From positions 800,001-864,000 of the forward strand of contig OZ255842.1 of NCBI GenBank assembly GCA_965277805.1: 64,000 nt of DNA. Direction: 5' to 3'. The notes beneath the pieces are model-generated. The model was not told the origin of the DNA. It saw only the letters and a list, made by a program, of their open reading frames with translations, and did not search any database. The position numbers were made by a program, and so were the translations under genes. This DNA is from Candidatus Lustribacter sp. (GTDB lineage: Bacteria > Vulcanimicrobiota > Vulcanimicrobiia > Vulcanimicrobiales > Vulcanimicrobiaceae). Of the stretch, positions 1 through 64,000 are shown one piece after another (the stretch's first letter is position 1; each line of letters opens with the position of its first letter).

Positions 1-822
1 GCAGGCGACGAGACGCCACTGCCGGTGCTGCTGCTCGTGCACGGATCGTCGATCTCAGCGCTGCCAACCTACGACCTGACCGTCCCCGATGCCGGCCAAT
101 ACTCCGTGATGGATGTTTTCGCCGGCTATGGCTTCGATGTGTGGGCGGTCGATTGTGAGAATTACGGACGCTCGGCTCGCACGAGCGGAACATCGGATAT
201 CTCGAGCGGCGCGGACGACATCTTTACGGCCGTCGAACTGATCAAAGCGGAGACCGGCGCGCTGCGCGTCCACCTTTTTGGCGAATCATCGGGCGCGCTG
301 CGCGTCGCCCTTTTCGCCGCGCGTTATCCCGAACGCGTCGAGCGCATCGTGCTTTCCGCCTACACCTACACCGGCAAAGGGTCGCCGACGCTGTCGAAGC
401 GTGCTCTCGATGTCGAACGATTTCGCGCGAATCCGCGTCGTACCCGTGACCAATCGATGATCGATAGCATTTTCGAACGCGATAAACCGGGCACGTCCGT
501 GCCGCAAATCGCTCAGGCGATCGGGGCGATCGAACTGCAATTCGGAGACCAAGTGCCGACCGGCACGTATCTCGATATGGTCGCGAATCTGCCGACGGTC
601 GAACCGGAGCAACTGCGCAATCCCGTCATGATGATCACCGGGGAGTTCGATGGGATCTCGACGATGGAAGACCTGCTCGAATTTTACGCAAAGTTGCGGG
701 CAGAAAAGCAATTCATCGTTATGCCGGCAACGGCGCACTCCGTGGTGTGGGCGAAGAACCGCCATCTTTTCTGGCACTGGATGAAGGCGTTCCTCACGGA
801 GCCCGCCTACGAACCCGTCTAA
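1..822 (+). CDS. alpha/beta fold hydrolase (5'-partial)
   Basis: Frame open from base 1; LLVHGSS oxyanion region, GESSG nucleophile elbow, ITGEFD and AHS catalytic-triad motifs. Confidence 0.85.
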   Translation, partial: AGDETPLPVLLLVHGSSISALPTYDLTVPDAGQYSVMDVFAGYGFDVWAVDCENYGRSARTSGTSDISSGADDIFTAVELIKAETGALRVHLFGESSGALRVALFAARYPERVERIVLSAYTYTGKGSPTLSKRALDVERFRANPRRTRDQSMIDSIFERDKPGTSVPQIAQAIGAIELQFGDQVPTGTYLDMVANLPTVEPEQLRNPVMMITGEFDGISTMEDLLEFYAKLRAEKQFIVMPATAHSVVWAKNRHLFWHWMKAFLTEPAYEPV

Positions 823-823
823 T

Positions 824-1456
824 GTGCCCAAGCGTCCGCCGGGCCGGCCGCGCGACGACGTCCAACGTACGGCCTTGATCAACGAGACGCTACGCCTATT
901 GCAAACGACGCCACCGTCGCATTTGACGCGCTTGGATATCGCCCGCGCTGCCGGTGTGGACCCGGCTCTGATTCGCTACTATTTCGGCGATAAGTATAAG
1001 CTATTCGCGGAGGTTATCGCGTTGATCGCAGCCGAAATCGAACGGGGCGGAACGGAGGCGCTCACGAGCGAGGGTACTCCGAAGGAACGAATTGCGCGAT
1101 TGGTGCGTGCAAGCCACGACGTTCATCGCCGCTACCCCCATTATCACCAATTAATCTTAGATCAGATCATTCGCGGGCGTCCGGAGACGGTCCAACGGAT
1201 CCGTGCCGAGATGAGTGCCAGTCTGCGAAAAGGTTTGCTCGAGGTGATGCAGGAGGGCGCGGCGCGCGGAGATCTCCGAGTGGTTGACCCCGGTCATCTC
1301 GGTATTGCGATCATCGGCATGTGTGAGTATTTCAGCTCCGGCTGGGGACCGGTTTCGGCGCTCCTTGGAGAATCGCCGGAAGCTGGACGCGATGAATCCG
1401 CGGAACTCTACGGACAATTCATGGAAGAGCTTATCGTGCGCTCCCTCGCACCGTGA
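824..1456 (+). CDS. TetR/AcrR family transcriptional regulator
   Basis: N-terminal HTH GRPR...DIARAAGVDPALIRYYFGDK. Confidence 0.92.
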   Translation: MPKRPPGRPRDDVQRTALINETLRLLQTTPPSHLTRLDIARAAGVDPALIRYYFGDKYKLFAEVIALIAAEIERGGTEALTSEGTPKERIARLVRASHDVHRRYPHYHQLILDQIIRGRPETVQRIRAEMSASLRKGLLEVMQEGAARGDLRVVDPGHLGIAIIGMCEYFSSGWGPVSALLGESPEAGRDESAELYGQFMEELIVRSLAP

Positions 1457-1820
1457 TATAGAACATGAACTGCCGCGTCAATTGCCTGCTTCGCGCGGGT
1501 GGTCGATCACGACGGCGCGCAGCGCCAGCTCAAGCGCGACCCTCAGGAGCGCGATGCCCGTATCCAAGACCGGTGACGTCTCGGCGAGCCATGCGCGGTT
1601 CTCGCTGAGGTAGATGTCGAGCACAACGCGCGCGATCAAGGCCGGCTCTTCATTTGCGGAAACGCGTCGGGCAGACTGCGCGCTTACGATCAACCCGGTC
1701 AACCGCCTCGGTGTGCTGGAAGACGTCGACGCAATCGGTGCGAACGAGCGCATGATCGACCGCGGCCCGCTGCAAAACGATCTCTCCGCAAAAGCCGCCG
1801 TCGCTCAACTAAGCTTGAGT

Positions 1821-2750
1821 CTAGTGACCGTTCCAAATCATCTGCGCGGCCGGGACGCTTTCATCCATCGCTCCGTACTTTACCGACGCGTCGATACCAG
1901 GCTGTAGCAGGGCAGGGTCCAATGACGTCGCTAACGCCGCGCGCGCCATTGAGTTCGCCACCGCCGGGTCGAGCTTCGAGTAACGCACGAGTATGGCAGC
2001 CGATTCCTTCGGATGCGCGTTGCCCCACGCACTCGCCTTGTTCAGGGCGGAGACGAACTTTCTCGCGAGCTCGGGATTCGCAGCCAGCCACGAATTGCTC
2101 GCCGCATAGGCGACGGCAATAAATTTGGGCGCGATGCCGTCGAGCACGTTGCCCAGAGAGCGCACCGCCGAACTGCAGGTCGTAATGAAGGGTTTGACCG
2201 TCGCACCGGCATCGATGCGTCCGCTCTCAACGGCGGAACACATCTGCGGAAACGGCACCTCGACGAACTTGATCGACTTCGAATCACCACCGTGATGATC
2301 GACCCACGACATCACCGCCACTTGCTGCATCGTCTTGATGCCCGCGATCCCGACCGTCTTGCCGTTGAGATCCGCCGCCGATTTGTACGGCGCGCCGCTC
2401 TTAACGAGAATGACATTGTCCCGCGAAGCCGTGCTTTCCATCCCTCCGGCTGCGATGAGTTTGAGCGGGATGCCGTGCTGATATGCGGTCGCCAGCGATG
2501 AGATCGCGCCGCCCGCAACGTCGACCGAACCACCGGCCAGCGCCGCAACCCCGCTCGCTGCGTTCTGGCCGCCGGTAAATTCAACGGTTATCCCGACGTC
2601 CTTGAAATAGCCGAGGTCCTGTGCATAATACACGTTCCCGATCGTATCGAGCGGCGCCGCCGCCACCCGCACGACGGTCAATTGCTGCGCGCCGGCTTGG
2701 ACCATCGTTCCGGCCAGCAATGCAAATAACGAAACAATGAAGCGCTTCAT
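1821..2750 (-). CDS. ABC transporter substrate-binding protein (SsuA/TauA/NitT-like)
   Basis: Start MKRFIVSLFALLAG (signal peptide) with GGAGG RBS upstream; DLNGKTVG and GRIDA motifs. Confidence 0.85.
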   Translation of the reverse strand: MKRFIVSLFALLAGTMVQAGAQQLTVVRVAAAPLDTIGNVYYAQDLGYFKDVGITVEFTGGQNAASGVAALAGGSVDVAGGAISSLATAYQHGIPLKLIAAGGMESTASRDNVILVKSGAPYKSAADLNGKTVGIAGIKTMQQVAVMSWVDHHGGDSKSIKFVEVPFPQMCSAVESGRIDAGATVKPFITTCSSAVRSLGNVLDGIAPKFIAVAYAASNSWLAANPELARKFVSALNKASAWGNAHPKESAAILVRYSKLDPAVANSMARAALATSLDPALLQPGIDASVKYGAMDESVPAAQMIWNGH

Positions 2751-2859
2751 GGCTGACGGTTTCCCCTCCCGAAGACGTCGCGGAAAACTCCTCGACAATA
2801 CCGAAAATAGTCGTCCGGCGCCAGCCGGTAGCGACCGTAGCCGACGTGGACCGCAGTTC

Positions 2860-3300
2860 GACCATGCGAGGCGAAACCTCGGCATCGCGCGGCTCGAACA
2901 TGCCCGCTCCCGATGTCGCTGCAAGCGCGGCCAAGTGTCCGCCGGCAGAGGAGCCCCCAGAGGCCGTCCGCTCAGGATCGTAACCGTACGACGCGGCGCT
3001 GCGGCGCAACCAGCGGATGCTCATTTTAACATCCTCGATCTGCGCGGGAAAAACCGCCTCGTTTCTCAGACGGTGATCGATGCTTGCCACGGCAAATCCC
3101 GATCGCTCGCAGAACGCCGCCAGATCCGGAGAGAGCGTGCGGTTCCCGTGTCTCCAGCCGCCGCCGTGGATAAAGACGACGAGCGGAACAGGCTCGACAC
3201 GTTGAGCGGGGACGTAGATGTCGAGGCGTAAGTCCGCATGTTCGGGCGAAAGCCGACATCGGGGTATTGCTCGAGCGCCACGTTCATAAATTCCTCGTCG
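2860..3300 (-). pseudogene. truncated esterase/lipase (HSL/BD-FAE-like alpha/beta hydrolase) fragment; boundaries approximate
   Basis: LRLDIYVP...VFIHGGGW...FPAQIEDVK...GSSAGGHLAAL present; no C-terminal Asp/His region before the frame runs into the next gene. Confidence 0.65.
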
Positions 3301-3552
3301 GCCTGGACGCGATCTTATGAGGCAACGTACGTTTTGAAACCATCTCGAGAAGCCCATGCGCTTTCGCTAGCCTGCGAGTCGATCGACGCTTTATCGGCGT
3401 TGCAGCTGTGCTCGCAGAAACCCGGATCGTAAGTGTGGCTCTTTTCATTCGTTCGAGCGCTACGCTGTCCTGATCGAACACACGACGTAACGCATAGCGG
3501 AAGAACGCAGTCGTATGGGCACATTCGCGACTCCCGATATAGAAAAAACCCC

Positions 3553-3572
3553 GCCCCAACGGGATTCGAACC
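3553..3572. repeat. att site, distal copy of the tRNA-Glu 3' end
   Basis: Identical to 7927-7946; preceding block 3518-3555 matches 7868-7905 at 33/38. Confidence 0.85.
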
Positions 3573-3689
3573 GCTCAACACGGGTCCCGGCCGCTCCCGT
3601 TGGGTCCTCGAAAACCTTGCTACGTGAGGGTTTCTAGCGTCCGGGCGTCCTTTCGAGTCCCCTCGAAATTCGCCTAAAACCGTCGAGTC

Positions 3690-3707
3690 TGTGTCACCGT
3701 TGTGTCA
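3690..3707. repeat. putative integrase arm-type sites (TGTGTCA x2, 11-bp period)
   Basis: TGTGTCA at 3690-3696 and 3701-3707; same arrangement at 7846-7863. Confidence 0.6.
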
Positions 3708-3797
3708 CGACTTGGCGCACCGTTGCCTGGTGGCCGAGGCGGTCCTGGACCGTTGTAAGCGGAAGCCAAGCCGCCACCCGTTTGGGGGAGCACTTCC

Positions 3798-4096
3798 GTG
3801 AAGGAACGCGTTCGGGAATGGGCGGTCGAAGCGGGCCCTGTCGCTATGGGCTTCGGATTGGTAGTGGGCGGCATTATCTTTGTCGTCTGGTTGATTATGG
3901 CGTCGGAACGTCCCCTCGAATTGCTAGGCACATTTTTTCCGACCTTTTTAGGCCCGGCACCTGATGGACGAATTTGCCGCAAAGTGCGCCACCCGCAGTC
4001 CCGTTTATCGTCTTGCCGTTCGCAGTTGTCTTTTTCTGTGGGCTCGCTCGCGGACTTCTTGCGATTCGCAAAGCGCGTGCGATGCCTCCAGAATGA
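3798..4096 (+). pseudogene. small membrane protein, apparently frameshifted near 3930-3965
   Basis: TM segment GFGLVVGGIIFVVWLIMA in one frame; second TM VPFIVLPFAVVFFCGLARGLLAI in another frame, ending at an ATGA overlap with the next gene. Confidence 0.35.
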
Positions 4097-4455
4097 AAAG
4101 CGCACTGGAGCGCCTTGCGGGCGCGCTTTCTAAGATGATAGCGAATGGAGTCGTGGGGATCGTTGGCCTGGCAGTAGTCCTTGCGATCGGTGCTTACGCC
4201 CTCTACGTCTTGTTCAGCGTCATTTACTTCGGTGGCAAATTCCTCATCGACACGGGGAATACGCTCGTTTGGCTGGTGCGTCACCCTCTTGAATTCGTGG
4301 TCGCCGTTGTTACGGGCGTATGGGACTTCGCGTCGACTTATATCATCGGAATGCTAGTACTCGGTCTTTTCTTCGCGGTCGGGTCGTGGCTGTTCGGTCT
4401 TGGCGAGAAGACTGCGGGCCCTATTGTTCAATTTCTGGACCGTCGACTGAAATAG
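4093..4455 (+). CDS. hypothetical membrane protein
   Basis: MKSALERLAG... with 2-3 hydrophobic segments. Confidence 0.6.
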   Translation: MKSALERLAGALSKMIANGVVGIVGLAVVLAIGAYALYVLFSVIYFGGKFLIDTGNTLVWLVRHPLEFVVAVVTGVWDFASTYIIGMLVLGLFFAVGSWLFGLGEKTAGPIVQFLDRRLK

Positions 4456-4536
4456 TCCACTGTGGCTAGTATTTGTCGCTTTGGACGCGAGGTGCGCGGA
4501 TGACCGGACCGAATTTGCAAGAGGCGAGATCAACGT

Positions 4537-4794
4537 ATGCATCCTGAACTTGACGCACTTGGTAAAACCTACGCTGAGAAGCAAGTCGCGTTTATAGAGG
4601 TTAATCGACTGCTCGACGAATCGTCGGATAAACTTGTGACAACGAGTGTTTTTGATCCGGCCTTCTACGCACTGTCAGACGAACACACAAAGCGATTTGA
4701 AGCGTGGAGCAAGGTTGTCCATGAAATAAATGACGCCGCCCATCGCCTCGGAATCCGTGCACAAGAATTAGCAAATGAACAGCGACGTATGTAG
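4537..4794 (+). CDS. hypothetical small helical protein
   Basis: 85-aa ATG ORF, GAGG upstream, amphipathic helical composition. Confidence 0.55.
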   Translation: MHPELDALGKTYAEKQVAFIEVNRLLDESSDKLVTTSVFDPAFYALSDEHTKRFEAWSKVVHEINDAAHRLGIRAQELANEQRRM

Positions 4795-4799
4795 CGCCC

Positions 4800-5304
4800 T
4801 CAATGTGTAAACGGACAACTGCATAGTTCAATAGCGGTGGGCGTCTCAGCGCGTAAATTCACGCCGAGGTTAGCCTCATCTACTCTTTCGAAATCCACGA
4901 GAAACGGCTTGTCTTTGAACCCGATGACTTCAATCCGGGTCTTCCCAGACCGCAACTTCTTGATTGCGCCGACCGCCGCTCTCTCATTGTTGGGCAGTAC
5001 GATGACCCCGTTCATGCAACGGTTCCCACTGAACCCCATCACAAGGGCGTGAAATGCGTTCGCCTTCCCGATCATCGCGTAGTCCGATGTGACGATGCAG
5101 GCCTGCCGCTCGAATGCCAATTGCAAAATGTGCGCGAAGTCCTCGTCTTCGCTGTGCGAGCCTTTGTAGGTGGCCTTCGGCATCGTCGTCTTCGAGTCGA
5201 TCATCATTGCCGGGTAGAACCGACATAAAGGCTTGGGCGTTGAAATTCTTGTCGATCACGAAAAGATGCTGCGGATAGAGTTCGGTCGACTGCCGCTTTC
5301 CCAT
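4800..5304 (-). pseudogene. PIN-like (DUF5615/VapC45-like) protein split by a frameshift
   Basis: LFVIDKNF in the 5304 frame; EDEDFAHILQLAFERQACIVTSD in the 5207 frame. Confidence 0.5.
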
Positions 5305-5341
5305 ACGTAGAAATTCGCTCGAAATACCGGGTAGTCTTTCG

Positions 5342-5357
5342 GGTCTACCGGTAGACC
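5342..5357. promoter_or_regulatory. perfect 16-bp palindrome, candidate operator
   Basis: GGTCTACCGGTAGACC, ~40 bp upstream of the PIN-like start. Confidence 0.35.
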
Positions 5358-5840
5358 GTTATGCAAGTCAGGGGTCACTGAAATGAGCATTGAATCACCA
5401 AACCCTGAAACGCAGGCCTGTTCCGCACTAAACTGAGCCTGAACCGACCCACACGAAACCCCAACAAAACAGGCTGATTCACCCAAGCCTGCCCGCATGA
5501 TCCCAGCGTGAAGCCGTTCTATGAGGCGGGTCCTGTATTTTGGACCACTTGTGACCACGAAAGCGGTGTGCGCTTTATGGGTTCCGGCGTTTTCATTGAG
5601 GCCACGTTATCGCCAAAAATGTTGCCCTGTGACGTGTCAATGTTCCTGAGACGGACGAGAACACTCGAACGGGACCTAGCGCCTCACACAGAGCCCGCAA
5701 GGGGCCTCTATGTGGCTCTTGGCGACCTGCCCCCGATCATCTTTGGATCACACGAAGGACGCGATCCAAAACAGGCACAATCGGTTTGTGGCTCATTACT
5801 GCGCGCTATGCGCGCTGGTCGTTGAAGGTGGCGACGCAAA

Positions 5841-7133
5841 ATGACATTTAGAACTCCGAAGATCGATGACTTTATCGCTTGGAAGATCAATGGCGGTCAC
5901 ATTGCCGCGCTAACTGCAGCCGCCTACAAAACGGAACTCGAACGCTTTCAAGAATTTTTGAACGAAAAAGAAGAGCAAAAAGCGATTTGGGCTGCTGATA
6001 AGCACGACGTCAGCCAATTCCTTGCACTAAAGCGCCAAACCAACGCGCCAACGACGACGCATCGGATTTTTGCACCGATTAAAGAGTTCTTCAAATATCT
6101 TCAGCACGAGCAACTTAGATCTGATAATCCTACAACGGGAATAAGACTTGCACGGATCGCGCGCCGGAATGACTCGCGGGTCACGTTGGCTCGCGCGGAC
6201 GTGCAGAAACTCTTGAACGCGCCAACGGGACGGTTGGCAGTGCGCGACAGAGCCATTATTCATTGCTTCTGTTCTGGTTTAAAGCGCAATGAAGTCCAGG
6301 CACTTTTGATCGGCGACGTAGACCTCGAAGCACGTAGGCTCAAGGTCGGCAATCGATTTGTGCCGCTTTCGGAACCAGCATGCGTTGCGCTCGCTGCCCA
6401 TTTGCAGGCGCGGCAAGCGAAGAGGTCGGCGATCTTATTCACTGCCGCTGCGAGGCATGCCGCGACTATGGGCTTGCGGCAATTGTGGCACGTCGTAAAA
6501 TCCAACGCGATGCGAGTCGGCCTCGACGAAGAGACAAGCCCGGAAACGCTAAGAACAACCTTTGTCGTCCACGCCATGGAAGATGGCATCACGTTCTTGG
6601 GCCTAATCGATGCTATCGGAACATATAATGATTTTTGGTTGCGCGACCTTTTAGAAGCCGCAAAGCCGGAATTCGCAAAGCGCAGTGCCGATCTTTCCGT
6701 GGGCGCTTTGGCGCATCGTGCTTATGGGCCGGGAAGAGAATATGATTTCTACATCGATCTCGCCTCGGAGATCGCTAAGGCTCAGGCGAACGTCTTCGTT
6801 ATTGATGCCTACATCGATGAAGATTTGTTTAACTTGTACGTTAGCAAGATTCCGGCTACGGCGAAGACACGGGTTTTGTCGATGAAGTTCGACGACAATG
6901 TCGAGAAAGTTGCATCGATGTTCTCAAGTCAACAGCCAATTCAGTTGCGAAAAACCAAGCATATTCACGATAGGCACATATTCATAGATGATCGTGGCTG
7001 GGCAGTTGGACAATCTATCAAAGAGGCGGGGAAGAAGAAGCCCACTTACCTCATTGAACTATCCGAACCTACGTTAAGCGCCGCGAGAGCCGCTTACGAG
7101 AGCCTCTGGAGCGCTGCTACCGTACTCATTTAG
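5841..7133 (+). CDS. XerC/D-like tyrosine recombinase (degenerate active site) fused to a C-terminal PLD-like nuclease domain
   Basis: SAM-like N-domain (FFKYL...DNPT), RDRAII, SPETLRTTF; C-terminal VFVIDAY...HIHDRHIFID...VGQSIKEAGKK. Confidence 0.8.
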   Translation: MTFRTPKIDDFIAWKINGGHIAALTAAAYKTELERFQEFLNEKEEQKAIWAADKHDVSQFLALKRQTNAPTTTHRIFAPIKEFFKYLQHEQLRSDNPTTGIRLARIARRNDSRVTLARADVQKLLNAPTGRLAVRDRAIIHCFCSGLKRNEVQALLIGDVDLEARRLKVGNRFVPLSEPACVALAAHLQARQAKRSAILFTAAARHAATMGLRQLWHVVKSNAMRVGLDEETSPETLRTTFVVHAMEDGITFLGLIDAIGTYNDFWLRDLLEAAKPEFAKRSADLSVGALAHRAYGPGREYDFYIDLASEIAKAQANVFVIDAYIDEDLFNLYVSKIPATAKTRVLSMKFDDNVEKVASMFSSQQPIQLRKTKHIHDRHIFIDDRGWAVGQSIKEAGKKKPTYLIELSEPTLSAARAAYESLWSAATVLI

Positions 7134-7269
7134 CGCGACATCCTTTATTGTTTTAAGTTGGCTTTACGGGCGCCGGCTCTTAAATCGGTCACGAAAGCGG
7201 TATAGGCTATGCGTCGAAAGTAAATGGCGTCAGGTCCAATTACAACGGGTGAAGAGTTAGGACTGGGAC

Positions 7270-7839
7270 TTGAAAATAAAAAGCGTTATCGCGCGCAAGT
7301 TTAAACGGTTTGCCGACTTGGAGATCGTTGACTTGCCGGAGTCTGCTAGGCTTGTTGTTCTTGCTGGCCCAAATGGCTTCGGAAAGTCATCGCTATTTGA
7401 CGCATTTTTCACTTTCCATCACTTCTCAAGCGCGGGCAATCTCAACCGTGGGGTTCTTTCCGATGAGCGTGTTGTTGCAGTGATTCTCACTGCCTGTGTC
7501 CTGGTGAAGTGTAGCCCGAACGAGGCTCCGGGCCTTCGTTGGGTCAGCGCCATATGCCGTGGCGCGTTTCGGCTTCGTGATCTTCATGAGCACTTTCGCA
7601 GAATCGAGGGTTGTGCGAATCCGAGCCGGCCAGGTGCCCGTGAACACTTCTCGAAAATCCGGTTGCACGATCTGCGTCATACTCACGCGTCCCTCATGGC
7701 GATGGCCGGGCAATCACTTGACGTGATTTCGAAGCGACTCGGACATTCCAACATCGCGATCACGGCCGAGAGGTACCTGTCCGTCTACACCTCGCGAGAT
7801 GAAGCGGCGTCGGAGGCCTTCGCTACCCTCCTACGCTGA
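7270..7839 (+). pseudogene. chimeric remnant: ABC/SMC-type AAA ATPase N-terminus joined to a tyrosine integrase C-terminus
   Basis: MKIKSV..FKRF..LAGPNGFGKSS (Walker A); IRLHDLRHTHAS...RLGHSNIAITAERY. Confidence 0.75.
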
Positions 7840-7845
7840 AGGTTC

Positions 7846-7863
7846 TGTGTCAGGAATGTGTCA
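7846..7863. repeat. putative integrase arm-type sites (TGTGTCA x2)
   Basis: TGTGTCA at 7846-7852 and 7857-7863, right after the integrase stop codon. Confidence 0.6.
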
Positions 7864-7892
7864 TGGAGGCACATTCTCGACACCGTACATAG

Positions 7893-7918
7893 AAAAAACC
7901 CCGCCGTAGCGAGGTTTT
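7893..7918 (-). terminator. intrinsic terminator downstream of tRNA-Glu
   Basis: Minus strand AAAACCTCGC-TACG-GCGGGGTTTTTT hairpin with U-tract. Confidence 0.75.
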
Positions 7919-7924
7919 GAGATT

Positions 7925-7997
7925 TAGCCCCAACGGGATTCGAACCCGTGTTACCGCCGTGAGAGGGCGACGTCCTAGGCCTCTAGACGATAGGGCC
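7925..7997 (-). tRNA. tRNA-Glu (anticodon CTC)
   Basis: GGCCCTATCGTCTAGAGGCCTAGGACGTCGCC-CTCTCAC-GGCGGTAACACGGGTTCGAATCCCGTTGGGGCTA folds as a cloverleaf; CCA not encoded. Confidence 0.97.
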
Positions 7998-8000
7998 GTT

Positions 8001-8669
8001 TTAAGCTCCCGGTGATGGACTCGAACCACCATAGGCAGAATCAGAACCTGCAGTCCTACCGTTAGACGAACCGGGATCACCATTCGATTTTCGAAGATTT
8101 CTGGCGGCGAAGGTATCAGTTTGACTGTGACAGTTGGGACAGAGCATCCGAAGATTCTCCAGCCGATGGTCGTCACGCACACCGTTGACGTGGTCGATTT
8201 GGATGCTCAGCGGGCGGCCCCTCCATTCACTAAGACCGCACCAGTCGCAACGGTTTACGATTATACCAGCTTTGAGCAAGCGGCGTTTGATGGTTAGCCG
8301 GCTCGTTGAAGTAGCGACGGCCTCCTCGGCCGTCCAGACCTTCGTCGGCTTGGGAACGATGCGTCCAGCCTTCACCGCTTTGGTCCATGAAGCGGATGAG
8401 AAGCCGAAACGGCTCCGGCACTCCCGATAGCTCGCGCCCCGGTAGTAACAAGACTGGATCTCGCCCCAGTCATATCGCCGCCTTGCCGCTTCGGAGAGTG
8501 CAGAGGGCGTCGCGACGACGATGTCGCCAAGCGCGATGGCCTTCTTCCACGTAGCGTGTGCTATCCCGAATCGCCTGTGGCAGCTGAGATAGCCATTCCC
8601 GTCGTCGATATACGCCTGCATCGCCTCCCAGTCGAAAAACTTGCGGCCATATTTCCCGTGCCTTCTCAT
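8001..8669 (-). CDS. HNH endonuclease with duplicated N-terminal helical repeat; ORF reads through tRNA-Gln
   Basis: CDWC...IQIDHVNG...NLRMLCPNCHSQT zinc-binding HNH motif; first in-frame stop at 8001-8003. Confidence 0.88.
   Translation of the reverse strand: MRRHGKYGRKFFDWEAMQAYIDDGNGYLSCHRRFGIAHATWKKAIALGDIVVATPSALSEAARRRYDWGEIQSCYYRGASYRECRSRFGFSSASWTKAVKAGRIVPKPTKVWTAEEAVATSTSRLTIKRRLLKAGIIVNRCDWCGLSEWRGRPLSIQIDHVNGVRDDHRLENLRMLCPNCHSQTDTFAARNLRKSNGDPGSSNGRTAGSDSAYGGSSPSPGA
8006..8076 (-). tRNA. tRNA-Gln (anticodon CTG)
   Basis: TCCCGGTTCGTCTAACGGTAGGACTGCAGG-TTCTGAT-TCTGCCTATGGTGGTTCGAGTCCATCACCGGGAG folds as a cloverleaf. Confidence 0.95.
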
Positions 8670-8683
8670 CGAACATATGTTCG
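8670..8683. promoter_or_regulatory. LexA (SOS/Cheo) box
   Basis: Perfect palindrome CGAACATATGTTCG matching CGAAC-N4-GTTCG, directly abutting the HNH start codon. Confidence 0.8.
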
Positions 8684-8796
8684 CATTAAGTTGTTACCAG
8701 CTTATTGCCGCAGTGTAAAGTTCGCCCGAGGCGGTATGATAGGGAGCCGGTGGGTGTGTGCCCGCCGCGGTCTTTCCGTAAGAGGAGTCGTTTTCG

Positions 8797-9864
8797 GTGC
8801 AGGCAGTCGTGCTGGTCGGTGGTGAGGGGACGCGTCTGCGCCCGCTAACGCTCGAGACCCCCAAACCCATGATCCCCGTCATGAACGTGCCCTTCCTCGA
8901 ACGCACGCTCGTGCGCCTCAAAGAGGCCGGTATCGACGACGTCATCCTCCCCGCCGGCTACCTGCCCGAGGCCATCACGAGCGCCTTCGGCGACGGCAGC
9001 CGCCTCGGCATGAGGGTCCGCTACGTGATCGAGGAGACGCCCCTCGGGACGGCCGGCGCACTCAAGAACGTCGAGCAGTACATCACCGGCCCGTTCTTCG
9101 TGCTCAACGGCGACGTCCTCACGAGCCTCGACCTGCGCGCCATGCTCGCCAACCACCAAGCTAAGGGCGGCGTCGCGAGCCTGCACCTCATTAAGGTCGA
9201 CGACCCGTCGGCCTTCGGCTGCGTCGTCCACGACGCTGACGGCCGCATCAGCGCCTTCGTCGAGAAGCCCAAGCGTGAAGACGCTCCGACGAACGAAGTC
9301 AACGCCGGCACCTACCTTCTTGAGAAGGCAGTCCTCGACGCGATCCCCGCCGGCCGCCCCGTCTCGATCGAGCGCGAAACGTTCCCCGAACTCATCGCGG
9401 CCGGCCAACGGCTCTACGCTTACACCACCGCCGATTACTGGATCGATTTAGGGAAGCCCGAGGCCTATCTCGGCGCTCACCGCGACATTTTCGACGGCAG
9501 AATGCCGCTCGGGCTGCAACCCGGGGTGAACGGGCCGGGTGCTAAGGGAGTACCTTCCTCCGCCATCATCCCGCCGGTCTTCGTCGGTCGCAACGTCCGC
9601 GTTGCCCCGGATGCGAAAATCGGACCATATACGGTTCTCGGTGACGATTGCGAGGTTGGCTCTGGTGCCGTGGTCGCCGACTCGCTCCTCTGGGATAACG
9701 TCGTCGTCGAAGCCGGTGCCAGCCTGGATTGGGCGATCGTCGCCAGCCGGGCGCACATCGGCGCGGGAGCCGTTGTCGGCCGAGGTTCGGTCATCGGTCA
9801 CGGAGCGGACATCGCTCCAAACGCAGCGGTCGGCGAAAACGCCCGCATCCCCGCCCCGGCCTAA
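8797..9864 (+). CDS. NDP-sugar synthase (mannose-1-phosphate guanylyltransferase-like)
   Basis: AVVLVGGEGTRLRPLT..PKP, FVEKP, C-terminal left-handed beta-helix. Confidence 0.92.
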   Translation: MQAVVLVGGEGTRLRPLTLETPKPMIPVMNVPFLERTLVRLKEAGIDDVILPAGYLPEAITSAFGDGSRLGMRVRYVIEETPLGTAGALKNVEQYITGPFFVLNGDVLTSLDLRAMLANHQAKGGVASLHLIKVDDPSAFGCVVHDADGRISAFVEKPKREDAPTNEVNAGTYLLEKAVLDAIPAGRPVSIERETFPELIAAGQRLYAYTTADYWIDLGKPEAYLGAHRDIFDGRMPLGLQPGVNGPGAKGVPSSAIIPPVFVGRNVRVAPDAKIGPYTVLGDDCEVGSGAVVADSLLWDNVVVEAGASLDWAIVASRAHIGAGAVVGRGSVIGHGADIAPNAAVGENARIPAPA

Positions 9865-9871
9865 AAAGGTC

Positions 9872-9896
9872 GTTTGCGTCACTATCCGGCGGGGTA
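9872..9896 (+). promoter_or_regulatory. possible SigB/SigF-type stress promoter
   Basis: GTTT-N16-GGGTA upstream of the GT4 gene. Confidence 0.3.
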
Positions 9897-10003
9897 CCAC
9901 ATAACCAGACGATATCCACACGGTTGCCCTCTCTAAGACCCAGGTAGCGAGGGCGCTCTTTCACATTAGCCGGTCGTACCGGCCGCCACAGGGGGAACCT
10001 CGC

Positions 10004-11176
10004 GTGAACGCTCCTCGGATGCTCTTCCTCGGTTCGTATCCGCCCCGCGAATGCGGAATCGCCACGTTCACCAAAGACGTCGTCGATAGTTACGATCAGC
10101 GGTACGGCCTCCGAAGTGAGATCATCTCGATCGAAGAACCCGGCGCGCCGGAGCGCGAATATCCCGCCACCGTCGTGGCGAGCCTGCAGCAAGACGATCG
10201 CGGCACCTACGGCGCGGTCGCGGAATTCGTCAACACGCATGCGTGCGAAGCGCTGAACGTGCAGCACGAGTACGGTCTTTTCGGCGGCGAGGACGGCGAG
10301 TGGATCGTCGATCTCATCGCACTCGTTCGCAAACCGGTCATCGTGTCGTTGCACACCGTGCTGCCGGAACCGACGCCCAATCATTTGCGCGTAACGCGCA
10401 CGATTTGCGCAACCGCCAGCGGCGTCGTCGTCCTCTCCGCCACCGGCAAAGACATCCTCATCGATCGCTACGGCATCGATCCGAACAAGGTCAGCGTGAT
10501 CCATCACGGCGTGCCCGATGTTCCGTTCCGCGATACCGAAGCGGCGAAAGCATCGCTCGGATTACAGAACCGTCAAGTCGTGTCGACGTTCGGTTTGATC
10601 AATCGCGGCAAGGGTCTCGAGTACGCGATCGAAGCGATGCGCGATGTCGCAACCGCGCATCCCGAAGCGCTCTACTTGATTCTCGGGCAAACGCATCCGG
10701 TCGTGCGCCGGCATGAAGGCGAGATCTATCGCGAGTCGCTGGAAAAGCTGGTCGCGGAATACGGCCTGGCCGACAACGTCCGGCTCGTCGATCGCTATCT
10801 TGGCTTCGACGAGCTCGTGCAGTATCTGCAGGCCACCGACATCTACCTCACGCCCTACCTGAACCCGGTGCAGATTGTCAGCGGCACGCTCGCGTATGCG
10901 ATCGGCCTCGGCAAGGCCGTCGTCTCGACGCCCTATCTGTACGCGGAAGAGCTGCTGGCGCACGGGCGCGGGTTTCTCGTACAGTTCCGCGACGCGCTCT
11001 CGATCGCGAGCACGATGAACGCGCTCTTCGAGGACCGCGATCTGCGCGCGAGCACCGAGCGCCGCGCCTACCGCTTCGGGCGGCAGATGACCTGGCCGCA
11101 CGTCGCGCAAGAATACGGGCGCTTGTTCACCGCGCTGCTGCCCGGCCGCCGTCTGGCGCTGGCCACGTCAGCCTAA
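10004..11176 (+). CDS. glycosyltransferase family 4
   Basis: GSYPPRECGIATF, QHEYG, GKGLEY, SGTLAYA..GKAVVSTPY. Confidence 0.92.
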   Translation: MNAPRMLFLGSYPPRECGIATFTKDVVDSYDQRYGLRSEIISIEEPGAPEREYPATVVASLQQDDRGTYGAVAEFVNTHACEALNVQHEYGLFGGEDGEWIVDLIALVRKPVIVSLHTVLPEPTPNHLRVTRTICATASGVVVLSATGKDILIDRYGIDPNKVSVIHHGVPDVPFRDTEAAKASLGLQNRQVVSTFGLINRGKGLEYAIEAMRDVATAHPEALYLILGQTHPVVRRHEGEIYRESLEKLVAEYGLADNVRLVDRYLGFDELVQYLQATDIYLTPYLNPVQIVSGTLAYAIGLGKAVVSTPYLYAEELLAHGRGFLVQFRDALSIASTMNALFEDRDLRASTERRAYRFGRQMTWPHVAQEYGRLFTALLPGRRLALATSA

Positions 11177-11181
11177 CGGGA

Positions 11182-12234
11182 ATGCCCACCGCTCGCCGGC
11201 CGGTCCTCGACCATCTGGTCACGATGACCGACGACGTCGGCATGTTCCAGCACGCGCGCTTCGACGTCCCGAACCGCTCGTTCGGCTATTGCACCGACGA
11301 CGTGTCCCGCGCGCTGATGGTCGCGGTCGAAGCGACGCGCGACCGTGCGACCGAGCAGATCGGCGCGAAGCTCGTCACCACCTACCTCGCGTTTCTGCTC
11401 GACGCGCAGCTGCCCGACGGCTGGTTCCACAATTTCATGGGCTACGACCGCCGCTGGCAAGATCAGCGCGGCACCCACGACTCGCTCGGCCGCGCCGTTT
11501 GGGGCCTCGGTCACTGCATCGCGCGCGCGCCGCGCGACGCCTGGCGCCGCGTCGCGCGCGAGCTCTTCGACGCCGCGCTGCCGCACGTCGCCGGGCTGCC
11601 GCATCTGCGCTCGCGGGCGTACGCCGCACTCGGCCTCGTAGCCGTGGCGAGCGCCGAACCGGGCGACGCGCAGATCACCGCGGCCTTGCGCGCGGCGGTC
11701 ACGCCGATCGCGAACGCGTATCACGCTCAGGCGTCGCCCGACTGGCGCTGGTGCGAAGAGACGATGACCTACGACAACGCGCGGCTCTGCGAGGCGCTGA
11801 TCCGGGCGGCCGTGGTGCTCGGCGATCACGCGCTGCTGCGCACCGGCCTCTCGATGCTCGACTTCTACGCGCACATCGTCGTCGAAGACGGCATGTTCGT
11901 GCCGATCGGCAACGACGGCTGGTATCCGCGCGGCGGCGAACGCGCGCGCTTCGGTCAGCAACCGTTGGAAGCTGCCGCACTGGTCGCAGCGGCGCTCGCG
12001 GCGTGCGATGCAACCGGCGACTCGCGCTACCGCGATCTCGCCACGGTGGCCGGCGATTGGTACTTCGGCCGCAACACGCACGGGTTTCTCATGGTCACCA
12101 ACGGCGGCTGCCGCGACGGCATCGACCGCAACGGCGTCAGCCCGAACATGGGCGCCGAGTCGACGCTGGCGTATCTCATGAGCGCGCTCGCGCTCGCCGC
12201 CTCGCAACAACAACCCCTGCGCATCGCGCGCTAG
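11182..12234 (+). CDS. GT4-associated six-hairpin glycosidase-like protein
   Basis: LDHL..MTDDVGMFQHA, GYCTDD, TYDNARL, QQPLEA, NMGAESTLA; resembles the domain often fused to the preceding GT4 type. Confidence 0.75.
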   Translation: MPTARRPVLDHLVTMTDDVGMFQHARFDVPNRSFGYCTDDVSRALMVAVEATRDRATEQIGAKLVTTYLAFLLDAQLPDGWFHNFMGYDRRWQDQRGTHDSLGRAVWGLGHCIARAPRDAWRRVARELFDAALPHVAGLPHLRSRAYAALGLVAVASAEPGDAQITAALRAAVTPIANAYHAQASPDWRWCEETMTYDNARLCEALIRAAVVLGDHALLRTGLSMLDFYAHIVVEDGMFVPIGNDGWYPRGGERARFGQQPLEAAALVAAALAACDATGDSRYRDLATVAGDWYFGRNTHGFLMVTNGGCRDGIDRNGVSPNMGAESTLAYLMSALALAASQQQPLRIAR

Positions 12235-12283
12235 TGGAGTGATCGCCTAGGCGAGTGTAGCTCGCGCGGCGAAATTTGTAGGG

Positions 12284-14458
12284 ATGATCGTTGCGTCCGA
12301 GCATCTGAACGATGTTCAACGAGCTGCCGTCGAGTATACGGACGGCCCGTGCCTCATTTTCGCCGGAGCCGGCTCCGGCAAGACGCGCGTGCTCACGCAT
12401 CGCATCGCCTACCTGCTCGAGAAAAAGCGCGTCGCGCCGTGGAATATTCTGGCCGTCACCTTCACGAATAAGGCCGCGGGCGAAATGAAGACGCGTCTGC
12501 AGGAGATGGTCGGCGACGACGCGCGCGACCTGTGGGTCGGGACGTTCCATGCGATGTGCGTGCGCATTTTGCGGCGCGACGGCGCGGCGATCGGCGTCGG
12601 CCGCGGTTTCACGATCATGGATGCCACCGACCAGCGCGCGATCGTGCGCGACATCCTGCACGATCTGGATATCGACGAACGTCAGGTCTCGCCCGGCGGC
12701 GCGCTGGCCGAGATCTCGAAGGCCAAGAACAACCTCTGGCCCCCCGATGAGTACGAAGAGCGCCATCCCTCCTATATCGGCGAACGTTATGCGTCGATCT
12801 ACCGCGAGTACGAGCGCCGCCTCGCCGAGTCCAACGGCCTCGACTTCGACGATCTGATCATGCGCACGATCCACTTGCTGGAACGTGACGAAACCGCCCG
12901 CAACTATTATCAAAATAAGTTCCGCTACGTGCTGGTCGATGAGTACCAGGACGTCAACTTCGCGCAGTACCGGCTGGTCGCGCTCTTTGCGGGCCTGCAC
13001 AAGAACCTCACCGTCGTCGGCGATGACGATCAGTCGATCTACTCGTGGCGCGGCAGCGACTATCGCATGATCCTGCGCTTCGAGGAAGACTTTCCGGGCG
13101 CAAAGATCTTCAAGCTCGAAGAGAACTACCGCTCGACCCAAACGATCCTCGCGGCCGCGAACGAGCTCGTGGTCAACAACGCGAACCGCTCGAACAAGAC
13201 GCTGTTCACGAACCGCAAAGCCGGCGAACCGGTCACCGCGTATCAGGCCGACTCCGACCGCGAAGAAGCGCGCTATGTGCTCGACACGATCCGCAAGCAC
13301 ACGCAAGAGGACGCGTCGTTCAACGACATCCTCGTCCTCTACCGCACCAACGCGCAATCGCGCGTCATCGAAGAGGCGCTGCTGGCGCAGGGCATTCCCT
13401 ATCGCGTCGTAGGCGGCGTCGGCTTCTACGCGCGGGCGGAAGTCAAGGACATGCTCGCCTACCTGCGTTACATCCTCAACCCTTCGGATGCGGTCGCGTT
13501 CCGGCGCATCATCAACGTGCCGCGCCGCTCGATCGGCACGCAGACCGTCAACCAGCTCGACGCCGCCGCGACCAAGGCCGGCATCCCGATCGGCGAAACG
13601 GTGTTCGATGCGGACTTGCTCAAACGCGTGGCGCCGAAGAAGCAGCGCGAACTCGAGCGCTTCGCCGCGCTGATCAAGGATCTGCGCGAGAAAGCGCAGG
13701 TGTTCCCGATTTCGGATTTGCTGATCGCGGTGATGGAAGAGTCCGGCTACCTGCGCGAGATGCAGGCCGACGAAACGAACGAGGGGCGCGCGCGCGTCGA
13801 GAACCTCGAAGAGCTGGTCAGCGTGGCCAAAGAGTTCGAGACGAATCCCGACACCACGTCGACGCTCGAAGACTTCCTCGCCAACATCGCGCTGGTGAGC
13901 GATCTCGACACGCTCGATGAGGGCACGTCGTACGTTACGCTGATGACCTTGCACGGCGCCAAGGGCCTCGAGTATCCGATCGTGTTTCTCACCGGTCTCG
14001 AAGAGGGCGTGTTTCCGCACGTGCGCGCGCAGACCGACGAGACCGAACTCGAAGAGGAGCGGCGCCTCGCGTACGTCGGCATGACGCGCGCGATGGACCA
14101 CATCTACCTCTCATACGCGTCGCGGCGCATGCTCTTCGGCAACATCCAGGCCCACCCGCGCTCGCGTTTCATCGGCGAAATGCGATCGGTCAAGATCATC
14201 GGCAAACCGGTCGACGAAGCCGTTCGCTCGGACCGCCCGGCAAGGGGGCGCTGGTCGGATGTTGCCATTCACGAGAACGCGGGTGCTAGCGTCGGGGTAC
14301 ATTTTGAGCGGGGCGACGCCGTCCGGCACAAAGTCTGGGGTCAGGGCGTCGTTTTCGCGGCTGAAACGGGTGGCGGAGACGGCCTGCTGACGGTTGATTT
14401 CCCCAGCGTCGGACGCAAGATGGTGATGTTGAAATACGCGCCGCTCGAGAAGGTCTAG
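12284..14458 (+). CDS. pcrA: ATP-dependent DNA helicase PcrA/UvrD (canonical copy)
   Basis: AGAGSGKT, DEYQD, GDDDQSIYSWRG, LEENYRS, TLHGAKGLEY, EERRLAYVGMTRA; C-terminal Tudor-like domain. Confidence 0.95.
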   Translation: MIVASEHLNDVQRAAVEYTDGPCLIFAGAGSGKTRVLTHRIAYLLEKKRVAPWNILAVTFTNKAAGEMKTRLQEMVGDDARDLWVGTFHAMCVRILRRDGAAIGVGRGFTIMDATDQRAIVRDILHDLDIDERQVSPGGALAEISKAKNNLWPPDEYEERHPSYIGERYASIYREYERRLAESNGLDFDDLIMRTIHLLERDETARNYYQNKFRYVLVDEYQDVNFAQYRLVALFAGLHKNLTVVGDDDQSIYSWRGSDYRMILRFEEDFPGAKIFKLEENYRSTQTILAAANELVVNNANRSNKTLFTNRKAGEPVTAYQADSDREEARYVLDTIRKHTQEDASFNDILVLYRTNAQSRVIEEALLAQGIPYRVVGGVGFYARAEVKDMLAYLRYILNPSDAVAFRRIINVPRRSIGTQTVNQLDAAATKAGIPIGETVFDADLLKRVAPKKQRELERFAALIKDLREKAQVFPISDLLIAVMEESGYLREMQADETNEGRARVENLEELVSVAKEFETNPDTTSTLEDFLANIALVSDLDTLDEGTSYVTLMTLHGAKGLEYPIVFLTGLEEGVFPHVRAQTDETELEEERRLAYVGMTRAMDHIYLSYASRRMLFGNIQAHPRSRFIGEMRSVKIIGKPVDEAVRSDRPARGRWSDVAIHENAGASVGVHFERGDAVRHKVWGQGVVFAAETGGGDGLLTVDFPSVGRKMVMLKYAPLEKV

Positions 14459-14525
14459 ACCCCCCGGGCCCCGGACCAGCTTCGGAGGCTAGGCAAAAAT
14501 GCCACCGTTGGCGAACATTGATTAG

Positions 14526-16688
14526 ATGATTGTCGAGTCGGAAGCCCTTAACGATGTTCAACAGGCCGCTGTCGAACACACCGATGGCCCGTGTTTAATC
14601 TTCGCGGGCGCCGGTTCGGGGAAGACCCGCGTGCTGACCAACCGCATCGCGTATCTCCTCAACGAGAAGAAGGTCTTCCCGGACCGCATCCTAGCCGTCA
14701 CGTTTACGAACAAGGCCGCGGCCGAGATGAAGTCCCGGATCGAAGCGATGGTCGGCGCCCCGGCGCGCGACCTCTGGGTCGGCACCTTCCACGCGATGTG
14801 CGTGCGCATGTTGCGCCGCGACGGCAAAAAGATCGGTATCGCGAGCAATTTCGCGATCATGGACGACACGGATCAAAAGCAGATCATCCGCGACATCCTT
14901 CACGATCTCGACATGGACGAACGCCAGGTGATCCCCGGCGCGGCCCTCGCTGAGATTTCGAAGGCAAAGAACAATCTCTGGTCGCCCGACGTCTACGAAG
15001 AAAAGCACCAGTCGTTCATCGGCGAACGCTATGCCGCGGTCTACCGCGAGTACGAACGCCGCCTGCAAGAATCGAACGGGCTCGACTTCGACGATCTCGT
15101 CTCGCGCACGATCGAGCTGCTGCAGAACGACGAAGAAACGCGCGTCCGCTACCAGTCGAAGTTCCGCTACGTGCTGGTCGACGAGTATCAAGACGTCAAC
15201 TTCGCGCAATACAAACTGGTCGCGCTGCTGGCCGACGAGCACAAGAACATCACGGTCGCCGGCGATGACGATCAGTCGATCGATGCCGCGCGCGGCAGCG
15301 ACTTCCACATGATCTTGAACTTCGAAAAAGACTTCAAGGGCGCGAAAACGTTCAAGTTCGAAGAGAACTTCCGTTCGTCGCAAACGATCCTCGCCGCGGC
15401 GAACGAACTGATCCTCAACAACCCCGACCGCGCGGCCAAGACGCTCGTCACCAAGCGCGGCGAAGGCGAGAAGATCACCGCGTTCCAGGCGGAGTCGGAA
15501 CGCGCCGAAGTCCGCTACGTGATGGAGAAGATCAAGGAACACGTCCGCGAGGGCTCGGCCTATCGCGACTTCCTCGTGCTCTATCGCACCAACGCCCAGT
15601 CGCGGTATTTCGAAGAAGGCTTCCTGGCCGAAGGCATCCCCTACCGCGTAGTGGGCGGCGTCGGCTTCTACGCGCGGACCGAGATCAAAGACATGCTCTC
15701 GTACCTGCGCTACATCGTGAACCCGTCCGACGCCGTGGCTTTCCGCCGCATCGTCAACGTGCCGCGCCGTTCGATCGGCCAGCAGACGCTGACGTCGCTG
15801 CTCGACGCCGCGAATGCCTCGGGTGTGTCCGTGGGCCAGGCGGTCTTTGACTCGTCCTTGCTCAAGCGCGCCGTTCCGAAGAAGCAGCGCGAACTCGAAC
15901 GTTTCGCCGAGCTGATCAACGATCTGCGCGAAAAAGCGAAGACGCTTTCGATCTCGGATCTGCTCACGGCCGTGATGGAAGAGTCGGGCTACCTGCGCGA
16001 GCTGCAGAGCGACGACACCAACGAAGGCCGCGCGCGCGTCGAGAACATGCAAGAGCTCATCGGCGTTGCCAAAGAGTTCGAAGCGAACACGGAAACCGGC
16101 ACGACGCTGGATGACTTCCTGGCCAACATCGCGCTCGTCAGCGACCTCGACACGCTCGATCCCGAGACGTCGTTCGTCACCCTGATGACGATGCAGGCGG
16201 CGAAGGGCCTCGAGTTCCCGATCGTGTTCCTGACCGGCCTCGAAGAAGGCGTCTTCCCGCACACGAAGGCGCTGACCGACAACACGGAGCTCGAAGAAGA
16301 GCGCCGTCTGGCGTACGTCGGCGTGACGCGCGCGATGGACCGGCTCTATCTCTCGTACGCTGCGCGGCGCACGCTGTTCGGCAACACGTTCTCGCATCCG
16401 AAATCACGGTTCATCGATGAGATGCCCTCGATCGAAGCGATCGGCGGTATCGGCATCGGGCCGCGTCCGGGCGGCGGCCGCTGGCGCGAAGTGTCGATCC
16501 ACGAAAACGCCGGCGCGGGCGTGGGCCTCGGCCTCGCTGCGGGCGACCGCGTGCGCCATCCGAAATGGGGCGAAGGGCTCGTCGTCGACATCGCCGGAGC
16601 CGGCGCCGACGGACTGCTGACCATCAACTTCCCGAACGTCGGACAGAAGATGGTCATGCTCAAGTACGCTCCTCTCGAGCGAGTATAA
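14526..16688 (+). CDS. PcrA/UvrD paralog with altered helicase motifs III/IV/V
   Basis: Closely similar to the upstream gene, but GDDDQSIDAARG, FEENFRS, TMQAAKGLEF. Confidence 0.93.
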   Translation: MIVESEALNDVQQAAVEHTDGPCLIFAGAGSGKTRVLTNRIAYLLNEKKVFPDRILAVTFTNKAAAEMKSRIEAMVGAPARDLWVGTFHAMCVRMLRRDGKKIGIASNFAIMDDTDQKQIIRDILHDLDMDERQVIPGAALAEISKAKNNLWSPDVYEEKHQSFIGERYAAVYREYERRLQESNGLDFDDLVSRTIELLQNDEETRVRYQSKFRYVLVDEYQDVNFAQYKLVALLADEHKNITVAGDDDQSIDAARGSDFHMILNFEKDFKGAKTFKFEENFRSSQTILAAANELILNNPDRAAKTLVTKRGEGEKITAFQAESERAEVRYVMEKIKEHVREGSAYRDFLVLYRTNAQSRYFEEGFLAEGIPYRVVGGVGFYARTEIKDMLSYLRYIVNPSDAVAFRRIVNVPRRSIGQQTLTSLLDAANASGVSVGQAVFDSSLLKRAVPKKQRELERFAELINDLREKAKTLSISDLLTAVMEESGYLRELQSDDTNEGRARVENMQELIGVAKEFEANTETGTTLDDFLANIALVSDLDTLDPETSFVTLMTMQAAKGLEFPIVFLTGLEEGVFPHTKALTDNTELEEERRLAYVGVTRAMDRLYLSYAARRTLFGNTFSHPKSRFIDEMPSIEAIGGIGIGPRPGGGRWREVSIHENAGAGVGLGLAAGDRVRHPKWGEGLVVDIAGAGADGLLTINFPNVGQKMVMLKYAPLERV

Positions 16689-16692
16689 TTCG

Positions 16693-17433
16693 GTGCGCGT
16701 CGGCGTTGCCGGCGCGCTCGGCCGGCTCGGTAGTGTGGCATGCTCTGCGGTCAGCTCGGCCGACGGCCTCGAGCTGGTTGCGGCGTTCGATCGCGACTTT
16801 GCCGGCGAGCGGTTAGCCGCGCGCATCGGCGTCGGCGGCGATGCGCTCATCTTCGATAAGCTCGAGGCGTTCTATGCTACCGGTATGGACGTCGTCGTCG
16901 ACTGCACGATCTATCCGGTCACGGTGGAAGTCGCGCACGTCGCGCTCGCCAAGGGCATCTCGCCCGTGATCGCGGCGACCGGCCGAAGCGACGCCGATAT
17001 CGTCGCGCTCGCGGCGGATTGCGAGGACCGCGGCGTGCCCGGCATGCTCGTCCCCAACTTCTCGGTCGGCGCCGTCTTGATGATGAAGCTGGCCGTCGAA
17101 GCGGCGAAGGTGATGCCGCACGTCGAAATCATCGAGCTGCACCACGAAGCGAAGAAAGATGCGCCCAGCGGTACGGCCAAACTTACTGCCCGGCGCATCG
17201 CCGAGGCGGGCGGACCGGCCGACGTGCCGATCCATAGCGTCCGGCTGCCCGGATACGTCGCGCACCAGGAAGTGCTCTTCGGCGGTCTCGGCGAGACGCT
17301 TACCATTCGTCACGATTCCCTCTCGCGCGATTCGTTCGGGCCGGGGATCGTTCTGGCGGCTAAAACTGTTCGCAAGCTGACGGGCTTGACGATCGGACTT
17401 GAATCCCTACTTTTTCCGGAGGTTATCTCGTGA
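16693..17433 (+). CDS. dapB: 4-hydroxy-tetrahydrodipicolinate reductase
   Basis: GALGRLG, PNFSVG, IIELHHEAKKDAPSGTA, IHSVR. Confidence 0.95.
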   Translation: MRVGVAGALGRLGSVACSAVSSADGLELVAAFDRDFAGERLAARIGVGGDALIFDKLEAFYATGMDVVVDCTIYPVTVEVAHVALAKGISPVIAATGRSDADIVALAADCEDRGVPGMLVPNFSVGAVLMMKLAVEAAKVMPHVEIIELHHEAKKDAPSGTAKLTARRIAEAGGPADVPIHSVRLPGYVAHQEVLFGGLGETLTIRHDSLSRDSFGPGIVLAAKTVRKLTGLTIGLESLLFPEVIS

Positions 17434-18431
17434 GGGTCGCGGTTATCGGTGCAACGGGCGTGGTGGGGGAAACGATCCTCCGAGTGCTCGAGGAACGAAA
17501 GGTTCCGGTCGACACGCTCTTAGCCTATGCGTCGCGCGAACGCGACAACGCCGTGATGTTTCACGGTGCGTCGTTGCCCGTTGCGGTGGCAACGTCGGCG
17601 CGCATCATCGCCGACAAACCACACGTGGCGTTCTTCGCATCGAGCGACGACGCGAGCGCGGAGATGGCGAATGCACTAGCCGATGCCGGCATCATCGTGA
17701 TCGACAACTCGTCGACGTTCCGGCTCGATCCGGCCTGCCCGCTGGTCGTGCCCGAGGTCAATCCCGAGTCGATCCATGCGAGCCATCGCATCTTTCCGGT
17801 CGGTAACTGCACGGCGATCGTGCTGTGCGTCGGGCTCGCTCCGATCGAGCGCAAGGTCGGGCTGAAGTCCGTGCGCGTGTCGACGTATCAGGCCGTCAGC
17901 GGCGCGGGCCGCGCCGGACTCGATACGCTGGCCGATGAGGAAGCGGGCAAAGCGCCCAACGGCACGTTCGCCGCGCCGATTCTCCATAACGTCGTGCCGC
18001 AAGTCGGTTCGTTCAGCGGTATCGGGAACAACGGCGAAGAGGACAAGGTCGCGCAAGAGACGCGCAAGACGCTCAACCGTCCGGACCTGCACGTCGCCGC
18101 CACGTGCGTGCGCGTTCCGGTGCGCCGCGCGCACAGCGAAACGGTGTTCTTCGAAACCGAACGTCCGACGAGCCTCGAAGAGCTCGGCGATGCGCTGGCA
18201 TCGGCCAAGGGCGTGGTGTTCCACGACCGCGGCATCGTCACGCCGCTCGACGTCGAGAATACCGACGTCGTGCACGTGGCGCGCCTGCGTCCCGAAACGG
18301 AAAACGATGACACGCGCTTCATGATGTGGGTCGTCGGCGACCAGCTTCGTAAGGGTGCTGCCACGAACGGCGTGCAGATCCTCGAACTGCTGGTCGAGCA
18401 AGGCCGGTTCGCAACGGCGGCAGCGCGATGA
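17430..18431 (+). CDS. asd: aspartate-semialdehyde dehydrogenase
   Basis: GATGVVG, IDNSS, VPEVN, NCT, SGAG, DQLRKGAATN. Confidence 0.96.
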   Translation: MRVAVIGATGVVGETILRVLEERKVPVDTLLAYASRERDNAVMFHGASLPVAVATSARIIADKPHVAFFASSDDASAEMANALADAGIIVIDNSSTFRLDPACPLVVPEVNPESIHASHRIFPVGNCTAIVLCVGLAPIERKVGLKSVRVSTYQAVSGAGRAGLDTLADEEAGKAPNGTFAAPILHNVVPQVGSFSGIGNNGEEDKVAQETRKTLNRPDLHVAATCVRVPVRRAHSETVFFETERPTSLEELGDALASAKGVVFHDRGIVTPLDVENTDVVHVARLRPETENDDTRFMMWVVGDQLRKGAATNGVQILELLVEQGRFATAAAR

Positions 18432-19645
18432 GCATCGTCGTCCAGAAATTCGGCGGGTCATCCGTCTCCACGCCCGAGCTCCGCGAGATCGCGGCGTCGC
18501 GCGTGCTCGAAAGCGCGCGCAGCGGCAACCAAGTCGTGGTAGTCGTCAGCGCGATGGGCCGTCTGCCCGATCCGTACGCGACCGACACGCTGCTCGGCTT
18601 GATCGGCCCCGTACGCGGCGGACCGAATCGCGATCTGCTGTTGGCGGTCGGTGAGATGATCTCGGCGGCGGTGTTCGCCGAACTGCTCACCTCGCTCGGC
18701 GCACCCGCGCAGGCAATGACCGGTGGCCAAGCCGGCATCCTGACCGACGACAATTACGGCGACGCGCGCATTCTCAGCGTCGACACGACCACCATTCGCA
18801 AGGCGCTCGACGCGGGCGTGATCCCGGTCGTCACCGGCTTCCAAGGGCACACGCGCAGCGGCGGCGTTTCGACGCTCGGCCGCGGCGGCAGCGACCTCAC
18901 TGCCGTCGCGCTCGGCGATGCGCTCAAGGCCGCGTCGGTCGACATCTTCACCGACGTCAGCGGCGTCTTCACCGCCGATCCGCGCCGCGTTGCAGACGCG
19001 CATGCGGTCGACCGCGTGTCGCCGGCCGAAATGGTCGAGCTCGCCGGTAACGGCGCGAAGGTGATGCACCACAAGGCGGCGGAGCTCGCGCACAACACCA
19101 GCACGCCGTACGCGGTGAAGGGTCTGCGCAGCAACGTCGGCACGATGATCGACGACGACGCGCCGGTGGATCCGGGCCGTCCGGTCACCGGCATCGCGGC
19201 ATTGCGCAACGTGGCGTTCTTCCGCGTAATCCAAGGACTCAGCGATGAAGGCGGCCGTGCGACGCTCGATCGCGAGCTCTTCGACCGGCTGGCGGCGAAG
19301 AATATCTCGATCGACATGATCAACGTCAACGACGCCGGCGTGTTCTTCGTCTGCGATGATGAGAACGTCGAGAACGTACGCGCCGAACTGCACAACCTCA
19401 ACCTCGCGCTGCGGGTACGCACGCACTGTGCAAAGCTCTCGATCGTCGGCGCCGGAATGCGCGGCACGCCGGGCGTCATGGCCGGGGTCGTGCGAGCGAT
19501 CACCGACGCGGCGGTCGAGATCATCCATTCGACCGACTCGAATATCACGATCTCGCTGCTCGTCCCCGACGAGATGGCCGGCAAAGCCGAACAGGCGCTG
19601 CACGACTACTTCGCGCTTGGGCCACAAACGGCAGCCGTCTCATGA
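18428..19645 (+). CDS. aspartate kinase
   Basis: VQKFGGSS, TLGRGGSD, ADPR, ACT domains. Confidence 0.95.
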   Translation: MSIVVQKFGGSSVSTPELREIAASRVLESARSGNQVVVVVSAMGRLPDPYATDTLLGLIGPVRGGPNRDLLLAVGEMISAAVFAELLTSLGAPAQAMTGGQAGILTDDNYGDARILSVDTTTIRKALDAGVIPVVTGFQGHTRSGGVSTLGRGGSDLTAVALGDALKAASVDIFTDVSGVFTADPRRVADAHAVDRVSPAEMVELAGNGAKVMHHKAAELAHNTSTPYAVKGLRSNVGTMIDDDAPVDPGRPVTGIAALRNVAFFRVIQGLSDEGGRATLDRELFDRLAAKNISIDMINVNDAGVFFVCDDENVENVRAELHNLNLALRVRTHCAKLSIVGAGMRGTPGVMAGVVRAITDAAVEIIHSTDSNITISLLVPDEMAGKAEQALHDYFALGPQTAAVS

Positions 19646-20529
19646 AGGCGCTCGGGCGCCTTTTCACGGCGATGATCACGCCCTTCGATGCGAAGGGCGC
19701 GGTCAACGTCGGCGAAGCCGTCCGTCTGGCGCAGTTCCTCGTCGATCGCGGGAACGACGGGCTGATCGTCGCCGGCACCACCGGCGAGTCCCCCGCGCTC
19801 GAGACCGATGAGAAGCTGGCGCTCTTCGGCGCGATCAAGTCGGCGCTCGGGAAAAAAGCGACCGTCATCGCCGGGACGACCGGAAACAACACGCACCACT
19901 CGGTCGAACTGACCAAAGAAGCGACGAAAACCGGCGTCGACGGGATCCTCGCCGTCGTTCCGTATTACAGCAAGCCGCCGCAAGACGGGTTGCTCAAACA
20001 TTTCGGCGCGATCGCCGAAGCGACGACGCTGCCGATCGTGCTCTACAACATCCCCGGCCGCACCAACGTCAACATGCTGCCGGAGACCGTGCACGAACTC
20101 GTGCGGCGCCATCCGAACATCGTCGCGATCAAAGAGTCCAGCGGCAACGTCGAGCAGTTCACCTCGCTCGTCCGCGACCGCGTGCGCGAAGACTTCACCG
20201 TCTACTCGGGCGACGATTACTTCTATCTGCCTTCGCTCGCGCTCGGTGCCTACGGCTGCATCAGCGTTGCCGCGCACGTTTGCGCGCGCGAACTGCGCGC
20301 TATGGCCGATGCGTACGATAACGGCGACATCGAAACGGCCGGCCGCCTGCACCGCGACTTGCAGGCGCTCTTCACCGCGCTGTTCGCGCATCCGAGCCCG
20401 ATCCCGGTGAAGTGGGCGATGAACGAATTCGGTTTCGCGGCTGGTGCGTGCCGGCCGCCGATGGGCGAGATGCCGGAGAGCCTCAAGGCCGTAATGCGGC
20501 CGCTCATCGCGCCGTTCCGGCCGGAGTGA
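19642..20529 (+). CDS. dapA: 4-hydroxy-tetrahydrodipicolinate synthase
   Basis: GTTGES, PYY, LYNIPGRT, IKES, SGDD, PIPVK. Confidence 0.97.
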   Translation: MKALGRLFTAMITPFDAKGAVNVGEAVRLAQFLVDRGNDGLIVAGTTGESPALETDEKLALFGAIKSALGKKATVIAGTTGNNTHHSVELTKEATKTGVDGILAVVPYYSKPPQDGLLKHFGAIAEATTLPIVLYNIPGRTNVNMLPETVHELVRRHPNIVAIKESSGNVEQFTSLVRDRVREDFTVYSGDDYFYLPSLALGAYGCISVAAHVCARELRAMADAYDNGDIETAGRLHRDLQALFTALFAHPSPIPVKWAMNEFGFAAGACRPPMGEMPESLKAVMRPLIAPFRPE

Positions 20530-20545
20530 TCCGACGGAACCTTCC

Positions 20546-21280
20546 ATCCACATCCTCGGCTGCCGCGTCGATGCGCTGACCCGCGACGAAGCGGTTGCGC
20601 GCATCGCGGAACTCGCGCATGGACCGAGCCCCGCGCTGGTCGTGACGCTCGGCGTCGAGATGACGATGTACGCGCAGCGCGACGCGCGCTTTCGTTCGCT
20701 CGTCAACAATTCGGCGCTGTCGTTGTGCGACACGATCGGGATCTTGCTCGCATCGCGCGCGCGTCACGGACCATTGCGCGAGCGCGTGACCGGCGTCGAC
20801 TTGATCGAACCGCTGGCAAAACGTTCGGCCGCGGGTGAGGATTTGCGGTTCTTCTTTTTCGGCGGCGCGTCGGGTGTCGCGGAGCGCGCAGCGATCGCGC
20901 TGCAGCATCGGTTTCCGGGCGTGCAGATCGCCGGCACGCGCGACGGGTACTTCGCGCCCGGACAGAGCCCGACGATTGTCGCATCGATCGTTGCGAGTAA
21001 GGCTAACGTCTTACTGGTGGGGCTGGGAAGTCCGAAGCAAGAATATTGGCTCGAGGATTATCTCGATGCGACGAAGTGCGGCGTCGGCATGGGCGTCGGT
21101 GGTTCATTCGACGTTTTGGCGGGAACGGTACCCCGGGCGCCGCTCCTGTGGCGGCGTCTCGGTCTCGAGTGGCTCTATCGGCTCATTCGCGAACCGTCAC
21201 GGTGGCGACGTCAACTCGCACTTCCACGTTTTGCTTTCGCGGCGACGCGCGAAGCTCTGACCGAGAGAGGAAGTCGTTAA
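20546..21280 (+). CDS. WecB/TagA/CpsF family glycosyltransferase (start uncertain)
   Basis: ERVTGVDL, GLGSPKQE, GVGGSFD, GLEWLYR..EP; family-like IHILGCRVDA lies upstream of the first canonical start at 20642. Confidence 0.88.
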   Translation: MHILGCRVDALTRDEAVARIAELAHGPSPALVVTLGVEMTMYAQRDARFRSLVNNSALSLCDTIGILLASRARHGPLRERVTGVDLIEPLAKRSAAGEDLRFFFFGGASGVAERAAIALQHRFPGVQIAGTRDGYFAPGQSPTIVASIVASKANVLLVGLGSPKQEYWLEDYLDATKCGVGMGVGGSFDVLAGTVPRAPLLWRRLGLEWLYRLIREPSRWRRQLALPRFAFAATREALTERGSR

Positions 21281-21282
21281 CA

Positions 21283-22317
21283 GTGAACTTAGCAAAAGCG
21301 ATGATACTCGCCGGGGGGATGAGCACACGCCTCTATCCGCTGACGAAACAAGTTCCGAAGCCGCTGGTTCCGGTCGCCGGCGAACCGATCAGCGCGCACA
21401 TCATGCGCTGGCTCGCGTCGTTCGGGTACACCGATGTCGCGATCAACATCCACTACCTCTCCGAACTGATCCGGAGTTCGTTCGGCGACGGGTCGCAATA
21501 CGGCGTGAAACTGAACTATTCGTTCGAGCCCGAGCTCATGGGCAGCGCGGGTGCGGTCAAGCTCTTGCAGACGTTCTTCGACGGCACGTTCGTTGTCGTC
21601 GGCTGTGACGATCTCACCGATGCGAATCTCGAAGCGCTCGTTAGCTTCCACAAAGAGCGCGGCGCGCTCGCGACGATCGGTCTGATCGAGGCCGAAGAAG
21701 TCGATCAGTACGGCGTCGTCATCACGAACGACCGCGGCCGCATCCTCGAGTTTCAGGAGAAGCCGGCGAAGGGCACGGAACGCTCGAAGCTCGTGAACAC
21801 CGGCATCTACGTGTTCGAACCGGAGATTTTCGACTACATTCCGGCCGCGACGTTTTATGATTTCGGTCGCAATGTGTTTCCGGCGATTTTGGAGGCCGGG
21901 CTCGATTTCTACGGGATGCGGCTGGCCGGAGCGTATTGGCGCGACATCGGCACGCCCTCGGAGTACCGTCAGGCGACGACCGACGTTTTGGCCGGACGCG
22001 TCCATCTGCGCGGTGCGCGCGCGACTGGAGTACCGGCCGACGTGCGCCTCGGGAACGACGTGCGCATCGAAGGCGACGTGCGCTTAGGCAGCAACGTGAT
22101 CGTCGGCCGCCGCGTGCGGATCGTCGGGCCGTCGGTCATCGGTGACAACGTGCGCATCGGCGACGAGGCCGTCATCGAGCGCTCGATCATCTGGGATGCG
22201 GTCACCCTCGGCGATCGCACCGACGTCCGCGATTCCATCATCGGCATCGGCTACGACGTTCCGGCCGACACCTCGCTCGTCGATCGCATCGTCGCCAACG
22301 AACCGATCGCAACCTAG
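21283..22317 (+). CDS. NDP-sugar synthase (second paralog)
   Basis: AMILAGGMSTRLYPLT..PKP, FQEKP, beta-helix tail; GTG start after a GAGAGG RBS. Confidence 0.9.
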   Translation: MNLAKAMILAGGMSTRLYPLTKQVPKPLVPVAGEPISAHIMRWLASFGYTDVAINIHYLSELIRSSFGDGSQYGVKLNYSFEPELMGSAGAVKLLQTFFDGTFVVVGCDDLTDANLEALVSFHKERGALATIGLIEAEEVDQYGVVITNDRGRILEFQEKPAKGTERSKLVNTGIYVFEPEIFDYIPAATFYDFGRNVFPAILEAGLDFYGMRLAGAYWRDIGTPSEYRQATTDVLAGRVHLRGARATGVPADVRLGNDVRIEGDVRLGSNVIVGRRVRIVGPSVIGDNVRIGDEAVIERSIIWDAVTLGDRTDVRDSIIGIGYDVPADTSLVDRIVANEPIAT

Positions 22318-22348
22318 CCGCACGCCGAATGCGGCGTGAGGGGACGGC

Positions 22349-22978
22349 ATGTGGGCGGCGATCCGGCCCTGGCTCTTTCCCGTCTGGTGCATCGGCTGCG
22401 GCGAGCCGGATGTCGGACTGTGCCCCGCCTGCGCCGCCATGGCCCGGCCGGTGGCCGTCTCCCTCGACGGTCTGGCGGTCGGCGCGGCCGGCGACTATGA
22501 GGGTGCGGTGCGCGAGGCCATCCTTGCCATGAAGCGCGGCGAGCGGGCTTACCTCGACCCCTTGGCGGCTCTGCTGGCGCCGCTGATCGAGCCGGGCAGC
22601 ATCATCGTGCCGGTCGCCACGACGCGCAAGCGGGCTGCCCAGCGCGGCTTCGATCAAGGGCGCGAGTTGGCGCGGCGCGTCGCGGAGATCCGTTCGGCGA
22701 CGTGCGAGGACGTGCTGGTCAAGCGCGGTGGCGCACAGCGCGGGCTGGGCCGTGGCGAGCGCCTGCAGGCCGAGGGCCGGTTCGCCGTGCGACGCGGCGC
22801 CTTGGTGCCGTCGAGCGCGGTGCTGCTCGACGACGTCGTCACGACCGGCGCGACCCTGCACGACGCAGCCTCCGCGCTGGCAGCCGCCGGCTGCAGCGTC
22901 GACGGGGCGGTCGTCGTGGCGCGGACGCCGCCGGGCCGCGAAACCCAGCGCGGCGGCCGAAGGTTGGGCGGAGCGTGA
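22349..22978 (+). CDS. ComF family protein (zinc ribbon + phosphoribosyltransferase)
   Basis: CIGC..CPAC, RGFDQ, LLDDVVTTGAT. Confidence 0.88.
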   Translation: MWAAIRPWLFPVWCIGCGEPDVGLCPACAAMARPVAVSLDGLAVGAAGDYEGAVREAILAMKRGERAYLDPLAALLAPLIEPGSIIVPVATTRKRAAQRGFDQGRELARRVAEIRSATCEDVLVKRGGAQRGLGRGERLQAEGRFAVRRGALVPSSAVLLDDVVTTGATLHDAASALAAAGCSVDGAVVVARTPPGRETQRGGRRLGGA

Positions 22979-23256
22979 AAGCCATTTGGAACGGCGCCGT
23001 GCTCGCCGAAAGCAACAGCACCGAAGTCGTCGAGGGTAACCAGTACTTCCCGCCCGACTCGATCAAGCGCGAATATTTCAAGCCCAGCGCGACCACGAGC
23101 GTTTGCCCGTGGAAGGGCACCGCGTCGTACTACACCGTCGATGTGAACGGCAAGCAGAATGCCGACGCCGCCTGGTACTATCCGGCGGCCAAAGATGCGG
23201 CCAAGAACATCGAGGGATACGTTGCGTTTTGGAAGGGTGTCGAGGTTCAGCCGTAG
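22975..23256 (+). CDS. DUF427 domain protein
   Basis: KAIWNG.VLAES..VVEGNQYFP, CPWKG.ASY, AAWYY; GTGA overlap. Confidence 0.9.
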   Translation: MKAIWNGAVLAESNSTEVVEGNQYFPPDSIKREYFKPSATTSVCPWKGTASYYTVDVNGKQNADAAWYYPAAKDAAKNIEGYVAFWKGVEVQP

Positions 23257-23268
23257 ACCCTCTACCCG

Positions 23269-23922
23269 ATGTTTAGCGGGCTCATCAGCCACCTCGGCCG
23301 CGTCGCGTCGCTGCGCGGCGATCTGCGCAACGGCATGGTTCTCACGGTGGAAGCACCCGACGCCATCGCCGAGGGCGTCGCGGAGAAAGACTCGATCGCC
23401 GTCAACGGCGTTTGCTTGACCGTCGTAAAGTTCGACGCGCGCACGCTGACGTTCGACATCGTGCCGGAGAGCATCATCCGCGCGGGCATCGACGAGCTGC
23501 ATGAAGGCGACCCGGTCAATGTCGAGCTCTCCCTGCGTCTGGGCGACCGGCTAGGCGGCCATCTCGTCTACGGCCACGTCGACGCGAACGCGGCGATCGT
23601 CGGGAAGCCGGTCGAGGGCCAAGGACATCGGCTCACGATCGAACGTCCGGCCGCAATCGAACGTTTCATCGTGGAGAAGGGCTTCATCGCGATCGACGGC
23701 GTCAGCCTCACGATCGCCTCGGTGACGCCGGAGTATTTCACGATTGCACTGATTCCGGAAACCTCACGCCGTACGACGCTCGGAACGAAAGGCGTCGGCG
23801 CGCGCGTGAACATCGAGATCGATCCGGTCGCGCGCTATGCGTTTGCCGCGGTCGATGCGTACCGCAGCGTGGATGATGCCGGCGCGACCGATGCCGAACT
23901 CGCCTGGGCCTACGAAATCTAA
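23269..23922 (+). CDS. ribE: riboflavin synthase
   Basis: MFSGLI, SIAVNGVCLT, GGHLVYGHVD, IDGVSLT. Confidence 0.93.
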   Translation: MFSGLISHLGRVASLRGDLRNGMVLTVEAPDAIAEGVAEKDSIAVNGVCLTVVKFDARTLTFDIVPESIIRAGIDELHEGDPVNVELSLRLGDRLGGHLVYGHVDANAAIVGKPVEGQGHRLTIERPAAIERFIVEKGFIAIDGVSLTIASVTPEYFTIALIPETSRRTTLGTKGVGARVNIEIDPVARYAFAAVDAYRSVDDAGATDAELAWAYEI

Positions 23923-23937
23923 ACGGAGGAAACACCC

Positions 23938-25029
23938 ATGCCTTTGACTCGCCGCGCCGCTATCGGCGGCGCCTTTGCTGCTGCCGCCGCGACGCAGATC
24001 GGGCCCGCCGGCGCACAGGCCGATGCGTGGAAAGCGCTGATCGCCGCGGCGAAAGCCGAGGGTTCGGTCGTGGTCGACGGGCCGCCGGTCGATCTCGTGC
24101 GCGAACTGTTCACGCAAGGAATGCAGCGCGAGTACGGCATTTCGGTTTCGTACATCCCGAGCGAGAACTCGACCAGCGCCGCGCGTGTGCGCGCCGAGCG
24201 TTCGGCCGGAAAATATTTACTCGACGTGCTCGTCGCCGGCGGAGATACGCCGACCGCAACGTACTTGCCGTCGGGCTGGCTCGACAAACTCGAGCCGTTC
24301 CTGGTCGCGCCCGACGTGATCGACAAACGCAAATGGAAAGACGGCCACATCTGGTGGGAAGAAGATAGCCACTCGATCCTGCGCACGTTGCAGTTCGTCA
24401 CGCCCGAACTCGCGATCAACACCAAACTCGTGAGGCCCGGTGAAATCACGACGTGGAAAGCGCTGCTCGATCCGAAGTGGCAAGGAAAGATCATCGCCAA
24501 GGATCCGGGCACGTCCGGCGCCGGCACCTCGCTGATCGCGATGCTCTACATCACCTTCGGCCCCGATTTCGTGAAGAAGCTCTATCGCGACCAGAAGCCG
24601 GTGATTTCGCGTAACGCGCGCCAAGCGATGGGGTTCCTCGCGCAAGGCGGATACGCGGCGCTGCTCGGCCCTGAGGCGACCGCGATGAATCAGTTTCAGA
24701 AGCAGAATTATCCGATTCAAGCGGTGTTCCCGACCGACGCGCCGAGCATTCTCTCGGGCGGTTACGGGTTGATCTCGCTCGTGAACAAAGCGCCGCATCC
24801 CAACGCCGCGAAGCTGTTCATCAATTGGCTGGCGGGTCCCGGGCCGCAAAAGGCGTTCGCCGAAGCCGTGCAGTCGGTCAGCTTGCGCAACGATATCCAC
24901 TACGAGAATCTGCCGTCGTGGGTGTTTCCGCAAAAGGGCACCAAGTATCTCGATTCCTACGACTGGAAGTTCGTCAACGAGCAGCGCGAGCCCGCGATGG
25001 ACAAAGCGCGCGATCTGCTCGGCGAATAG
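23938..25029 (+). CDS. extracellular solute-binding protein (Fe3+/thiamine-type ABC), Tat-like signal
   Basis: TRRAAIGG signal, AAKAEG, LLDPKWQGKI, APHPNAAKLFINW. Confidence 0.88.
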   Translation: MPLTRRAAIGGAFAAAAATQIGPAGAQADAWKALIAAAKAEGSVVVDGPPVDLVRELFTQGMQREYGISVSYIPSENSTSAARVRAERSAGKYLLDVLVAGGDTPTATYLPSGWLDKLEPFLVAPDVIDKRKWKDGHIWWEEDSHSILRTLQFVTPELAINTKLVRPGEITTWKALLDPKWQGKIIAKDPGTSGAGTSLIAMLYITFGPDFVKKLYRDQKPVISRNARQAMGFLAQGGYAALLGPEATAMNQFQKQNYPIQAVFPTDAPSILSGGYGLISLVNKAPHPNAAKLFINWLAGPGPQKAFAEAVQSVSLRNDIHYENLPSWVFPQKGTKYLDSYDWKFVNEQREPAMDKARDLLGE

Positions 25030-25038
25030 GAGACGCGC

Positions 25039-26136
25039 ATGCAAGATCACACGCTGAGCCGTCGCGCCGCAATCGCCGGAACGTTGGCGCTGGCTGCCGC
25101 CGCGCAGAGCCCGGTGAGCGCACAGAACGACGCGATGAAAGCGCTCGCCGAAGCGGCCAAGGCCGAAGGGTCGGTGACCGTCGACGGACCGCCGATCGAC
25201 GAGGTGCGCGTCGCGATTACGCAAGGCTTCCAAAGCGCGTACGGCATTCCGGTGACCTACATCAGCAGCGGCAGCTCGGCCAGCGGCGCGCGCGTGCGCG
25301 CCGAACGCGCCGCCGGCAAGTATTTGCTCGACGTGTTCCTGAGCGGCGGCGACACGCCGCCATTGACGTTTCTCCCGTCCGGTTGGCTCGACAAAGTCGA
25401 ACCGGTGCTCGTCGCGCCCGACGTGATCGACAAGCGCAAGTGGAAAGACGGGCATTTGTGGTTCATGGACGACGGCCACTACATCTTGCGCACGCTGCAG
25501 TTCGTCACGCCCGAACTCGTTATCAACACGAAGCTCGCGCCGCCGCGCGAAGTTCGCACGTGGAAGGCGCTGCTCGATCCGAAGTGGCGTGGTAAGATCG
25601 TCGCCAAGGATCCGGGCGTCTCCGGCGCCGGCACGTCGCTGATCTCGATGCTGTACTTGCAATTCGGTCCCGACTTCGTGAAGAAGCTCTACAAGGATCA
25701 GCAGCCCGTGATCTCGCGCGACGGCCGGCAAGCGGCGCAGTTTCTCGCGCAGGGCAGCTACGCGATTCTGCTCGGACCCGACTCAACCGCCGTCGATCAA
25801 TTCCGCCATCAAGGCTATCCGCTCGAGTTCGTCTTCCCGACCGACGCGCCGAGCATTCTCAGCGGCGGCTGGGGCCTGATCTGTCTGATCAACAAAGCGC
25901 CGCACCCGAACGCCGCCAAACTATTCATCAACTGGCTCGCGGGTCGCCAAGGCCAAGAGCCGTTCGCGAAATCCGTGCTCTCCGCGAGCCTGCGCACCGA
26001 CCTGCACTACACCGACATGCCGCCCTGGGTCTTCCCGCAAAAAGGCACCCAATATCTCGACACCTACGACTGGAAATACGTCACCCAAGAACGCGACCCG
26101 GCCCTAGAGAAAGCCCGCGCGCTGTTGGGTGAGTAG
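25039..26136 (+). CDS. extracellular solute-binding protein (tandem paralog)
   Basis: SRRAAIAG signal; long near-identical stretches shared with the upstream gene. Confidence 0.88.
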   Translation: MQDHTLSRRAAIAGTLALAAAAQSPVSAQNDAMKALAEAAKAEGSVTVDGPPIDEVRVAITQGFQSAYGIPVTYISSGSSASGARVRAERAAGKYLLDVFLSGGDTPPLTFLPSGWLDKVEPVLVAPDVIDKRKWKDGHLWFMDDGHYILRTLQFVTPELVINTKLAPPREVRTWKALLDPKWRGKIVAKDPGVSGAGTSLISMLYLQFGPDFVKKLYKDQQPVISRDGRQAAQFLAQGSYAILLGPDSTAVDQFRHQGYPLEFVFPTDAPSILSGGWGLICLINKAPHPNAAKLFINWLAGRQGQEPFAKSVLSASLRTDLHYTDMPPWVFPQKGTQYLDTYDWKYVTQERDPALEKARALLGE

Positions 26137-26263
26137 GCTGCGGGCCACCAAAGAGCGGCATATCGTCCTAAGCCGCACACGGCCGCGACGCAGATGCTGG
26201 CCGAGACCCCCTTCCAAAACCCGCGATCTAACCACCCTCACCGCTACGAGCGTGGCATTGGGG

Positions 26264-26284
26264 TTGACAACTGTTAACTATTGT
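26264..26284 (+). promoter_or_regulatory. -35 hexamer TTGACA overlapped by an 18-bp imperfect palindrome (candidate operator)
   Basis: TTGACA 26264-26269; ACAACTGTTAACTATTGT 26267-26284 (14/18 symmetric). Confidence 0.45.
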
Positions 26285-26301
26285 GTGGTGTTTATATCCG
26301 T

Positions 26302-27717
26302 ATGGAGAATTTTTCCGCACAACTCCGCACCGCGATGGACGCCGCCGGTCTGTCGGCGGCTGAGCTTGCTTTGAAGACCGGGCTGACCGAAGGCGCGATC
26401 TCCTACCTTCGGGCCGGGCGGCGAGAACCGTCGTTTAAGTCGATCCGCGCGCTCTCGGCGGCCCTGCCGCAACTTGCGGAGCAGTTTTCGGCCCCCCGCA
26501 GCACGATGGATTCGATCGAATCGGCGATCGAGGACATCCGCAACGGCAAGATGGTCATCGTGCTCGACGACGAGGACCGCGAGAACGAAGGCGATGTCGT
26601 GATGGCGGCGGAGAAGGTCACGCCCGAAGCGATCAACTTCATGCGCAAAGAAGCCGGCGGGCTGATCTGCGTTCCGTTGACCGCGGCGCGGCTCGACGAA
26701 CTCCAAATCCCGAACATGGTGCAAGACAACACGGCACCGCTCGGCACCGCGTTCACCGTATCGGTCGAAGCGCGCGGCCGCGTCACCACCGGTATTTCAG
26801 CCGAGGATCGCTCGAATACAATCCTCGCGCTGCTCGATCCCGACGCGACGGCCAAAGATTTCTTGCGTCCCGGCCACACGTTTCCGCTGCGCGCGCGCGA
26901 CGGCGGCGTGCTCGTGCGCATGGGGCAGACCGAAGCATCGGTCGATCTCGCGCGTTTGGCGGGGCTCGCGCCGGCCGGCGTGATCTGCGAGATCATGGAT
27001 GAAGACGGCTCGATGATGCGCTTGCCGCGGCTGCGCGAATTCGCCGCCAAGCATAGCCTCAAGCTCATCACCGTAAAAGATCTGATCGCCTACCGCCTCA
27101 AGCACGAGAAGCTGATCTCGCGCATCGCGGAATTTTCGCTGCCGACGACGTACGGCGAATTCCACGGCGTGGCGTTCCAGTCGCAAGTCGACGAAGTGTG
27201 CCACGTGGCGATGATCATGGGCGATGTCGGCGACGGCAAGGACATCCTCGTTCGCGTGCACAGCGAGTGCTTGACCGGCGATGCGCTGCACTCGATCCGT
27301 TGCGATTGCGCGGCGCAACGTGACGCGGCGCTGGCCGCAATCGCCCAAGAAGGCCGCGGCGTGTTGCTGTATCTGCATCAGGAAGGGCGCGGCATCGGCC
27401 TCGCCAACAAGCTGCGCGCCTACGCGCTGCAAGATCGCGGCGCCGACACGGTCGAAGCGAACATGCTGTTGGGACTGCCGGCCGACAAGCGCGACTACGG
27501 CATCGGCTCGCAGATCCTCGCCGATCTCGGCGTCCGCGAAATGCGGCTGCTCACCAACAACCCGACGAAGATCGCCGGCCTCGAGGGTTTCGGTTTAAAG
27601 ATCGTCGACCGCGTTCCCGTCCATACCGAGCCGACCAAATATAATCTCGCGTACATGAACACGAAGCGCGACAAGATGGGCCATATGTTCACGCCGTCGA
27701 TGTCGGAGCAAGGGTAA
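26302..27717 (+). CDS. ribBA: XRE-family HTH fused to bifunctional DHBP synthase/GTP cyclohydrolase II
   Basis: N-terminal LRTAMDAAGLSAAELALKTGLTEGAISYLRAGRREPS; DDEDRENEGD, RPGH, RVHSECLTGD, RCDC, QEGRGIG, LLTNNP. Confidence 0.93.
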   Translation: MENFSAQLRTAMDAAGLSAAELALKTGLTEGAISYLRAGRREPSFKSIRALSAALPQLAEQFSAPRSTMDSIESAIEDIRNGKMVIVLDDEDRENEGDVVMAAEKVTPEAINFMRKEAGGLICVPLTAARLDELQIPNMVQDNTAPLGTAFTVSVEARGRVTTGISAEDRSNTILALLDPDATAKDFLRPGHTFPLRARDGGVLVRMGQTEASVDLARLAGLAPAGVICEIMDEDGSMMRLPRLREFAAKHSLKLITVKDLIAYRLKHEKLISRIAEFSLPTTYGEFHGVAFQSQVDEVCHVAMIMGDVGDGKDILVRVHSECLTGDALHSIRCDCAAQRDAALAAIAQEGRGVLLYLHQEGRGIGLANKLRAYALQDRGADTVEANMLLGLPADKRDYGIGSQILADLGVREMRLLTNNPTKIAGLEGFGLKIVDRVPVHTEPTKYNLAYMNTKRDKMGHMFTPSMSEQG

Positions 27718-27726
27718 AACGATAGC

Positions 27727-28227
27727 ATGAAGGTCGAGAAGGCGCCGCCTCCGGACGTTTTTCCGGACGCGAAGGGCAAGAAATTCGCCATCATCGTTGC
27801 GACGTTTTATGCCGACCTCGCCGCGTGGCTCGAAGACGGCGCGCGGCGCGGCCTACGCGATTGCGGCGTGGCCGATGATGCGGTGGAGGTCTTCCGGGTT
27901 CCGGGCTGCTTCGAATTGCCGGTGGCCGCGCGGCGCCTGATCCGGGCCGGCGACTACGACGGGATGATCGCGCTCGGCGTCGTGGTGCGCGGCGAAACGC
28001 CCCATTTCGATTACGTTGCCGGCGAGTGTGCCCGCGGGATCATGGATGTCCAGATCGCGAGCGGCGTGCCGATCGGCTTCGGCGTCCTGACCACGGAAAC
28101 GCTCGCACAAGCCGAGGAGCGGGCCGATCCCGCCCGCGGTGACAAAGGCTACGACGCGGCCATCGCAGCCGCCACCGTGGCGGTCATCGAGCCCAAGGTC
28201 GATCGGCCGCGGGTGGGCTTCCGCTAA
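27727..28227 (+). CDS. ribH: 6,7-dimethyl-8-ribityllumazine synthase
   Basis: VPGCFELP, LGVVVRGETPHFDYVA, FGVLT. Confidence 0.95.
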   Translation: MKVEKAPPPDVFPDAKGKKFAIIVATFYADLAAWLEDGARRGLRDCGVADDAVEVFRVPGCFELPVAARRLIRAGDYDGMIALGVVVRGETPHFDYVAGECARGIMDVQIASGVPIGFGVLTTETLAQAEERADPARGDKGYDAAIAAATVAVIEPKVDRPRVGFR

Positions 28228-28241
28228 TCCCGGCCGACCCG

Positions 28242-28270
28242 TTGTCAAGCGGACCGGCCTAGCATATACT
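28242..28270 (+). promoter_or_regulatory. sigma70-type promoter
   Basis: TTGTCA-N17-TATACT. Confidence 0.7.
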
Positions 28271-28360
28271 CCGCGTACGGCGGACACCTTAGAGACCGCC
28301 ACATTTCCCCGTTCCGATGGAGGGCTGGGCGCACCAGCTGGGACGTCCGGTCGTAGGCGG

Positions 28361-28660
28361 TTGTACGAAAATAAAACGTTGATTTGCAAAGACTGCGGAG
28401 CTCCGTTCGATTTTACGGTCCGCGATCAGATGTTCTACGCGGAAAAGGGTTTCGAGAACGAACCGCAGCGTTGCCGGGACTGCCGCACGGCGCGAAAATC
28501 GCAGCGTGGTGCCGGAACCGGTGCCGGCGGCCCCCGTGAGATGTTCGATGCGGTCTGCGCCCAGTGTGGCGAGAGCACGACCGTCCCCTTCCGCCCCAGC
28601 GGCGACCGGCCGGTTTATTGCCGAAGCTGCTTCAGCGCCCAAAACGCGGTCCGCGCGTAA
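28361..28660 (+). CDS. zinc-ribbon / CxxC-x17-CxxC domain protein
   Basis: TTG start; CKDC..FYAEKGFENEP.RCRDC and CAQC..VPFRP..RPVYCRSC. Confidence 0.88.
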   Translation: MYENKTLICKDCGAPFDFTVRDQMFYAEKGFENEPQRCRDCRTARKSQRGAGTGAGGPREMFDAVCAQCGESTTVPFRPSGDRPVYCRSCFSAQNAVRA

Positions 28661-28690
28661 AGAGAAACCGGATGCCCGGCCGCGAATGCG

Positions 28691-29677
28691 GTGGGAGTGG
28701 AATCGGTTTGGCATGACGGTGACGCCGTCGGGTACCTCGATCAGCGCGCGTTGCCCCAACGGGTCGTGCGCGAGCGAGCGAGCACGGTCGACAAGGTCGT
28801 CGAGGCGATTCGCACCTTGGCCGTGCGCGGCGCGCCGGCGATCGGCATCTTCGGTGCGTACGGGGTCGCCTTAGCGGCGCAGCGGCATTCCGGTGCGGCG
28901 TTCGAGGCTGCCGCGAAGCGCATTCGCGAAGCGCGCCCGACGGCGGTCAACCTCGCGTATGCGGTCGATCGTGTGCTGGCTCGGCCCGATCACGACTATC
29001 TCGCCGAGGCGATCATGATTCACGCCGAACAGCGCGACGTCGATGCGCGCATCGGCCGCTTCGGCGCCGAGGTGCTGCCGCGCAACGGCAACGTGATGAC
29101 GCACTGCAACGCCGGCCCGATCGCGACCGGCGGCGAGGGAACGGCGCTGGCGGCGATCATCGCGGCACACCGCGCCGGCAAGTCGCTGCACGTGTTCGTT
29201 GATGAGACGCGGCCGCTCTTGCAAGGCGCGCGGTTGACGATGTTCGAGCTGCGCGAAGCGGGCGTGCCGTGCACGCTGATCACCGACAGCGCGGCAGCCG
29301 TGACGATGCAGCGCAAGAAGGTCGACGCGGTCGTGGTCGGCGCCGATCGCATCGCGCGCAACGGCGATACGGCCAACAAGATCGGCACCTACGGCGTCGC
29401 GATCATGGCCGCACACCACGGCATTCCCTTCTACGTCGCCGCTCCGCGCACGACGTTCGACTTCGAGATGGCCTCCGGCATGGAAATTCCGATCGAAGAA
29501 CGTTCGCCCGACGAAATTCGCATCACGCCCGACGATCCGGCCTACAATCCGGCCTTCGACGTCACCCCCGGCCGCTTGATCACCGGCATCATCACCGAAT
29601 ACGGCGTCCTGCGGGCGCCGTACGAAGATGCCATCGCCGATCTCGAAACCCGCGCACGTATTCTGTTATCGGCATGA
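28691..29677 (+). CDS. mtnA: S-methyl-5-thioribose-1-phosphate isomerase
   Basis: LDQRALP, VRGAPAIG, RPTAVNL, THCNAG, ETRPLLQGARLT, NKIGT, NPAFDVTP. Confidence 0.95.
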   Translation: MGVESVWHDGDAVGYLDQRALPQRVVRERASTVDKVVEAIRTLAVRGAPAIGIFGAYGVALAAQRHSGAAFEAAAKRIREARPTAVNLAYAVDRVLARPDHDYLAEAIMIHAEQRDVDARIGRFGAEVLPRNGNVMTHCNAGPIATGGEGTALAAIIAAHRAGKSLHVFVDETRPLLQGARLTMFELREAGVPCTLITDSAAAVTMQRKKVDAVVVGADRIARNGDTANKIGTYGVAIMAAHHGIPFYVAAPRTTFDFEMASGMEIPIEERSPDEIRITPDDPAYNPAFDVTPGRLITGIITEYGVLRAPYEDAIADLETRARILLSA

Positions 29678-29792
29678 TGATGGAGCGAGCGCAGTCGCAT
29701 TTTGCCCAACCAGTGATGCTCCTTGCGAGCTCGCGTTGGGAGCCCCACGCAGAGCGTGGGCGGTGCGGAGCTGGGGGCGGAGCACCTTCAAA

Positions 29793-30800
29793 CTGAAATA
29801 TTACGACTTTCTCGATAAAGAACCGAAGATCGACGGGCTGGTCGTGATCGAGGGGACCGACTCGGTGCTCGCGCAGCGCGCGCTCGATGCGCTGCTCGAC
29901 CGGCTGATGCCGCTCGACATGCGCGCGCTCAACCTCGAGATCATCGACGGGCCGTCGTGCGACGATCTCGCCCGCACGGTGGCCGATTCGGTGGCCGCGA
30001 TGCCGTTTCTCGCCGAGCGGCGCGTCGTGGCCGTGCGCGGCTGCGAGCGGTTGCGCGCGCAGCCGCGGCGCGATCTGTGGGCGGTGGCGGAAGCGGTGCC
30101 GGCCGGCAACACGCTGGTGCTCGAAGATCTGTTTCCGCCCAACAAGAAGACGAAGCCCGAGCCGTTCGGCGTGCTCGCCGGGCGCAAGGCGCTACGCATC
30201 GACACCACGGTCACGGCCGATACGCGCGAGCGGTACATTCACGAAACGCTCGACCGGCTCGGCGCGAAGGCCGAACCGCGCGCGGTCGCCGCGATGGCCG
30301 ACAGCGACGCCGACCTCGGCGCGATCGGCAACGACCTCGAGAAGCTCGCGCTGACCGGCTCGAAGATCACGCTCGCCGACCTCGAGCGTGAATCCCTCGC
30401 GATCGAGGATCCGAAAGCGTGGCACTATGCGAGCGCGCTCGTCGAAGGCCGCGCGGCGGATGCGCTCGCTATCGCGTTCGAACTCTTTGCCAACGATCCG
30501 CGCGGCGCGGCCGTGCCGCTGGTGAGCGCGCTCGCCACCGACTTAGGTCTCATCTGGGAACTCGCCCGGCCCAACGGCAGCCCGCTACCCGGACGCCATC
30601 AGTGGCGCGAACGCACGTTGCGTCCGCTCGCCAAACGCATCGGCGAGCGGCGCGCACGCTATGGCTATACAGCTGCCGTGCGCGGCTTCGAGGCGGTGGT
30701 GACCGGACAAATCGACGATCCGCGCGGCATGATCGAGCTGCTCACCGCCGATATCGCTAGCAAAGTCACGGCGCCGCAACGGCGAACGGTCGCGTCATGA
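29793..30800 (+). CDS. holA: DNA polymerase III delta subunit (start uncertain, possibly CTG)
   Basis: MPFLAERRVV, NDLEKLAL; protein-like sequence begins at LKYYDFLDKEP. Confidence 0.75.
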   Translation: MKYYDFLDKEPKIDGLVVIEGTDSVLAQRALDALLDRLMPLDMRALNLEIIDGPSCDDLARTVADSVAAMPFLAERRVVAVRGCERLRAQPRRDLWAVAEAVPAGNTLVLEDLFPPNKKTKPEPFGVLAGRKALRIDTTVTADTRERYIHETLDRLGAKAEPRAVAAMADSDADLGAIGNDLEKLALTGSKITLADLERESLAIEDPKAWHYASALVEGRAADALAIAFELFANDPRGAAVPLVSALATDLGLIWELARPNGSPLPGRHQWRERTLRPLAKRIGERRARYGYTAAVRGFEAVVTGQIDDPRGMIELLTADIASKVTAPQRRTVAS

Positions 30801-32191
30801 ACGAGAAGACGTACGCATCGCCGTACTCCTGGCGATACGGACGCCCCGAACTGCGCGCGCTGTTCTCCGAACACGAGCGCCGCAAACTCTGGCGCGCGGT
30901 CTGGATTGCGCTAGCTGAATCGCAGGCCAAGAGCGGCCTCGTGACGGCGGCGGAAGTCGCCGACCTGCGCGCGCACGGTGAAGACATCGACCTCGAAGCG
31001 GCGCTCGCGATCGAACGCGAAATCGGGCACGACTTGATGGCCGAGATCCGCGTATACGCTTCGCAAGCGACGGTCGGCGGCGGCAAGATCCACCTCGGCG
31101 CGACGTCGATGGACGTCGAAGATACGGTCGAAACGTTCCGCTTGCGCTTGGGCCTGCGCCAGGTGCTTGCGTCGCTCGATGCATTGCTGGCCGCGTTCGT
31201 GCCGCAGATCGAGCGCTATGCCGATCTCGTGTGCATGGGCTACACGCACTTGCAGCCGGCCGAACCGACGACCGTCGGCCATCGTCTCGCGATCTACGCG
31301 CAAGATCTGCTGGTCGATCGCGCGGCGCTGGTGTTCGCCGGCACGCAACTCACGGCGAAGGGCATTCGCGGTGCGGTCGGCACGTCGGCGTCGTACACGC
31401 GGCTGCTTGCCGGCGGCGCGCGCACGGCCGAGATGCAAGAAGCCGAGGTGCTCGGCGCATTCGACCTGGAGGCGCGCGATGTGGCGACGCAGACGTATCC
31501 GCGCAAGCTCGACTACTTGCTGCTCTCGCAACTGGCCGGTGTCGGCGCCTCGCTCTCCAAGTTCGCTTCCGACGTGCGCATCCAGAGTTCGCCCGGGTTC
31601 GGCGAGATGTTCGAGCCGTTCGGTGAGAAGCAAGTCGGCAGCTCGGCGATGCCGTTCAAGCGCAATCCGGTGATGTCGGAGAACATCTGCTCGCTCGCGC
31701 GGTTATTGCCCGCGTTCGCCGACGTCGCTTGGCAGAACGCGGCAACCAACTTTCTCGAACGGACGATCGACGACAGCGGCAACCGGCGCACGATCTTGCC
31801 CGAAGCGATCCTCTGCACGGATCAGATCCTCACGACCGCGCGCAAGATCGTCGAGGGCCTGCGCATCGACGAGCGCAAGGTCGTCGAAAACCTGCGCACC
31901 TACGGCCCGTTTGCCGGCAGCGAGAATGTGCTGATGGAAGCCGCCCGCGCCGGCGGCGACCGCCAGGAACTGCACGAAGCGATTCGCGAGAACGCGATGA
32001 CCGCGTACGCCGCGCTCGAACGCGGTGAGACGAACCCGCTTTCCCGATTGCTTTCGGATGACGAACGGATCATTCGCTACATGGACCCGGCCGAAGTCCG
32101 CTCGCAACTCGATCCCTCGACCCACGTGGGCGACGCACCCGCGCGCGCGCGCCGGCTCGCCCAGCGCGTTCGCGCCACGATAGGAAAGTAG
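30797..32191 (+). CDS. purB: adenylosuccinate lyase
   Basis: HLGATS, THLQPA, GSSAMPFKRNP. Confidence 0.95.
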   Translation: MNEKTYASPYSWRYGRPELRALFSEHERRKLWRAVWIALAESQAKSGLVTAAEVADLRAHGEDIDLEAALAIEREIGHDLMAEIRVYASQATVGGGKIHLGATSMDVEDTVETFRLRLGLRQVLASLDALLAAFVPQIERYADLVCMGYTHLQPAEPTTVGHRLAIYAQDLLVDRAALVFAGTQLTAKGIRGAVGTSASYTRLLAGGARTAEMQEAEVLGAFDLEARDVATQTYPRKLDYLLLSQLAGVGASLSKFASDVRIQSSPGFGEMFEPFGEKQVGSSAMPFKRNPVMSENICSLARLLPAFADVAWQNAATNFLERTIDDSGNRRTILPEAILCTDQILTTARKIVEGLRIDERKVVENLRTYGPFAGSENVLMEAARAGGDRQELHEAIRENAMTAYAALERGETNPLSRLLSDDERIIRYMDPAEVRSQLDPSTHVGDAPARARRLAQRVRATIGK

Positions 32192-32192
32192 C

Positions 32193-33380
32193 ATGCAAAA
32201 AGGGCGCGAGATCACGCGCGGCAAGACCAAGATCCTCTACGAAGCCGATGGTCAGCCCGATTTGGCCGTCATTCAGCAGATGGACGCGATCACGGCCGGC
32301 GACGGCGCGCGGCGCAACGAGATCGAAGGCAAGGGACGCATTGCGGCCAAAACGACCGCGCGCGTATTCCGGCTCTTGAACCTGTGCGGCGTGCCTACCC
32401 ACTACATCAGCGGCGGCGAAGACGACGACAACAACGAGATGCTCGTGCGCCGCGCGCAAATGATTCCGCTCGAAGTCGTGACGCGCGGCGTTGCGGCGGG
32501 TTCGTTCGTCAAGCGCAAAGCCGGCGTCGCGCGGGGCGCGATCCTCGTGCCGCGGATCGTCGAGTTCTTCCTCAAGGACGACGCCAATCACGATCCGCTG
32601 ATCGAGCCGGATGCGATCATCGGGCAGAACATCGCGACGCCGCAAGAGCTGGGCGTGATGAGCGAAATCGCTCGCATCGTGTACGAGATCCTCGCGCATG
32701 CCTGGCGCCGCCACGACACGCTGCTGGTCGACATGAAGATCGAGTTCGGCCGCGTCGCCTCCGGCGAGCACAAGGGCCAGCTCGTGGTCGCCGACGTGAT
32801 CGACAACGACGCCTGGCGCGTGTGGCCGCAGGGCCGCGAAGAGCTGATGCTCGACAAGCAGATGTACCGCAACCTGCCCAACGTCACCGACGCCGATCTG
32901 GCGACGATCAAAGCCAACTACGAACAGGTGGCCGAGATCGTCGGCATGTTCCCGCTGATGCGGCCCGGCATGGTGGCGGTAATCGCCGACGGTCCCGAGT
33001 TCGTCGAGCGGGCCTCCGAGATCGCCCGCGCGTTGAGCGGCTTCGGCTTGCCCGCCGTGCGCCACGTCGCCTCGGCGGTGCGCACGCCGGGCTACGTGCT
33101 GCAACTCGTGACGCAGATCGACGCCACGTTCGCCCGCGCGCTGATCGTGACGGTCGGCTCGGGCGACGGTGCGCTGGCGAACATGATCGAGTATGCAACG
33201 GCCACGCCGGTCGTGCGTGCGCCCGCGACGGCCGACGTGAACCAGGTTGCGCTGCAGTGCGCGAAAGCGTTCTCGCTCGAGGATACGATCGTGTACGGCC
33301 GCGTGCTGCTCGTACAAGCGAACACGCGCTCCACGGTGCTGCAAGCCGACGCCACGTTGAACCAGCTCCCGACCGCGTGA
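32193..33380 (+). CDS. purC: SAICAR synthetase fused to a degenerate PurE-like domain (PAICS-like)
   Basis: GKTK, DAITAG, KDDANHDP, LVDMKIEFG, ADVIDNDAWR; C-terminal VASAVRTP...TPVV. Confidence 0.9.
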   Translation: MQKGREITRGKTKILYEADGQPDLAVIQQMDAITAGDGARRNEIEGKGRIAAKTTARVFRLLNLCGVPTHYISGGEDDDNNEMLVRRAQMIPLEVVTRGVAAGSFVKRKAGVARGAILVPRIVEFFLKDDANHDPLIEPDAIIGQNIATPQELGVMSEIARIVYEILAHAWRRHDTLLVDMKIEFGRVASGEHKGQLVVADVIDNDAWRVWPQGREELMLDKQMYRNLPNVTDADLATIKANYEQVAEIVGMFPLMRPGMVAVIADGPEFVERASEIARALSGFGLPAVRHVASAVRTPGYVLQLVTQIDATFARALIVTVGSGDGALANMIEYATATPVVRAPATADVNQVALQCAKAFSLEDTIVYGRVLLVQANTRSTVLQADATLNQLPTA

Positions 33381-35683
33381 ACGAAACCCTCGACCGCGAT
33401 ACCGAACGCCTGATCGAGGAGCGCAAGCGCATCGGCGTCGCGCTTTCGCCGGACGAAGTGCGCGCGATCGTCGCGCACCTCGGCCGCATCCCGACCGATA
33501 CCGAGCTGTTCGCGTTCGACGCGCAGTGGAGCGAGCATTGCTCGTACAAGTCGAGCCGCCACTTTCTGCGCCGCTTGCCGACCGACGGGCCGACCGTGAT
33601 GCAAGGGCCGGCCGAAGACGCCGGTATCCTGCACTTGGGAACGTGGGAGGGCGAACGCTACGGCGTCGTCATCGCGCACGAGTCGCACAATCATCCCTCG
33701 CAAGTCGTGCCGTTCGAGGGCGCGGCGACCGGCGTCGGCGGGATCGTGCGCGACGTGCTGTGCATGGGCGCGGAGGTGATCGGCATCGCCGATCCGCTGC
33801 GGTTCGGCAGGCTCGAGGATCCGCACTGCCGGTACGTGGCGCAGAGCGTCGTCGACGGCATTGCGGCCTACGGCAACGCGATCGGCGTGCCGAACCTGGG
33901 CGGCGACGTCTACATCGACGAGTCGTTCGACGACAACGTGCTGGTCAACGTGGTCGCGCTCGGGCTCGTCAAAGAGCGCGAGATCATCCACTCGTTCGCG
34001 CCGCCGAACTCGATCGGCTACGACATCGTGCTCGTCGGCAAGGCCACCGACCGCAGCGGCTTCGGCGGCGCCTCGTTCTCCTCGCTGACGCTCGACGACG
34101 CCGATGCGGAAGCGAATAAAGGCGCGGTGCAAGTGCCCGATCCGTTCCTCAAGAACGTGATCATGCGCGCTTCGTATAAGGTGTTCGCCGAACTGCGCCG
34201 GCTCGGCATCGAGGCCGGCTACAAGGATCTCGGCGCGGGCGGATTCGCGGGCTGCAGCGCGGAGCTCTGTGCGGCCGGCGGGGTGGGCGCCGAAGTGGAA
34301 CTCGACCGCGTGCCGGTGTCGCAACGCGATCTGCCGCCCGCGGTCATCGCGATCGGCGAGACGCAAGAGCGCTTGTGCTGGATCGTGCCGCCGTCGTTCA
34401 CGCCGCTGCTGCTCGCCATTTATAACGAAGAGTTTTCGCTGCCGCGCATTTCGCGTTCGGCCGCGGCTGCCATCGTCGGCAAGGTGGTCGATGGATCGCG
34501 TTACGTCGCGCGCCACCGCGGCGAGGTCGTGATGGACGTCGATCTCGACTTCCTGACCGGCGGGGTCCGGTACAACCGGCCCTACACGATCGCGTTGCCG
34601 AATCCCGTGCCGCAAACGGCGCCGCTGCCGCGCTTCGGTGACGCGGGGACCGCGCTCGATGCGCTGCTCGCGCATCGCGACGTCGCCTCGCGGCGTTCGA
34701 TCTTCGAGCGTTACGACGGCGTCGTGCGCGGCACGACCGCGATCCCGCTCGGCGCCGCCGACGCGGGCGTGATCTCCCCGATTCCGGGTGCTCCGCTGGC
34801 CGTCGCGCTCGCGGTCGCCGGCAACCCCCGCTATGGGAAGATCGATCCGCAATTAGCGGCCGAACATGCGGTGCTCGAGGCCGTGCGCAACGTCGTTGCA
34901 GTCGGTGCGCGGCCGCTCGGGCTCACCGACTGTCTGAACTTCGGCGATCCGACCGATCCGGAACACCTCGGCGCGATGGTCGCCGCGATCGACGGCCTCG
35001 CGTATGCGGCGCGCCGCTTCGGCACGCCCTACGTCTCGGGTAACGTCAGCCTCTACAACCAGTCGAAGTCGGGCCGCACCGTCGCACCGTCGCCGATCGT
35101 TGCGTGCGTGGGCGGGATCGAGAACATCGCGCAGACCGCCAGCATGGCGTTCAAGCGGGCGGGTTCGGCGCTCTACTTCGTCGGCCGGCCGGAAGAACGC
35201 ACCGGCGGTTCCGTCTACGCGGATTTGCTCGGGATCGCGAACGCGATACTGCCCACGATCAGCTACGATCGCGTCGAGCGCGAGATCGCGCTGCTGCTGG
35301 CGGCGTACGCGGACGACCTCGTGCTGGCTGCCCACGACATTTCCGACGGCGGCGCGCTCACCGCGCTCGCCAAGATGGCGTTCGCGACCCAGAGCGGCGC
35401 GCGCATCGGCATGAAACTCAGCGAGTCCCCGCTGGACGGGCGCGCGGGCACCGCCGCCTTCACCGAAACGTGCGGCTTCATCGTCGAAGTCGGCGACGCG
35501 CCGAAGTTCGAAGCGCTCGCGCAAACACACGGTGCGGACGCGCTGCGCATCGGCGAAACGACGGCGGCCTATACGTTCGTGTTTGCGGGCGGCATCGAAC
35601 GCCCGCTCGACGTTCTTTACGAAACATGGTCGGCGCCGTTGCGCGACTTCTACGCACCGGCGTCCGTCGCAGGTGCGGCTTAG
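33377..35683 (+). CDS. purL: FGAM synthase subunit PurL (small type)
   Basis: WSEHCSYKS, ESHNHPS, GAATGVGG, DLGAGG, CLNFG, SGNVSLYN, HDISDGG. Confidence 0.96.
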   Translation: MNETLDRDTERLIEERKRIGVALSPDEVRAIVAHLGRIPTDTELFAFDAQWSEHCSYKSSRHFLRRLPTDGPTVMQGPAEDAGILHLGTWEGERYGVVIAHESHNHPSQVVPFEGAATGVGGIVRDVLCMGAEVIGIADPLRFGRLEDPHCRYVAQSVVDGIAAYGNAIGVPNLGGDVYIDESFDDNVLVNVVALGLVKEREIIHSFAPPNSIGYDIVLVGKATDRSGFGGASFSSLTLDDADAEANKGAVQVPDPFLKNVIMRASYKVFAELRRLGIEAGYKDLGAGGFAGCSAELCAAGGVGAEVELDRVPVSQRDLPPAVIAIGETQERLCWIVPPSFTPLLLAIYNEEFSLPRISRSAAAAIVGKVVDGSRYVARHRGEVVMDVDLDFLTGGVRYNRPYTIALPNPVPQTAPLPRFGDAGTALDALLAHRDVASRRSIFERYDGVVRGTTAIPLGAADAGVISPIPGAPLAVALAVAGNPRYGKIDPQLAAEHAVLEAVRNVVAVGARPLGLTDCLNFGDPTDPEHLGAMVAAIDGLAYAARRFGTPYVSGNVSLYNQSKSGRTVAPSPIVACVGGIENIAQTASMAFKRAGSALYFVGRPEERTGGSVYADLLGIANAILPTISYDRVEREIALLLAAYADDLVLAAHDISDGGALTALAKMAFATQSGARIGMKLSESPLDGRAGTAAFTETCGFIVEVGDAPKFEALAQTHGADALRIGETTAAYTFVFAGGIERPLDVLYETWSAPLRDFYAPASVAGAA

Positions 35684-36480
35684 TGTCGCGCGTCGCCGTC
35701 GTCGTCTTTCCCGGCACCAATAGCGAAGCCGAAACGCAGCGCGCGCTCGTCGCGGCCGGCACCGATGCGGAAATCGTGCACTGGAGCCGCGGTTCGGCCG
35801 CGCTGCGCGCGTTCGACGCGTACGTCTTGCCCGGCGGCTTCGCCTACGAAGACCGCGTGCGCGCCGGCGCCGTCGCCGCGCACGATGAAGTGATGGACGC
35901 GGTCGTCGAGGGCGCGCAGGCCGGCAAGTTCGTGATCGGGATCTGCAACGGCGCGCAAGTGCTGCTCGAAGCGGGGCTCGTGCCCGGCACGGGACCGCTG
36001 CGCCGCCCAACCGCCGCCTTCGCGCCGAATACGAGCGGCAAATTCATGTCGGTGCACGTCTTCGTCAAACTTGCGGTGTCGCACACGCGCGTTCCGCTGC
36101 TGGCGGGCCTGCCCGACGGAGCGGTGCTGCCGGCGTGGGCATCGCACGGTGAGGGGCGGTTGGCGGCGCCCGATGACGAACTGGATCGGATGGAACACAA
36201 CGGGCACGTCGCGTTCGTGTACTGCAACGCGCGCGGCGAGCGGGTTCCCGCGCCCAACGGCTCGGCGCGCGGCGTCGCCGGCCTCACGAACGTTGCGGGC
36301 AACGTGCTGGCGCTCATGCCGCATCCCGAGCGCGACGCCTGGACCTTCATGCATCGCGACAACGACCCGGAGAAACTGGCAGCGCGCGGCAACGTACAGG
36401 CGATGCTTGCGCCGTCGGGCGGCACGGCGTTTTTCCAAGCCTTCGCTGTGGGCCTGGCCGCGCGGCGGCTCATGCGATGA
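35683..36480 (+). CDS. purQ: FGAM synthase glutaminase subunit
   Basis: VFPGTN, PGGF, GICNG.Q, HGEG, PNGS, MPHPER. Confidence 0.96.
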   Translation: MSRVAVVVFPGTNSEAETQRALVAAGTDAEIVHWSRGSAALRAFDAYVLPGGFAYEDRVRAGAVAAHDEVMDAVVEGAQAGKFVIGICNGAQVLLEAGLVPGTGPLRRPTAAFAPNTSGKFMSVHVFVKLAVSHTRVPLLAGLPDGAVLPAWASHGEGRLAAPDDELDRMEHNGHVAFVYCNARGERVPAPNGSARGVAGLTNVAGNVLALMPHPERDAWTFMHRDNDPEKLAARGNVQAMLAPSGGTAFFQAFAVGLAARRLMR

Positions 36481-36926
36481 GCGAGATCATCGAGCGCGCG
36501 TACGTCGTGACGCTGACGATTCCCGATAACGAGGCCTTCACCGCCCTCACGACGCTTGCCCGCATCGGCCTCGCCGTCGAGACGGCCGTCCGCTCCGACG
36601 TCTGGATCGCGAGCGTGGAAGCCGAGCACGCCCTGGCGCTCGACGGGACGATCACCACGATCGAGACCGTCTACAACCCAAACAAGCATCGCCTCGAGGT
36701 GCGCGAAGACGCCCGGCCGCGCTCCGGCGAGGTATGGATCACCGCTCATGACGAAACGCCTGCGATTACCATCGCGGGCCGAACCGTCGACGGTGTCCGG
36801 GGGATCGTGCGCCGCACGTCGTGGCGGCTGCTCGATCAAAACGGGGCCGACGTCCCGGCAGCCGTGCTCGATCGCGCGACCGAATCTTTCCTCTGCAATC
36901 CCGCGTTTCAAAAGGCAATACGATGA
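36477..36926 (+). CDS. purS: PurS-like protein (double length)
   Basis: Follows purQ; two ends of PurS type (VYNPNKH and LCNPAFQ). Confidence 0.65.
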   Translation: MSEIIERAYVVTLTIPDNEAFTALTTLARIGLAVETAVRSDVWIASVEAEHALALDGTITTIETVYNPNKHRLEVREDARPRSGEVWITAHDETPAITIAGRTVDGVRGIVRRTSWRLLDQNGADVPAAVLDRATESFLCNPAFQKAIR

Positions 36927-38002
36927 CGATGATGGTTCAGCCGTTCCTCCAGGGTGCTACGAGCGAACGGGACTCGTCGGAATTTTATACGATCGCCACG
37001 CTGGGCTCGCATTCGGCGCTGCAGATTCTCAAGGGCGCGCGCGATGAGGGCTTCAAGACGCTCGCTATCGCGAGTCCCGATACGGAGCGGTTGTACAAAT
37101 CGTTCGGCTTCATCGACGAAGTCATCACGATTCAGAAGTACTCCGAGTTCATGGACCTCGTGCCGGAACTCGAGAAGCGCAAGATCATCATCGTGCCGCA
37201 CGGATCGTTCGTGGCGTATCTCTCGCTCGACGATCACAAGAAGATGTCGATTCCCTACTTCGGGAACAAAGCCGTGCTCGATTGGGAAGCGAGCCGCGAA
37301 CTGCAGCGTCAGTGGCTGACGCGCGCCGGCCTCAAGGTACCGCGTCAGTTCCGCACCGGTGCCGAGATCGACCGGCCGGTCATCGTGAAGCTCTACGGCG
37401 CCCAGGGCGGCAAGGGCTACATGTTCTTGCGCAACTCGCAAGATTTCGATGAGCGCGCCGGCTTGCTCGCGCGGCAAGACTACATTTTGCAAGAGTACGT
37501 GATCGGCGTGCCGTTCTACATCCACTACTTCTACTCGCCGCTGACCGGGAAGCTCGAGATCATGTCGATGGACAGGCGCTACGAGACGAACGTCGATTCA
37601 CTCGGCCGCATTCCGTCGCGCGCGCAGGAAGGGATGGACATCGATCCGTCCTACGTCGTGGTCGGCAACTCGCCGCTCAGCCTGCGCGAATCGATGCTCG
37701 CCGAAGCCTACCGCATGGGCGAAGACGTCGTGCGCGTCAGCCAAGAGATCTGCGGTCCGAAGGGCCTCTTCGGCGCGTTCTGCATCGAGACGATCATCAC
37801 GCCCGACGCGCAGTTCTATATCATGGAAGTTTCTGCGCGCATCGTTGCGGGAACGAACCTGTTCATTGACGGGTCGCCGTACTCGTACCTGAACTACAGC
37901 GAGCCGATGTCGACCGGGCGCCGGATCGCCCGCGAGATCAAGAATGCGCTGCTCTCCAATTCACTTAATGCGGTCCTGGACGATTCCACGCAAGTTTCGT
38001 AA
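36923..38002 (+). CDS. purP: formate-dependent FAICAR synthetase (archaeal-type, ATP-grasp)
   Basis: IATLGSHSALQILKGARDEGF, VPHGSF, GAQGGKGY, DRRYETN, EVSARIVAGTN, MSTGRRIAREI. Confidence 0.9.
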   Translation: MTMMVQPFLQGATSERDSSEFYTIATLGSHSALQILKGARDEGFKTLAIASPDTERLYKSFGFIDEVITIQKYSEFMDLVPELEKRKIIIVPHGSFVAYLSLDDHKKMSIPYFGNKAVLDWEASRELQRQWLTRAGLKVPRQFRTGAEIDRPVIVKLYGAQGGKGYMFLRNSQDFDERAGLLARQDYILQEYVIGVPFYIHYFYSPLTGKLEIMSMDRRYETNVDSLGRIPSRAQEGMDIDPSYVVVGNSPLSLRESMLAEAYRMGEDVVRVSQEICGPKGLFGAFCIETIITPDAQFYIMEVSARIVAGTNLFIDGSPYSYLNYSEPMSTGRRIAREIKNALLSNSLNAVLDDSTQVS

Positions 38003-39083
38003 CGTCGCTGCCGCCATCGCGCTGGCGGCTCTGGTTCCCATCGCGGCGCAAGCCACGTTGCAGACGGACCCCAACGCGCTCACCCGCACGATGAAGGCCG
38101 CCTTCGATCGGGGCGTTGCGAACGGCTGGCACTTTGCCGACGACGTGTATTATTTCTCGACCGTCCTCGACGCCGGCCGGGCCTACGACCTCGTCCGCCG
38201 CGACGACCCCGATAACCTCAAGCTGGAAGGCACCACGCTCGACATCGCCGCCAAGCTGCATTACGACCCGCTGATCAACCGGGACGCTGCCGAGTGGTAC
38301 GTCCGCGAGGCAGCCGCTGCGTACGCCGAAGATCCGGTGCGCGGTCCGGCGGCCAAAGCGCTGCTGCTCAAGCTCGAGCTCGACGATGCTAGTCCGGCGC
38401 GCCTCGCGCAGGACGGTGACGCCGATGCCACGCTCAACGCGACGGGCGCGCCGAATGACGTCGAGGCACTGCTCGAACAAGTGGACGCCGATTTGCGCGC
38501 CTACCTGATCACGAACGACACACATTACCGTTCGCTGGCGCTCTTGCGCGCGGCGCAGCCGGGGTTCCCGATCGGGCTCGTGCCCGACGACACCGGGAAG
38601 CCGCTATGGGCGGCAGCGGAAGCGGCGCGTAACGGCACGGCCGGCTACAGCGACGTCGACCATCAGGCGGCCGTTGCGATGTACTCGCACAAAGCCGCGG
38701 CGAAGGTGTTGCCGACGATCGGGCGCGTGCTCTCGCACAACGCCTACCTCGTGATTACGGCGCCGGCCGACGAGTACTTCGGCCAGACGAAACTCTCGCC
38801 GATCGGCGTCCGGAACGAGCTGGCCCGCATCGGCAAGTACCTCGACGCGGGCTGGGGCAACCGGATGACGAAGGACACGCTCTGGGTGATCGACTCGCTC
38901 GAGGACTGGCAGCACCAGTACCCGCGCGATTACGAGCTCCCGCGCCTCTTGCTGCAGACATATAAAACGCTGGGGCGCATGGACTCTCCCGAAGCCGAGA
39001 AAGCCGAAGCCGACGTGCGCCGAACCCTCACGGTCGACTACAACGGAACGACCGAAGCCCGCTCGATCTTGATGCCGGGATGA
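37968..39083 (+). CDS. hypothetical secreted protein
   Basis: Signal peptide AAAIALAALVPIAAQA; overlaps both neighbours; host-like codon usage. Confidence 0.75.
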   Translation: MRSWTIPRKFRNVAAAIALAALVPIAAQATLQTDPNALTRTMKAAFDRGVANGWHFADDVYYFSTVLDAGRAYDLVRRDDPDNLKLEGTTLDIAAKLHYDPLINRDAAEWYVREAAAAYAEDPVRGPAAKALLLKLELDDASPARLAQDGDADATLNATGAPNDVEALLEQVDADLRAYLITNDTHYRSLALLRAAQPGFPIGLVPDDTGKPLWAAAEAARNGTAGYSDVDHQAAVAMYSHKAAAKVLPTIGRVLSHNAYLVITAPADEYFGQTKLSPIGVRNELARIGKYLDAGWGNRMTKDTLWVIDSLEDWQHQYPRDYELPRLLLQTYKTLGRMDSPEAEKAEADVRRTLTVDYNGTTEARSILMPG

Positions 39084-40222
39084 TTTCACCTGGTCCCGGG
39101 CTCGCCAAGACGCTCGCGATGTACGACGCGTCGAACCTGACGCTGTCGTCGATCGGCAGTCATTCCGCACTCGACGTTGCCTCGGGTGCGAAAGCTGCCG
39201 GCTTGCGGAACCTGATCATCACCGAGCGCGGCCGCGAGCGGACGTACACCGAGCACTACGCGGTGCAATCCGATCCTCCACGCGGCTGCGTCGATGCGAC
39301 GATCGTGCTCGAACGCTTCACCGATCTGCTCGATGCGAACGTGCAAGAGAACTTGATCGAGCAGAACGTGATCTTCGTTCCGAACCGTTCGTTTGAAGTG
39401 TACCTGCACCAGAAGTTCTCCTACGACGAGATCGAGCGCGGGATGCGCTGCCTGTTCTTCGGCAACCGGCGTCTGCTGCGCGCTGAAGAACGCGATGAGG
39501 AAAACAACCAGTACACGCTGATGCAGGCGGCGGGCATCGCCTTTCCCAAGCAGTTCGCGCGCGCCGCGGAGATCGACCGGCTCGTCATGGTCAAGGCGCC
39601 GCATGCGAAGATCTCGTTCGAACGCGCGTTCTTTCTCGCGCGCTCACCGGAAGAATTCGCCGCGAAGTCGGAGCACCTCATCGACGCCGGGATCGTGACG
39701 CGCGAGGGCGTGCGCGGCGCGGTCATCGAGGAATACGCGCTCGGACCGACGGTCAACCTGAATTTCTTCTACTCGCCGCTGCTCGACGAACTGGAACTCC
39801 TCGGCACCGACACGCGCCGCCAGACGAACCTCGACGGCTTGCGCGGTCTGCCGTTCTCGCAAGCGCAGCAACTCGCCGACGAGCCGGTGCGGATGGAAGA
39901 AGCGGGCCACATCGCAACGACCTTGACCGAGTCGATGCTGGAGAAGGCGTTCGAGATGGGCGAAAGGTTCGTGCGTGCGACGCAGTACGCCGATCCGCCG
40001 GGCATCATCGGGCCGTTTGCGCTGCAGTGCGTGATCGTTGCCGGACCGCCGAAGCGCTTCATCTGCTACGACGTGTCGATGCGGATCCCGGGATCGCCGG
40101 GCACGCGCTACACGCCGTACACCGCCTATCGCTGGGGGCGCGACGTTTCGGTCGGCGAGCGCATTGCGATGGAAGTCGTGATGGCGCGCGACCAGAATCG
40201 CCTCGGCGAGGTCTTGACCTGA
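39080..40222 (+). CDS. PurP paralog (DUF1246/DUF1297 ATP-grasp)
   Basis: IGSHSALDV, VPNRSF, ERAFF, DTRRQTNLDG, GPFALQ, RIPGSPG, GERIAME. Confidence 0.88.
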   Translation: MISPGPGLAKTLAMYDASNLTLSSIGSHSALDVASGAKAAGLRNLIITERGRERTYTEHYAVQSDPPRGCVDATIVLERFTDLLDANVQENLIEQNVIFVPNRSFEVYLHQKFSYDEIERGMRCLFFGNRRLLRAEERDEENNQYTLMQAAGIAFPKQFARAAEIDRLVMVKAPHAKISFERAFFLARSPEEFAAKSEHLIDAGIVTREGVRGAVIEEYALGPTVNLNFFYSPLLDELELLGTDTRRQTNLDGLRGLPFSQAQQLADEPVRMEEAGHIATTLTESMLEKAFEMGERFVRATQYADPPGIIGPFALQCVIVAGPPKRFICYDVSMRIPGSPGTRYTPYTAYRWGRDVSVGERIAMEVVMARDQNRLGEVLT

Positions 40223-40243
40223 CCCTCTAGCGAACGGGAGAGC

Positions 40244-41806
40244 ATGGCCGCCGTGACCTCGCGCACCGGAACCGTCGTCATCCTCGATTTCGGTTCGCAG
40301 GTGAGTCAGCTGATCGCGCGGCGCGCGCGCGAATCGAATGTCTATTCGGAGTTGCTGCCGTTCGATACGCCGTGGGCGGAGATCGCCAAGCGCGAACCGG
40401 CGGCGATCGTGCTCAGCGGCGGCCCGGAAAGCACGCTCGGGCCCGACGCGCCCGATTGCGCGCCGGAAGTGTTCACCAGCGGCCTGCCGTTGCTCGGCAT
40501 CTGCTACGGCATGCAGCTCGTTGCGAAGAAGCTCGGCGGAACGCTCGTTCCGCTGGCGCACAGCGAGTTCGGTGCGGCGATGCTCACGGTCGATGCGCCC
40601 GAGTGCCCGCTCTTTCTCGGCGTTCCGGCAACGTCGCGCGTGTGGATGTCGCACGGCGACACGGTCACCGCTCCCCCGCCCGGATTCCGCGTCTACGCGC
40701 ACACGGAACGCTCGGCGGTCGCCGCCATCGGCGATGAGGCGCGCCGTATTTACGGCGTGACGTTCCATCCCGAAGTCGTGCACACCGAAGCGGGCACGGC
40801 CATCCTGCAGAATTTTCTGCATCGCGTCGCGGCGATCGTGCCGGCATGGGAAATGGCGTCGTTCGTCGACGATGCGATCGAACGCATCCGCCGCGAAGTC
40901 GGCACGGCCAACGTCATTTGCGCGCTCTCCGGCGGCGTCGACTCGGCCGTTGCGGCTACGCTCGTCTCGCGCGCCATCGGCAAACAGCTCACCTGCATCT
41001 ACGTCGACACGGGCCTGATGCGCAAGGACGAATCGGCCGGCGTGCTCGCTGCGTTTCGCGACATCCTGCACCTCAACGTCATCGCGATCGACGCCGAGGA
41101 ACGCTTTCTCGGGCGTCTCGCCGGCATCACCGATCCCGAAGAGAAGCGCGTGCGGATCGGTCACGAGTTCATTGCGATCTTCGAAGAAGAGTCGAAGAAG
41201 ATCCCCGACGTGCAGTTCCTCGTCCAGGGCACGCTCTATCCCGACGTGATCGAATCGAAGACGCCGGGCTCGAAAGCCGGCCACAAGATCAAGTCGCACC
41301 ACAACGTCGGCGGTTTACCGGAACGGATGGCGTTGGGTTTGATCGAGCCGTTGCGCGAACTCTTCAAGGACGAAGTGCGCAAGGTCGGCTCGGTGCTCGG
41401 TTTGCCCGACGCGATCGTGCAGCGGCAGCCGTTCCCCGGGCCCGGCTTGGCCGTGCGCATCATCGGCGAAGTGAACCGCGAGTCGCTCGCGACCGTGCGC
41501 GCCGCCGACTGGATCGTGACGAGCGAAATCGATGCGGCCACCGATCTGCACCCGCGTCCGTGGCAATACTTCGCCGTGCTCACGCCCGTGCGCAGCGTCG
41601 GCGTGATGGGCGACGGCCGCACCTATGCGAACCTCGTCGGCGTCCGCGCGATCACCTCGGAAGACGGCATGACGGCCGACTGGGCCCGTCTCCCGCACGA
41701 TCTCCTCGCCCGCATCTCCACGCGCATCGTCAACGAGGTCCCCGGCGTCAACCGGGTCGCCTACGACATCACCTCCAAACCGCCCGCAACCGTCGAGTGG
41801 GAATGA
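40244..41806 (+). CDS. guaA: GMP synthase (glutamine-hydrolysing)
   Basis: LDFGSQ, GICYGMQ, SGGVDS, IKSHHNVGG, KPPATVEWE. Confidence 0.97.
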   Translation: MAAVTSRTGTVVILDFGSQVSQLIARRARESNVYSELLPFDTPWAEIAKREPAAIVLSGGPESTLGPDAPDCAPEVFTSGLPLLGICYGMQLVAKKLGGTLVPLAHSEFGAAMLTVDAPECPLFLGVPATSRVWMSHGDTVTAPPPGFRVYAHTERSAVAAIGDEARRIYGVTFHPEVVHTEAGTAILQNFLHRVAAIVPAWEMASFVDDAIERIRREVGTANVICALSGGVDSAVAATLVSRAIGKQLTCIYVDTGLMRKDESAGVLAAFRDILHLNVIAIDAEERFLGRLAGITDPEEKRVRIGHEFIAIFEEESKKIPDVQFLVQGTLYPDVIESKTPGSKAGHKIKSHHNVGGLPERMALGLIEPLRELFKDEVRKVGSVLGLPDAIVQRQPFPGPGLAVRIIGEVNRESLATVRAADWIVTSEIDAATDLHPRPWQYFAVLTPVRSVGVMGDGRTYANLVGVRAITSEDGMTADWARLPHDLLARISTRIVNEVPGVNRVAYDITSKPPATVEWE

Positions 41807-43074
41807 GAATTCTCGTGGTCGGTGGCGGCGCTCGTGAAGATGCGCTGTCGTGGAAGCTCGCGGAATCGCCGTCGTGTGAGGCGATCTTCCACGCCCCGGG
41901 CAACGCCGGCACCGCATCGCGCGGAACGAATTTCGCCGACGTTTCGGCTACCGACACGCGCGCGATCCTCGACCGCGCCAAAGCCAACGCCATCGACCTC
42001 ACCGTGGTCGGTCCCGAAACCGCGCTCGCGGCGGGCGTTGCCGATCGTCTGCGCGATGCGGGCCTGAACGTCTTCGGTCCCAACCGTTCCGGCGCACGGC
42101 TCGAGTCGAGCAAGGCGTTCGCCAAACGTTTCATGGAACGTCACGGCATTCCGACCGCGCGTTTCGCCGTCGTCCATTCGCTGGCGGCCGCGCTCAAAGC
42201 GCTCGATCAATTCCCGAACGGCGTGGTGGTGAAAGCCGATGGGCTCGCGGCCGGCAAAGGCGTCGTCGTGTGCGACGATACCGCCGCTGCTTCGAACGTG
42301 CTGCGCGAGTGGTATGAGAAGAATAACGTTCCCGGCGGCGGCACCGACATCGTACTCGAAGAGCGGATGAGCGGTCGCGAGATTTCCGTCTTCGCGATTT
42401 CCGACGGCCGCGCGATGATCCCGATCGCGGCGGCGTGCGATTACAAGCGCGCCGGCGATGACGATCGCGGTCCGAATACGGGCGGCATGGGAGCGTATTC
42501 GCCGCCCTCCGGTTTCCCCGCCAACGTGCTCGAGATCGTCCGCGAGCGCGTGATCGCGCCGGTGCTGCGCGGCTTGCTCGCGGAAGATGAAATCTACCGC
42601 GGCGTGCTCTACGTGGGCCTGATGTGGACCGATAGCGGTCCGCGGGTGGTCGAGTTCAACGCCCGCTTCGGCGATCCGGAAACGCAAGTGATGATGCCGC
42701 GCGTCGGCGGCGACTTCGCGCGCTATCTGGCCAGCGCCGCGGAAGGCGCGATCGAACTCGACGCCGCGCACTTCTCCGACGATGCGTGCGTGGGCGTCAC
42801 GCTCACGACCGACCGCTACCCCTACGAGAACACGAAGATCGCCGGCCTGCCGGCCACGTTGCGGCTGCCCGACCACGTGGCCGTTTTTTGGGGCACGTCG
42901 ACGCGTGAGGGCGACCGCATGTCCTCACCCGGCGGACGGGTCCTCACCGTCACCGCGACGGCGCCGACCGTGGCCGAGGCGCGGACGCGGGCCTACGATG
43001 CGATCGCCCAGCTCAAGCCGCAATTCCCGCCCAACACGCCGCTCGTCTACCGCTCCGACATCGCCCGCCTCTAG
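41803..43074 (+). CDS. purD: phosphoribosylamine--glycine ligase
   Basis: GGGARE, APGNAG, LESSK, KADGLAAGKGV, GPNTGGMGAY, EFNARFGDPE. Confidence 0.96.
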   Translation: MRILVVGGGAREDALSWKLAESPSCEAIFHAPGNAGTASRGTNFADVSATDTRAILDRAKANAIDLTVVGPETALAAGVADRLRDAGLNVFGPNRSGARLESSKAFAKRFMERHGIPTARFAVVHSLAAALKALDQFPNGVVVKADGLAAGKGVVVCDDTAAASNVLREWYEKNNVPGGGTDIVLEERMSGREISVFAISDGRAMIPIAAACDYKRAGDDDRGPNTGGMGAYSPPSGFPANVLEIVRERVIAPVLRGLLAEDEIYRGVLYVGLMWTDSGPRVVEFNARFGDPETQVMMPRVGGDFARYLASAAEGAIELDAAHFSDDACVGVTLTTDRYPYENTKIAGLPATLRLPDHVAVFWGTSTREGDRMSSPGGRVLTVTATAPTVAEARTRAYDAIAQLKPQFPPNTPLVYRSDIARL

Positions 43075-43137
43075 CGACCAGAGCAACCGGGCCGCCCTCG
43101 AAACCTCCGGCGCGGCGCCGTGGTAGTGAGGAGCAGC

Positions 43138-43800
43138 ATGAACAACCCGCGCTACTCCGGCTACCAGGGCGGCTCCGCCGTCCAAAGCGCCCCGGCGCTC
43201 CTCGGCCAGGTCCTCGGGATCACCGGGGTCGGCTTCCTGATCACCGCGCTCGCCGCGTATCTCTTCGGCGGCGTCTCGCAAATCGTCGCGACCATCGCGT
43301 TCTTTGCGGGCTTCGCGATGATCTTCGTGATGCGCAGCGTACGCCGTAACCCGGCCGTTGCGCTCTTGTGGTTCTACGCGTTTACGTTCGTCGAGGGCAT
43401 CGGCATCGCGCCGCTGATCTCGCATTACACGGCCGTCGCCGGCGCCGAAGTCGTCGTCGATGCAGCCGCCACCACCGGCTTCGGCATGCTCGTGCTGGGC
43501 GGCGTCGCGTTCACGTTCTCGATCGATTGGCGGCGCTTCCAAGGTATCGCGTTCGGCGCGCTGCTCGTGCTCGTGCTCGCCGGCATCGCCTCAATCTTCT
43601 TTCACTTCATCAACCCCGGCGTGTATGCGTGGGCGACCCTGGGCATCTTCACGCTGCTCACGCTGGTCGACTTCAGTCGCATCCGCGCCGGCGGCGACGG
43701 CCTGACGCCCGTCGACCTTGCCGTGTCGATCTACCTCGACGGCCTGAACATCTTCATCGCACTGCTCGAACTCTTCGGGATGCGTAGCCGGGACGATTAG
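43138..43800 (+). CDS. Bax inhibitor-1/YccA family membrane protein
   Basis: Seven hydrophobic segments; AVSIYLDGLNIF motif. Confidence 0.88.
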   Translation: MNNPRYSGYQGGSAVQSAPALLGQVLGITGVGFLITALAAYLFGGVSQIVATIAFFAGFAMIFVMRSVRRNPAVALLWFYAFTFVEGIGIAPLISHYTAVAGAEVVVDAAATTGFGMLVLGGVAFTFSIDWRRFQGIAFGALLVLVLAGIASIFFHFINPGVYAWATLGIFTLLTLVDFSRIRAGGDGLTPVDLAVSIYLDGLNIFIALLELFGMRSRDD

Positions 43801-43824
43801 CCCCTAACCGGGAAGGGTCCAGGT

Positions 43825-45210
43825 ATGTGCGGGATCGCGGCCGTCTATGCGCCAGGGCTCGATGTTGCGCGGCTCGTGTACTTTGGCCTATACGCTTTGC
43901 AGCACCGCGGCCAAGAGAGCGCCGGCATCGCGGTCGGCGACGGCACGACGATGTCGAGCCATCGCGAGATGGGCTTGCTCACTGGTGTCTTCACCGAAGA
44001 GATTCTCGGCCGCCTCAACGGTTACGTTGCGATGGGGCACACGCGGTACTCGACGACCGGTTCGTCGGTCATCGTCAACGCACAGCCGTTCATGGAAAAT
44101 ACCGACATCGGCCCGTTCGCGTTCGGCCACAACGGCAATCTGACCAACGCCGACGAGATGCTGGCGGCGCTGCCGTCGACGGTCCGGCTCGATGCGACCT
44201 CCGATAGCGAAATTCTGGCGAAGACGATCGCGCTCGGCACCGGTGCGACGCTGGTCGAACGCATCAAGAGCGCGATGGCTCTCGCCGAGGGCGCGTATTC
44301 GGTCGTCATGACCACGCCCGATTCCATCATCGCGTTTCGCGATCCGTGGGGCGTGCGGCCACTGTGCATCGGCACCTACGGCGACGGCGGCTACATGATC
44401 GCATCAGAATCGTGCGCGATGGCCACGGTCGGCGCGCAGTACTTACGCGAGATCGAAGCCGGCGAAATCGTGGTCGTCGATCGCAACGGCATGCGCAGCG
44501 AACACATCGAGAAGGTCGAGCCGCCGGCGCTCTGCATGTTCGAGTACATCTACTTCGCGCGGCCCGATTCGGTGCTCTCCGGACGTTCGATCTACATGGC
44601 ACGCTACGAGATGGGACGTGCTCTCGCTCGCGAGCATCCGGTCGACGCCGACGTCGTCATGGCGGTGCCCGATTCGGCCATTCCGGGTGGCATCGGCTAC
44701 GCGGCCGAAAGCGGCTTGCCGTACGTCGAAGGGCTGATCAAGAACCGCTACATCGGGCGTACGTTCATCAGCCCGGATCAGAACGTGCGCAATCAAGGCG
44801 TGCAGCTGAAATTCAACCCGATCGTTGAGAACCTGCGCGGCCAGCGCGTCGTCGTGGTCGACGATTCGATCGTGCGCGGCACCACCACGCCGCGCATCGT
44901 CTCGCTGCTGCGCGATGCGGGCGCGCGCGAAGTGCACTTGCGCATCACCTCGCCGCCGATCGTGCATCCCTGTTATCTCGGCGTCGACATGGCGACCTAC
45001 AAAGAACTGATTGCGGCCAACCTGACGGTCGATCAGATCCGCGCGCGCGTCGGAGCCGATTCGCTCGGCTATCTCAGCGTGGATCGCCTGGTCGAGTCGA
45101 CCGGACGCGAACGGTCCGATTTCTGCCTCGGGTGTCTGACCGGAGCGTATCCAAGCGCGCCCGTCGTCGCAATGCCGGGCGCCGATCGCCAACCCGCGCT
45201 CAAGCTCTAG
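43825..45210 (+). CDS. purF: amidophosphoribosyltransferase
   Basis: MCGI, LQHRGQESAGI, GHTRYST, FEYIYFARPDS, VDDSIVRGTT. Confidence 0.97.
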   Translation: MCGIAAVYAPGLDVARLVYFGLYALQHRGQESAGIAVGDGTTMSSHREMGLLTGVFTEEILGRLNGYVAMGHTRYSTTGSSVIVNAQPFMENTDIGPFAFGHNGNLTNADEMLAALPSTVRLDATSDSEILAKTIALGTGATLVERIKSAMALAEGAYSVVMTTPDSIIAFRDPWGVRPLCIGTYGDGGYMIASESCAMATVGAQYLREIEAGEIVVVDRNGMRSEHIEKVEPPALCMFEYIYFARPDSVLSGRSIYMARYEMGRALAREHPVDADVVMAVPDSAIPGGIGYAAESGLPYVEGLIKNRYIGRTFISPDQNVRNQGVQLKFNPIVENLRGQRVVVVDDSIVRGTTTPRIVSLLRDAGAREVHLRITSPPIVHPCYLGVDMATYKELIAANLTVDQIRARVGADSLGYLSVDRLVESTGRERSDFCLGCLTGAYPSAPVVAMPGADRQPALKL

Positions 45211-46662
45211 GTGCGCGTCGGCGCGACGCCGTTTTCCGATCCGCGTCAGCTCGCCGCGATCGACGACCTGCTTCGCCAAAAGCCCGACGAGCTCGCGTAT
45301 CGCTTCGGTCGCGCGTGCTGTCTCGAGGACCTGGGTCGCATCGATGAGGCGATGACGGCGTACGTCGACCTGCTCACGCGCGAGCCGACGCACTTCGGCG
45401 GGCTGACGAACCTCGGCTCGCTCTTGTTCGAACGCGGGTATATCGCGCAAGCCCGGCCGTATATCTCGGCGGCGGTGAAGCTGCACCCCGGCGACCCGGT
45501 GGCGCTGGTGAACTTCGCGCAGCTGCAGGCCGCGGGCGACGATGATTTCGACGCCGCGATCGCGACGTACACCTCGGTCCTGCAGGTGCGGCCGGAGTTT
45601 CTGCACGCGCATCTCGGACTCGCGGCGATCTACACGCAGACCGGACGGCCGGAACTCGCGCAAGCGCATCTCGATCGCGCGTACACCGAACCGAAGGCAT
45701 GGACCTTTCCCTATCGCGGCAGCGCGCCGCCGTTGCAGGTGCTGCTGCTCGTATCGGCGTTCGGCGGGGACATGGTCACGAATCTGTTTTTCGACGACGA
45801 GGTCGTGCAGAAGGGCGTGCTACTCGCAGATTCGGTGCGCGGCCCGCTCGAGTTCCCACCCTATCACGTGCTGTTCAACGCGATCGGTGATGCCGACCGC
45901 AGCCGTCCGAGCTTGGAACGCGCGGTGGCAATCGCCGCCGCATCGCCGGCCGCGGTGATCAATGAACCGGCGGCGGTGTTGCGCACGGGACGGGTCGAGA
46001 CGATGCAGCGCTTGCGCGGCTTGCCCGGGGTGCGCGCGCCGCGCACGGAGCGAATCGCCCGCGAAGCGCTCACGGCGGCCGCGTTGACGGAACGCGGCTT
46101 TACGTTTCCTCTGCTCCTGCGTTCGCCCGGACATCATGCCGGCGATCATTTCGCAGTCGCGCGGACGGCGGATCAACTATCGGGCGTGATGGAAGCGCTG
46201 CCGGGGCGCGATCTGCTCGCGATCGAGTACCTCGATGCGCGCGGAGCCGACGGCGACGTGCGCAAATATCGCGTCGTGGCCGTTGACGGGAAGCTATACC
46301 CGGTGCATCTGGCGATCGCGTCGCAGTGGAAGGTCCACTACTTCAGCGCGGAGATGACGGATCGAGCGGACCACCGGGCCGAAGAGGCTGCCTTTCTCGA
46401 GGACATGACGGCGGTCGCCGGCGAGCGCGGCATGCGCGCGCTCGAGGCGATCGTTGCGACGATGGGGCTGGATTATGCCGGCGTTGATTTCGGAATCGAT
46501 TCTGCGGGTACCATCCTCGTGTTCGAAGCGAATGCCACGATGGCGGTCTATCCGCCCGACGATGGTGAGCTGTGGGGCTATCGCCGCCGGGCCGTCGATC
46601 GCGTGATCGCCGCCGTGCGCACGATGCTCGTCGAACGTGCTAAAACCGCGGGGTATGCTTGA
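45211..46662 (+). CDS. TPR-repeat protein with C-terminal ATP-grasp (RimK-like) domain
   Basis: TPR helices; FPLLLRSPG, RKYRV, GLDYAGVDFG, VFEANATM. Confidence 0.78.
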   Translation: MRVGATPFSDPRQLAAIDDLLRQKPDELAYRFGRACCLEDLGRIDEAMTAYVDLLTREPTHFGGLTNLGSLLFERGYIAQARPYISAAVKLHPGDPVALVNFAQLQAAGDDDFDAAIATYTSVLQVRPEFLHAHLGLAAIYTQTGRPELAQAHLDRAYTEPKAWTFPYRGSAPPLQVLLLVSAFGGDMVTNLFFDDEVVQKGVLLADSVRGPLEFPPYHVLFNAIGDADRSRPSLERAVAIAAASPAAVINEPAAVLRTGRVETMQRLRGLPGVRAPRTERIAREALTAAALTERGFTFPLLLRSPGHHAGDHFAVARTADQLSGVMEALPGRDLLAIEYLDARGADGDVRKYRVVAVDGKLYPVHLAIASQWKVHYFSAEMTDRADHRAEEAAFLEDMTAVAGERGMRALEAIVATMGLDYAGVDFGIDSAGTILVFEANATMAVYPPDDGELWGYRRRAVDRVIAAVRTMLVERAKTAGYA

Positions 46663-47408
46663 AAAAACTCATCGTGTTCGATCTCGACGGAACGCTGGCC
46701 GAAAGCAAATCGGCGATCGACTCCGAGATGTCCGGCCTGCTGGGCCGTCTGCTCGCCGTGGAGCGCGTGGCCGTCATCTCGGGCGGCGCCTTTCCGCAGT
46801 TCGAACAGCAGCTCGTCGGCAATCTGCCGAAGGACGGTGATCTCTCGAAGCTCTCGCTCTTGCCGACCTGCGGCACGCGCTTCTATTCCTACGAAGGCGG
46901 CGCGTGGAAGTTGCTCTATGCTGAAGACTTCAGCCCCGATCAAAAGAAGAAGATCCTCGCCGCACTGAACCAAGCCGTCGATCAATCCGGCTTCAAGGCG
47001 GAGAAAACGTGGGGTGAGGCGATCGAAGATCGCGATAGCCAGATCACCTACTCGGCTTTAGGTCAGCAAGCTCCGCTCGATGCGAAGAAGACCTGGGACC
47101 CCGATTTCTCCAAGCGCAAAAAAATCAAGAGCATCCTCGATCCGCTGCTTCCGGATTTCGCGGTCAACCTCGGCGGCTCGACGTCGATCGACATCACCAA
47201 GCCCGGCATCGACAAAGCCTATGGTATCCACAAACTCGAGAGCATCCTGAACATTCCGATCGCCCAAATGCTCTACATCGGCGACGCGCTCTTCCCAGGC
47301 GGCAACGACTACCCCGCTCGCTCCACCGGCGCCGACTGCATCCAAGTCCGCGACCCCAACGAAACAAAACGCGTCATCGAAGCCATCATCGCCTGCGAAT
47401 CCCCATAG
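46659..47408 (+). CDS. HAD-IIB hydrolase, eukaryotic-type phosphomannomutase-like
   Basis: FDLDGTL, IEDR.SQIT, GGSTSID, GIDKAY, GDALFPGGND. Confidence 0.85.
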   Translation: MKKLIVFDLDGTLAESKSAIDSEMSGLLGRLLAVERVAVISGGAFPQFEQQLVGNLPKDGDLSKLSLLPTCGTRFYSYEGGAWKLLYAEDFSPDQKKKILAALNQAVDQSGFKAEKTWGEAIEDRDSQITYSALGQQAPLDAKKTWDPDFSKRKKIKSILDPLLPDFAVNLGGSTSIDITKPGIDKAYGIHKLESILNIPIAQMLYIGDALFPGGNDYPARSTGADCIQVRDPNETKRVIEAIIACESP

Positions 47409-47432
47409 ACCGCCCCGCTGTCATTAAACCAC

Positions 47433-47616
47433 TGTCATCCGAGCAAAGCGCCGAAGGCGCGTCGTCGAGGAACGCGCCACGATCGTCGCTATCGAGCAGT
47501 GGAGTGGAAAAAAAAAGAAGAAGTAACCACTGCTCGCGCCTTCGCGCTCGCACTCTAAATACGAGAGATTTTCTCGGTTCCTCGACTACGCGCTACGCGC
47601 TTCGCTCGGAATGACA
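47433..47616. repeat. long nested inverted repeat (REP/REPIN/MITE-like)
   Basis: TGTCATCCGAGC...GTCGAGGAAC pairs with GTTCCTCGAC...GCTCGGAATGACA; inner CGAGCAGTGG/CCACTGCTCG arms around an A-rich loop. Confidence 0.75.
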
Positions 47617-47624
47617 CAAAAAAA

Positions 47625-47876
47625 ATGATCGTTGCTTTGGGTTACCTCGCTGCCGTGCTTACGAGCGGCGCGGCTCTTCCGCAGGTTATTCATACGCTGC
47701 GTTCGCGTGATGTGCGTGGTATATCCGTACCATACTGGCTGACACTTTCAGCCGGTGTGGCGTTGTGGCTCATCTACGGACTCTACATTGGTTCCGGGCC
47801 GTTGATCGCGGCGAATGCCGTGTCGCTCGGCCTCGATCTTGCCGTGCTGTGGTTAACCTTTCGGTATCGCGTTTAA
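47625..47876 (+). CDS. SemiSWEET / PQ-loop family transporter
   Basis: LPQVIHT...GIS...LWLIYG...PLIAAN; three TM segments. Confidence 0.85.
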   Translation: MIVALGYLAAVLTSGAALPQVIHTLRSRDVRGISVPYWLTLSAGVALWLIYGLYIGSGPLIAANAVSLGLDLAVLWLTFRYRV

Positions 47877-49621
47877 AACAGCGGGGCGACGACGACCGAG
47901 ATGACCGCGGGCAGGCCGAGTTCGTTGGCTCGGCGGGCACGGTTGAGGGCTGGGCTCACGTCGGCCGGGTCGGTGACGGTTTCGCCGTAGGCGCCGCAGG
48001 CTTCGGCTTCTTTGGCGAAATCGATGGCGGCGAAGGTGCCGCCCTCGTAGGCGACTTTTTTCGCGTACGAGTCCGGATACATCGTGGAGACTTGCAGCGT
48101 GCCGGTGCTGTAGGCGCCGTTCTGGAAGATCACGATGGTGAATGGCGCGCCGTAGGTTTTGGCGGCTAAGAGCGCGGCGTTGGCGGTGCTGAACATGTAG
48201 AAGCCGTCGCCGGTGACGGCGATGACGTGTTTGTCGGGGCGCGCGAGTTTCACGCCCAGTGCAGCGCCGGGCGTGTAGCCGCCGCTGCTGGCGGGGTTGG
48301 CGATGTAGGAACCGGGCTCGGAGCACTGTAGATAGCGCTCGACCTGGTTGTGCGGGAGCGTTTCGTCGAGCACGATCGAATCGGTGCCGGCAAATGCGCC
48401 GATTTCGTGCGAGACCCAGAGCGGATCGATCGGCGTCTTGGTGGAGCGGCTTTGCGCGTTGCGTTCGGCTTCGGCGCGCCGTTCGGCATTGGATGCTTCC
48501 AAGCGCGCGCGGCGGGTTTCGATGCGCGCGCGGTCGGCGGCGGTGATCGTTTCGCGTACGACCGACGTCAGTGCTTCGATCGCGTTGAGCGGGCCGGACG
48601 TGAGGCGCAGGTCGGCCGTGAATTCGAACGTCGGAATGCGCGCGCGGATCGGGTCCGCATCGATGACCGCAACGTAGGCCGACGGCGGCGGCGCGGCTGC
48701 ACCGGGTACCCACGGCACGTTCGCGTCGAGTGCGACGACGACGTCGGCGTCGGCCAGCGGCACGGCTCCGAGGTTCAGCGGATGGTTGAACGGGAAGCAC
48801 AGGTACGACCGGAACGCCGACGTTGCGACCGGCAACGCGAGCAATTCGCACAACGTCACCAACGCCGCGACGGTTCGCGTGTCGCGTCCCGAACTCGACA
48901 CGACCACGTATGGGCGTTCGGCCGCGAGCAAACGCTGCGCGATCTCGCGGATGCCGTCGGGATCCGCTGCAGCGGGCCGCGGAATGCCGAGTTGCGACGC
49001 CGACGGGAACGACGTTTCGCGTGCGGGCAGAAGCGCGATTTCGCGCGGCACGCTCATGTAGACCGGCCCGCGCGGATCGCTCTGCGCGATCTGAAGGCCG
49101 CGGCTCGCCATCAGTCCGGGATTATCCTGATATTCGAGGCGATGGTCCCACTTCACGTAGTTGCGCACGATGCCGTTCTGGTCGTACGACTGCTGCATCC
49201 ACAGATGACCGCCGCGATCGCGCGAGCCTTTCATCGACCCCGGATACGAGACCGGCGGCCCGCCGGCCATGATCATCACCGGCACGCCCGCGTGCGCCGC
49301 GGTGTGGATCGCGCCGCCGTAATGATACGTTCCGGTGTCGACGTGCACCGCGGTTGCGGCCGGCTTGCCGCTCGCCGCCGCATACCCCAACGCCGCGTTC
49401 AAGCTCGCATGCTCGTGCGTCATCGTGATCAGGCGCGGCGCGGGACGGCCGAGCGCGTTCGCCTTCGCGATCGCTTCCTGGTACCACACGATCTCGGCGC
49501 CCGAGGTGAAGAAGAGATGATCGACGCCGCCCGCCGTAAGCGCGGTGACGACGGCTTCGCCGACGTCGGCACCGGCCGGGACTTCGGTCCACTGGTGCGC
49601 GGTCTTCTCGAGCATGTCCAT
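47873..49621 (-). CDS. thiamine pyrophosphate-dependent enzyme (acetolactate synthase/benzoylformate decarboxylase-like)
   Basis: HEHAS, GPVYMSVPRE, TGDGFY...QNG TPP motif; AAGGAG RBS before MDMLEK. Confidence 0.88.
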   Translation of the reverse strand: MDMLEKTAHQWTEVPAGADVGEAVVTALTAGGVDHLFFTSGAEIVWYQEAIAKANALGRPAPRLITMTHEHASLNAALGYAAASGKPAATAVHVDTGTYHYGGAIHTAAHAGVPVMIMAGGPPVSYPGSMKGSRDRGGHLWMQQSYDQNGIVRNYVKWDHRLEYQDNPGLMASRGLQIAQSDPRGPVYMSVPREIALLPARETSFPSASQLGIPRPAAADPDGIREIAQRLLAAERPYVVVSSSGRDTRTVAALVTLCELLALPVATSAFRSYLCFPFNHPLNLGAVPLADADVVVALDANVPWVPGAAAPPPSAYVAVIDADPIRARIPTFEFTADLRLTSGPLNAIEALTSVVRETITAADRARIETRRARLEASNAERRAEAERNAQSRSTKTPIDPLWVSHEIGAFAGTDSIVLDETLPHNQVERYLQCSEPGSYIANPASSGGYTPGAALGVKLARPDKHVIAVTGDGFYMFSTANAALLAAKTYGAPFTIVIFQNGAYSTGTLQVSTMYPDSYAKKVAYEGGTFAAIDFAKEAEACGAYGETVTDPADVSPALNRARRANELGLPAVISVVVAPLF

Positions 49622-49632
49622 GGCGTGGCTCC

Positions 49633-50784
49633 TTAGCGAACTTTGAGGCCCATCAGGCCGGCCAGCACGTTGCGCTGCATCTCCGAGGTGCCGGCGGCGA
49701 TCGTCGAACTCCGCGAGTCGCGGAAGTGGCGTTGCATATCGTACTCCATGCTGTAGCCATAGCCTCCGAAGATCTGCATCCCGGCGTTGGCGACCTTGAC
49801 GTAGACTTCCGAGGCGAACAGCTTGGCCATCGTGATCTCGCGCAGCGCGTCCTGGCCGTTGGAAACCATCCAAGCGGCACGCCACATGAGCGTGCGCGCC
49901 GCATCGATCTCGGTTTGGAGGTCGGCCAGGGTGTGGGCGATCGACTGGTTCGTTCCGATCGGCCGCCCGAATTGCACGCGTTCCTTCGCGTAGGCGAGCG
50001 CAAGGTCGAAGGCGGCGAGTGCGCCGCCGCAACTGCCCGCGGCAGAACACACGCGCTCGATCTGCAGGCCGGCGAGCACGCAGTCCCAGCCTTTGTTCTC
50101 CCCGCCCACGACGCGATCGGCCGGCACGCGCACGTCGTTGAAGAACACTTCGTAGGTGCCGGTGCAGCGCCGGCCGAGCATGTCGAGCTTGCGCAGCTGG
50201 ACGCCCGGCGTATCGTTGTCGATGAGCAGCAGCGACATTCCCTCGCGGTAGTTCTTGTCACGGTCGGTCTTGAGGTAGACGTTCATCACGGTGTTCTTCG
50301 CACCGGCGCCGGTCGCCCAGAGTTTCTGGCCGTTCACCACGTAGTGGTCGCCGTCGCGTACCGCGTACGTGCGCATCGCGCCGATGTCGGAACCTGCTTC
50401 AGGCTCCGAGATCGCGATCGCCATCCGTACTTCGCCGGCGAAGAGTTTGGGCAGCCAGTGCTGCTTTTGCTCCTCCGTGCCCTTGCGCATGATATTGAGC
50501 CCGGTGAAGACGCTACCGGCGTAGGACATGAAGAAGTCGGGGCTCTTGCGCGCGAGCTCTTCGGCGATGATCGTCAAGTCGATCACCGATCCGCCGAGGC
50601 CGTCGTACTCCTCGGGAAAGGGCATGCTGAGCAAGCCCGCTTCGACCCACTTCTCGTAGAGCTCGTAGGGATAGCCCTGTTCGCGATCGAGCCGCCGGAT
50701 GTACTCCGGCGGCGCGTGCGTGTCCATCAGTTGCCTGACGGTTTCGCGGAGCAGCTTTTGCTCGTCGGTAAAAGCGAAATCCAT
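49633..50784 (-). CDS. acyl-CoA dehydrogenase family protein
   Basis: ISEPEAGSD, NGQKLW, RVQFGRPIG, QIFGGYGY, GTSEMQR. Confidence 0.93.
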   Translation of the reverse strand: MDFAFTDEQKLLRETVRQLMDTHAPPEYIRRLDREQGYPYELYEKWVEAGLLSMPFPEEYDGLGGSVIDLTIIAEELARKSPDFFMSYAGSVFTGLNIMRKGTEEQKQHWLPKLFAGEVRMAIAISEPEAGSDIGAMRTYAVRDGDHYVVNGQKLWATGAGAKNTVMNVYLKTDRDKNYREGMSLLLIDNDTPGVQLRKLDMLGRRCTGTYEVFFNDVRVPADRVVGGENKGWDCVLAGLQIERVCSAAGSCGGALAAFDLALAYAKERVQFGRPIGTNQSIAHTLADLQTEIDAARTLMWRAAWMVSNGQDALREITMAKLFASEVYVKVANAGMQIFGGYGYSMEYDMQRHFRDSRSSTIAAGTSEMQRNVLAGLMGLKVR

Positions 50785-50800
50785 CAGGCCGCGGGCGCGG

Positions 50801-51829
50801 TCAGCGCTCTTCGCGCCAGAATCCGAGCAGTTCTTGCGGTCCGCGGTCGGAGTAGGAGAAGATCACGGCGTCTTCTGAGGCTTTGTGCGTGTACTTCATC
50901 CAGCTCGGCACCACGATGACGTCGTGCGGTTCCCAGTCGAACGTCGTATTGCCGACGGTCGTCGTCCCGGTGCCTTCGACCGGCACGAACACCGTGCTGT
51001 CGGTGGCGCGGTAGGGTTTCGTCTCGAAGCCTCTGGGCAGCAGCTGCATGAACGTGCTCATCGTCGGAATCGCGTCGCCGCCGGTCAGCGGGTTGATGTA
51101 GCGCATCTTGTAGCCGAACCACGGGCTCGGATCTTCGGCGCGCGTCATCGCGTCGAGCGCTTCACGCGTGCGATCGTACGGATAGCTGAAGATCGGCGAG
51201 GTCTTGGCCGTGTGCTTGTGATCGACCGGCACGAGGTTCGCGCCGTAGCGATGGATTGAATCGTACTCGGGCTTCGTCGGCTCGATCGGATCTTCGTTGA
51301 TCCAGCCTTCGCGGAAGCTCGCCTCGAACAACCGCACCATGTGCATGTCGAGACCGTCGAGCCAGACCATCGGTTCGTTCGTGTGATTGCCGTGATCGTG
51401 ATACGTCCACGACGGCGTGATGACGAAGTCGCCGGGCTTCATGAACGTGCGCTCGCCGTCGACCAGCGTGTATGCGCCGTTGCCTTCGATGATGAAGCGC
51501 AGCGCGGCTTGAATGTGCCGGTGCGGCGGCGCGACTTCGCCCGGCATGATCAGCTGGAAGCCGCCGAAAAGGCTGTTGGTGATCTTCGACTCGCCGGGCA
51601 AATTCGGGTTCTCGAACACGAGGACGCGGCGTTCCGCTTCCTTTGCCGTAATAACGCCGGCGGATTCGAGCAGCGTCGGGCGGATCTCACGATAACGCCA
51701 GCGATACGGCGCGATGACCGTTTTGGGCTCGGCGGTGACGAGGCCGCCGAGAACGTCCCACAGCGGGGCCAGATGCTGGTCGCGGATCCGGCGAACGTAC
51801 TCGGCACGTGAAGCGGGCGGTGCTATCAT
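50801..51829 (-). CDS. gtdA: gentisate 1,2-dioxygenase-like bicupin
   Basis: AERRVLVFENP, PGEVAPPHRH..AALRF, HDHGN, WLDGLD, YINPLTG. Confidence 0.82.
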   Translation of the reverse strand: MIAPPASRAEYVRRIRDQHLAPLWDVLGGLVTAEPKTVIAPYRWRYREIRPTLLESAGVITAKEAERRVLVFENPNLPGESKITNSLFGGFQLIMPGEVAPPHRHIQAALRFIIEGNGAYTLVDGERTFMKPGDFVITPSWTYHDHGNHTNEPMVWLDGLDMHMVRLFEASFREGWINEDPIEPTKPEYDSIHRYGANLVPVDHKHTAKTSPIFSYPYDRTREALDAMTRAEDPSPWFGYKMRYINPLTGGDAIPTMSTFMQLLPRGFETKPYRATDSTVFVPVEGTGTTTVGNTTFDWEPHDVIVVPSWMKYTHKASEDAVIFSYSDRGPQELLGFWREER

Positions 51830-51839
51830 GGCGCGTAAT

Positions 51840-52994
51840 TCAACGAAGAGCGATGACAGTCTTGTCGGCAGTGCGTCCCTGGGCGTAGTACTGGCCGATC
51901 ATTTCGACGAGCGGTCGATCGCTGACCGTGTAGAGTACGGCGTCCTCGGTCAAGCTGGTATTGACGTGATGGTACCAGAGGCTATTGGGCACCACGAACA
52001 CGTCGTTGCGTCCCCACTCGAAACGCTGACCGTTGACCTCGGTATAGCCGCTTCCGCCGAGGACGCAGAACAGGGTGCTCGCCGTGTGCCGGAAAGACTG
52101 CGTGCTCTCGCCGCCCCGCAGCAGTTGCGCGCCGTATGCAAAAGCCGGAAACGGATGGGCGTGCGTGAGCGGGTTGACGAACTCGACGCCGCGGCCGCGG
52201 TGCGCATCGCCGGGATAGTCGCGCATCGCTGCGAGCGTGTGCAGAATGTCGACGCCGCGATACTGAAAGTACGGCGAGGTATTGATGCCCGAGCCGCGCT
52301 CGAAGGGTTCGAACGTCGGCGAGATGCCGCCCGCGCCGTAGAACGTGCGCGAGAAGCCGGCCGGGACATCCGGAACCTTGGCCGCCTCGGCGTAGTCTTC
52401 GCGAATCCAGATCAAGCCGAGGAAATCGAGCAGCGGCCAATCGAGCACGTCCATCCAGATGACCGGCTCTTTGTCGTCGTTGCCGTGACCGTGCCAGGTG
52501 CCGTTGGGCGTGAAGATGAGATCGCCGCGTTCGGCCGGGCAGCGCTCGCCCTCGACGAGCGAATAACCGCCCGACTCGGAGAGAATCGTGCGGCTCGCGT
52601 TGGGCGAGTGCTGATGGATCGGCGCGGTGTCGCCGGGCTTGTAGATCGAGATCGCAACGCGAATCGAGTTCGCGATGCGCAGCTCGCCGCCGAAACCGGG
52701 ATTGAGCAGTTGCAGTTGCTGGCGATCGGTTTGCTCGATCGAACACAGCTCGGCCACTTTGGTGAGGTAGTGCTCGATATCGCGCCACTTCCAGAGAAAC
52801 GGCACCGCGCGGCGGCCGGCCGGTAAGGCATTCGCCGCGATCTTCGGCGGCGCAACGGTATCGGTGACGTGCCACGGTTGTTGCAGCGGCGAGTTGGCGC
52901 GCGTGCGCATCCAAATATGGAGATGGGCCGCCTCTTCGTTGAGGCGCTCCATCTCGGCCATATTTTCTTTGACCGACGCCGATGTAACCGTCAT
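51840..52994 (-). CDS. gentisate/1-hydroxy-2-naphthoate dioxygenase-like bicupin (second)
   Basis: HQHSPNASR, TPNGTWHGHGN, WMDVLDWP, FVNPLT, SDRP. Confidence 0.8.
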   Translation of the reverse strand: MTVTSASVKENMAEMERLNEEAAHLHIWMRTRANSPLQQPWHVTDTVAPPKIAANALPAGRRAVPFLWKWRDIEHYLTKVAELCSIEQTDRQQLQLLNPGFGGELRIANSIRVAISIYKPGDTAPIHQHSPNASRTILSESGGYSLVEGERCPAERGDLIFTPNGTWHGHGNDDKEPVIWMDVLDWPLLDFLGLIWIREDYAEAAKVPDVPAGFSRTFYGAGGISPTFEPFERGSGINTSPYFQYRGVDILHTLAAMRDYPGDAHRGRGVEFVNPLTHAHPFPAFAYGAQLLRGGESTQSFRHTASTLFCVLGGSGYTEVNGQRFEWGRNDVFVVPNSLWYHHVNTSLTEDAVLYTVSDRPLVEMIGQYYAQGRTADKTVIALR

Positions 52995-53006
52995 GGCAGT
53001 CCCCTC

Positions 53007-54494
53007 TCAGTTCTTGGCGAGATCTTCGACTAGGGCGACGAAGGCGCGCACCGGCGTTCCGGTCGGGCCTTTGGCTTGGAAGGACGATTCGTTATCGAGG
53101 TACGCGGTACCGGCGATGTCGAGGTGAATCCACGGCACGTCGGCGACGAAGTTCTTGAGGAATGCGGCAGCCGTCTCCGCCCCGCCGGGCCGTCCGCCGG
53201 TGTTCTTGATGTCGGCGATATCGCTCTTGATCTGACGGTCCCAGTCATCGTAGAGGGGCAGGCGCCAGTAGCGTTCGCCGACGTCGCCGACGATCTTGAG
53301 AAACCGGTCGGCGAAGGCGTCGTCGTTCGACATCACGCCGCTCGCCGCGTGACCGAGGGCGACGACACACGCGCCGGTGAGGGTCGCGGCGTCGACGATC
53401 TTCGTTGCGCCCAATTCGCGCGCGTAGCATAGCGCGTCGGCGAGAATGAGACGGCCCTCGGCGTCGGTGTTGATCACCTCGATCGTCTTGCCGTTCATCG
53501 CGCGCAAGATATCGCCGGGCTTCATCGCCTTCGGTCCGAGGAGGTTCTCGCTCGACGGAACGACGCCGATGACGTTGAGTTTCGGTTTCAGCTTACCGAT
53601 CGCGTACATCGCCGCGATGACGCCCGCGCCGCCGCACATGTCGTACTTCATCTCGTGCATCGCCTCGGCCGGCTTGATCGAGATGCCGCCCGAATCGAAG
53701 GTGAGCCCCTTGCCGACGAGCGCGAGCACTTCTTTGCTCGAGGGATCGCCGCGGTAGGTCATCACCGAGAGCGTCGCCGGTTCGTCCGAGCCGAGCGAGA
53801 CGCCGAGCAGCGAGCCCATTTTCTTTTCTTTCATGCGGGCTTCGTCGAGCATGTCGAATTCGAGGCCGGCTTCGGCGGCGAGTTCTTTGGCGCGCGCCGC
53901 CATGTGCGTCGGCGTCATGTCGTTGCCGGGCGTGAGCGCCATCAGGCGCGCGAAGTTGACCGCTTCGCCGATCACCGTTCCACGGGCGACGCCCGCGTCG
54001 AGCGCGGCGCGATCGAACCCGCCTGCGAAGATCGCGACCGTTTGCGCCATCACCGGCTTGTCGGGTTCGGTGCGATACGTCGTACCGTCGAGCGTTGCCG
54101 TGATGGCGCCTTCGGTTAGGGCCGAGGCGGCGAGCAGCGTGTCAGCCTTCGCTTCGTCGGGCAGCACGAAGGCGAGCGCGGTGTAGTTGCGCTTCCCGAG
54201 CGTCCGCACCGCGGTGCCGCCAAATTTTGCCAGGCTCTGGGGCGTGAACTTCGCGCGGTCGCCGAGCCCGACCAGCGCGACGCGGCGGTAGGGCGCGTTT
54301 TTCGCGTGCACCACTGCCAGCTCGTTCGGCTTCCCTGCGATCTCGCCCGATTCCAGTACGTCCGCGAGCGCGCCGCCCAGTGCCGTATCGATCTCCGCGG
54401 CGATGCCGTCGAGACGTTTGTCGGCGAAGACGGGGATGACGAGCGCGCCGGTCGCGTACGACGCCGGAGCATCGGACGTGATGCGAACCTGCAT
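53007..54494 (-). CDS. pepA: leucyl aminopeptidase (M17)
   Basis: VGKGLTFDSGG, MKYDMCG, NTDAEGRL, ATLTGA, HLDIAG. Confidence 0.96.
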   Translation of the reverse strand: MQVRITSDAPASYATGALVIPVFADKRLDGIAAEIDTALGGALADVLESGEIAGKPNELAVVHAKNAPYRRVALVGLGDRAKFTPQSLAKFGGTAVRTLGKRNYTALAFVLPDEAKADTLLAASALTEGAITATLDGTTYRTEPDKPVMAQTVAIFAGGFDRAALDAGVARGTVIGEAVNFARLMALTPGNDMTPTHMAARAKELAAEAGLEFDMLDEARMKEKKMGSLLGVSLGSDEPATLSVMTYRGDPSSKEVLALVGKGLTFDSGGISIKPAEAMHEMKYDMCGGAGVIAAMYAIGKLKPKLNVIGVVPSSENLLGPKAMKPGDILRAMNGKTIEVINTDAEGRLILADALCYARELGATKIVDAATLTGACVVALGHAASGVMSNDDAFADRFLKIVGDVGERYWRLPLYDDWDRQIKSDIADIKNTGGRPGGAETAAAFLKNFVADVPWIHLDIAGTAYLDNESSFQAKGPTGTPVRAFVALVEDLAKN

Positions 54495-54552
54495 GAGCTT
54501 CCTTTCGATGGTGGAACGGACGAATGCGTATGGTGAGGGGTACGCCCAGCAA

Positions 54553-55569
54553 ATGACCGACGCCTACGCCCGCGCGGGCGTCAACATCGACGCCGGAAAT
54601 GAGACCGTCGAACGCTATCGCGAAGTTACATCCGATTGGCGTCACCCCGATCAGCTTGGCGAGCTCGGGGGCTTTAGCGGCCTCTTTCGGCTCCCCGGCG
54701 ACGGCAAGCGGGCCTTGGTCGCCTCGGCCGACGGCGTCGGCACGAAGATCCTCATTGCGGCGCACATGGGCCGCTACGACGGCGTCGGGCGCGATCTGGT
54801 CAACCACTGCGTCAACGACATCCTGGTGGTCTCAGCCGAGCCGCTATTCTTCCTCGATTACCTTGCGGTGGGCAAGCTCGAGCCGGCGATGGCGTCCGAC
54901 GTCGTGCGCGGCGTGGCCGGGGCGTGCCGGGACAATGCCCTGGCGCTGCTGGGCGGCGAAACGGCCGAAATGCCGGGCCTCTACAAAGCCGGCGACTTCG
55001 ACTTGGCCGGCACGATCGTCGGGCTCGTCGACATCGCGGACATTCCCAATAAGGAACGGGTCGTCGAGGGCGACGCGATCATCGGCCTGCCGTCGGTCGG
55101 ACTGCACACGAACGGCTACACGCTGGCGCGCGCGCTGATCGCGCCCGAAGAGTATGCGCAGCCGTTCAACGGCACGACCTACGGCGATGCGCTGCTCGCA
55201 CCGCATCCGACATATGCCAAGGAAGTGCGCGCGATCCAAAAGGTTGCCGACGTGAAAGCGATGGCGCACATCACCGGCGGCGGTTTGATCGACAACGTGC
55301 CGCGCACGCTGCCGGCATCGTGCATGGCGGTGTTCGAGCAATCGCGCTGGACCGTACCGCCGATCATGGCCGAGCTCGTGCGCCGCGGCAACCTCGAACA
55401 CGAGGAACGCTACCGCACCTTGAACATGGGCGTCGGTTACACGCTGATCGTTCCGTTCATGGATGCGGCCAAAGCGATTGCGGCGGTTCCGTCGGCAACG
55501 GTGGTCGGTTTCGTATCGCCGCGGCAACCGGATGGACCGGCGGTGGCCGTGCACGCCGCGCGAACGTAG
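54553..55569 (+). CDS. purM: phosphoribosylformylglycinamidine cyclo-ligase
   Basis: YARAGVNI, DGVGTK, CVND, GGETAEMP, GLHTNG, HITGGG, NMGVG. Confidence 0.96.
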   Translation: MTDAYARAGVNIDAGNETVERYREVTSDWRHPDQLGELGGFSGLFRLPGDGKRALVASADGVGTKILIAAHMGRYDGVGRDLVNHCVNDILVVSAEPLFFLDYLAVGKLEPAMASDVVRGVAGACRDNALALLGGETAEMPGLYKAGDFDLAGTIVGLVDIADIPNKERVVEGDAIIGLPSVGLHTNGYTLARALIAPEEYAQPFNGTTYGDALLAPHPTYAKEVRAIQKVADVKAMAHITGGGLIDNVPRTLPASCMAVFEQSRWTVPPIMAELVRRGNLEHEERYRTLNMGVGYTLIVPFMDAAKAIAAVPSATVVGFVSPRQPDGPAVAVHAART

Positions 55570-55571
55570 CG

Positions 55572-56690
55572 TTGCCGGTCAACCTCCTCGCGCCGCTCGG
55601 CGATCGCTATCGTCCGGAGGCGTTGCCCGCGGCGATCGAAACGGGCGAACACCTCGGCTATCAGTTGCGGCGCATCGACACGCCCGACGAGCGGTTGTGC
55701 GCGTGGATCGACTGGGAGTTTGCGCCGAGCTGGTGGTCGAGTGAAGTGCGTGACGGTTCGGTGTGGTACGCGCTCGCCGCGGACGGCACGATTGCCGGAT
55801 TCGCGGGCTTCGGTTCGTCCGACCGCTCGTACCACTGGTTGCAGCCGTATCGCAAACGTACCGACGTCGGAATCTTCGGGCCGTACGGCGTGGCGGCAGC
55901 GCACCGCAAGACCGGCCTCGGCGAGGTCTTGCTCGTGGCGGCGCTGTGCGACCTCGCCGCGCGCTATCGCTGGGCGCTCATTCCCGCGGTGAGCGGCGAG
56001 CGGCTCATCACATCGTACGAAGAGCGCGCCGACGCGCACGTTGCCGATTCGTACGACTTCGCGCTGCGCCCGGCTCGCACGGTGATTCTCGCATCGGGCG
56101 AGGGCTCGAATGCGCAAACGGTCATCGACGACGTGCAATCCGGCGACAGCGCGCTCGACATCGTGGCCGTCGTTTCCAACAACGAACGGGCGCATGTGCT
56201 CGAGCGCGCGCGCGAGGCCGGCATCAATGCGCAGGCGATCGTGTGGAACCGCGAGACGGAATCGCGCGCCGCGTACGACGAGCGGTTGACGGCAGCGATC
56301 GGGAATCACGCGCCGGAGTTAATCCTGCTGTTGGGCTGGATGCATCTGTTGCCGGCCGCGTTTCTCGAGCGCTTTCCCGAGACGATCAACATTCATCCGG
56401 CGTTCTTGCCGTACGACTGCGCCGCCGATACGGTCGTGATGCCGGACGGCGCGGAGATCCCCGCATTTCGCGGCGCGCGCGCGCCCGAAGCGACGATTGC
56501 CGCGGGCGTGCGCTGGGGCGGCGCGAGCGTGCACCGCGTCACGGCGGCGACCGACCGCGGCGAGATCATCGTGCGCACGCCGCTGCAGCTCGCACCGGAA
56601 ACGACCCTCGAGCAATTTCGCGCGCGAATTCATCCGATCGAACACGCTGCGGTGACGAAAGCGATCCGCCGCTGGTGTCTCACCTCCTAG
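55572..56690 (+). CDS. purN: GNAT-like domain fused to GAR formyltransferase (PurN)
   Basis: N-terminal FGPYGVAAAHRKTGLG (acetyl-CoA motif A); C-terminal LASGEGSNAQ, GWMHLL, INIHP, SVHRV..TDRG. Confidence 0.82.
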   Translation: MPVNLLAPLGDRYRPEALPAAIETGEHLGYQLRRIDTPDERLCAWIDWEFAPSWWSSEVRDGSVWYALAADGTIAGFAGFGSSDRSYHWLQPYRKRTDVGIFGPYGVAAAHRKTGLGEVLLVAALCDLAARYRWALIPAVSGERLITSYEERADAHVADSYDFALRPARTVILASGEGSNAQTVIDDVQSGDSALDIVAVVSNNERAHVLERAREAGINAQAIVWNRETESRAAYDERLTAAIGNHAPELILLLGWMHLLPAAFLERFPETINIHPAFLPYDCAADTVVMPDGAEIPAFRGARAPEATIAAGVRWGGASVHRVTAATDRGEIIVRTPLQLAPETTLEQFRARIHPIEHAAVTKAIRRWCLTS

Positions 56691-56845
56691 CGAGCGCTTG
56701 GGAGTTCTCCAAGACTTATTCCAGGAACTTTTTTTCCGCGTATGCCGGATAAACGCACGCTCTTCTTGGGAGACGCGTAAGGCTGTTTTTACGTTGCCTG
56801 ATTGGTGAATAAGCACACCAGCAGAACATCGGAGGAACACGCACA

Positions 56846-57271
56846 ATGAACAAACTTTCGGCCGCCATCATCGCGGCAGCGCTCACGGCAAGTCTCTCGA
56901 GCGTCGCACTCGCGCAAGACACGACGTCGATGGCACCGGGAGCGGCATACGGTACCGGCATCACGGACAATCCGTCGGCGAACCGCGACGGCGATCTCAA
57001 CGGTCCGGCAGCAGGCCTCGGCGGTGAGTTCTCGGCGGCGGAACCCAATATGGCGCCGGGCGCTGAAATGGGCTACGGCATCACCGACAATCCATCGGCG
57101 AACCACAATGCGGATGCAAACCTACCGGCAGCGGGTAACGGCGGCGACTTCGGTGCGACGGATTCCGGCAGCACCGCGGGCGAAATCACCGCGAACCCGT
57201 CAGCCAACAAAAACGCCGAAAACAACGCTCCGGCGACCGGTAACGGCGGCGACTTCGCGCCCAACCAATAG
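56846..57271 (+). CDS. secreted Asn/Gly-rich repeat protein (3 NPSAN repeats)
   Basis: GGAGG RBS; signal peptide ..VALA-Q; NPSAN-x5-N-x-PA-x-G(N/L)GG repeats. Confidence 0.82.
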   Translation: MNKLSAAIIAAALTASLSSVALAQDTTSMAPGAAYGTGITDNPSANRDGDLNGPAAGLGGEFSAAEPNMAPGAEMGYGITDNPSANHNADANLPAAGNGGDFGATDSGSTAGEITANPSANKNAENNAPATGNGGDFAPNQ

Positions 57272-57313
57272 CCGCGAACCCAAAAAAAACCCGCGAACCC
57301 CAAAAAAGCGGAG

Positions 57314-57344
57314 ACACGGCGACGGATTTTATCCGCCGCCGTGT
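57314..57344. terminator. stem-loop between the two repeat genes
   Basis: ACACGGCGACGGAT-TTT-ATCCGCCGCCGTGT. Confidence 0.5.
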
Positions 57345-57468
57345 ACGCTTTAGGGCATTTCACGCTCAACGCGACAATCGGTCGCTGTCCTTACGCCCCG
57401 TGCAAGATGGTTTTCAGCGCTCCGTTCCTGTGAATGACTTGAGTCACACTACCCCAGCAGGAGACATC

Positions 57469-58137
57469 ATGGGAAAAATTTCTACGGCAATCATCATGGC
57501 GGGGCTCGCCACGGCCGGTTTATCGCAAGCGGCCGTCGCGCAAAGCCTCGCGCGCACCGCGGCGCCGGTCATCGTGGCGACAACGACCACGTCATCGACG
57601 AACATGACTGCCGCGCAGAAGAAGAAACTGGCAGCGCAAAAGGCCGCAATGGCCAAGAAAAAAGCCATGATGGCCAAGTCGAAGACGGCCGGTAGCTCGA
57701 TGGGCATGACGCACAACCCATCAGCCAACGGCAACGGTGCGGCGAACGCTCCGGCAGTCGGCAACGGCGGCAACATGGGCACCAACAACACCGGTATGGC
57801 GCCTGGGGCCACGATGGGCGGCAATGGTAATCCGTCTGCGAACGGCGTCGGAACCAACAATGCTCCGGCAGCGGGCAACGGCGGCAATATGGGCACCGGC
57901 AACAGCAACAAGGCGCCGGGCCAAGGCACGTTCGTGACGGGAAATCCGTCCGCGAACGGCAACGGCGCGGCGAACGCTCCGGCAGTCGGCAACGGCGGCG
58001 ATATGGGCACCAGCAACAGCAGCAAGGCGCCGGGTCAGGGCACGACCGTCACCGGAAATCCGTCGGCGAACGGAAATGCGGGGACCAATGCTCCGGCCAC
58101 CGGCAACGGCGGCAACATGGGGACGGCCGGCAAGTAA
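57469..58137 (+). CDS. secreted Asn/Gly-rich repeat protein (4 NPSAN repeats, Lys/Ala-rich linker)
   Basis: AGGAG RBS; signal peptide ..AAVA-Q; NPSANG..NAPA.GNGG(N/D)MG repeats. Confidence 0.82.
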   Translation: MGKISTAIIMAGLATAGLSQAAVAQSLARTAAPVIVATTTTSSTNMTAAQKKKLAAQKAAMAKKKAMMAKSKTAGSSMGMTHNPSANGNGAANAPAVGNGGNMGTNNTGMAPGATMGGNGNPSANGVGTNNAPAAGNGGNMGTGNSNKAPGQGTFVTGNPSANGNGAANAPAVGNGGDMGTSNSSKAPGQGTTVTGNPSANGNAGTNAPATGNGGNMGTAGK

Positions 58138-58149
58138 CGCCGGCGCGCG

Positions 58150-59151
58150 TCACGCGAACGGCAGGCTCGGGTCGGCCGTAAGCGTGAGCGGATCGCGAAG
58201 ATCGGCGTCGCCGCGGCGTTCTGCGGCGGCGGCGATCATCGCGGCATTATCGGTACAGAAACGGCGCTCCGGCACAAAGACCGGGAGATTGCGCTTCTCA
58301 CCGGTGCGGCGGAATGCCGTCGAGAGCGCGTTGTTCGCGGCCACGCCGCCGCTAAGCACGATCGCGCGATAGTTGCGCGCATCGAGCGCGCGTTCCACGC
58401 GATCGATAAGCACGTCGACGATCGCGGCTTGAAACGAGGCCGCGATATCCTTGGGTGCGACGACCGTCGCCGCGTCCGATGCGAGGAAGTAGCGCGCCGA
58501 AGTCTTGAGACCGGAGAACGAGAGGTCGAGCGCGCCCGCCTCGGGCCGGTAACGCGGGAAGGCCACGGCTTTTGAATTGCCGCCGCGTGCGAGCTCTTCG
58601 AGCGCCGGACCGCCGGGAAACGGCAGGCCCAACAAGCGCGCGGTTTTATCGAACGCCTCGCCGGCGGCATCGTCGCGCGTCTTCGCGATGACGCGCATCT
58701 CGCGCGCGCTCTCGACCGCCACGAGCTGTGTGTGACCGCCCGAAACGAGCAGCGCAAGAAATGGGTACGGCGGCGCGGCGCCGGTATCGAGAAACGCCGC
58801 GAAGATGTGCCCGTGCAGATGGTTCACGGCATAGAGCGGCTTGCCGGTCGCAAACGCGAGCGCTTTCGCCGTGGCGACGCCGACGACGAGGCTGCCGATC
58901 AAGCCCGGGCCGGCGGTAACGGCGATACCATCGATCGCACCGAGCGCAGTGCCGGCGCGCGCGAGCGCATCATCGATCGCGGCCGAGAGGAGGCTTGCGT
59001 GCCGGCGGCTCGCGATCTCCGGCACGATGCCGCCGTACTTGGCGTGGAACTCATCCTGATTCGTCGACACGTTCGCGAGCACGTCGCGCCCATCGCGGAC
59101 GACGGCCGTGGCGGTATCGTCGCACGACGTCTCGATCCCGAGCAGCAGCAC
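58150..59151 (-). CDS. tsaD: tRNA N6-adenosine threonylcarbamoyltransferase
   Basis: GIETSCDDT, GGIVPEIASR.H, GPGL, NHLHGH, SGGHT, DDAAGEAFDK, DNAAMIA. Confidence 0.97.
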   Translation of the reverse strand: MLLLGIETSCDDTATAVVRDGRDVLANVSTNQDEFHAKYGGIVPEIASRRHASLLSAAIDDALARAGTALGAIDGIAVTAGPGLIGSLVVGVATAKALAFATGKPLYAVNHLHGHIFAAFLDTGAAPPYPFLALLVSGGHTQLVAVESAREMRVIAKTRDDAAGEAFDKTARLLGLPFPGGPALEELARGGNSKAVAFPRYRPEAGALDLSFSGLKTSARYFLASDAATVVAPKDIAASFQAAIVDVLIDRVERALDARNYRAIVLSGGVAANNALSTAFRRTGEKRNLPVFVPERRFCTDNAAMIAAAAERRGDADLRDPLTLTADPSLPFA

Positions 59152-59154
59152 GCG

Positions 59155-59589
59155 TCACTCGTGTCCGGGCGAAAACCGGTCGAGCACGTCCCAGTCGGCG
59201 TCGAGTTCGATGTCGTAGTCGAAGGCGCGAAAGAGTACCGGTTGCGATGCGAATTCGGTGAGCACCATGTCCATCGGTTCGGGCTCGCGCACGTACCACC
59301 AGAACTCGCGCGCGCCGTGCCCGTTGAGCCGGGCGGCTTCGATCACGCCGCCCGCGTGCCGTAAGAGCGCCAGCAGCGCGCCGGTGAACTCTTCCACCGA
59401 CGCGTTTTCGGCCGGCGTCGGATAGCCGCGTTCGTCCACCGCGTCGCAGTGCACGGTCAGGTGGATGCACCACGGAAACTCGATGCTCTGTCTTTCGTTC
59501 GAGGAGAGGCGGCTCACGGCACCGACGAGCGGCATGCCGTCACGGTACCGCCCCTCGAACGGCCGCCAGTGCTCTTCGTCCATATTCAT
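59155..59589 (-). CDS. DUF695-like protein
   Basis: G.P..E, G.REFWWY, D.DW pattern; operonic between thrS and tsaD. Confidence 0.6.
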   Translation of the reverse strand: MNMDEEHWRPFEGRYRDGMPLVGAVSRLSSNERQSIEFPWCIHLTVHCDAVDERGYPTPAENASVEEFTGALLALLRHAGGVIEAARLNGHGAREFWWYVREPEPMDMVLTEFASQPVLFRAFDYDIELDADWDVLDRFSPGHE

Positions 59590-61290
59590 CTAGCGGCGCG
59601 CGTCGACGATCTCGCGCAGTTCGGCGGCAAACGCATCGATCGAGACCGTGCGCTTGGCCTCGGTACCGCGCTCGTTGACGTTGACCGTCCCATCGGCCGC
59701 TTCGGACTTGCCGACAACGAGGATGAAGGGGACTTTCTGCGTTTTCCAATGGCGGATCTTGTAGCCCAGTTTCTCGTTGGAAGAATCGACGTCCACGCGT
59801 AATCCGGCCGCGCGAAGTTTCCCCGCGGCTTCGTGCGCGTAGTCGAGCTGGTGCTCGCTGATCGGCGTGAGCACCGCTTGCACCGGCGCGAGCCAGGCCG
59901 GGAAGTTGCCCCCGAAATGCTCGATCAAGACGCCGAAGAAGCGCTCCATCGAGCCGGCCAGCGCGCGATGGATCATCACCGGGCGATGATCGGCGCCGTC
60001 GGATCCGCGATACTTCAGCTCGAAGCGTTCGGGCAAGATGAAGTCGACTTGCACGGTGCCCAGTTGCCAGGGGCGGCCGATCGCATCGTGCAGGTTGATA
60101 TCGAGTTTGGGCCCATAGAACGCGCCGCCGCCCTCGTCGACGGAGTAGGGCAGGTTGTGCGATTCGAGCGCGTTGCGAATCGCGGCTTCGGCGATATCGT
60201 CGGTCGGGCCGCGGTGTTCGCGCGTCGAGAGAAAATATTCGAAGTCATCGAAGTTGAACGCCTTCATCATGCGCAGCGCTTCATCGAGCGTCTGCTCGAA
60301 TTCGCCTTGCAGTTGTTCGGGCGTGCAGAAGAGATGCGCGTCGTCCTGCGTGAAGCCGCGCACGCGCGTGAGCCCGTGCAGCGTACCGCTGCGCTCGAAG
60401 CGATAGACCGTGCCGAACTCGGAGTAGCGGATCGGCAGATCCCGGTACGAGTGGGCCTGGCTCTTGTAGATGAGGATGTGCCCCGGGCAGTTCATCGGCT
60501 TGAGACGGAAGCGCTGGCCCTCGACTTCGATCGGGCCGAACATACCGTGCGCGAAATTCTCGAGATGGCCCGAGGTTTCATAGAGCTTCTCGTGCACGAT
60601 GTGCGGCGTGATCACCGGCTGATAACCGCGTTCCGCAAGGCCCTCGCGAATGAACGCCTCGACGATCCCGCGCACGAGCGTGCCCTTGGGATGCCAGAAG
60701 ACGAGCCCGCCGCCGGCTTCCTCTTCGACCGAATAGAGGTCGAGCTCGGGGCCGAGCTTGCGATGATCGCGCTTCGCCGCCTCCTCGAGGAACACGAGAT
60801 AGTCGTCGAGTTCTTTCTGTGTCGGAAAGGCCGTGCCGTAAATGCGCTGCAACATCGGGTTGTGCTCGTCGCCGCGCCAATAGGCACCGGCCACGCTCAT
60901 CAACTTGACCGCGCCGATTTCTCCGGTCGTCTTCGCATGGCCGCCGCGACAGAGATCGGTGAACTCGCCGATCGTGTAGAGCGTGATCGGTTCGCCTTCG
61001 GGAATATCGCGCGCGAGCTCGACCTTGAACGGATTATCGGCGTAGCGTTCGAGCGCTTCACTGCGTTCGACGCGCCGGCCGGTCATCTCGTAATCTTTTT
61101 TGACGATTTCGTGCATGCGCTTTTCGAGCTTTGTCAGGTCGTCGGCCGTGAACGGCTCGGTGCGCTGGAAATCGTAATAGAACCCGTTGTCGATCGCGGG
61201 TCCGATCGTGGGTTTTGCCTCCGGAAAGAGATCTTGCACTGCGTAGGCAAGAACGTGCGCCGCAGTATGGCGGAGTTCATCAAGGGTCAT
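59590..61290 (-). CDS. thrS: threonine--tRNA ligase (short form, no N-terminal TGS domain)
   Basis: LRHTAAH, GFYYD, DLCRGGH, RDHRK, KPMNCP, RGFTQDDAH, FYGPK, HRA..GS.ERF. Confidence 0.97.
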   Translation of the reverse strand: MTLDELRHTAAHVLAYAVQDLFPEAKPTIGPAIDNGFYYDFQRTEPFTADDLTKLEKRMHEIVKKDYEMTGRRVERSEALERYADNPFKVELARDIPEGEPITLYTIGEFTDLCRGGHAKTTGEIGAVKLMSVAGAYWRGDEHNPMLQRIYGTAFPTQKELDDYLVFLEEAAKRDHRKLGPELDLYSVEEEAGGGLVFWHPKGTLVRGIVEAFIREGLAERGYQPVITPHIVHEKLYETSGHLENFAHGMFGPIEVEGQRFRLKPMNCPGHILIYKSQAHSYRDLPIRYSEFGTVYRFERSGTLHGLTRVRGFTQDDAHLFCTPEQLQGEFEQTLDEALRMMKAFNFDDFEYFLSTREHRGPTDDIAEAAIRNALESHNLPYSVDEGGGAFYGPKLDINLHDAIGRPWQLGTVQVDFILPERFELKYRGSDGADHRPVMIHRALAGSMERFFGVLIEHFGGNFPAWLAPVQAVLTPISEHQLDYAHEAAGKLRAAGLRVDVDSSNEKLGYKIRHWKTQKVPFILVVGKSEAADGTVNVNERGTEAKRTVSIDAFAAELREIVDARR

Positions 61291-61328
61291 TACCTCTGTC
61301 TTGGCGCCGCGCGCCCGGGAAGCCTCGA

Positions 61329-61763
61329 TTGAGCGCCGCGTACCCCCATCTGCTGCTCAACCACCTGCCGGTGGACGCAGCGCTCGCGGCGACCGTCTTG
61401 CTGGCCGTCGCGGCCTACCGCCGCACGCTCGAAGGCGCCGTCTATGGCTACGTCGCGCTGGTGCTGGTGGCCGTGCTTGCCATTCTGACGTTTGTCAGCG
61501 GCAACTTCGCCCCGCCCGCGCTGGCCCAAGTGCCGGGCATCTCGCGCGACCAAATCACGTTTCACCAGATCACCGGCCTCGCCGCGATGATCGTTTCGGT
61601 GCTGGTCGGCTTGCTGGCCAGCATCCCGCTCGTGCTCACGAACGTTGCGGCGAAGCGCGGCGTGGTGATCGCATACCTGATCCTCGCTCTCGCGCTGGAT
61701 GCGGTGTTCGTGTTTACCGCCGGCACCGGCGGCGCGATCCGGCACACGGAACTTTTGCACTGA
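61329..61763 (+). CDS. membrane protein (DUF2231-like)
   Basis: HLLLNHLPV N-terminus, four TM segments, GGAIRHTE C-terminus. Confidence 0.65.
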   Translation: MSAAYPHLLLNHLPVDAALAATVLLAVAAYRRTLEGAVYGYVALVLVAVLAILTFVSGNFAPPALAQVPGISRDQITFHQITGLAAMIVSVLVGLLASIPLVLTNVAAKRGVVIAYLILALALDAVFVFTAGTGGAIRHTELLH

Positions 61764-61770
61764 CCGTATC

Positions 61771-62805
61771 GTGAGCGCGCTGCAGCGAGGGTTCTGGTAC
61801 GCCTTTCTCGCTGCGATCGCGTTCGGCGCAACGACGCCGCTCATCGCGCTGCTCGGTGCCGGTGCCGGTTCGTGGACGACGGCCGGCTGGCTCTACCTCG
61901 GCAGCGCGCTGTTCGCCGCGACGGTGGAATGGAAGCCGGTTGCGCTCGCACGCGGATTCCGCCGTAACGCACCGCTGTTGATCGCGATCGCCGTCATCGG
62001 GGGCATGCTCGCGCCGGCGGCGTACGTGATCGGGCTGCGCGATGCCGGCCCGTTTTTTGCCGCGCTGACGTTGAACATGGAAGCGCCGTTCAGCGTCGCG
62101 ATCGCGATGCTGGTGTTTCGCGAATACGTGAGCCGCCGCGTGATCGTCGCGATGCTGGCGATCGTCGCCGGCGCGTCGATTCTGAGTGCGAGCGGCAGCG
62201 CGCGAGGCGGCTTGCACGCGGGCGTGCTGCTCGTCATTTTGGCAACTGCATTATGGGCGCTCGATAACGCGCTCTCTTCGCGCTTGCGCGGCCTCGATTC
62301 GCGCATCACCGTCTTCTGGAAGAGCGCGATCGGCGCGGCGCTGTCGCTCACGGCCGGGGCGCTGCAGCACGAAGCGATGGGAAGTGCCGGCACGGTGCTC
62401 GCTCTGCTCGTGATCGGGGCCGTGGGCTACGGCGCGAGCCTCGTGCTGTATCTGCGCGCGCAGCAAACCTTCGGCGTGGCCCGCACGGCGTCGGTCTTCG
62501 CAACGGCGCCCTTCATCGGCGCCGCCGGTGCGGTTGCGATCGGACGAACGCCGCTGAACCTCGCCGGGGTCGCAGCCTTCGCGGCGATGGCGTTCGGCGC
62601 GTTTCTGCACGCGACCGAACGGCACGCCCACCGTCACCATCATCACGCGCAAGCGCATACGCATCCGCACCGCCACGACGATGCGCATCACGACCACACG
62701 CACGACTCACCGGTGATCGGCGAACACGTCCATCCGCACGTGCACACTGAGATCGAGCATACCCACGATCACGGCCCCGACCCCGAACACTCGCACACGC
62801 ACTGA
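61771..62805 (+). CDS. EamA/DMT family transporter with His-rich C-terminal tail
   Basis: About 10 TM segments, LYLG, WALDN, APFIG; tail HAHRHHHH...HSHTH. Confidence 0.88.
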   Translation: MSALQRGFWYAFLAAIAFGATTPLIALLGAGAGSWTTAGWLYLGSALFAATVEWKPVALARGFRRNAPLLIAIAVIGGMLAPAAYVIGLRDAGPFFAALTLNMEAPFSVAIAMLVFREYVSRRVIVAMLAIVAGASILSASGSARGGLHAGVLLVILATALWALDNALSSRLRGLDSRITVFWKSAIGAALSLTAGALQHEAMGSAGTVLALLVIGAVGYGASLVLYLRAQQTFGVARTASVFATAPFIGAAGAVAIGRTPLNLAGVAAFAAMAFGAFLHATERHAHRHHHHAQAHTHPHRHDDAHHDHTHDSPVIGEHVHPHVHTEIEHTHDHGPDPEHSHTH

Positions 62806-62822
62806 CGCGGGCCGGGCCGGGG

Positions 62823-64000
62823 CTAACGTGGTGCCTCAGCGCTCAGGTCGACGTCGTCGACACCCATGAACGTGAAGCTGCTCGTGGCCGCGGTGGAACT
62901 GTAGATGCCGAAGTAGAGCGTTACCGTTTGCCCGGCAAGCGAACTCAGGTCGTAGGGGCCCTTTCGTACGTAGCCTGACTGGTATCCGACGTCGCGATTC
63001 GATGCGTTTGCGTATGAATGCGGATTCGCTTGAGCGAGGTCGAGTTCGTAGAAGAGTTGCTTGAGCAGCGTGTGCGACGCGGGTGCAAGGATCGCGGCCT
63101 CTTGCGCGCTGCCTAAACCGAATGAGCCGGCCGTCGGGCCTGGTACCGGCGTAAGGAATTGCCCGGTGCCGGAGGTCGTGAACGACGTGCCGCCGCTACC
63201 CTCGTTCACAAAGAACGTCAGTGACGCGCCTGCCGGGACGACGACGTCTTGGCAGATACCGAAGCCGCCCTTCGTGCGCCCGGCCAGGCCGGGCGGCTGA
63301 GCGGCGTTCGTATTTCCGAGAAATGCCGCGCCCGAACCGCTATGCACCACGTCGTGGACGCCCGGAGCAATCACCGCCGCGTTGGCCGTCGTTACGAGCT
63401 GGACGAAGGTGCTCGGGCTAAGGCTGCGTCCGGTCGGCTGGAGCTCGCTTTGGTTCTGACAGATGTACCACCCCGCGGGCACGACCACGGGAGCGGGCGA
63501 GGGATTGGCCAGCGTGCCGGCGCTGTAGACCGGTGATGGAGCGCCGCCGTTTTCGAAGCCCCCGTTCACGACCGCATTCGCAAGGCGCGCATACTGCGGC
63601 AGCGGACTTCCAGTTGGTGCCGCGGTCGGGGGTGCGGTGGGCCGTACTGCCGGCGGCGCGGTCGGCGGTGCCGTCGGCCGTGCTGTCGGCGGCGCGGCCG
63701 GTGGGGCGGTCGGCGGCGATCCGTTTTGGGCGACGGCTGCCTTGCGCCAAACGGGCGTGTTCCCTAGCGTCGGATCCGATCCGTCGAATTGGAACGTCGC
63801 GATGTAATCGGCACTGACCGCCCGGCCGTCGCGCTTCGCGGGCGCATAGCCTGACGAAACGGCCGTTTCGAGTGCCGCGGCGGTCAGAGCGCGGTTGGAA
63901 ATCGAAACGATCGTTGCATTTTCCGGCATGCCGTTGGAATCGACGCTGACCCGTACGACGGCTTGTCCGCGTTTCCCGATCGCGAGCAGAGTCGAACCGC
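62823..64000 (-). CDS. TonB C-terminal-like domain + Pro/Thr/Ala linker + putative carbohydrate-binding/beta-sandwich domain (5'-partial)
   Basis: Frame open to the window edge: G.AVVRVSVDSNG.P..ATI...YAPAKRDG.AV; PPTA repeats; NGGFE...GVDDV. Confidence 0.7.
   Translation of the reverse strand, partial: GSTLLAIGKRGQAVVRVSVDSNGMPENATIVSISNRALTAAALETAVSSGYAPAKRDGRAVSADYIATFQFDGSDPTLGNTPVWRKAAVAQNGSPPTAPPAAPPTARPTAPPTAPPAVRPTAPPTAAPTGSPLPQYARLANAVVNGGFENGGAPSPVYSAGTLANPSPAPVVVPAGWYICQNQSELQPTGRSLSPSTFVQLVTTANAAVIAPGVHDVVHSGSGAAFLGNTNAAQPPGLAGRTKGGFGICQDVVVPAGASLTFFVNEGSGGTSFTTSGTGQFLTPVPGPTAGSFGLGSAQEAAILAPASHTLLKQLFYELDLAQANPHSYANASNRDVGYQSGYVRKGPYDLSSLAGQTVTLYFGIYSSTAATSSFTFMGVDDVDLSAEAPR

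Follow-up and report, generated by a model that had tools for sequence, protein, structure and literature searches.

The window, a stretch of 64,000 nucleotides from contig OZ255842.1 of Candidatus Lustribacter sp., contains on its minus strand an ORF for an HNH endonuclease (8001..8669, 222 aa and a stop) that runs directly into a pair of tRNA genes. The ORF was identified by Pfam, phrog and homologue matches, and its first in-frame stop is the TAA at 8003-8001. All of tRNA-Gln(CTG) (8005-8076, minus strand; ARAGORN) is contained in it. The first base of the tRNA is the third of HNH codon 198, and the TAA lies 1-2 nt past the tRNA end, in a 7-8 nt spacer before tRNA-Glu(CTC) (7925-7997, minus strand; ARAGORN and Rfam). 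Each tRNA is the sole copy in the genome, and both scored well above the Rfam gathering score of 29 (tRNA-Gln, 8006-8076, 49.3 bits; tRNA-Glu, 7925-7997, 56.2 bits). The C-terminal tail of the protein (residues 194-222, 8004..8090, minus strand) reads ...NGDPGSSNGRTAGSDSAYGGSSPSPGA. It is mostly encoded by tRNA-Gln and is predicted to be disordered (pLDDT <50). The first-pass annotation had described an HNH frame with no stop before tRNA-Gln, last codons made almost entirely of tRNA sequence and a TAA just ahead of tRNA-Glu, and all of this was borne out.

Neither a terminator nor a spacer was seen between the HNH ORF and tRNA-Gln. A terminator-like hairpin with a T run lies 3′ of tRNA-Glu (7895..7918, minus strand; sequence scan), and is weak evidence on its own, the region having two terminator-like sites where 1.1 would be expected. 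Upstream, a perfect palindrome (8670..8683, no strand assigned) abuts the HNH start codon at 8669, also as first described. It is followed by a divergent nucleotidyl transferase gene (8797..9864, plus strand; Pfam NTP_transferase, E 6e-50), which marks the conserved locus. DNA contigs from three runs of a single sample agree with the stretch, and no letter differences were listed. The contigs X21-X23 are of low depth, have no stated library type and break at the tRNAs. In the RNA runs the share of sampled words never exceeded 0.07, and one of these runs (X2) covered only 7928-7990, within tRNA-Glu, probably from other organisms.

The HNH protein and its phage relatives

The beta-beta-alpha zinc-finger core of the protein (residues 141-184, 8118..8249, minus strand; CxxC...DH...N...CxxCH) was recovered by Pfam, phrog, the alignment and the structural model. 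Its Pfam match (PF01844, residues 143-183, E 2.2e-4) reached 21.7 bits with a cut-off of 21.4. The best library matches were the PADLOC ‘homing endonuclease’ (E 1.3e-13) and phrog_10822 ‘HNH endonuclease’ (residues 122-196, E 3.6e-28). Residues C141, C144, D159, H160, N162, N172, C177, C180 and H181 were invariant in 42 sequences, and the protein carries the full signature of HNH or His-Me finger nucleases, namely a beta-beta-alpha metal finger, a catalytic His, a conserved Asn and two CxxC zinc pairs.

The AlphaFold2 model was confident over residues 10-190, with the HNH strands at about 148-163 and a helix at 178-181 (pLDDT 80-95). Two three-helix, HTH-like modules were modelled N-terminal to the core. 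One spans residues 14-47 (8529..8630, minus strand; helices 14-22, 27-34 and 38-47; pLDDT about 90) and the other residues 68-100 (8370..8468, minus strand; helices 68-76, 81-88 and 92-100). The repeat xDWxxxQ...G...C...FG...W.KA occurs twice in the protein. Foldseek found no match in the PDB at E<=0.001; there were weak matches to the HNH proteins McrA and Cap5, and the second module weakly resembled paired-domain and transposase bipartite HTH folds, all at E>0.5. Sequence searches returned no solved structure below E 0.1, NCBIfam matches (ZorE, IscB) were all far below the cut-off, and plasmids yielded a single weak partial match.

The HNH gene is under purifying selection. In 12 of 12 pairs, covering every class of stop position, dN/dS was 0.03-0.17, and it was 0.10-0.17 against the three closest relatives of the gene in the window. 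The gene is single-copy in the genome and has a GC3 of 69%, where 75-78% or more was used as the mark of an ordinary gene in this genome.

The closest named relatives, as judged from sequence matches, are phage HNH endonucleases of the F-TflIV type. BLASTP gave 39% identity over 149 aa to hegA of Enterococcus phage Bop (E 2e-27) and 34% over 70 aa to F-TflIV of BF23 (E 3e-17). The protein thus belongs with the F-TflIV-like family, through a match limited to its C-terminal two thirds; none of 260 phage records covered 80% of it. F-TflIV was reportedly described as a site-specific endonuclease by Akulenko et al. in 2004. It is listed among the HNH nucleases in PMC5714182. The phage T5/BF23 F-TflIV (‘hegA’) type shares with our protein the HNH core and the helices before it, and its genes are likewise free-standing and placed in or beside tRNA arrays. 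In phage Bop, hegA lies between tRNA-Asn and tRNA-Ser, and the BF23 gene is about 950 nt upstream of tRNA-Tyr/Glu/Phe. Residence in a tRNA region is therefore common to the window, Bop and BF23; the related gene of Streptomyces phage EGole lies about 1 kb from its nearest tRNA. Unlike these genes, the gene in the window is chromosomal, keeps to a single locus across a bacterial family, has a LexA-type operator in front of it and an ORF fused onto a tRNA or tRNA promoter, and encodes a product with two N-terminal HTH modules rather than a C-terminal extension. We take the protein to be, most likely, a homing-type (selfish) DNA endonuclease with sequence specificity.

SegB of phage T4 offers another precedent. 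According to PMC2330249, it is a free-standing endonuclease gene in the T4 tRNA cluster, relatives lack it at that place, and the site that its product recognises takes in the T-psi-C stem-loop motif conserved in tRNA genes. The likeness lies in a nuclease gene situated among tRNA genes, and SegB illustrates how such genes can serve a nuclease as a conserved target. SegB differs in being a GIY-YIG and not an HNH enzyme, in belonging to a phage and not a cell, and in having no SOS control. Homing has been demonstrated for SegB; for the nuclease in the window it is a proposal.

A conserved locus with a variable stop

We found 1610 homologues at E<=1e-3. At least 577 places in species-representative genomes carried them, and almost all of these bore the title Eremiobacterota, Vulcanimicrobiota or WPS-2. 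In our sample of the phylum the gene was present in 83 of 201 genomes, including 80 of 113 from the family of the window and 2 of 87 from other families. Counting the tRNA-proximal copy where a locus had two, tRNA-Gln(CTG) was the immediate downstream neighbour in 65 of the 79 genome loci and 29 of the 32 metagenome loci that were usable. Because the abutment of gene and tRNA recurs at this frequency, it is evidently not a product of chance. The nucleotidyl transferase neighbour was divergent and at most 600 nt upstream of the HNH gene in 76 of 111 usable loci. Divergence of the HNH gene correlated with that of this neighbour (Spearman 0.52; 1275 pairs of 51 loci), loosely enough to be compatible with gene conversion or with none, and among pairs in which the neighbour was at least 90% identical, HNH identity fell as low as 56%.

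Presence of the gene at this one locus is polymorphic among close relatives, a pattern looked for in homing genes. Of the 113 genomes of the family, 33 lacked it, among them one of the same genus that is a single contig and 94% complete. The same-genus G145 and four further genomes of the family had tRNA-Gln/tRNA-Glu without an intact HNH gene, and three HNH-free alleles (L085, L086 and L088) had the same NTP-transferase neighbour upstream. A decayed HNH remnant (...APNRHSQ...) was detected in L087. The genome survey also returned tandem pairs and many partial or stop-containing matches, such degenerate copies being what a cycle of invasion, decay and loss leaves behind.

The position at which translation would end varied widely. 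Of the 65 tRNA-adjacent genome loci, 23 had the stop before the tRNA (by 0-38 nt), 15 had it inside and 27 past the tRNA end. The stop was thus within or beyond the tRNA in 42 genome loci and in 19 of 29 metagenome loci, and 0-38 nt before it in the other 10 of the latter. Reading into tRNA-Gln is common to many homologues, so the arrangement in the window is neither an assembly error nor a one-off stop loss. Relatives do not consistently lack a stop ahead of the processing site, so that the comparison suggested by the first-pass annotation supported the read-in and not a fixed stop. The gaps in the closest relatives of the window (66-74% identity) were 0, -21, -54 and -76 nt, and tail length and content varied with the reading frame. 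In short-junction loci, frame 0 gave stops within the tRNA in 19 of 24 cases, and frames 1 and 2 gave stops beyond it in 23 of 28. The class differed even between sister sequences (L009 and L030; L026 and L039). Such flips, dictated by frame, are what neutrality predicts. Since the gene abuts the tRNA with no stop of its own, and two of the three frames are open across tRNA-Gln in the window, read-through is to be expected; it looks like a by-product of tight packing. As translation ends at the first in-frame stop available, the tRNA-encoded tail would be an incidental appendix.

A LexA-type operator and candidate tRNA promoters

The palindrome at the HNH start codon, CGAACATATGTTCG (CGAAC-ATAT-GTTCG, with a GAAC-N4-GTTC core), had been read at first pass as a LexA box, and the genome agrees with this. 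The same motif precedes recA (TCGAACACAGGTTCGA), lexA (CGAACATACGTTTG, one mismatch) and imuA-like, imuB-like and dnaE2-like genes, and also lies upstream of an AlkB-like gene and a class II ribonucleotide reductase gene. CGAAC-N4-GTTCG occurs at 34 sites in the genome, with 6.2 expected from base composition, and those with an AT core sit before SOS genes. By this distribution, the palindrome is the genome's own LexA-type operator and non-random.

An exact GAAC-N4-GTTC stood upstream of HNH in 20 of the 54 genome loci that were full-length and tRNA-adjacent, and 46 of the 54 had either this or a second palindrome, TGCCA-N6-TGGCA. The distance from operator to start codon was 1-6 nt among relatives, and no definite -10 element or transcription start of the HNH gene was picked out by eye. 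In the genomes checked, TGCCA-N6-TGGCA is likewise present ahead of recA and lexA. We considered whether LexA had simply changed its motif from one lineage to another, and rejected this: lexA bears both motifs in every genome examined, and G209 and G210 have TGCCA-N6-TGGCA at recA and a GAAC box at HNH. Our literature search returned no paper naming both LexA and Eremiobacter, and these sites would give a first sketch of the Eremiobacterota SOS regulon, including a second palindromic candidate operator.

HNH genes in a damage response have been recorded in mycobacteria. In passages of PMC8151990, five putative HNH endonucleases appear among the genes that mitomycin induces in a RecA-dependent way, and passages of PMC4181829 place HNH genes of the 13E12 family under LexA. 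In these excerpts the likeness extends to membership of the LexA/RecA response and a GAAC-type box. The architecture differs, as Pfam detected no DUF222-type region in the protein of the window. The 13E12 genes are multi-copy repeats and not a single tRNA-linked locus, and the same excerpts describe no tRNA overlap.

Conserved motifs suggest that the tRNAs very probably have a promoter of their own, inside or at the end of the ORF. In the group of the window, the candidate for the tRNA-Gln/tRNA-Glu operon is the extended -10 element TGGTATAAT (8260..8268, minus strand), at codons G135-I136-I137 and 184-192 nt upstream of the tRNA-Gln 5′ end. The corresponding TGGTATA[AC]T was found in 16 of 31 short-junction genome loci, 14 of 21 short-junction metagenome loci and none of 42 long-junction loci, and it sits at A-G-I-I/L codons in 30 of the 52 short-junction loci. 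Its codons are rare (ATA is 2.0% of Ile codons and GGT 13.5% of Gly codons), and the same genome has the 9-mer again some 48 nt ahead of tmRNA. Long-junction loci had instead a promoter of the type TTGCAA-N17-TAGTATAA, 12-13 nt upstream of the tRNA (30 of 34 genome and 8 of 8 metagenome loci). This type was also present in HNH-free alleles and in none of the 52 short-junction loci. Neither type was found in 15 of the 31 short-junction genome loci. A strict sigma-70 scan of 7700-8900 found no promoter, and TGGTATAAT has no recognisable -35 element.

Two further indications were tried and set aside. TGNTATAAT is not rarer than base composition predicts (16 seen, 20.4 expected), and only one of its 15 other sites precedes an Rfam RNA, so it was rejected as a mark of stable-RNA promoters. 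Third-position conservation was rejected as proof of an internal promoter because it is non-specific: the IQIDHVN and RCDWC blocks show the same degree of nucleotide conservation as the AGII block.

A proposed resident nuclease gene and its alternatives

On balance we favour, with modest confidence, a LexA-repressed, homing-type nuclease gene that has long been resident and is packed against a tRNA operon. It would be a free-standing HNH gene of the phage F-TflIV kind, with two N-terminal HTH modules and a zinc-bound HNH core, held for a long time at one site in one family of Eremiobacterota (Vulcanimicrobiota), between the nucleotidyl-transferase gene and the tRNA-Gln(CTG)-tRNA-Glu(CTC) operon. 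The packing would be so tight that the HNH gene has no stop of its own. Translation may then end at the TAG or TAA of the -10 box of the tRNA promoter, at the TAA of the tRNA D-loop, in the spacer between both tRNAs, as in the window, or further on. Most likely the single-copy tRNAs are transcribed constitutively from a promoter embedded in the ORF, which in the window would be TGGTATAAT. A full nuclease message would be made only upon LexA cleavage after DNA damage and would run on into the tRNAs, confining nuclease expression to the SOS state, when recombination is active. The sequence data show the anatomy, the conserved locus, the identity of the operator, the variable stop and the purifying selection; the pattern of transcription, the activity of an internal promoter, and the specificity and mobility of the nuclease are inferred. 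Of the options raised by the first-pass annotation, a selfish tRNA-associated gene under host SOS control is the best fit, given its patchy presence, its decayed and tandem copies and the phage F-TflIV/hegA genes in tRNA arrays.

The gene may instead have been domesticated, a possibility that we regard as real though doubtful. It would then be a vertically inherited SOS member serving in repair, fork processing or damage-induced self-killing that no longer moves, and its proximity to the tRNA operon would be the frozen accident of an old insertion. This would agree with the single copy, the low dN/dS in all 12 pairs, the divergence and synteny shared with the neighbour gene, and the damage-type operator in 46 of 54 loci, although operator type varies by lineage; SOS-induced mycobacterial HNH genes are on record in the excerpts cited above (PMC8151990, PMC4181829). 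It sits badly with the absence of the gene from 33 of the 113 family genomes, even from a nearly complete one of the same genus, with the decayed and tandem copies, with HNH identities down to 56% beside a well-conserved neighbour, and with nearest named relatives that are homing-type endonucleases in phage tRNA arrays. Weighing selfish against domesticated, we lean only a little towards the former. Against a selfish gene one may set its single copy, the strong purifying selection, the divergence that tracks the neighbour and SOS control kept across two operator types. Speaking for it are the gene-less locus in the same genus, the L087 remnant, the partial and tandem copies, the GC3 of 69%, the PADLOC homing and phrog_10822 matches, and the placement of hegA and F-TflIV in phage tRNA arrays.

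RNase P cuts at the 5′ ends of tRNAs, and non-stop messages are routed to trans-translation. The first-pass annotation had built on this a designed switch, in which nuclease message and pre-tRNA form one transcript, the RNase P cut removes the stop, and the product is tagged by tmRNA and destroyed, full-length nuclease appearing only with slow tRNA processing or strong induction of transcription. The sole stop of the ORF in the window does lie past the tRNA, as stops lie within or beyond it in most adjacent loci, with no terminator or spacer in between. RNase P RNA (256 bits), tmRNA (120 bits in Rfam, none with ARAGORN) and SmpB are all in the genome, so truncation of the message after tRNA processing is possible. 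As a designed feature, the switch nevertheless appears improbable: some loci have their stop ahead of the tRNA (23 of 65 from genomes, 10 of 29 from metagenomes), stop class is set by frame and flips between sisters as under neutrality, purifying selection is alike in all stop classes, and the tail is predicted to be disordered. The single transcript for mRNA and pre-tRNA would be at most one of two, because the tRNAs very probably have their own promoter, and processing of tRNA transcripts then need not involve the nuclease message. Genes punctuated by tRNAs are familiar from animal mitochondria and from mixed bacterial tRNA-mRNA operons such as the tufB operon; in mitochondria the punctuation is universal and functional, with truncated stops completed by polyadenylation. 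The resemblance lies in message and tRNAs without a spacer, tRNA processing defining the message end. The family of the window differs in its variable stop position and in tRNAs that probably have a promoter of their own.

We consider it very unlikely that the ORF is a dead gene or an annotation artefact, that is, a decaying, unexpressed remnant that has lost its stop. Decayed copies do exist elsewhere in the family, and the Pfam score is barely above its cut-off. Against this, the 222-codon frame is intact, all catalytic and zinc residues are present, dN/dS is low against the three closest relatives, the operator is perfect, the fold is confident over residues 10-190, and the DNA contigs agree with the window. 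Also unlikely, if a shade less so than the designed switch, is that nuclease gene and tRNA operon form one interlocked unit kept by selection, with the tRNA promoter encoded in codons of the nuclease, the nuclease message ending within the tRNA and RNase P setting the level of intact message. If this were true, damage-induced nuclease output would be gated by the state of tRNA maturation, and the gene could not be deleted without the only promoter of tRNA-Gln(CUG)/tRNA-Glu(CUC), a new kind of addiction by promoter capture.

Homing-type nucleases among phage tRNA genes and SOS-induced HNH genes in mycobacteria were both known before. Here the two are joined in a bacterial chromosome, at one locus across a family of a barely studied phylum. 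The locus is also a case of extreme gene packing, in which a tRNA promoter apparently lies in coding sequence and a tRNA gene dictates the C-terminus of a protein. Should the internal promoter prove real, a cell that lost the nuclease gene would lose with it the promoter of two single-copy tRNAs, and a selfish gene would thereby have a simple means of making itself difficult to shed.

The HNH gene and the tRNA genes it adjoins

The HNH gene extends on the minus strand from an ATG at 8669 to a TAA at 8003-8001 (222 aa). It reads through tRNA-Gln(CTG) (8005/8006-8076, minus strand), and its TAA lies within the short spacer preceding tRNA-Glu(CTC) (7925-7997, minus strand). Since the 5′ end of tRNA-Gln is the third base of codon 198, the final 24 codons are tRNA sequence. 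Both tRNAs were detected by ARAGORN and Rfam (49.3 and 56.2 bits respectively, gathering score 29), each is single-copy in the genome, and a minus-strand hairpin with a T run (7918-7895) follows tRNA-Glu. The palindrome CGAACATATGTTCG (8670-8683) abuts the start codon. The first-pass annotation had described a frame without a stop before tRNA-Gln and a palindrome at its ATG, and the ORF, ARAGORN, Rfam and the sequence agree with it exactly. The 13 bases directly 5′ of tRNA-Gln, AAAATCGAATGGT (window 8077-8090), encode K-S-N-G and are retained in four of the seven members of the window's subclade (the window, L119, L124 and L125). Their retention may reflect a tRNA leader element, a second promoter or nothing more than recent common descent.

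The protein is an HNH endonuclease, matching Pfam PF01844 barely above the cut-off and phrog_10822 with an E value of 3.6e-28. Its AlphaFold2 model (mean pLDDT 78.8) contains three-helix modules at residues 14-47 and 68-100, two more helices and an HNH beta-beta-alpha core, and the tRNA-coded tail (residues 194-222) has pLDDT <50.

Homologues numbered 1610 at E<=1e-3, and the same tRNA-spelled tail was found in 12 of 21 displayed rows of an alignment of 42 of them. At least 577 places in species-representative genomes encode a relative. The best 80 of these were nearly all titled Eremiobacterota, Vulcanimicrobiota or WPS-2, where titles are as deposited and the few non-Eremiobacterota ones may represent binning errors. 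These 80 and the window, less two loci in which the motif pattern failed, gave 79 usable loci. Homologues, which the first-pass annotation had proposed to compare, share the adjacency: tRNA-Gln(CTG) lies directly downstream in 65 of the 79, with tRNA-Glu(CTC) next almost always, and a tRNA adjoins in 29 of 32 usable metagenome loci (36 in total, some duplicating one another), though related genomes are not independent and such counts overstate support. In one other locus the contig ends first, and the remaining 13 lack a tRNA. Of 111 usable loci, 76 have a divergent nucleotidyl-transferase neighbour no more than 600 nt upstream. The gene was found in 83 of 201 sampled genomes of the phylum (80/113 in the window's family, 2/87 in other families). 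On these comparisons, the arrangement is not a one-off.

Tandem HNH paralogues lie 5′ of one tRNA-Gln in L028, L044, L052, L056, L065, L069, L139 and L142-L145, the second copy often being shorter, with one HTH module. Relatives in Solirubrobacterales/Thermoleophilaceae (Actinomycetota by title; L072, L074, L075, L077, L079, L080) formed a separate clade and do not adjoin tRNA-Gln. The pattern GAAC-N4-GTTC was flagged upstream of L072, L075, L077 and L079; only the L075 box, GAACATACGTTC, was confirmed by eye.

Stop-codon position and predicted tRNA promoters

The ORF stop lies before, within or beyond tRNA-Gln in 23, 15 and 27 of the 65 adjacent genome loci and in 10, 9 and 10 of the 29 metagenome loci. 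Two of the three frames through the window tRNA-Gln are open and the third ends at a D-loop TAA. The spacing between the CPNCH motif and the tRNA separates the loci into two groups, one of about 90 nt (long junction) and one of 39-80 nt (short junction). In short-junction loci frame 0 led to a stop within the tRNA (19/24), and frames 1 and 2 to a stop beyond it (23/28). Stops before the tRNA in long-junction loci were 13-20 nt 5′ of it in 24 of 29 cases, where they are the TAG/TAA of the tRNA promoter's −10 box, and 30-38 nt in the other five. Stop classes flip between sister sequences in a tree of 58 HNH cores (20 rows, in which the pattern took the second repeat, were left out), and the gaps in the window's closest relatives (66-74% identity) were 0, −21, −54 and −76 nt. 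Because dN/dS was 0.03-0.17 in all 12 pairs tested, regardless of stop class, while the class varies with frame, selection acts on the protein and not on the position of the stop, which falls wherever the frame puts it.

Long-junction loci formed a supported clade (99/97). In a pattern search, 30 of 34 genome loci and 8 of 8 metagenome loci of this group had TTGCAA-N17-TAGTATAA with its end 12-13 nt upstream of the tRNA, and the same promoter precedes the tRNA in HNH-free alleles. The long-junction nuclease ORF reads across the predicted tRNA promoter. This promoter type was found in none of the 52 short-junction loci, including the window, which have no room for a tRNA-proximal promoter. TGGTATA[AC]T, at A-G-I-I/L codons, was present in 30 of the 52 and in none of 42 long-junction loci. 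All seven examined members of the window's subclade have TGGTATAAT, a rare-codon spelling (in 737 long ORFs, ATA makes up 2.0% of Ile codons and GGT 13.5% of Gly codons), which also occurs about 48 nt 5′ of tmRNA in the same genome (position 181267 of its contig, C1). On motif and conservation, TGGTATAAT is a candidate promoter of the single-copy tRNA-Gln/tRNA-Glu pair. Against this reading, no −35 element was recognisable beside it, and a strict promoter scan found nothing. Its 9-mer class is no scarcer than expected from base composition, only one of the 15 other sites lies upstream of a known RNA, and other blocks of the HNH gene are as conserved. Neither promoter type was found in 15 of the 31 short-junction genome loci.

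The first-pass annotation had proposed a switch in which RNase P cleavage at tRNA-Gln removes the stop codon and sends the nuclease to trans-translation. The genome encodes RNase P RNA, tmRNA and SmpB, so a damage-induced message running into tRNA-Gln could lose its stop and pass to trans-translation, not just in the window but in some two thirds of its relatives. Since a third of relatives have their stop ahead of the tRNA, and the stop class changes freely, there is no sign of selection for such a switch. As a designed mechanism we regard it as very improbable, and non-stop handling is possibly a side effect. The tmRNA (C1:181324-181680, Rfam 120 bits) was missed by ARAGORN.

Selfish or domesticated nuclease

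The gene could be a still-selfish or recently selfish homing-type nuclease, or a domesticated one. Among PADLOC models it best fits 'homing endonuclease' (E 1.3e-13), and the relatives that match best carry the annotation hegA/F-TflIV and lie in phage tRNA arrays; an excerpt of PMC5714182 counts F-TflIV among HNH nucleases. Partial relatives occur in 260 phage records, none covering 80% of the protein. The gene is absent from 33 of the 113 family genomes, including a same-genus genome whose locus otherwise matches, its GC3 is below that usual for the genome, and other loci hold a decayed remnant, many partial copies or tandem pairs. Domestication is favoured by its single copy, strong purifying selection, damage control retained across lineages, and a correlation of its divergence with that of the neighbour gene (Spearman 0.52, 1275 pairs of 51 loci), although where the neighbour is >=90% identical HNH identity is sometimes no higher than 56%. 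We lean slightly towards the homing-type nuclease. Of the earlier suggestion of a selfish tRNA-associated gene under host SOS control, the LexA-type operator supports the latter part, and the former is favoured by this narrow margin. T4 SegB is likewise a nuclease gene among tRNA genes; according to an excerpt of PMC2330249, it targets a conserved tRNA-gene motif and drives its own inheritance.

The HNH-free allele L085, from the same genus, has TGCGAACCTATTGCG (L085:1400-1500) where the window has TGCGAACATATGTTCG (8660-8700), possibly what remained of the operator when the nuclease gene was deleted. Direct repeats of 49 nt (80% identity, window 3518-3566 and 7868-7916) flank about 4.35 kb just downstream of tRNA-Glu, and the distal copy continues into a duplicate of the 3′ end of tRNA-Glu. 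Between the repeats, ORFs 5841-7133 and 7270-7839 comprise one integrase-family ORF and one broken ORF, which joins an AAA-type N-terminus to the C-terminal ~45 residues of an integrase domain. The interval resembles an integrative element at tRNA-Glu that has decayed.

The LexA-type operator and a possible second damage-response operator

In the genome holding the window (a single contig, 5.53 Mb, 64.3% G+C), CGAAC-N4-GTTCG occurs at 34 sites, where base composition predicts 6.2. Sites with an AT-rich core precede recA, an AlkB-like 2OG oxygenase, class II ribonucleotide reductase, a dnaE2-like polymerase, an imuB-like Y-family polymerase, an imuA-like RecA-fold protein, the HNH gene (a perfect copy) and a 152-aa protein; lexA has the box with one mismatch. 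As these are the classic SOS set, the palindrome is this genome's LexA-type operator, and the check at lexA and recA upholds its original identification as a LexA box. The 152-aa ORF, which adjoins a perfect box at C1:2826461 and has no Pfam match, may be an undescribed SOS gene. HNH genes are also induced in mycobacteria, via RecA/LexA, according to excerpts of PMC8151990 and PMC4181829. In the literature searched, no paper paired 'LexA' with 'Eremiobacter', and none of those listed describes a chromosomal HNH gene that is under SOS control and joined to a tRNA operon.

Exact GAAC-N4-GTTC lies upstream of the HNH gene in 20 of 54 full-length tRNA-adjacent genome loci, TGCCA-N6-TGGCA alone (<=1 mismatch) in 26, and neither in eight; several HNH genes have both in tandem. 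Four genomes with TGCCA-N6-TGGCA at the HNH gene also have it 5′ of recA. Two of these have only 10 and 8 sites genome-wide, including one each at lexA, recA and the HNH gene. Many genomes have TGCCA-N6-TGGCA in front of recA and the HNH gene; the recA and lexA loci that carry it upstream are L094-L097, L099-L102, L157, L158, L160, L162 and L163, and in the window's genome it lies upstream of lexA (about 3634060-3634075). A simple switch of operator motif between lineages was ruled out, as both motifs occur 5′ of lexA in every genome examined, and two genomes contradict it further, with TGCCA-N6-TGGCA at recA and the GAAC box at the HNH gene. In Eremiobacterota TGCCA-N6-TGGCA may act as a second operator of the damage response, with LexA or a second regulator as its putative binder. 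Whichever protein binds it, the nuclease gene has its upstream motifs in common with recA and lexA, and its predicted damage control would have been kept across lineages through two operators.

Follow-up and report, generated by a model that had tools for sequence, protein, structure and literature searches.

In bacteria, the control of riboflavin synthesis is described as operating via FMN riboswitches, and the available portion of Rodionova et al. 2017 (PMC5397151) names no bacterial regulator that is fused to a riboflavin-synthesis enzyme. The same portion describes RbkR of the Archaea, in which a riboflavin kinase is joined to a winged helix-turn-helix (HTH) domain and which acts as an activator released by FMN. 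It also lists BirA, NadR, and PutA as trigger enzymes. In Wolbachia, the accessible part of another study presents wBmxR1 and wBmxR2 as activators that bind the promoter of ribA (RibBA) and co-regulate type IV secretion genes (PMC3518464); as described there, they are small transcription factors that exist as separate proteins, unfused to RibBA. In a 2026 review, the words helix-turn-helix, RbkR, and XRE are absent. No description of an HTH-RibBA fusion was found in the literature covered, with subscription journals lying outside that coverage.

A fusion of this kind is encoded in the window, that is, the whole stretch of 64,000 nucleotides that was analyzed. A single open frame on the + strand runs from the ATG at 26302 to the stop codon at 27715-27717 (26302-27717) and gives a product of 471 aa. 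According to Pfam and the structure model, an XRE-type HTH is followed by a short linker and then by a full RibBA. The protein is divided as follows:

26302..26487, + strand: XRE / lambda-repressor-like HTH domain (residues 1-62; Pfam, AF2, Foldseek, dN/dS)
26488..26517, + strand: linker (pLDDT <50 at residues 63-66; variable in sequence and length)
26518..27093, + strand: DHBP synthase (RibB) domain (residues 73-264; PF00926, 294.7 bits; solved DHBP synthases including 4i14)
27121..27618, + strand: GTP cyclohydrolase II (RibA) domain (residues 274-439; PF00925, 236.4 bits)

The original prediction placed about 65 aa of an XRE HTH in frame ahead of the normal RibBA start, and this was borne out. 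The HTH_3 family (PF01381) was matched at residues 8-55 with 31.1 bits against a cut-off of 23 when the whole protein was searched, and with 35.5 bits when residues 1-68 were scored alone. The solved RibBA of M. tuberculosis (4i14) was matched with 486 bits over query residues 68-462. Query residue 68 aligns with residue 3 of 4i14, and because the alignment begins there, residues 1-67 are additional to RibBA. Both catalytic domains are full length (PF00926 profile positions 1-191 of 191; PF00925 positions 2-165 of 165). Cys323, Cys334, and Cys336, which we take to be the zinc ligands of the GTP cyclohydrolase II domain, are invariant across 43 fused sequences, as is the acidic DHBP-synthase motif. 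The linker columns, on the other hand, are gapped and variable in two alignments of relatives (A1, A2). HTH-RibBA is the sole RibBA, RibA, or RibB match in the 5.53-Mb genome. The enzyme part of RibBA is dimeric in solved relatives.

In the AF2 model, the head is built of five helices (2-15, 19-26, 30-37, 45-54, and 56-62). Those at 19-26 and 30-37 form the helix-turn-helix, and the pLDDT is about 90 for the helices and 84-91 over residues 1-40. The nearest solved folds in Foldseek, with a TM score of about 0.7, were C.BclI, C.AhdI, ClgR, SinR, DdrO, P22 c2, and 434 Cro. C.BclI and C.AhdI reached TM 0.72 with an rmsd of 0.8-1.7 A, at an E value of only 4.5e-3 because the HTH domain is small. 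Foldseek also matched the enzymes HppE (1zz6) and HEPD (6b9r). A profile search of the PDB gave matches to a phage immunity repressor (8bny, 4.3e-5), the 434 repressor, SinR, and C proteins, and to cyanate hydratase at E 0.14. XRE-like domains are carried by some enzymes without known DNA binding (HppE, HEPD, and cyanase-type), a point against reading such a head as a repressor.

A stand-alone orthologue of the head was not found. A word-based search at 37-119 aa gave 4 matches, all of them pieces of the fusion. A profile search with the HTH in 1.84 billion representatives returned 8748 generic XRE matches, and the 8 short or truncated top matches that were examined (P0079-P0083, P0088, P0089, and P0091) were all fragments or frameshifted fusions. 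An ESM Atlas look-up with residues 1-110 yielded only DHBP-synthase and generic phage or XRE clusters and no fused cluster.

The head evolves under the same constraint as the enzyme. Its dN/dS is 0.05-0.10 over residues 4-58 in close pairs, equal to that of the enzyme part, in a comparison in which dS was saturated. Fifteen HTH columns are invariant in 43 sequences, and residues of helix 2 and helix 3 are among them. On this codon-level evidence, the HTH is translated, and purifying selection acts on it no less strongly than on the enzyme. The original prediction had named the internal Met (residue 69, 26506) as the start that would leave the HTH unmade; the upstream frame would then be a relic. 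Annotators do disagree on the start, and some public gene calls begin inside the HTH at Met-12 (459-aa entries). Nevertheless, such a relic is hardly credible in view of the dN/dS values, the open frame, the conservation of the HTH in about 270 species, and an ATG or GTG held at a fixed distance from the promoter. There is also no Shine-Dalgarno sequence ahead of 26506, while the lineages that lack the HTH do show one.

The non-coding part of the locus is compact. The following elements were assigned upstream of the gene:

26263..26278, no strand assigned: conserved 16-bp dyad, candidate operator (7-bp arms on either side of a 2-bp centre; -35 in the left one)
26264..26269, + strand: -35 hexamer of sigma-70 consensus (part of the left arm; same place in relatives)
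26267..26284, no strand assigned: palindrome of the original prediction (arms 26267-26278 and 26273-26284, 12 nt, 83% complementary in a repeat search)
26279..26301, + strand: promoter-to-start block, common to genus-level loci
26302..26304, + strand: start codon ATG of HTH-RibBA (begins 32 nt past the last base of the -35 hexamer)

The measured distance of 32 nt is in keeping with the roughly 30 nt given originally. An ATG or GTG stands exactly three codons ahead of the invariant Phe-4 in 77 of the 89 loci; in the remaining 12 it occupies the neighbouring codon. The start lies 6-9 nt past a -10-like hexamer wherever such a hexamer is seen. It falls at +39 from the first base of the dyad here and at +36 or +37 in most other genera, and the distance from the -35 to the start is 2-3 bp longer in the window's own genus. 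Ahead of 26302, no Shine-Dalgarno sequence can be seen. With a start codon about 30 nt past the -35, the HTH-RibBA mRNA is probably leaderless, its 5' end lying at or within about 3 nt of the ATG, and there would be no room for a riboswitch leader.

The search for FMN riboswitches agrees with the lack of such a leader, which the original prediction had already noted. RF00050 (the RFN element) was absent from the window at the gathering score, where the 2 Rfam matches were both tRNA. It was likewise absent from the 5.53-Mb genome, from 41 genomes of the class, and from 151 genomes of the phylum. A control recovered RF00050 from 7 of 14 named genomes, and in the 5.53-Mb genome itself two cobalamin riboswitches exceed the cut-off.

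The dyad was found de novo as the best 16-mer common to 21 upstream regions, and it is the sole conserved, information-rich non-coding block in 89 distinct upstream regions. Motif discovery upstream of orthologs therefore placed a conserved 16-bp dyad on the gene's own promoter. The palindrome originally drawn over the -35 is present as well, but the two are 4 bp out of register, the conserved element being centred 5 bp upstream, and bases 26279-26284, the right end of the palindrome, differ among same-genus loci (L001-L005). Information is limited to the 16-mer despite saturated synonymous sites. Five of its positions are invariant in all 89 regions, and the -35 consensus (site positions 2-7) is matched in 80 of them. 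A TAnnnT-type -10 element stands 17-18 bp past the -35 in 11 of 21 loci; no TAnnnT was seen at canonical spacing in the window's own genus.

With the operator matrix, the dyad scores 25.7 bits, the top of 11,066,532 genome positions, with the runner-up at 18.6, and the full 16-mer occurs once in the 5.5-Mb genome. All 73 loci with at least 90 nt upstream score at least 15.0 bits within 90 nt, a level that 11 of the 11,066,532 positions of the own genome reach; 16 of the scored sites had served to train the matrix, and among the 80 later loci there are 10 duplicates of earlier ones.

A conserved block that contains a -35 could be nothing other than a constrained promoter, with the HTH serving as a structural or oligomerisation domain or binding another nucleic acid. 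We consider this unlikely. Sigma-70 reads no sequence in the promoter spacer, and the right arm, which lies within the spacer, is conserved to the same degree as the -35. Its positions 10-12, 14, and 15, which mirror the left arm, are kept in 77-89 of the 89 regions. The single occurrence of the full 16-mer and the invariant residues of helix 2 and helix 3 argue in the same direction. What speaks for a mere promoter is that the head matches the HTH-like domains of the enzymes 1zz6, 6b9r, and cyanate hydratase, that the co-loss of HTH and site described below is confounded with promoter loss, and that no helix-to-operator covariation was detected.

One candidate for such covariation was rejected. 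In raw counts, a base other than T stands at operator position 13 in 24 of the 30 loci with Ser at recognition-helix residue 31 and in 8 of the 59 loci with Gly or Ala. When phylogenetically independent pairs were compared on a RibBA tree of 83 rows, the association disappeared (5 supported pairs, with a different operator in about 0.5 of them), and it was dropped.

The distribution of the fusion was followed with residues 1-110 as the query and E <1e-30 as the presence criterion. Among the genomes sampled, about 268 of 296 in the family and 5 of 5 in the sister family have HTH-RibBA, and the 150 matches listed all span residues 1-8 to 108-110. In the next order and in the other families of the phylum that were sampled, the HTH is absent from RibBA. 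When 185,579 species genomes were scanned with the HTH alone, all 80 kept loci stood ahead of RibBA. As far as these genomes indicate, the fusion is old and is kept across one order of Eremiobacterota. A few fused loci are titled Gammaproteobacteria, Limnocylindria, or Acidiferrales. They group with Eremiobacterota sequences and are taken for mislabelled bins.

The dyad was missing wherever the head was missing. No site above 11 bits was found in about 4 kb at any of 8 unfused loci, and the same was true of two further unfused loci of the family. In the RibBA tree, each of three unfused family members branches at a place of its own within the fused ones. They would represent three independent losses of head and site together and could be regarded as natural controls. 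The head is dispensable, as three lineages have retained the enzyme without it. The dyad contains the -35, and for this reason the co-loss could be the mere loss of a whole promoter-plus-HTH block. The co-occurrence of HTH and dyad does not separate operator from promoter.

The gene next to ribBA belongs to the same pathway:

27727..28227, + strand: ribH (lumazine synthase), 9 nt past the ribBA stop (DMRL_synthase, 162.4 bits in Pfam)

It is found downstream of ribBA on the same strand at 110 of 113 loci, and 2 of the 3 misses are cut by a contig end. A ribBA-ribH operon with ribH as the second gene is therefore predicted. The neighbours examined were ribE, two solute-binding protein genes, ribH, a zinc-finger gene, and an IF-2B-family gene; there were no restriction-modification genes among them. 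Other rib genes had been named as places in which to look for the motif, and none was found there. Scored with the operator matrix, the stretches ahead of ribE, of the split ribD, and of ribF all fall below zero, so the predicted regulon is ribBA-ribH only, and the rest of the pathway would escape control by HTH-RibBA. The idea of an autoregulating HTH-enzyme thus keeps its fused architecture and its dyad on the gene's own promoter, but not its extension to riboflavin synthesis as a whole.

Four further high-scoring sites in the genome were treated as chance, since not one of them is convincingly rib-related or placed at a promoter. One of 18.6 bits lies between the genes of an unknown secreted protein and a DUF4142-like protein, one of 18.5 bits lies between two convergent gene ends, one of 17.2 bits is inside a KaiC-like gene, and one of 16.4 bits is inside ribE.

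From the sequence evidence taken together, HTH-RibBA is likely to combine the two enzyme functions of RibBA with repression, as a dimer, of its own ribBA-ribH operon. The enzyme part would dimerise and bring a pair of HTH heads to the pair of 7-bp arms. When occupied, the dyad, whose centre lies near -29, would block RNA polymerase. A second site 29-30 bp from the main one, present in 7 of the 89 loci, fits the expectation for cooperative repressors. The enzyme that commits GTP and ribulose-5-phosphate to riboflavin would thereby limit its own synthesis and that of RibH.

Activation by the HTH, or activation at low occupancy followed by blocking at high occupancy as in C proteins, is quite improbable. 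In its favour, the nearest solved folds are C.BclI and C.AhdI (TM 0.72), the dyads to which C proteins bind lie at the -35 of the promoters of their own genes, and the spacing from -35 to start in the window's genus is over-long. The second site in 7 of the 89 loci might be counted for activation as well, but 79 of the 89 loci have one site only. Since 80 of the 89 regions have a consensus -35, transcription should not require an activator, and the dyad centre near -29 falls within the polymerase footprint.

The predicted repressor may also respond to a metabolite. As a guess, substrate or product occupancy of the enzyme domains may alter the presentation of the two heads. GTP or ribulose-5-phosphate at the RibBA active sites, or a flavin end product, would re-orient the HTH heads and set the transcription of ribBA-ribH. 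Ligand-dependent head presentation would make the protein a true trigger enzyme in place of the missing FMN riboswitch. We hold this metabolite-gated switch to be a tentative possibility, short of an even chance.

Plain negative autoregulation without metabolite input, with the enzyme as a dimerisation module and RibBA and RibH held at a set level, is doubtful but deserves consideration. It accounts for a site that is unique to the own promoter and missing from ribE, the split ribD, and ribF, whereas feedback on the whole pathway should involve more of the rib genes. The flexible and variable linker does not suggest tight allosteric coupling, and no ligand-related feature was found. However, the enzyme-fused regulators BirA, NadR, PutA, and RbkR are ligand-responsive as far as they are described in the accessible part of PMC5397151. 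A repressor on the committing enzyme, in a phylum in which no FMN riboswitch was found, suggests sensing too.

Protein-based control thus appears to be used by an entire order within a phylum that is widespread in soil and peat and has hardly been cultured, and HTH-RibBA bears on how lineages without the riboswitch control the riboflavin pathway. One relative, Vulcanimicrobium alpinum, has been cultured (PMC10582173). Public annotations call these proteins RibBA only, and the putative regulator is consequently invisible in databases. The short list of trigger enzymes would gain a new enzyme and a new DNA-binding fold. A metabolite-gated HTH-RibBA would be the first case in Bacteria of feedback on riboflavin synthesis by a protein, and it would take over the function of the FMN riboswitch across an order of Eremiobacterota, with a leaderless mRNA. 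The case is cleanly testable, as it comprises one protein and one 16-bp site.

Among the known systems, the FMN riboswitch performs the same task, the feedback control of ribB, ribA, or a rib operon. It acts as RNA in a long 5' leader, whereas the HTH-RibBA gene appears to have no such leader. The C proteins C.BclI, C.AhdI, and C.Esp1396I have the closest solved folds to the HTH (TM about 0.7). They are small XRE domains on dyads over the -35 of their own promoter, where they autoregulate, and their transcripts are leaderless. C proteins, however, stand alone with 70-80 aa in restriction-modification systems, while the domain here is fused to an enzyme with no restriction-modification genes among the neighbours examined. 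Their tandem operators bring about activation and then repression; a single dyad prevails here.

BirA, NadR, and PutA, as treated in the accessible part of PMC5397151, likewise combine a DNA-binding domain and a pathway enzyme in one polypeptide and autoregulate their own operon, which is predicted here. HTH-RibBA shares with trigger enzymes the one-polypeptide fusion and a candidate operator at a promoter of the same pathway (ribBA-ribH only). None of the three, from what is given there, belongs to riboflavin synthesis or carries an XRE HTH on RibBA. Their ligand logic is known, whereas a ligand of HTH-RibBA is conjectural. Within the same portion of that paper, RbkR too is a riboflavin-pathway enzyme with an N-terminal DNA-binding domain and with predicted rib operators, and its hosts lack FMN riboswitches. 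In RbkR, the fold is a winged HTH, the enzyme is a CTP-dependent kinase at the end of the pathway, and the regulon comprises several biosynthesis and transport genes. In HTH-RibBA, the fold is XRE, the enzyme is RibBA at the start of the pathway, and the single site lies on its own promoter, placed as for a repressor. With the domains HTH_3, DHBP_synthase, and GTP_cyclohydro2, the protein described here is an analogue of RbkR only.

The HTH-ribBA gene of the window is a single open frame in which an XRE-type HTH is joined to a complete RibBA.

Features of the HTH-ribBA gene and its product:
26302 (ATG) to 27715-27717 (stop), + strand: HTH-ribBA, single open frame, 471 aa
residues 8-55: HTH_3, Pfam 31.1 bits (curated cut-off 23)
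residues 73-264: DHBP_synthase, Pfam 294.7 bits (over the curated cut-off)
residues 274-439: GTP_cyclohydro2, Pfam 236.4 bits (over the curated cut-off)

Residues 1-67 are extra to what is in other respects a normal RibBA, because the alignment with the M. tuberculosis RibBA structure 4i14 (486 bits) begins at query residue 68, which matches residue 3 of that structure. AlphaFold2, run on 43 fused sequences, models the HTH as helices at residues 2-15, 19-26, 30-37, 45-54, and 56-62 with a pLDDT of ~90, followed by a linker with a pLDDT <50 at residues 63-66. The same fold was obtained when the HTH was modelled by itself. Its closest solved folds (TM ~0.7) are C.BclI, C.AhdI, ClgR, SinR, DdrO, P22 c2, and 434 Cro, and a PDB-sequence profile search matched phage immunity repressor, 434 repressor, SinR, and C proteins. 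The HTH is thus a member of the XRE family both by sequence and by fold. HppE and HEPD were also among the fold-search matches, and cyanase appeared in the PDB profile search. The XRE-like domains of these enzymes have no known DNA binding, which is a caveat for a DNA-binding reading of the HTH.

The codons of the HTH are under purifying selection. Between close orthologue pairs, residues 4-58 show a dN/dS of 0.05-0.10 (dS ~0.8-1.5), in the same range as the enzyme part (0.05-0.11), and 15 HTH columns are invariant among 43 sequences. Of 89 distinct loci, 77 have an ATG or GTG exactly three codons ahead of the invariant Phe-4, and the other 12 have it at an adjoining codon. No Shine-Dalgarno sequence was seen ahead of Met-69 in the window. 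The original prediction of a genuine in-frame HTH is borne out by these data and by the Pfam match, and they speak against translation from the internal Met; on present evidence, the HTH is made. Many database gene calls begin at Met-12 (459-aa forms; protein clusters P0019-P0026 and others), removing HTH helix 1. The names of 68 related public clusters refer to the enzyme alone.

The distribution of the HTH_3+RibBA architecture was surveyed by searching residues 1-110 against a phylum-wide sample of 401 genomes. Matches were obtained in 281 of the 296 genomes from the window's family, ~268 of them with E <1e-30, which was taken as fused because such a value needs the HTH; the same holds for 5/5 genomes of the sister family. 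The class's next family (27 of 30 genomes with a match) reached E of just 1e-10 to 1e-16, and other families behaved likewise, as expected of the enzyme part alone. Coverage spans residues 1-8 to 108-110 in all 150 matches listed. By this sampling of the phylum, the fusion is limited to one order. Six of the 13 family genomes with weak matches were inspected: the gene is fused but broken across contig ends in G251 and G285, the locus is interrupted by a contig end in G058, and the HTH is truly absent from G005, G180, and G110. When a 96-row RibBA tree was rooted with the unfused sister order, the three unfused family members were placed apart from one another amid fused sequences (three changes), one of them, L009, within a seven-row set with a support of 97. 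The tree points to one gain of the fusion, followed by two or three losses.

A scan with the HTH only, covering one genome for each of 185,579 species, gave 161 relatives, of which 80 loci were kept. The HTH precedes RibBA in all 80, uninterrupted in 76 and broken by N runs or frameshifts in four; no stand-alone HTH copy was found by word-based and profile protein searches. According to record titles, the related loci belong to Candidatus Eremiobacterota (Vulcanimicrobiota, WPS-2), with the same-genus relatives in Candidatus Lustribacter. Three MAGs titled Gammaproteobacteria, Limnocylindria, and Acidiferrales (loci L041, L049, L080) bear the Eremiobacterota-type fusion with the predicted operator, and their contigs are probably mislabelled or mis-binned. 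Unpublished genomes (G015, locus L014; G036, locus L025; G251, loci L120 and L121; and some rows of the distribution search) contribute single rows each, and no claim depends solely on them.

An unbiased de novo seed search of the upstream regions (110 nt) of 21 fused genes, the motif discovery proposed initially, returned a single 16-mer, which lies at the HTH-ribBA promoter.

Predicted operator:
26263-26278: dyad with two 7-bp arms and a 2-bp centre (de novo 16-mer)
26264-26269: -35 consensus hexamer, within the left arm

Across 89 non-identical upstream regions, information is restricted to the 16 dyad positions, with flanks of ~0; five positions are invariant in 89/89, and the dyad is conserved despite saturation at synonymous sites in these genes. 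The two arms are mirror images, save for the right-arm base pairing with the hexamer's G, which is T in 57/89 and the symmetric C in 18. The palindrome first reported is present, but its centre lies 5 bp further downstream than that of the conserved dyad, and its right end differs among loci of the genus. With a matrix made from 16 sites, the window site (25.7 bits) outranks all others among the 11,066,532 positions of the 5.53-Mb genome; the runner-up has 18.6 bits, at least 15 bits are reached at just 11 positions, and the predicted operator is unique in the genome. Among the 80 loci kept from the HTH-only scan, all 73 having at least 90 nt of upstream sequence carry a site of at least 15.0 bits within 90 nt of the gene, although the matrix in part scores sites it was trained on and 10 of the 80 duplicate earlier loci. 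The site and the HTH are lost jointly: none of eight unfused loci (~4 kb each) has any match >11 bits, and two further unfused family loci reach only 6.5 and 7.8. Since the dyad includes the -35, this co-loss may be the loss of one block. A raw covariation signal between the HTH helix and the operator failed phylogenetic control. A second operator-like site occurs in 10/89 loci, at 29-30 bp from the main one in seven (L007, L008, L017, L055, L058, L061, L075), at 93 bp in two, and at 54 bp in one; such paired sites hint that two dimers may bind cooperatively in certain lineages. At L007 (genome G024), a divergent operator variant lies within a longer inverted repeat, ~30-70 nt ahead of the gene.

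A TAnnnT-type -10 follows the hexamer by 17-18 bp in most genera (11/21 loci; visible in many others among the 89), the ATG or GTG is found 6-9 nt past it, and 71/89 loci have 45-48 nt between the first dyad base and the Phe-4 codon. This geometry points to a leaderless mRNA, with space for neither a ribosome-binding site nor a riboswitch. Loci of the window's genus have 2-3 bp more between the -35 and the start than those of other genera, and a canonical -10 could not be placed in the window or same-genus loci. Between their operator and start codon is a conserved block specific to the genus (26279-26301; loci L002-L006). Lineages that lost the HTH have Shine-Dalgarno-like sequences ahead of their starts. 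L007 has such a run before its GTG, and its lineage may not be leaderless.

The initial impression that no FMN riboswitch precedes the gene was also supported. RF00050 was not found in the window, the whole genome, a set of 41 genomes from the class, or a phylum-wide set of 151 genomes (19 families), where "not found" applies to the candidates scored, since filtering was stricter in the larger runs and a subset of the candidates was scored; in a control set, it was found in 7/14 genomes. The search does see riboswitches in the window's genome, which uses them: two cobalamin riboswitches scored over the cut-off (115.5 and 70.4 bits), and a full-length TPP-like match scored 40.8 bits, under the cut-off of 54.3.

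Riboswitch elements and riboflavin genes (G000 is the window's genome):
G000:C1:5062608-5062738: TPP-like element
G000:C1:2595370-2595559 and 2906612-2906733: cobalamin elements
G000:C1, 1405692-1406216 and 1406392-1406697: split ribD, reductase and deaminase (L125-L127)
22978-23253: DUF427 gene, ending 13 nt before ribE
23269-23922: ribE, 2.4 kb upstream of HTH-ribBA
23938-25029 and 25039-26136: tandem pair of paralogous genes for periplasmic solute-binding proteins (SBP_bac_1), between ribE and the HTH-ribBA promoter
27727-28227: ribH, 9 nt past the HTH-ribBA stop codon

Because ribH comes next after ribBA in 110 of 113 loci and ribE is directly upstream only in loci without the HTH, the unit can be delimited as the promoter-operator, HTH-ribBA, and ribH. 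The DUF427 gene is probably co-transcribed with ribE. Just past ribH, a sigma-70-like promoter match (10/12) at 28242-28270 precedes a gene for a small double treble-clef zinc-finger protein (28367-28657). A regulon beyond its own operon found no support with the operator matrix: the regions upstream of DUF427-ribE, the split ribD, and ribF all score below zero, and none of the next-best genomic matches is rib-related. The ribD gene is apparently split with the order reversed, a stand-alone RibD_C reductase ORF being followed by a separate deaminase ORF (74.8 and 61.2 bits vs. 156, the cut-off of the bacterial ribD model).

The enzyme part of RibBA is dimeric in solved relatives. In the most likely mechanism, a dimer would present two HTH heads to the two dyad arms, and the occupied dyad, centred near -29 over the -35 and spacer, would block RNA polymerase. 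HTH-RibBA would thereby act as a repressor of ribBA-ribH and limit its own amount. A metabolite may tune its DNA binding; the overall odds are somewhat below even, but the analogy with BirA, NadR, PutA, and RbkR (PMC5397151) leans towards it.

No description of an HTH-RibBA fusion was found in the openly accessible literature, nor in passages of a 2026 review. HTH-RibBA is a real, conserved, and well-delimited fusion whose regulatory role is predicted from sequence. It would work in the manner of trigger enzymes. Archaeal RbkR is closest in biological role, but HTH-RibBA is not a member of that group, because the DNA-binding fold and the enzyme both differ. The closest structural kin of the HTH are the C proteins; these, as is predicted for HTH-RibBA, control their own genes through a dyad at the -35.
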